The translations under genes were made by a program, and so were the position numbers. Shown here one piece after another: positions 1 through 26,099 of a stretch of 26,099 nucleotides of DNA. Positions within the stretch are counted from its first letter, which is position 1. Each line of letters starts with the position of its first letter. Location: contig NW_021835634.1 of the NCBI RefSeq assembly GCF_006345805.1, positions 1-26,099 of the forward strand. The letters are read 5' to 3'. The notes below the pieces were generated by a model. The model saw only the letters and a program-made list of their open reading frames with translations. It did not search any database and was not told the DNA's origin. The stretch comes from Octopus sinensis (Eukaryota).

Positions 1-120
1 GAAACAAGTACAAGAGTAAAAGAGTATGTACTTTGAATGTTGTACTCTATTGGAAAACAGTGTGAATTTCAAACAGAATGCCAAACGAAGACGACACCTA
101 ATTAGTAATTAGTTCCGCAT

Positions 121-345
121 CATCATCATCATTGTCATCATTTAATGTCCCCTTTTTCCATGCTGGCATAGGCTGGACAGTTTGACGGGAGTTGGCCTGT
201 CGGAGAGCTGTCCAGACTCCATTGTGGCATGGTTTCTATGGCTGGATGCCCTTCCTAACAACAAGCAATTTACAGAGTGTTTTGGGTGATTTTTACATGA
301 CACCAGCATGGGTGCATTTATGCAGCATTGGCATGGCTGCACCTA
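121..345 (-). mobile_element. SINE-like family D 3' part (degenerate) with (GAT)n tail
   Basis: Reverse complement of the ggaagggcatccagc...cccatgccagcatggaaaa...(gat)n motif seen at 4890-5061 and 20100-20252. Confidence 0.8.
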
Positions 346-414
346 CACAGCACTGACACAAGTGCATTATACATGGCACCAACTAAGACCGTTTAAGGTG
401 GTGCTCTAGCATCG

Positions 415-620
415 TAAGTAGGTAGGTAGAAAGATAGATAGATAGATAGATAGATAAATACATACATACATACATACATACATACATACATACATACACA
501 TATATATACATACACACACATTTACATACATACATACTTACATACATACATACATATATACATACATACATACATACATACATACATACATACATACATA
601 CATACATACATACATACATA
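415..620. repeat. Compound microsatellite (TAGG)/(GATA)n/(TACA)n
   Basis: Directly visible tetranucleotide arrays. Confidence 0.97.
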
Positions 621-896
621 ACATATTTAACATAAGTGTGTCACTGGAAAGCCAGAAGCTGCAGTTTTTTTGCCTGGGAAAATTTCTGTTCTGGTTGTAT
701 TATTTTGAGAAGCACAATAAACTTCAGACCTTGGCAAAACGAAATCACCACAGAAATGACCTGTGGCCTTCAAGATCTTATCAATCTGTTCAACACATGC
801 CAGCATAGAAAAGAGCTATTTGCAAAAACAAGTCCAGGCTTTTTGACCTGTGCACATTGATTGTGAAAAAATCTAAAAGGCCAACCATTCAAATAG

Positions 897-1510
897 ATTT
901 CTTTATTAAGCCACGCAGGGCCAAACAGGGGGGGACAATACAATGTAGCATTTTTCGTTTTGAAACCGATCAATAAGGATCAATAACATTTTGGAACATG
1001 TACAAAAAGGGTAACAAAGTGTCATTTTAACAAATGGAATTCCCAAAAGGGGGAGAAAAATAAAATGCTGACTAGGGTTATCCGTGAAAAGAAAAAACTA
1101 TGAAAAAATGTCACAGTAACTACGGAAAAAAACATGAGAGCAAAGCACCCTTTGTCCTTTTGTTCTATAGGTCCTTGTTTAAAGTGGTTTCATCATTCAT
1201 GCTACATTCACCCACCTTTTATTAAACTTTTCATTAGACAAAACTTCCCTTCCTGCTCTCACTGTCATTTTCAAGTAATATTTGAAAAAGTTGATGATAA
1301 GTTGGCCAGAGAGTAAAGTATTTGTCACTAAGCCTTTCAAACGAGCCCACCATACACATTCTTTCACCACAGTCACAAGTACGATGAAAACTCCCTTGCC
1401 TTCTTGGTTAAAGGAAGATAGCGGGACAATATCCATGCTAGACTCAGTTGACAGCCAGATTTGTCCCACAAGTGTCGCCTTTTTCTGCACCTGTATGAAA
1501 GCATAGGCAG
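897..1510 (-). mobile_element. 5'-truncated non-LTR retrotransposon, L1/Tx1-like ORF2 C-terminus plus 3' UTR (copy 1)
   Basis: ORF 1197-1490 (VKECVWWARLKGLVTNTLLSGQLIINFFKYYLK...KRWVNVA) is homologous to translations at 11262-11558 and 20660-21093. It ends in ...gccctgcgtggcttAATAAAgaaat at about 897. Clade assignment is inferred from the W..R motif that follows the zinc knuckle. Confidence 0.7.
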
Positions 1511-1987
1511 ACTGTTTGTTAGTTGTTCAATAGCTTTACGCTTAAATTACATTTAAATTGTTAGTTAACGAAATTCCTTCGACAAGATAAGTTCTATTTT
1601 TATTTTAAGAAATATTGTTAAATGCTTTTCGATTATTTATAGTTAATACCTGTATATTTTTATATATTTATTTGATAATTAGTACAAGTTAAGTACATTT
1701 ATTCTATTATTTAATTTTTATTATTTATTATCTTAGACCTGATGAGTGACTATATTTTTAAATAGAATTAATTTTAGTTCTATTTAATTTTGAATCGAAT
1801 TGGTTATATTATTATTATCTATTTGAAAATATAGCCATGAAACGTGCGTAGTCTTTTTTACAACTATTTACTATTTATTGTACTTTATTGATTTAAATTA
1901 AGGTTTGTTTTATAGTATATGTTTTCTATATGGTGTGAATAACGTCTTTCGTTATTGAATTATTTAATAGTGGATTTTTCTCTAAAT
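1511..1987 (+). mobile_element. Probable Penelope-like element pLTR/3' UTR remnant
   Basis: Very AT-rich non-microsatellite block that contains the HHR and runs into (TA)n. No ORF homology seen; boundaries approximate. Confidence 0.45.
1735..1854 (+). ncRNA. Type I hammerhead ribozyme motif (PLE-type) with long stem II
   Basis: Stem I agac 1735-38 / gtct 1851-54; core CTGATGA 1739-45; stem II 1746-1766 / 1818-1838 (21 bp, 1 mismatch, 2 G-U); GAAA 1839-42; mini stem III; GTA triplet 1848-50. Confidence 0.8.
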
Positions 1988-2092
1988 TATATATATATAG
2001 TATATATATACTATATATATATATATATATCTATATACATATAGATACATAGATAGAGAGAGAGAGAGAGACAGATACACATGTGTGTATGC

Positions 2093-2125
<33 letters not shown>

Positions 2126-2277
2126 CGCATACATAGATTTATATATATACACATACGCATATATTTGCATACACTTATGATATTCATATCCATATGTGTA
2201 CTTATATATGTACATTTAAGCACAAACATCAAAACCATATATATACGTATGTACAAAGAGAGAAAGAGGGAAAGAAA

Positions 2278-2318
<41 letters not shown>

Positions 2319-2490
2319 GGAAATAGAGAGTAAAAGAGAAGGTGTGAAAGCAACATAATATAATTCTTCTTTTGTAAAAGACCAACAATCCATAAATGAA
2401 AAACAGAAGCAGACGTAAAAATACACAGACACACACCACACACACATACACACCTACACACATACACACACACACATGTACATATGCATA
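1988..2490. repeat. Compound microsatellite field (TA)n,(GA)n,(GAAA)n,(CA)n
   Basis: Directly visible. Confidence 0.95.
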
Positions 2491-2753
2491 CAGCGCCACC
2501 AACCATCTTGCAAAGTGAGATTGTTTTTCTTTGTTTTTTTTTGTCTCATAATCTAATAGAAATGAATGTTCTCAAGAGAAGCTGAGCTGTGAACACGTCG
2601 AGTAAGAATATTCTATGCTAAATATGAAAAGCCATATTTTGCTGGAAATGATCAAAGCAAGTTCTCAGAACAGCAAATATCTTTGTCAAGATAACATCGA
2701 GATGAAAATCATGTGAAGATGTAAAATAATTGACTTCTTTCATGTGTATTTAG

Positions 2754-3931
2754 ATGTGTGTGTATGTGTGTGTGTCTATGTGTGTGTGTATATGTGTGTG
2801 TGTGTGTTTGTGTGTGTCTGTGGGTGGGTGGGTGTTTCTCTGTGTGTGTCTATCTGTATATGGTTTCTGTGTCAGTGAATATGTATGCGTCTATGTTTGT
2901 TTATATATGTATGAGTGTATGAGTATATGTATGTGTGTAATGTATGTATGTATGTATGTATGTATGTATGTATGTATGTATGTGTGTGTGTGTGTATGTG
3001 TGTATGTATATGTAAGTCTGACAGTATGTGTGTATTTGTGTGTTTGAATATGTTTTTTTAATATGTGTAGATGTATTGTGTGTGTATGTGTGTGTGTGTT
3101 TCTGTGTGTGTTTCTGTGTGTGTCTATCTGTATATGGTTTCTGTATAAGTGAATAAGTATGCGTCTATGTTTGTTTATATACGTATGTATGTATGTGTAT
3201 ATGTATATGTATGTAGTATGTATGTATGTATGTATGTATATATGTATGTGTGTATGTATGTATATATATGTGTATGTATGTATATGTAAGTCTGACAGTA
3301 TGTATGTATTGGTGTGTTTGGATATGGTTTTTTAATATGTGTATATGTAGATGTCTTGTGTGTGTATATGCGTGTGTTTGTGTTTGTGTGTGTGTTTGTA
3401 CGTGCTTGTGTGTCTGTATATGAGTTTATGTGTGTCTGTCTGTATATGTAGTCTCTATGTCAGTGAATAAGCATGCGTTTATTTTTGGTATATATATATA
3501 TATATATATAATAATATATATATATATATAGTTATATATATAATATGTGTGGTGTGTGTGTGTGTGTATGTATATATGTATGTGTTATATGTATGTATGT
3601 CTGTATCGTGTGTTAGATATGATGTGTGGTGTATATCTAGGTGTCTTGTGTGTGTGGGTGAGTGCATATGGGTGTGGGTATGTGTGTGTGTGTGTGTGTG
3701 TGCATGTGCTTGTATCTTAGTTTGTGTTTGTGTATCTGTATATGGTTTCTGTGTCAGAGAATATGTATGCGTCTATGTTTGTAAATATATGTATGTATAT
3801 ATGTATGTATGTATGTATGTATGCATGCATGCATGTATGTGTGTATATGTATGTCTGTGTAGGTGTGTCTGTTAGTATGTATGTATCTATGTGTTTATGT
3901 ATGGTCTTTTTGTGAGTGTACATGTGTCTCA

Positions 3932-3972
<41 letters not shown>

Positions 3973-4030
3973 ATGTGTGTGCATGTGCATGTGTGATGTG
4001 AGTGTGTATGTATGTATGCTTATGAGTGTG
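2754..4030. repeat. TG/TATG-rich field with about four degenerate 270-310-bp tandem units
   Basis: Anchor tctgtatatggtttctgtgtcagtgaatatgtatgcgtctatgtttgt recurs near 2853, 3127, 3439 and 3735; gtaagtctgacagtatgt recurs near 3012 and 3286. Confidence 0.85.
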
Positions 4031-4236
4031 TTTGTGGGTGTCTACGTGGGTGGGTTCGCTGACGCGTTAACTCAATTATTTGATGATAAACGAGAAATGA
4101 TATTTCTACAGTAAAAAGCAAAAAATGGTTTATGAGAGAGATAGACATTGAAGAAAGGATGCGCCTCTGTTAAATTACATACATACATATATATACACAT
4201 AAATACATACATACATGCATTACATAAATATATATA

Positions 4237-4632
4237 TTACTCTCTTTACTCTTTTACTTGTTTCAGTCATTTGACTGCGGCCGTGCTAGAGCACCGCCTT
4301 TAGTCGAGCAAATCGACCCCGGGACTTATTCTTTGTAAGCCCAGTACTTATTCTATCGGTCTCTTTTGCCGAACCGCTAGGTGACGGGGACGTAAACACA
4401 CCAGCATCGGTTGTCAAGCAATGCTAGGGGGACAAACGCAAAACACACACACACATATATATAATACATATATACAACAGGCTTCTTTCAGTTTCTGTCT
4501 GCCAAATCCACTCAGAGGCTTTGGTTGGCCTGAGGCTACAGCAGAAGATGTTTGTCTGAAATGTCATTCAGTGGGACAGAAACTGGAACCAAGCAGTTGG
4601 GAAGCAAACTTCTTACCACACAGCCATGTCTA
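4237..4632 (-). mobile_element. tRNA-derived CORE-like SINE (family C)
   Basis: Reverse complement of the 18258-18676 element, including the (gagtaaaa)n-type tail and an internal (TG)/(TA) tract. Confidence 0.88.
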
Positions 4633-4771
4633 ATTTTTTGACATCTGTTACTTACTCTATCAATCTGTTTTGGTGAACCACTAAGTTAAAGCCAGCAATT
4701 TGTGTAAAGCACAAGAGGACACAAACATAAAGACATGCACACAAATACACACTCATATTATGTGTGTGTGT

Positions 4772-5061
4772 CTGCCTGACTGGCTCCCCATGCCGGTGGC
4801 ATGTTAAAAGCACCATCTGCACTTGGCTGATGCCAGTACCCTTGACTGGTTCCTGTACTGGTGACACATAAAAAGCACCTACTACACTCACAGAGTGATT
4901 GGCGTAAGGAAGGGCATCCAGCTGTAGAAACACTGCCAAATCAGATTGGACTCTGGTGCAGCCGCCTGGCTTCCCAGACCTCAGTAAAACCGTCCAACCC
5001 ATGCCAGCATGGAAAACAGACGTTAAACGATGAGGATGATGATGATGATGATGATGATGAT
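4772..5061 (+). mobile_element. SINE-like family D with internal ~66-bp subrepeats and (GAT)n tail
   Basis: Two ggtggca..aaaagcacc subunits, then ggaagggcatccagctgtagaaa...cccatgccagcatggaaaacagacgttaaac(gat)n. Confidence 0.85.
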
Positions 5062-5069
5062 ACGTATAC

Positions 5070-5183
5070 ATCATCATCGTCATGATCATCATTGCGTGTC
5101 CGTTTTCCATGCTGGCATTGGTTGGACGGTTTGACCAAGAATGGTAAGCCAGAGAGCTGTGCCAGGCTCCAGTCTGATTTGGC
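5070..5183 (-). mobile_element. Family D 3' end, tail-to-tail with 4772-5061
   Basis: Reverse complement similarity to 4935-5061. Confidence 0.85.
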
Positions 5184-5424
5184 CTGCAACAGCATCATTT
5201 ATATCATAAGTTCATTCGAATGAAGTATGAACGTCACGCTTCATATCTCCTCTAACATTCACGTTTTAGCGAATATCCTACTCATGAAATATCCTACTTA
5301 TGTGTTTCAATTAATATTAAAATGAAGCAGGATTAAAAGGGATTTTGTGAAATTAATTAACATTTTGTTTGTTAAGCTAGAGTCTGAAACTTAACAACGG
5401 ACAAATATATACATATGTATATAC

Positions 5425-5470
<46 letters not shown>

Positions 5471-5473
<3 letters not shown>

Positions 5474-5703
5474 GTAAAAACGGTAAGATAACAAAAGAAA
5501 GAAAGAGACCTCAATATATGTAAATAGAGGACATTTATCTGTAAATTAATATGTGACCATTATTCAATAGCCAAGATAAAACTCTGAGTTTTTCAGATAG
5601 CCAGATAACTGAAGAGATGGCGTTGTGGATTTCCACTTCGGCATCCGAAACTCAGAGTTTTATCTTGGCTATTGAATAATGGTCACATATTAATTTACAG
5701 ATA
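5471..5703. mobile_element. PLE-like inverted-repeat fragment
   Basis: Perfect 56-bp inverted repeat 5536-5591 / 5648-5703 with an HHR core in the spacer and right arm, an unpaired extension 5471-5535, and (TA)n on both sides. Confidence 0.65.
5598..5671 (+). ncRNA. Type I hammerhead ribozyme motif
   Basis: Stem I tagccagataa 5598-5608 / ttatct(t)ggcta 5660-71 (11 bp, 1 bulge); CTGAAGA 5609-15; imperfect stem II gatg..cg / cg..catc with inner gtgg/ccac; GAAA 5647-50; stem III act-cag-agt; GTT triplet 5657-59. Confidence 0.75.
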
Positions 5704-5814
5704 TATATAATATATATATATATATATGTATGTATGTATATATTTGCCCTTTGTTATGTTTCAGATACTAGCTTAACAAACAAATATATATATATATTTA
5801 CACATATATATGTA

Positions 5815-5912
5815 TTGGAGCCTGGCACAGCCTACTGGCTTGCCAGTCCCCAAATCAAACTGTCCAACCCATGCCAGCATAGAAAATAGATGTTAACGAT
5901 GATGATGATGAT
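5815..5912 (+). mobile_element. Family D 3' fragment
   Basis: tggagcctggcacagcc...tccaacccatgccagcatagaaaa...(gat)n. Confidence 0.8.
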
Positions 5913-6099
5913 AGATAAATATATATAATATATATATGTATATAAGAGATAATGGTGTCATTGAGACCCAAAGGTGTCAGGTAATGCTGAATAAGTGCTA
6001 TAGACAGACCATAGTTAAGTTCCAGATTTGGTAATTTTGTGAATAAGAAGTTCAATGTTGGTTCTATGTCAGTGTGTATATGTTCTATGTCAGCATTCT

Positions 6100-6352
6100 T
6101 ATATATATACATACATATGCACACACATATACACACAGCATATAATATACATATATATATATACATGCATATATGTATACATGTACATTCATATATACAT
6201 ATATATATACATGCATATATGTATACATGTACATTCATATATACATATATATATATATATACTTACACATATATTTTTGTGTATGTATGTATGTATGTAT
6301 TATGTATGTATGTATGTATGTATGTATGTATGTGTGTATGTATGTGTGTATG
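6100..6352. repeat. TA/CA/TATG microsatellite with ~46-48-bp tandem duplication
   Basis: atacatgcatatatgtatacatgtacattcatatatacat is repeated at about 6161 and 6207. Confidence 0.9.
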
Positions 6353-6671
6353 TAACTTGGTGTATTAAGATAATGTTTGGAACATAAATTTGAACAAAAG
6401 ATTCTTGCATTGAATTAATATGGGAGATTTTAACTTAAGTATGAACACAAAAATGGACGGTTTTGTTATATAGAAACAGAGGGTGTTGTGTAGTTCAGAA
6501 GTTAAATTACAGACTTTTATAACAAATAACAATAAAGCTATTATTACATTTCATTTACATAATTACAAACATTATTAAATGTCTAAACATATGGGGTGAA
6601 TTGATGTTAACAAAATAATAATATTTCAGATTAATTAATCTTATCTTTAGAGAATAACTTTTCACATTTTC

Positions 6672-6722
6672 ACACCTACACTGTGTTTCAATGACTTTTA
6701 TCTCAACTCATCATCAGCTGCC
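6672..6722 (-). ncRNA. Degenerate hammerhead-like motif
   Basis: Minus strand reads CTGATGA (6717-6711), tgagtt..aagtca, GAAAC (6689-85), acagt, GTA (6679-77). Stem III ACA-cag-TGT pairs; stem I does not pair well. Confidence 0.35.
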
Positions 6723-6791
6723 TCATTCTTAGAAGTGTGTCTGTATATAATCAACACAAGGATCAAAGGTCCCCACTGAGCCAGAGGTTAA

Positions 6792-7454
6792 CCCCTTGAC
6801 AACGGCTGCTGCCAGTATGCGATCACACTTTTGCTTGCCTACCCGTGGTTAACATAAATATATGATGTAGAGCTGCCCCACATCTATCACTGACATTTTA
6901 GCGGCTGACATATATTTATGTTCGCTATCATGTATTTTATCACTTGTGGTGCACATGCTCGCCATCCCGTGCATTATCTTAGCTATCAAAGGTTACGTTC
7001 AAGTCATGAGACTAGCAGTAGACCAATGACATGTGGATACTTTACATGCATAATACCGTGTTTTGAGTTGTACCACACGCAAGCTATTTTTTTAGCTGAA
7101 AGCAGTTTTTGCACAAACTTTGGAGACACACGTCTTATACTCAAATCTTCAATGATAATGGACGGAACTGAATCATAACTAATCTGCACATCCTCTGGTA
7201 ACTCATGGATGGTGATTCGACAATTTCCCTTCACAGCTGCACGAGAATAACTCATGCATATCATATTATGATAAATAGCTTCGCATAGTTCGTTTTCATA
7301 AATCGGTAGATGAAAATGTATGACGCTGTGTTATTGTAACGGTGGACGTAAATAGATGTGAGCTCGTTGGCACTTGTGTGTTTGTGTGGCCTTATTAGAT
7401 AAAAAAAATCGGAGCAGTGTCTCGCATGCTTCGGGTAATACCGGCGTCAAGGGG
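6792..7454. mobile_element. Non-autonomous piggyBac-type DNA transposon
   Basis: TTAA at 6788-91 and 7455-58. TIRs CCCCTTGACaaCGG / CCCCTTGACgcCGG (rc) match 12/14. TTAA plus CCC ends is the piggyBac signature. Confidence 0.85.
7097..7243 (-). pseudogene. Mariner transposase fragment (HTH2 to WVP-type linker)
   Basis: RAAVKGNCRITIHELPEDVQISYDSVPSIIIEDLSIRRVSPKFVQKLLS resembles the mariner pattern RRITIRELAE..ISYGSV..I..EDLG.RRVSAKFVPKLL. Confidence 0.8.
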
Positions 7455-7486
7455 TTAATAAGGTCAGTTTCCTGAACTCTCTGGCA

Positions 7487-7728
7487 GAGGCACATGGATT
7501 AGTGGTTGAGGTGTTGGACTCATGATCATCATATTGTGGTTTCAATTCCTGGACCAAGCAACACATGTTTTGGGCAAAATGCTTCATTTCACTTTGCCCT
7601 GGTGCACTAAGCTGGCGAAAATGAGTAATTCTGTGACTGACCGATGTCCCATCCAGGTGGAAAATATATATACCATGAAACTGAAAAACCAGCCCTTATG
7701 AATCAGTATAACTTAAGAAAGTTCTTTT
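7487..7728 (+). mobile_element. tRNA-derived SINE (family B)
   Basis: A-box-like tggattagtgg, B-box-like ggtttcaattcc; body homologous to 7731/8405-8632 and rc of 15135-15378. Confidence 0.8.
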
Positions 7729-7830
7729 GTGGAAGCACGTGGCTTAGTGGTTAGTGTGTTGGACTCCCGATAGTGAGCATTATTTACATTATTTACATTT
7801 GACTGATATTTGCCCTCATCTTGTTTGTTG

Positions 7831-7875
7831 TTAACATGTTTCGGCTGATATACTCTCCAGCCTTCATCAGGTGTC
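7831..7875 (-). ncRNA. Hammerhead motif, left arm (3-nt deletion at cleavage site/stem I)
   Basis: rc reads gacac CTGATGA a ggctg gagagtatat cagcc GAAAC atgttaa. Confidence 0.55.
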
Positions 7876-7926
7876 TGGGGAAATTTTGAACCTGGGTTCT
7901 CATTCCCAAGGTATTTTTCGTTGTTA

Positions 7927-7963
<37 letters not shown>

Positions 7964-7982
7964 GTTGTTGTTGTTATCATCA

Positions 7983-8028
<46 letters not shown>

Positions 8029-8116
8029 TACTACTACTCAGGTCACTGCTTGGAATCGAACTCAGAATCTTGGGTTTAGTAGCCCGCGCTCTTAACCACT
8101 ACATCATATGCCTGTG

Positions 8117-8190
8117 GGCATATAGCATGGTGGTTAAGAGCACTGGCTAAGAACCCCAAGATTCTGAATTCAATTCCACGCTGTAACCTG
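8117..8190 (+). promoter_or_regulatory. tRNA-like Pol III internal promoter head (inverted copy at 8038-8112)
   Basis: A-box-like TAGCATGGTGG 8123-33 (left arm rc GATGTAGTGG); B-box-like GAATTCAATTCC (left arm rc GAGTTCGATTCC 8063-8052); tRNA-like spacing. Confidence 0.7.
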
Positions 8191-8277
8191 AACAACAATA
8201 ATAACAATAATAATAATAATGATGATCACATCGAAACATACCTTAGGAATGAGAACCCAGGTTCGAAATTTCCCCAA

Positions 8278-8323
8278 GACACCTGATGAAGGCTGGAGGG
8301 TATATCAGCCGAAACATTGTGTT
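8278..8323 (+). ncRNA. Minimal type I hammerhead motif (PLE-type), right arm
   Basis: Stem I gacac 8278-82 / gtgtt 8319-23; CTGATGA 8283-89 plus extra A; stem II ggctg 8291-95 / cagcc 8306-10; GAAAC 8311-15; ATT triplet (GAAACGTT expected). Confidence 0.7.
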
Positions 8324-8632
8324 AACAACAAACAAGATGAGGACAAATATCCGTTAAATGTAAATAATGTACATTATTCCTCATCTCTTAAATATAGAAC
8401 TGTATCATGATAGTGAGATTATGGTTTCGATTCCTGGACTGGGCGATGCATTGTGCTCTTGAGCAAAACACCTCATTTCACATTGCTCCAGTCCACTCAG
8501 GTGGGAAAAAGTGAGTAATCCTGCAATGGACTAGCATCCCATCCAGGTGAGGAATGTATATACTACTGAAACCAGTAAACCAGCCCTTATGAGTCGGTGT
8601 GACTGAAAGAGGTAACTTTACTTTTTTACCTT

Positions 8633-9262
8633 ACCTGAGCTTTGTGGTGCATAAGTTCCCCTCCTGGATGGGACATTGATACACTGCAGGATTATTCATT
8701 TTTGTTGGCTTAATGCAATATGAAAAGAAGTGCTTTGTTCAAAAGCACAACACACTCTCAGGTCCAAGAATCAAAACCACAATTTTATTATCAAGAATGC
8801 AACACCAAAGTCGGCGAGCTGGCAGAAATGTTAGTACACCAGGCAAAATGCTTAGCAGAATTTCATCTGTTTTTACGTTCTGAGTTCAAATTCCACCAAG
8901 GTCGACTTTGTCTTTCATCCTTTCGGGGTCGATAAATTAAGTACCAGTTATGCACTGGGGTTGACATAATCGACTTAATCCGTTTGTCTGTCCTTGTTTG
9001 TCCTCTCTGTGTTTAGCCCCTTGTGGGTAGTAAAGAAATAGGTATTTCATCTGTCTTTATGTTCTGAGTTCAAATTCCGCTGAGGTCGACTTTGCCTTTC
9101 ATCCTTTCGGGGTCGATTAAATAAGTACCAGTTACGCACTGGGGTCAATATAATCGATTTAATCCATTTGTCTGTCCTTGTTTGTCCCCTCTGTGTTTAG
9201 CCCCTTGTGGGCAGTAAAGAGATAAAAATGCAACACCCTTACCACTATGCCACATGTCTCCA
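8633..9262 (-). mobile_element. Family B SINE interrupted by family A dimer
   Basis: 8640-8806 and 9238-9262 are colinear with 15160-15378. Confidence 0.75.
8807..9226 (+). mobile_element. tRNA-derived SINE family A, dimeric body
   Basis: One head plus two ~184-bp units (gagttcaaattcc...gtcgactttgcctttcatcctttcggggtcgat...aaagaaata). TSD aatgcaacacc 8796-8806 / 9227-37. Confidence 0.9.
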
Positions 9263-9756
9263 TGTATGTCCATAATGCCAGACTGGATCCGAACTTTGAT
9301 CTTTTCTTTCTAAATGAAAGGTAGCTGAAGGCTTTGGACTACATAACTTACGTATAATCCTAGTCTGGTATTATAAATCTCTCCAGGAATAGGATAAACT
9401 AGTGCCAATCGAAGTTTAAGCTGGTTGGCATGCAGTGTCCTTTTTTCACTCTTTCCCACTTTCATTGGTTTTAGTTGCAGAACCGCAGACATAATGGAGA
9501 ACTTTCTAGAAGTGTTTCGGTAATCAAATCAATCTTGATTATTATGTTTTTATATAGATATACATACATACATACATACATACATACATACATACATACA
9601 TACATACACACACACAGACACACACATACACCCCCCACACACACACACATATATATATATATATGTCACTGAAGAGAATAATGGCATTAATCACCACCAG
9701 TATTACTAGAAATGAGAGTCAAAACAACTAAATAGCCCACAAAAGCACTATCTTAG

Positions 9757-9789
<33 letters not shown>

Positions 9790-10137
9790 TAATACAAACA
9801 AACAAATAAATAATTAACTAAACAAAAACAGAACTCTTAATTATAAAAATAAAAAAAGAAATTTTTACAAATCATTAAAAAATAATTTCTACAAATCATA
9901 CCAATAAAATGGTAATAGTAAAGTGACGAATAATTTGGGTAATAAAATGATAATAAAATAAATTTTAAAATATCATTAAAAGAAAAAATCTGAAATAAAA
10001 TAAAGAAAATCTGATTAATAATTCATAAAAATATAAATCACAACAATAAAAATCAAAAGAAAGAAAAAAGAAAAATATTAAAATTTATAAAAGAAGCAAT
10101 AAATCATAACAATAAAACATGAAATAAAAACCATCAA

Positions 10138-10165
10138 AATAATAATAATAATGATGATGATGATG

Positions 10166-10226
<61 letters not shown>

Positions 10227-10260
10227 TGATAATAATAATAATAATAATGATAATAATAAT
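10138..10260. repeat. (AAT)n/(GAT)n microsatellite
   Basis: Directly visible; further (AAT)n at 10345-10390 and 10942-11011. Confidence 0.97.
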
Positions 10261-10344
10261 AACTATGAGTTTCTTTGCCCTAGGAGTCGGGAAGACACTC
10301 GGCAAGAAATGGAAGCAAATTTGAAAGAAGAAGAAAAAAAGAAA

Positions 10345-10390
<46 letters not shown>
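10261..10390 (+). mobile_element. Possible R4/Dong-type 3' UTR stub with (AAT)n tail
   Basis: ccctaggagtcgggaagacactcggc... sits inside (AAT)n and resembles remembered Dong/R4 3' ends; not verified. Confidence 0.4.
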
Positions 10391-10393
<3 letters not shown>

Positions 10394-10941
10394 GCCCTGA
10401 TGCAGTACCAGACAGTCGCTCTCATGGCTTCTGATCATAACTGGTTAGAAGTGTTATCATGTACATTATTTTGTCTTAGTATAGAATATGGGCTACAGCA
10501 AATATTCTGTTCAATACCACAGATTTGCTTCTCAGTTGTTTGACCATAACCAGTTGAGCATGTCCCTTAGTGGCTGACGATATGTGCATCTCTGACCACG
10601 AGCAGAAGTAGTTGAGGAGCATCAAACCCATGTGTTGAAAGGAATTCTTGGAGGTTTGGATAATTCACCATTAGAAACATGGGTGGTTCGTTCAACATCC
10701 TTAAACAATCTTTATTCAGGGACCTTTTGAGCAGGATGGGCTACTCAACCAGAAGAAAATTTTAACTGGGCCCCACCTGCAATTGTTAATCATGATATGA
10801 GATCACCATGTCATGCACATATGGTTATGATGTATGTACCTGGTGTACCCTTATCAGACGAGTAGTCATGATGGGTATACTGGGCTTTTGTATTTTACTC
10901 CAGTGTTACTTTGATGGCATGCACTGCTCTCTCACTCATTC
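10391..10941. mobile_element. Unclassified ~550-bp element embedded in (AAT)n
   Basis: Complex sequence with sharp (AAT)n boundaries on both sides and no ORF. Confidence 0.55.
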
Positions 10942-11010
<69 letters not shown>

Positions 11011-11013
<3 letters not shown>

Positions 11014-11530
11014 TTTTCTTTATTGGCCACAAGGGCTGAACACAAAACAAATAAGGATAGTTCAACAAAAGGGACAAGTGGGATTTGGCACGACATCATA
11101 TATAAAATAGATAACAATAACAGTTAACAATAAATTAAATAATAAAGATTCCCCAAATTGGAGGTTGTCCTCACAAAAACAGCTGAGGAACTCCATACAT
11201 CCTGGTCACCTTGACCACCAGGGACACATCAGCAGCTGCATCTCTCCTCAACTCTTCCGGTTTATGGGTGAATGTTCAAAGTTGGCCCATTCACACGGAC
11301 CATCCTCACCACATTTCTCCGTCTTTTAACAAAAAGATTGGTGAGTGGGGGCAGTACTTCCATCTCCACCCTCACTTTCCTTTTCAAGAAGAACTGGAAA
11401 ATGTCGATGAGGACTTGGCTGAAGAGGATGGTATCTGTCATCAGACCTTTCAACCTTGTCCACCACATTACCTTCAAAAACACAAACCATATTAAAAGGA
11501 AACTCAGTACTGTGAAAAACATGACAAAGT
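11011..11530 (-). mobile_element. L1/Tx1-like LINE 3' end (copy 2) with (TAT)n tail
   Basis: VMWWTRLKGLMTDTILFSQVLIDIFQFFLKRKVRV...RMVRVNGPTLNIHP*; tail ...cagcccttgtggccAATAAAgaaaa. Confidence 0.72.
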
Positions 11531-11557
11531 AAAGTATTACATGATGAATATCATACA

Positions 11558-12870
11558 AGGACCATCAATGGTTGGCAGCATCTCAACTTAAATTAAAAAC
11601 AGAGGGTATCATTATTGCAGCTCAAGATCATTATTTGACCGCCAGAAAATGCTAAGCAGTTAAGGCAGTGAGCTGGCAGAAACATTAGCATGCCGGGCGA
11701 AATTCTTTTCAGTATTTTGTCTGCCACTATGTTCTGAGTTCAAATTCCGCCGAGGTCGACTTTGCCTTTCATCATTTCAGGGTCGATTAAATAAGTACCA
11801 GTTAAGCACTAGAGTCGATATAATCGATTTAATCCGTTTGTCTGTCCTTGTTCATTCCCTCTGTGTATAGCCCCTTCTGGGTAGTAAAGAAATAGGTATT
11901 TTGTCTGCCGCTACGTTCTGAGTTCAAATTCTGCCGAGGTCGACTTTGCCTTTCATCCTTTCGGGGTCGATTAAATAAGTACCAGTTACGCACTGGAGTC
12001 GATATAATCGACTTAATTCATTTGTCTGTCTTTGATCATCCCCTCTGTGTGTAGCCCCTTCTGGGTAGTAACGAAATAGGTATTTTATCTGCCGCTACGT
12101 TCTGAGTTCAAATTCTGCCGAGGTCGACTTTGCCTTTCATCATTTCAGGGTCGATTAAATAAGTACCAGTTACGAACTGGGGTCGATATAATCGACTTAA
12201 TCCATTTGTCTGTCCTTGTTTGTCCTCTCTGTGTGTAACCCGTTGTGGGCAATAAAGAAATAAGAAACTGCTAAGCAAACATCTATAAAAATGGTGTTGA
12301 TTCTGATGCCACTTTTGTGGTACAGCCAGGGAAACAACTGACCACCTCATTTCTGGATGCTCTATGTTAGTCTCAAATGAATATATTAATCCCCATGATA
12401 GACTTGGTCAGTGTTTGTACTGGAGCAGATGCTGTAAGTTTGGACTTTCTTATAAGAACTGACAGGAACATAAGCAGAAGAAAATAAGATATCACTGTTC
12501 TTTAGGAATTTAATATTCAAATTGGAGAAACTATTCAGGACAATAGACCAGACATTGTGGTAAAAATCACATTCATAAACATGTCTGCTCATAGATATAT
12601 CAATCCTAGCTGACTGTGATATTCCTGTTAAAACATTTGGTAAGTAAATATAAGGCCCTGAAATAGAGGTCTGTTCCTGTGAACATTGGAGGTTAAGGAA
12701 CAATACTAAATCATATACTTTAAACACTATGACCCCAAGGTATCAAAATTACAAAAAATTGTCCACATGGGCACTGCCCTCTCAGACACTTGTGTGCTAA
12801 GGAAACCAGGTGACTCGCCTTGCAAGTCCAAAGACCTAAAACTTCACCAACAAAAAATAAAAAGCAAAAG
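11558..12870 (+). pseudogene. R4/Dong-clade non-LTR retrotransposon, C-terminal remnant with CCHC zinc knuckle and REL endonuclease
   Basis: WLAASQLKLKTEGIIIAAQD (11569+); CHFCGTARETTDHLISGC (12307-60); EYINPHD; NRPDIVVK (12542+); CLLIDISI; LQKIVHMGTA (12749+). Contains stops and frameshifts and is split by a SINE. Confidence 0.88.
11659..12262 (+). mobile_element. SINE family A, trimeric body
   Basis: Units start at 11711, 11895 and 12079 (period 184). TSD agaaa(a/c)tgctaagca 11644-58 / 12263-77. Confidence 0.92.
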
Positions 12871-13091
12871 AAAACAATGATTATCCAATTGTGAATCCAA
12901 GGGTTAAAACTATTTCAAAATCTGAAACTGTGACGATTTCACAACTCATGATGCTTTTCTAAGGTGTTCTTTGAAAAGATTTAAACACAGTGGAAGTTAT
13001 ACAATGATTTTTCCATACATAATTTTATACAAAAAATTTTTCTTTTTTCCTTTAAGTGGAGCATTGTTGTCAGAGAAGATTATACAATATA

Positions 13092-13130
<39 letters not shown>

Positions 13131-13237
13131 AAATATGTGTATTTTAAGAGAATATACATTTTTTCCAACAGTAAATATCATTTTCAATCATCTTTTTATA
13201 CAGCAAATAACAATGCATGGACTAAATTTCTCCTCCA

Positions 13238-13378
13238 TTCTCTCTCTCTCTCCCTCCTTCTGTCTCTCTCTCTCCCTCTCTCTCTCTCTCCTCTCTCGTC
13301 ACGCTCTCCTCTCTCTCTCTCTCCCCTCTCTCTTTCTCTCTCCTCCCTCTTCTCCTCCTCCTCTCCTCTCCTCTCCTC

Positions 13379-13420
<42 letters not shown>
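13238..13420. repeat. (CT)n/(CCT)n polypyrimidine microsatellite
   Basis: Directly visible. Confidence 0.95.
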
Positions 13421-13423
<3 letters not shown>

Positions 13424-13610
13424 CTGAAAAGATTGAATCTCAATAGCTAAAGACAGAATTAGGTAAATTGACAGTCAGCAGCTAATATTGGGTCTCCTTT
13501 TTCATTTTCAATTAAGGGTAAATGTGTGTTCCCAGTAATTGGATTTTAAACAGAATCAGTATGGTACATAACATTCTTTGTGAATATGCATTGTATGAAG
13601 GCATTCATAA

Positions 13611-13699
13611 ATGTGTGTGTGTGTGTGTCGGTCTGTCTGTGTGTCTGTCTGAGTCTGTGTAGGTGTGTGTGTGTGTATCTATTTGTGCTTATGCATGTT

Positions 13700-13746
<47 letters not shown>

Positions 13747-14455
13747 TTTTATGTACACAGACACACATGTGTGTGTATGTATCTGTGTGTATGAATGAGT
13801 GTATGTGTGTATGTATAAACACAAATTCACACATATATTTAAATTAGTATGTGTGTGTGTGTGTAGGTGTCTGTCTTTCTGTATGTATCTGTATATATGT
13901 GTATCTGTGTTTATGTATACACACGCACACACACGCACATGTATATATAATACATATTTGTGTGCGTGCTTATGTGCATATGTGTATGTATATATGCAAA
14001 CACACGCATACACATGTACATTTATGTATGTATGTATGTGTATGTCTCTATCTGTCTGTCTGTATTTGTGTGTGAGTGTGTGTGTGTATCTATTTGTGTT
14101 TATGTATACACACGCACACACATATATATATATATATACATATTTGTGTGCATTCTTATGTGCGTGTGTGTATGTATATATGCAAACATACGCATACATT
14201 TATGTATATGTGTATGTGTCTATCTGGCTGTGTTTGTGTGTGTGTGGTGTGTGTGCATGTATGCGTGTGTGCATGTGTGTGCATGTGTGTGTATGTGTGT
14301 GTACATACTATCATAAGAAATGCACAGAGACAAATGCGCTCACAAATCAAATTACACACACACACATACGTGTATGACATGTATGTGTGCGTATGTGTGT
14401 GTGTGTATGTATGTATGTATGTGAGTGTGTTTAGGGTGGTACGTGTATGTGTGAG
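13611..14455. repeat. TG/TA compound microsatellite with ~189-bp tandem duplication
   Basis: tgtgtttatgtatacacacgcacacac...gtatatatgcaaaca occurs at about 13906 and 14095. Confidence 0.88.
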
Positions 14456-14552
14456 AGATGAGAAAGGAAATAGACTATCAGCTCCCAAAATGCAGTTTAT
14501 ACAGTTCCAGTCCATTGCTGGATTTTGGCCAAATTCCCACATTGTCTTCAGG

Positions 14553-14589
<37 letters not shown>

Positions 14590-15134
14590 ATCTGCTGCTG
14601 GTGTTGTTATTATAGTAGTGGTAGTTGTACTAGTTTAGTAGTAGTTGTTGTTGTTGCCATAATTTATTGTTTGCAATTGAATGCAGTAATTTCTGCAGAG
14701 AAATGTCCCTGTTGCTCGAAAAGAAGGACAATATAATTAAAGGAAGGAATTAATTCTCTACCAATTTTCCATATTTGCTTTGATAAAGAATATTCATGCT
14801 GAAATTGAGGGATCATATTTGTCTGCCATAGAAGCTATTTGCAGAATTTTTGAAAAATAATTTAATCAGAAACAAAGTATTGTTTCATTTTTTGCTTTTC
14901 TTTTCTTAGTTTTATGGGGTTTTTTTTTGTTTGGTGGGGGGTACTTTCTTTTGGGGTTTTTAGCTTTTTGCTTTTGATACAGAGGAAAGGTTTGTATGAA
15001 AGCTAACCTCGCTATCTTCTGCTTTCAGCCCCATGCTCACATTTAGTAATGAACTCTATTTAAGGACTAAGAGTACAGTGGTGTTACGTGACTCAACCAA
15101 AGGTCATCTCTGGCATCTAGTAAATAAATAAATG

Positions 15135-15378
15135 GGCCCTTTTAAAGCCTAGCCAGGCTCATGGGCCTGGTTTCCTGGTTTCCATGGCGTGTGTGTTCCC
15201 CAGTTGGATGGGACGCCAGTCCATCGCAGCGTTACTCATTTTTGCCAGCTGAGTGGACTGGAGCAACGCGAAATGAAGTGGTTTGCTCAAGAACCCAACG
15301 CGTCGCCCGGTCCAGGAATCGAAACCACAATCTTACGATCATGATGCTGACACCCTAACCACTAAACCACGCATCTCT
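15135..15378 (-). mobile_element. Family B SINE, well-preserved copy
   Basis: rc head gcgtggtttagtggttagggtg...ggtttcgattcctggaccgggcg with A and B boxes. Confidence 0.85.
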
Positions 15379-15516
15379 GGCATGTACTGAATGGTTTTGC
15401 TGCCAAGTGCTGCAAGACAGGGACTAGAATTAGTGTTATGAAGACTGAGACATTGGATTCTCAAAAGGAGCTATCAATGTTTCACTGATGATCTGCACAT
15501 CAGTGAAACATTGATG

Positions 15517-15676
15517 ACGGCAGTGGAGTGGTTGGCATCAGGAAAGACATCCAGTTGTAGAAATCAAGCCAAAGCTGACTGGGGCATTGTCCAGCTCTCT
15601 GGCCAACCAGTTCCAGTTAAATCATCTTACCCGTGCCAGCTTGGAAAACAATAGACATTAAATGGTGATGATGATT
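15517..15676 (+). mobile_element. Family D 3' fragment (degenerate)
   Basis: gagtggttggcatcaggaaagacatccagttgtagaaa...cccgtgccagcttggaaaa. Confidence 0.75.
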
Positions 15677-15725
15677 AGGAGGAGTGGGAGGGGGAAGAAG
15701 GAGGAAGATGACGATGACAACAAGT

Positions 15726-15910
15726 AGAGGCGCAATGGCCCAGTGGCTAGGGCAGTGAACTCGCAGTCATAAGAACACGGTTTCAATTCCCAGACCGGGC
15801 ATTGTGAGTGTTTATTGAGCAAAAACACCTAAGCACCACGAGGCTCTGGTAGGGCAAGGTGGGGAACCCCGCTGTACTCTTTCACCACAACTTTCTCTCA
15901 CTCTTTCTTA
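15726..15910 (+). mobile_element. Family B-related SINE 5' part
   Basis: tggcccagtggctagg A box, ggtttcaattcc B box, ttgagcaaaaacacct body. Confidence 0.72.
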
Positions 15911-16144
15911 CTACTTCTGCCACAAAGGAGAGGAACCATGGTGTAACCCACTATGGTGTGGTAAACTTTTCAGACCCTAGTCTAGATTGTAAATCCTCTG
16001 TACCCCAGGATGGTTCACCTCTCCACCCGTTAAAATACCTTTGAAGGTATTTTTTAATATGTTGGCCATTGATAGAATTTTTTCGAAAAACTCTATCCTA
16101 TATTAGATGTCCAACCCATGCTAGCATGGAAAACTGGACGCTAA

Positions 16145-16669
16145 ACGATGATGATGATGATGATGATATATATATATATATATATATATATATCATCATC
16201 ATCATTGTTTAATGTCCACATATACATATTTATACACACATACACACACAGATATATATACACACACATCGCATATGTATTGATTATGAGCTGCATCACA
16301 CTCATAGTTATGACGTTGACGGTGATCATCATCATCTTCACTTTCATCTTAACATCAATTATCATTATGAACAACATTCCTGTTGATGATGAGGATGATG
16401 ATGATGATGCCGTCGCCACCGACAACGACGACCATCACCATCATCTTTGTCGTCGACGTCATCATCATCATCACCGCCACCACCCACCACCACCGCCTCC
16501 AGCATCCTCTTCATCATCGTTGTTATCATTATATTACAAACTAATTGATCAGCTTAATACCCCCAAATAATCAGAGACAATAGTCGTTAGATTCCAGACA
16601 TGTTCAGTCTCGTCACAGTGTAAACCTACGTTATAAAAGAAAACTTAAAAGATCTTACGACATTCACTT

Positions 16670-16721
<52 letters not shown>

Positions 16722-16895
16722 ATCTCTCTCTCTTTCATTCTTTTTCTCTGTTACTCTCAATCTATTTATTTCCTATAATCTATTCATATATATACACACA
16801 TAGACAAACAAACAAATATACATACATATATGTGTGTGTGTTGGATGAATATGTATATACAGATCTATATATATACATATATATTATATATATAT

Positions 16896-16929
<34 letters not shown>

Positions 16930-16936
16930 ACATATA

Positions 16937-16968
<32 letters not shown>

Positions 16969-17126
16969 GGTATGTATATGTAGGTGTATGTATATATATA
17001 TATTATTATATATATATTATATATATATATATACACACACACATACACATACATATATATACAACATATACATGTATATGTATACATGCGTATTTGCATA
17101 ATTTATGTATGTATACATATATATAG

Positions 17127-17212
<86 letters not shown>

Positions 17213-17730
17213 TATATATAATATATATACATATTTATATGCATGCATATCATATATGTATATACATACAGATACAGATATATATACATGCAAAATATGT
17301 GTATGTTGTCATCATCATCATTATCATTAGATGATGATGATGATGAGAAGGAGAAGGAAGAAGAATATGAAACTTGTATATATGTGTGTGTAAATATGTG
17401 TGCATGTATGTTCATGAATATATATATGTGTGTGTGTGTGTGTATACATGTATATATATATATATATACATATACATAATTTAATTTATGCAAATACCAT
17501 GTATACATATAAGTGTATATGATGTATATCTATGTTTGTGTGTGTATATCTATAATATATATATACATACATACATATTATATATTATATTATCTATATA
17601 TATATATATCTATATTATATATATATATATATATATACTATATATATATATATTATATATATATATACATACATCACATACATCATATACAGACACATAT
17701 ATATCTATAAATTGTGTGGTGTGTGTGTGC
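16145..17730. repeat. Large microsatellite field (GAT/CAT)n,(CT)n,(TA)n,(TATG)n
   Basis: Directly visible, with short unique interruptions. Confidence 0.9.
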
Positions 17731-18129
17731 ATGTTCATATCAATTCAATATCCCAGACACATCACATTATTCCAAAGTAGAACAAAACCATTCCATTGAA
17801 GACATAGAAAATATTTGTTCTTGCTTTACCGAATATTTCAAAGAAAGAATTCCATGTGAGAATTTCTCTCTTGAAAAGTGTAGCACAAACCTCTGAGGAT
17901 AACAAACACATTCTCTCTGTCTTCCCAACTTCTCTTTCTCTCTCTCTCTCTGTTTCTCACTCCCTCTTTCACTCTCACTCTCACTTCTCCATTTCTCTCT
18001 CTCTCTCTCTCTCACTCTTTCCTTCTTGTGATGTCTATCCATCTGTCTGTCTGTTTGTCTATCCCTTTCATCGCTTTCTCTACTTCTTGTCATTCTTATC
18101 TCCTTCATGATGATCTATCCTCACTCTGA

Positions 18130-18160
<31 letters not shown>

Positions 18161-18161
18161 A

Positions 18162-18193
<32 letters not shown>

Positions 18194-18202
18194 CTATCTA
18201 TC

Positions 18203-18244
<42 letters not shown>

Positions 18245-18257
18245 GTACCTATATATA

Positions 18258-18674
18258 TAGGCGTAGTAGTGGCTGTGTGGTAAGTAGCTTGCTTGCCAAC
18301 CACATGGTTTCAATTTCAGTCCCACTGCATGGCACCTTGGGCAAGTGTCTTCTACTATATAGCCTCGGGCCGACCAAAGCCTTGTGAGTGGATTTGGTAG
18401 ATGGAAACTGAAAGAAGTCCATTGTATATATGTATATATGTATGTGTGTGCATATGTTTGTGTGTCTGTGTTTGTCACCCCAACATCGCTAGACAAACAA
18501 TGCTGCTGTGTTGATGTCCATGTAACTTAGCGGTTCGGCATAAGAGACCAATAGAATGAGTATCAGGCATACAAAGAATAAGTCCTGGGGTCAATTTGCT
18601 TGACTAAAAGGCAGTGGTCCAGCATGGCCACAGTCAAATGAATGAAACAAGTAAAAGAGTAAAAGAGTAAAAAA

Positions 18675-18676
<2 letters not shown>
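18258..18676 (+). mobile_element. tRNA-derived CORE-like SINE (family C), near full length
   Basis: tggctgtgtggtaag head, CORE-like accttgggcaagtgtctt, internal (TA)/(TG), tail (aagagtaa)n. The same tail is at window positions 1-26. Confidence 0.9.
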
Positions 18677-18715
<39 letters not shown>

Positions 18716-18989
18716 TACATACACTTACATATATTGCATTTGTGTGTATGTGTGTGTGTCTAATTTCTTAATTTCTGATATTCCATATTCTGAAAATCTC
18801 TCTCCATCTCTTTCTCTCTCTCTCTCTCTCACACTCACCCACACCCACACATACAGATAGTCAAGTCCATCAAAAGGTACCTGACTGCCAGACTTCTCTT
18901 CCACTGGCAACCTTGTTTCATTGCATAATCTATCCAAAGTAGAAGCAAGAAGAGAGTTAGAGGAGAGGATACAAAGGGGAGGGGGAGGG

Positions 18990-19235
18990 GTGATGACAAC
19001 TAAAATGATGATGATGTCGACGATGATGATGACAACAATAATGGCGATGGTGATGACGGTGATGATGATGATGATGATGATGATGATGACAATGATAATG
19101 ATGATGGTGACGATGACGAAGGGGTGGAGGGTAAAGATACGAGGAGGAATCGTGAAGCTGCTGACTTACTGCTGATGATGACAATGGTGATGATGATGAT
19201 AATGATGATGATGATGATGATGACAGTGACAACGA
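18990..19235. repeat. Degenerate (GAT)n microsatellite
   Basis: Directly visible. Confidence 0.93.
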
Positions 19236-19869
19236 TGCAGAGGAGAAGGAGAAGTGAACATTATTAAAACTGCTACCACCATGCCTTCCTCTCCTGCCGC
19301 CCATCCACCTCATCTGCCACCCTCCACCCTCACCTTACCTCACACCACCCCCACCACCCCGCCAACTATCACCCAACCCACTGTCTATATCCATCATCAA
19401 GTGCGGACTTGTTGCTGAACTGAACAATAGAACATCGTCTTACACGTCTTACACGATACTTTCAAATGTCTTCAGCAGACAAAACAATATTACGAAAATA
19501 AGAAAAAAAAATAAAAGAGTAAAACAATAAAACAATAAAAACAAAGACATTGGAAAAAAGTGAAATTTTATGTGAATTAATTATAGGTTTTTCTACATTT
19601 TTTTTTTTTTTGTCACTGGTGGTGGAAATTTTTAGTATTTAGTTTCAACCCAAAATATTCATTGTCTTTATAAAAATTTACTAACAATATATATTATTAG
19701 AAGAGACAATATCTGTGCAGAGATTTCTTATATAAAAACCTGGAAGAAAATTTATAAGTGTGTATCAGTGCTCAACAATTTGGATTCATTTTCTGAGCCT
19801 ATGACACTTTAGTTTGCATGGAGCTGAAACAAGCGATTATAAAAGGATACATTACATACATATACATAC

Positions 19870-20252
19870 ATATGCTTGGGGAGACCTATTGAGTCAAGTA
19901 CATCAACATCAAAATAAAACTCAAATGGAAATTGTAGTTGTGATACCCGTACCGGTGGCATGTAAAAAGTACCATCCGAATGTGGCCGATGCCAGTGCCA
20001 CCAGTGACACATAAAAGCACCAACTGATCATGGCTGTTTGCCAGCCTCCTCTGGCCCCTGTGCCAGTGGCACGTAAAAAGCACCCACTACACTCACAGAG
20101 TGGTTGGCGTTAGGAAGGGCATCCAGCTGTAGAAACACTGCCAGATAAGACTGGAGCCTGGTGCAGCCTCCTGGCTTCCCAGACCCCGGTAGAACTGCCC
20201 AACCCATGCTAGCATGGAAAACGGATGTTAAACGGTGATGAACGGTGATGAT
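19870..20252 (+). mobile_element. Family D element
   Basis: Three aaaagcacc subunits, then the conserved tail and (GAT)-like end; 5' boundary uncertain. Confidence 0.85.
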
Positions 20253-20301
20253 GTATATATATATACACACATATAAACATACATATATATACATACATAT
20301 A

Positions 20302-20567
20302 TCATGTAAAAATCACCATTCGAGCATGATAGTTACCTGTGTCGCCTTACTGGCACTTGTGCTGGTGGCACGTGAAAAAACATTTGAGTGAGGTCGTTGC
20401 CAGTGCTACTCGACTGGTTCCTGTGCAGGTGGCACATAAAAAGCACCATTTGAGCATGGCTGTTGCCAGTACCTCCTGACTGCGGCATGTAAAAGCACCT
20501 GCTACACTCTCGGAGTGGTTGGCGTTAGGAAGGACATCCAGCTGTAGAAACTCTGCCAGATCAGATT
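20302..20567 (+). mobile_element. Family D element, 3'-truncated
   Basis: About four subunits, then gagtggttggcgttaggaaggacatccagctgtagaaa; abuts LINE copy 3. Confidence 0.85.
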
Positions 20568-20574
20568 CTTCTTT

Positions 20575-21395
20575 GTATTTGCCCCTTTACTCCTTTTCCT
20601 TCTCCGACAAAGAGCTATGTAGAGATCGAAGACAGATCTTTCCCTGCATAGTAACTAGGGTAAAAGAGGCTGTGTGGTAGACCTGTCTGAAAGGTCTGAA
20701 GACAGGCACCTTCCTATCTGGTCAAGCTCTCATCAACTCATTCAAATATCATTTGAAGAGGAAGGTGAGGGTCAAGAAGAAGGTACTGCTTTCTATTGTG
20801 TCTACCAAAAGGTGGATAAGAGTGGCAAGAAGGCAGTGGGCTGGCAGAAACATTAGCACGCCAGGTGAAATGCTTAGCAGTATTTCATTTGTCACTACGT
20901 TCTGAGTTCAAATTCCGCCGAGGTCGACTTTGCCTTTCAGCTTTCAGGGGTCGATAAATTAAGTACCAGTTATGCACTGGGGTCGATGTTTGTCCCCTCT
21001 ATGTTTAGCCCGTTGTGGACAATAAAGAAATAAGAAATAAGAGTGGCAAGACTGGTGAGACTGAATGGATCTACTCTGAGTATGCTTTCCTAAGCAGGAG
21101 GAAAGAAACTGGATGAGGGCACTTTCCCATGCCTTAGAGATGGCAGAGTAATCTGGGACTTTTTGTGTGAGGTTTTTACCTTGAATGACCCTAAGTGGAC
21201 TAACCTGCTTCTGGGGACTCAATTTATTAATTATTAATTTTTCTAATTTCTATTTAAATGCAACCTTTTGTTAAATCCTTCAATGTTGTAGTGTGTCCCC
21301 TCAATCGATGTAAACTCCCACTTATTCTGGGATTTGTATCTTGCCCTTTCGTATTGTCCTCCATGTCTTTAGCCTTTTTGCCCAATAAAGGAAAT
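20575..21395 (+). mobile_element. L1/Tx1-like LINE 3' end (copy 3), split by SINE A
   Basis: VKEAVW*TCLKGLKTGTFLSGQALINSFKYHLKRKVRV...KRWIRVAR continues after the SINE as LVRLNGSTLSMLS* (stop 21091-93); tail ...gcccAATAAAggaaat then (CAT)n. Confidence 0.8.
20831..21036 (+). mobile_element. SINE family A monomer (internal deletion)
   Basis: Perfect 15-bp TSD ataagagtggcaaga 20816-30 / 21037-51. Confidence 0.92.
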
Positions 21396-21704
21396 CATCA
21401 TCATGGCTGTCGTCGTCATCATCATAATCATCATCATCATCATCATTATCATCATCACTATCACCATCATCAGCATCATTATCATTTTTATATATTCTTT
21501 TTTCTGTCTTTTTTTTTTGTCAAGCCAAATTTGAGAATTGGAGATTAAAGTAATTATCTGAGATATTCTGAAAGATTAATTTATAAATCCTGTAATAATA
21601 ATAATTACTCGTATTATTCTGGGAAACTTCTGCTTTTTTTTGTTTGTTTGTTTTTGTTTTTTTATCAACAATCTCGAATAATCATCAGTTTTTGATAAAC
21701 ACTT

Positions 21705-22045
21705 CATTTGTGTGAGTGTGTATATATAATGTGTGTATATGGGATTGTATGCGTGTGACAATTGGTATGACAAAGTATATGCATGCGTGTGTTTATAGCA
21801 TGTATCTGTGTATATGTATACATATATATGTGTGTGTGTGTGTATGTGTGTGTGTGTGTCTATAATATATAATATTATGTATATATGTATGTATATCTAT
21901 GTATGTGTGCATGTATGTATGTGTGTGTATGTGTGTATGTATATGTGTGTATATGTGTGTATTTATGTATTTCTGTCTTTCTTTGTGTGTGTTGTCATGT
22001 GCATGTATGTGTGTGTATGTGCATGTGCATCAGTGTGTGTGTGTT
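21705..22045. repeat. TG/TA compound microsatellite
   Basis: Directly visible. Confidence 0.93.
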
Positions 22046-22220
22046 TGCGGTTGTTGGATGCAGCATTGCCAAATGGTTAAGAAGTTGTCTTTCAATCACA
22101 AGGTCCAGGTTTAATCTCACCTGCTACCATGTAGAACAAGTGTATTGTCCTATAACCCGAGAGTCAATCTGAGCCGTGTGAGTGAAACTAAGCCAGCAGA
22201 AATAGTACTGAAGCCTATCA
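22046..22220 (+). mobile_element. Highly degenerate family C-like SINE 5' part
   Basis: tggttaagaagttg...acaagtgtattgtcctataacccga...gccgtgtgagtg is colinear with 18270-18410. Confidence 0.5.
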
Positions 22221-22431
22221 GATAGAATGTAGCAGAAATTCTAAGCTCCAGCTTAGTCGTATACAAATTCTGCCTAGGGATTATGTTACAGATATACATG
22301 ACTGAGGAATACTCAACCATGAATATTATGATTCAGTAAATCCATATTGCAGTTAAGGGAACATCTTTATAAGCCTCCTAGAAACTGACTCAGCTTCATT
22401 AAATTTTGTTATATCTTTGTGTTCATCAGTG

Positions 22432-22724
22432 CGTGTGGGGTCGTTGCTAGTGTCGCCTGACTGGCTCCCATGCCAATGACACATAAAAAGCACCATTCGA
22501 GGATGGTTGATGCCAGTACTGCCTGAGTGGCCCCTGTGCTGGTGGCAGGTAAGAAACACTATTCGAACTTGGTCGTCGCTAGTGCCAACTGACTGGCCCA
22601 CATGCTGGTGGCACATAAAAAGTGCACCATTTGAGCATGGTCGATGCCAGTACCACCTGAGTGGCCCCTGTGCTGGTAGCATTTTAAAAAGCACCATTCG
22701 AACGTGGTTATTGCTACTGCCACC
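22432..22724 (+). repeat. Tandem array of ~66-68-bp family D subunits (4 plus partial)
   Basis: Units end in aagcaccattcga-like motifs at 22500, 22566, 22634 and 22701. Confidence 0.9.
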
Positions 22725-23269
22725 TTTTTCCCATGAAGTTCCCTTCTCGGTTGTGGTTGAGATTTTCCCTTTTACCAAGCCACTGTTCACAACATTTAAC
22801 GTTTCAATAGAAGATTTATTTTTCATCATCAGTCACAAATCTATCCAAAAAGGGTGAAATAGAGAGAAGAGCAGATGTCAACACGGGATTTGTGGTTGCT
22901 TTCGAACAATTCATGAGGCACCCATTATCCAAGTTTAGGAACCTTTCCAAGTTGTTAAAGATGATGATAAACAGTTGTATGGTTTGAACTAAGCTTTATT
23001 GCCAATTCTTCAACTGATAATGCAGGATTTTCTTCAAGTAATGCCTCAAGGAGCTAATAATCAAACTCAACTGGACATCCTGATCGATCTTCATCTTCAA
23101 GGCTGAAATCTCCACTTCTGAATTTTGCAAACCATCTTCTGCAAGTTCTTTTGTCCAAGCATTCTTTCCCATAAACTGAGTGTATGTTTCAAGTCGCTTC
23201 AGCTGCAGAGTTTCCTTTTTTGTACTCATAAAGCATTATGTGCCTCAAATGCTCTTTGGATACTTCCAC
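22721..23269 (-). pseudogene. Mariner transposase pseudogene (N-terminal ~180 aa)
   Basis: EVSKEHLRHIMLYEYKKGNSAAEAT*NIHSVYG...RRWFAKFRSGDFSLEDEDRSGCP...WVPHEL (22924-22907)...FLDRFVTDDEK*IFY...ELHGKKV; several stops and frameshifts. Confidence 0.93.
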
Positions 23270-23442
23270 GTTAGAAAGGGTTTTAATCAAAGAAATTTTA
23301 ATTCTATTATTCTGTAAAACAATATCTAATTAGTTTAAATGCATAAAAATAATTTTTATTACATTAGACATTCTAAAATACTATTAAATTTCATTCAGTT
23401 TTAAAAGAGGTAAAACTGGACAGAACTTATGGGATGACCTGA
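22721..23442 (-). mobile_element. Mariner DNA transposon, 5' half
   Basis: End reads TA|TCAGGTCATCCCATAAGTTCTGTCC (TIR-like) adjoining (TA)n, followed by a transposase pseudo-ORF. No second TIR found. Confidence 0.9.
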
Positions 23443-23650
<208 letters not shown>

Positions 23651-24037
23651 AGCACTCTGTCATAATTAGTGATGATTAAATTTTTGCTTTACGTTCTATT
23701 GTGGCCTAGCAGTTTACATTAATTTATATATATATATATATATATATGAGAAAATTAATAAGAGTGACTTGTGTGATAATTATTTTGCACTTTATAAACA
23801 TTTAGTTTCCAAATTGTTAGATGTTTACAAATCATATTCATATGTTTGTAAATATTGAAACATCAAAACGATTCAATTTGTAAACATTGAGCCATTAAAG
23901 TGGAAAATATTATCAGGAAAATCATTCTTATTCATTTTGCCAAATATACTATACACTATTGTATCAATGATTTCTGCCTTACCATTTCCACCATATATGT
24001 ATATATATATATGCATGTGTGCGTGTGTGTGTGTGTA

Positions 24038-24427
24038 TAGGCACAGGTGAGGTTGTGTGGTAAGTAGCTTTGTTCAATCCCACTGTGTGGCTCCTTGAGC
24101 AAGTGTCCTCTACTATGGCCACTGGCCGACCAAAGCCTTGTGAGTGGATTGGGTAGACGGAAACTGAAAGAAGCCTGTTGTACATGTGTGTGTATGTGTC
24201 TGTGTGTGTGTGTTTGTGTGTCTGTGTTTGTCCCCACCACCATCACTTGACTACCGATGCTGGTTTGTTTACATCCCCGTAACTAAGCGATTCAGAAAAA
24301 GAGACTGATAAAATAAGTACTAGTCTTACAAAGAATAAGTCCTGGGGTCGATTTGTTCGGCTAAAGGCAGTGCTCCAGCATGGCCACCGTCAAATGACTG
24401 AAACAAATAAAAGAATAAGATAAGAAT
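24038..24427 (+). mobile_element. Family C CORE-like SINE
   Basis: Colinear with 18258-18676, with a deletion in the head; tail (aagaat)n. Confidence 0.9.
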
Positions 24428-25380
24428 ATGTGTGTAGACAGACAGACAGACAGACAGACGGACAGACAGACGGTCAGACAGGCAGACATTCAGACAGGCA
24501 GACAATCAGACAGACAGAGCTTTTAAGAGCAATAAAGTGTTCTCAGTCCAACAATATTTTTGATTTTAGCACAAAAAAGCCCCCTCTTAAGATTTTGGGG
24601 GAGAACTCTCACCAAAATGCTTTAATGTGATTAACGTAATAATTCATTTAAATTATGCTTTGGATTTAATCCTCCACATTTGCAATGTTGATGATGATGA
24701 TGATGATGACGATGACGATGATGAGATTGCGTGTGATTTATTGGCAGTTCGTTATTGTTATCTCTCTATAAGCTGTAAACCAATGATTTAAGGCAAGTCC
24801 TAATTTAATGACTAACTAATTAAGTAACTAGCTAATTAACTAATGAGTGTGTTGTGACACAATGTTCATCATCATTACAGTCATTGTTTTCACCATCGTC
24901 GTTGCCATCATCATCATCATTATCATCGTCATCACCATTGTCATCCTACAAACGTTTTTCTATACTAGCATGGGTTGGATAGGTTGTCATTGTCTGAGTC
25001 AGTTATTCAAGATAACTTCCACTTCCCTGACCCCTACTTTGCACCCTTATTTGACCCCCCACCCACACACCCAATGGGTTCAAGGACCTTGTCTTACATG
25101 CGCATTTCATTTATGTCTTGATTCCTACATTCGGCTGCTCTTACAAGCACCAACCACATAACAGTATGTACCGTGTACATATTATCATGGCACCAGCATT
25201 AGAGATTGTGTCAGATCATCAGCAGGACCAAAACATTCTCTTGGCTCTACATTATCTCCACTCATTTCCCAGCTACATTACACAATGTACAGGGGGGGGG
25301 CATTTTACAGTGGCACCAGCACCAATGGATTCACTTATTCAACAGCAATTTTGAATCTTTATTCACCCTTTTATAGTAAA

Positions 25381-25550
25381 TCATCATCATCATCATCATC
25401 ATCATTGTTTAGTGTCTGCTTTCCATGCTAGCATGGGTTGGACGATTTTACTGAGGTCTGGCGAATGAGATGGCTGCACCAGGCTCCAATCTTGATCTGG
25501 CAGAGTTTCTACAGCTAGATGCCCTTCCTAATGCCAACCACTCCGAGAGT
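25381..25550 (-). mobile_element. Family D 3' end
   Basis: (CAT)n-ttgtttag...ttccatgctagcatgggttggacg...gatgcccttcctaatgccaaccactc. Confidence 0.85.
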
Positions 25551-25849
25551 ATACTAACGTATACTACCTTATATAATAGGAATGCTTCACTTTTCAAACT
25601 TTCAAATAGCATTCTGTTTGTGTTGCTATTTTCATCTGCCTCACTTGTCTTCATCCATCTTGTTTTGAAAAGTTTTTTTTTTTTTTTTTTAGTTTTTACT
25701 TTTCTATAATGGACAGCATTACTGTATTGTAAAAAAATATAAATATATTTAAATATACAGAGGGAAAAAAAATAACAAACAGATGTTATACAATATTTTT
25801 CTGCTTTGCAATTCTGTGTATTGTCAATGGAGTTGGAAATGAGAAGTGA

Positions 25850-26046
25850 AGAGAGAGAGAGAGAGAGAGAGAGAGAAAGTAGAAAGTGGGAGAGAGAAGA
25901 GAGAGGGATGGACAGAAAAGAAGGGAGAGAGAGAGAGAGAGAGTAGAAAGTGGGAGAGAGAAGAGAGAGGGATGGACAGAAAAGAAGGGAGAGAGAGAGA
26001 GAGTAGAAAGTGGGAGAGAGAAGAGAGGGATGGACAGCAAAGAAGG

Positions 26047-26077
<31 letters not shown>

Positions 26078-26099
26078 AAGTGGGAGAGAGAAGAGAGAG
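25850..26099. repeat. Purine-only-like minisatellite, ~53-64-bp unit, about four copies
   Basis: (GA)n-gtagaaagtgggagagagaagagagggatggacag-aagaaggg repeats to the window end. Confidence 0.93.

Follow-up and report, generated by a model that had tools for sequence, protein, structure and literature searches.

A palindromic, SINE-like insertion in Octopus sinensis is probably an inverted pair of truncated terminal repeats from a Penelope-like element with a tRNA-like head

The window analysed here (the whole 26,099-nt stretch of Octopus sinensis contig NW_021835634.1) carries at 7778-8404 an insertion of 627 nt that folds as a single hairpin of -334.5 kcal/mol (z -37 against 20 shuffles), with its axis at 8114/8115. 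The insertion interrupts a host tRNA-type SINE between its A and B boxes and is bordered by a TSD; the related SINE copies at 7487-7716 and 15164-15382 are intact. In reverse-complement alignment, the two arms of the hairpin are 88.8% alike over the 187 nt of their hammerhead part and 76.8% alike over the 224 nt of head and tract. The right-arm A box carries three changes and its B box two, and the left arm includes a native mini-hairpin that is known upstream of the head in ORF-bearing copies. A tail of about 33 nt is present on the right arm only. The palindrome, the TSD with its split SINE and the one-sided extra nucleotides had all been described in a first-pass annotation of this DNA, and our analysis bears them out. 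The features of the locus are:

7732-7777, plus strand: 5' part of the host tRNA-type SINE, with its A box at 7740-7750 (by likeness to the intact copies 7487-7716 and 15164-15382).
7765-7777, plus strand: left copy of the TSD, 13 bp (11/13 match, 9 exact; the family's TSD mode is 12-13 bp).
7778-8119, minus strand: left arm, a pLTR copy running from the inner (tail-less) RT start site to the putative RNA 5' end at 8119 (alignment).
7833-7875, minus strand: left-arm minimal type I hammerhead, without 3 nt at the cleavage site and likely dead (alignment).
7925-8037, minus strand: left-arm (AAT)n-type tract, expanded, which separates the head from the start of the ORF (sequence and alignment).
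8038-8113, minus strand: left-arm tRNA-like head, A box 8106-8096 and intact B box 8061-8051 (5 differences in 75 nt from the family majority).
8110-8119, no strand: palindrome centre, formed by a mini inverted repeat of 4 bp that lies immediately upstream of the tRNA-like +1; a hot spot of fold-back and joining (genome-wide exact-match counts).
8116-8404, plus strand: right arm, a tailed pLTR copy whose end lies at the outer start site (alignment).
8116-8192, plus strand: right-arm tRNA-like head, with a degenerate A box at 8123-8133 and B box at 8168-8178 (13 differences in 77 nt from the family majority).
8193-8227, plus strand: (AAT)n-type tract, right arm (sequence).
8249-8404, plus strand: first 52 codons of a Penelope ORF; the frame starts with the ATG at 8249 and stays open across hammerhead and tail (reading frame and homology).
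8278-8323, plus strand: right-arm minimal type I hammerhead, with its core from 8283, a predicted cut after 8318 and the 15.2/16.2 palindrome broken (motif).
8372-8404, plus strand: the Penelope 'tail' of 30-40 nt, which separates the two start sites (copies of the family have their 3' ends in two sharp peaks).
8405-8417, plus strand: right copy of the TSD (match to 7765-7777).
8405-8607, plus strand: 3' part of the host SINE, with its B box at about 8424-8434 (alignment with intact relatives).

The host SINE belongs to a tRNA-type family with copies in the window at 7487-7716, 7732-8607, 8656-8796 (minus strand) and 15164-15382 (minus strand), which are 67-81% alike. A second abundant repeat lies at 8808-9291, 11662-12329 and 20823-21039 of the window, with copies about 184 nt apart, and gave more than 100 local matches in the loci that we fetched.

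The reading of the arms as carriers of minimal type I hammerheads holds up in part. By motif, the family majority has an extra nucleotide lying between position 9 and position 10.1, a G10.1-C11.1 pair and a palindromic 15.2-16.2, the three features described for the minimal type I hammerheads of PLEs (PMC4209133), and the core is intact in 89 of 305 arms of the family. Both copies in the window are nevertheless damaged, the right by a change in the palindromic 15.2/16.2 pair and the left by the loss of three nucleotides at the cleavage site. Rfam searches showed no hammerhead match, either among the 150 listed of 173 matches in one search or among all 10 in another, and no tRNA match among the matches listed, and ARAGORN called no tRNA; the hammerhead and tRNA-like identities are for this reason based on motif and alignment. 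A further hammerhead-like core motif, at 15470-15530 of the window, falls within a perfect short hairpin and is probably due to chance or unrelated. The first-pass proposal that self-cleavage defines the ends of the RNA was not supported, as copy 3' ends lie about 50 and 80 nt past the cleavage site and 5' ends lie at the head. Likewise, units released by a hammerhead cut, as in Sm-alpha-type repeats and retrozymes, were not found in a family whose ends fall at the head and at two sites past the cut, and it is likely that copy ends are not set by the hammerhead.

What the arms represent became clear from copies that continue into an open reading frame. A degraded ORF lies upstream of the head in two of the first loci. 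Of 30 loci chosen by its protein (one of the 30 being the query's own locus), 24 have the head after the ORF in the same orientation, and 27 have at least a piece of the unit there. The head begins about 30 nt past the stop codon, which gives a unit made up, in this order, of the head, the (AAT)n tract, the ATG, a minimal hammerhead, two sites of 3' ends, the RT/endonuclease ORF with its stop, some 30 nt and the head once more. Pfam finds RVT_1 in the ORF at loci L045 (E 1.6e-8) and L297 (E 3.2e-10), and no family match at L295. The ORF has 1,665 homologues, the full-length ones of 820-850 aa, some with a Pfam GIY-YIG domain; PF01541 is present in P0064, P0075 and P0094, at about 41-42% identity, and a matching motif is visible in the translations; the family's own degraded ORF copies give no Pfam GIY-YIG match. 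A PDB sequence search gave no match. The 52-codon right-arm frame in the window, which opens at the 8249 ATG, aligns with P0003, a homologue of 847 aa, at residues 15-34 with 11 of 20 residues identical (E 4e-5), and the tail continues into the ORF at L303, L062, L120 and L345. Copy 3' ends form two sharp peaks about 30 nt apart. The arms are thus almost certainly the pLTR of a Penelope-like element. Mobilisation by a PLE, as first proposed, is upheld. By contrast, the 'unique 50 bp', the hammerhead and the tail, which had been taken for separate parts, are all the N-terminus of the ORF. From the domain order and the likeness to PAc, a Penelope of Anolis carolinensis that we return to below, we infer that the family belongs to the Penelope/Poseidon clade. 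Judged by its sequence, it behaves as an EN+ Penelope-like element; Pfam matches GIY-YIG in homologues only, and the family has the other features that we tested for.

The family is abundant. Genome G000 (2.72 Gb) holds 8,077 exact matches of a hammerhead 19-mer and 3,719 of a head 20-mer, which, scaled by rates of 35/113 and 15/50, respectively, correspond to roughly 26,000 hammerhead arms and 12,000 heads. The median non-CpG divergence is 4%. A head-to-head pair is found in 47 of 87 hammerhead-anchored loci (90 fetched from the first 100 matches on C1, less three that overlapped), and two near-complete heads, as in the window, in five of these 87; tandems are present as a minority arrangement. 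The joint recurrence of head and hammerhead that the first-pass annotation predicted is seen in 85 of 97 head-anchored arms. The 12 without a downstream hammerhead part enter unrelated sequence, and no SINE family consisting of the head alone was seen. When control PLE families were sought in the fetched loci, this family alone was found. Other repeats have often inserted into the (AAT)n tract of the pLTR (L033, L034, L037, L039, L101 and others), and some loci are near-identical duplicates (L106/L107, L110/L111, and L303 with L346-L348), due either to segmental duplication or to redundancy in the assembly.

Palindromes with a one-sided tail and a TSD, the form anticipated from the window, recur throughout. 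In a pool of 120 head-to-head pairs, which includes 30 loci chosen with a tail-containing query, 90 combine a short (tail-less) arm with a tailed one, 6 are short/short, 4 are tail/tail and 20 are of other kinds. A TSD, with a mode of 12-13 bp, accompanies 73 of 88 short+tail pairings (several of which come from single complex loci), against 5.6 with the ends shuffled. By these counts, the usual insertion form of the family is a short+tail inverted pair with a TSD of 10-14 bp. As is seen for PLEs, there are 5'-truncated tandem and inverted insertions with a 30-40-bp tail at one end, and inverted tailed insertions are a general PLE trait (PMC8557442). A fold-back DNA transposon of the MITE type, or an assembly artefact, could in principle present long inverted arms and a TSD, yet the ends are asymmetric, the internal junctions vary, copies are truncated at the 5' side, the two arms differ by 11-23%, and the sequence occurs in sequencing runs of five organism labels. 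Together with the direct continuity into an RT ORF, which effectively refutes it, this makes such an origin hardly credible.

How the two arms come together can be read from their variants. Arms of one locus share variants at 0.0059 per site, about four times the 0.0015 of random pairs; 13 of 78 arm pairs are discordant at one hammerhead site, and alleles are independent of arm class (short versus tailed). These three observations suggest that each palindrome is made at insertion from two cDNAs, usually of one source, and the discordant pairs show that a single RNA is not in every case the origin of both arms. Arms extending as far as the 5' landmark are for the most part short (20 versus 12), whereas truncated arms are mostly tailed (18 versus 5; P 0.005). 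At the palindrome centre there are 476 exact fold-backs and 463 exact read-throughs genome-wide. Of 20 fold-back loci, just 2 have both heads nearly complete, a result consistent with a transient snap-back and subsequent joining. We reject replication of the palindrome as a dimer, since alleles are not tied to arm class and junctions vary. Fold-back copying of a single cDNA fails as the sole mechanism, as it cannot place the tail on the other arm and as so few fold-back loci (2 of 20) have both heads nearly complete. Near the inner start site, at 8361-8370 and 7778-7800 of the window, a 9-nt (three-codon) unit occurs in one to three copies across many loci. Slippage at initiation was considered as its origin and rejected; one or two units are equally frequent in tailed and short arms, and the unit is accordingly an in-frame polymorphism of the family.

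These observations can be accommodated in a model in which the RNA would start about 13 nt before the A box and continue into the ORF. The PLE protein would cut its target in staggered fashion, and each target 3' end would prime RT internally at one of the two start sites, as has been demonstrated in vitro for PAc (PMC11167929). A cDNA primed in the 5' pLTR would run off the RNA 5' end after about 300 nt and might often snap back on the 4-bp mini-hairpin at that end, before this first cDNA is joined by microhomology to a second. Short copies are, on this model, likely to be run-off products of internally primed RT, and the SINE-like palindromes dead-end by-products that arise anew at each insertion with no self-propagating SINE involved.

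The first-pass annotation had instead proposed a non-autonomous, Penelope-mobilised Pol III 'ribozyme SINE' with a PLE pLTR as its tail; such an element would be independent and would replicate from short copies with the Penelope protein. It is true that short copies far outnumber ORF copies, with 72 of the 97 head-anchored arms ending at -8 or later, that the pLTR has no T4 run, so that short copies with intact boxes could be transcribed, and that Schistosoma has SINE-like elements combining Pol III transcription and a hammerhead (PMC6765202). Several findings nevertheless render an independent SINE improbable. The head belongs to the pLTR of the autonomous element, and short and long copies share alleles and age: divergence is 0.034 in short and 0.039 in long arms (P 0.22), and no allele difference is seen at four polymorphic sites. 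A separate non-autonomous lineage, as expected of a tRNA-derived SINE, was not found, the short arms having no private alleles. Junctions vary by copy, and a pair of near-complete heads is limited to 5 of 87 loci. Furthermore, PAc requires RNA downstream of its start sites, namely the first 172 nt of its ORF (PMC11167929), which short copies would miss if this family is alike. The reading that we favour, and consider probable, is that the window element is an inverted pair of 5'-truncated pLTR copies, in which the tRNA-like head likely acts as a Pol III promoter that sets the RNA 5' end.

As in tRNA-derived SINEs, the head is tRNA-related and has both A and B boxes. It aligns to the genome's own tRNAs at z 2.8-6.8 relative to shuffles, with the best likeness to Arg(TCT), Ala(TGC), Cys and Lys among the six amino-acid types sampled and no single source tRNA standing out. 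Thus the boxes and the tRNA likeness of the first-pass heads stand, although ARAGORN calls no tRNA, and the head is on sequence grounds a plausible candidate Pol III promoter. The 5' ends of copies bear on its function. Numbering from the tRNA-like +1 as 0, with the A box beginning at +7, the 97 head-anchored arms (the first 100 matches on C1 with duplicates removed) have 28 ends in +27..+2, 44 in +1..-8, 6 in -9..-69 and 19 at -70 or beyond. The rates per nucleotide are 0.012, 0.086 and 0.005 for the first three intervals (P 2e-20), and 16 of 38 arms that have no inverted partner also end within +1..-8. The peak, at -7/-6, precedes the A box by 13 nt, a distance typical of SINE start sites. 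This pile-up just before the head suggests a Pol III start site, and on balance we think that the head works as one.

An alternative with the same Penelope origin is that the head is a passenger left by an old SINE insertion, and that the 5' cluster reflects a Pol II start, RNA processing or release of RT at the mini-hairpin. The promoter of the D. virilis Penelope is internal and resembles TATA-less LINE promoters (PMC2377424), and in the octopus family the 5' cluster falls at the mini inverted repeat. Conservation of the A and B boxes is no better than that of the sequence between them, a pattern that is to be expected of dead copies. A B-box allele difference between short and long arms, noticed post hoc (10/92 versus 22/60), failed replication in 40 new loci (2/16 versus 4/19, in the opposite direction) and was discarded. 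Finally, nothing discrete is seen in RNA-seq: in three runs under a related species label, depth is equal in both directions, starts and ends do not pile up and the profile tracks copy number. Each run contains 7,715-11,147 family reads, of which 66-70% extend into unlike flanks; these reads are passive read-through, and libraries of this type do not bear on whether a short Pol III RNA exists. The family accounts for about 0.07-0.09% of records across the three runs, in both directions (L302:2500-3640). Against a passenger head, however, the ends peak 5' of the hairpin and not 3' of it, where an RT stop should lie; clean fold-backs account for only 6 of the 44 clustered arms; the spacing to the A box fits the start geometry of SINEs; and no TSD is visible around the head. 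We regard the passenger reading as rather unlikely, and return to the head as a start site.

If transcription does begin there, a further question is how far it extends. At three loci (L161, L283 and L285), the copy end at -6/-7 directly abuts a stretch of ORF that lies 185-339 nt beyond the tail, so that the templates of these copies, or RNAs bound with them, ran into the ORF. The ORF 5' fragments concerned are L161:1531-1700, L283:771-945 and L285:837-957; two of the three loci share an ORF break about 335-339 nt past the tail, which might reflect an RNA end that recurs, a circular RNA or a tandem derivative that has undergone deletion. On the sense strand, no T4 run is common to copies (22 scattered runs in 72 segments), and the roughly 2.7 kb have no ancestral T4 terminator. 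L303 has no T4 run where 3.2 are expected (P 0.018), an effect that is weaker in four other copies (to P 0.45), the five copies being non-independent; G4 runs are scarce as well. PLE reading frames hold 11 T4 runs against 19 expected, compared with 143 against 136 in other frames. Pol III read-through of the sense strand would be allowed. The upstream pLTR of L303 is truncated, and none of the copies inspected combined full length with an intact upstream head. That an autonomous protein-coding element is transcribed end to end by Pol III from a captured tRNA-derived promoter, its run-off cDNAs forming the SINE-like family with no SINE stage in between, is a tentative possibility.

Much of this layout is known from other PLEs. 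Like the octopus family, PAc (Poseidon_Ac) of Anolis carolinensis has an ORF for RT and a C-terminal endonuclease (a probable one in the octopus family), and its hammerhead overlaps the ORF start, the ORF beginning inside the hammerhead; two internal start sites bound a 30-40-nt tail (PMC11167929), and partial tandems and inverted 5'-truncated copies occur (PMC11167929; PMC8557442). The octopus family differs from PAc as described in its tRNA-like A/B-box head within the pLTR and in the sharp cluster of 5' ends before it (PMC11167929). The Sm-alpha and Sj-alpha repeats of Schistosoma are likewise high-copy and have a hammerhead after a Pol III-type promoter, and are described as non-coding, often tandem and freed by self-cleavage (PMC6765202); the octopus unit instead comprises the pLTR of an autonomous element together with the start of its ORF, and copies are mostly arranged head to head, with ends away from the cleavage site. 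In the TRIMp3 elements (Cassandra, Helenus, Ajax), a Pol III promoter derived from a small RNA lies in the terminal repeat, possibly by way of a SINE insertion, and Helenus has a tRNA-like sequence there; these are non-autonomous LTR elements with PBS/PPT and TSDs of 4-5 bp (PMC10886601), in contrast to an autonomous PLE with TSDs of about 12-13 bp. Metazoan non-LTR retrozymes share type I hammerhead repeats and a proposed PLE mobilisation, and are non-coding and spread via circRNA (PMC7761336), whereas the present family is coding-derived and mainly inverted.

What appears from our comparisons to be new is the tRNA-like A/B-box head inside the pLTR of an autonomous element. No description of a tRNA-derived head in an autonomous PLE was found in searches of open-access literature, and the family may already be catalogued, for instance in Repbase, Dfam or subscription papers; the accessible text of a 2026 octopus repeat annotation leaves hammerheads unmentioned (PMC13282606). 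For the questions of how PLEs are transcribed and how their inverted, tailed insertions form (PMC8557442; PMC11167929), thousands of copies with a fixed 5' landmark make priming on two strands, run-off and joining countable from sequence. Annotation pipelines may class such pLTRs as SINEs or MITEs. The palindromes may form long dsRNA within host pre-mRNA, where the inverted arms could be substrates for A-to-I editing. If the interpretation is true, a tRNA-derived promoter in an autonomous terminal repeat would blur the distinction between a SINE and its partner, and would suggest a route toward ribozyme SINEs of the Sm-alpha kind.
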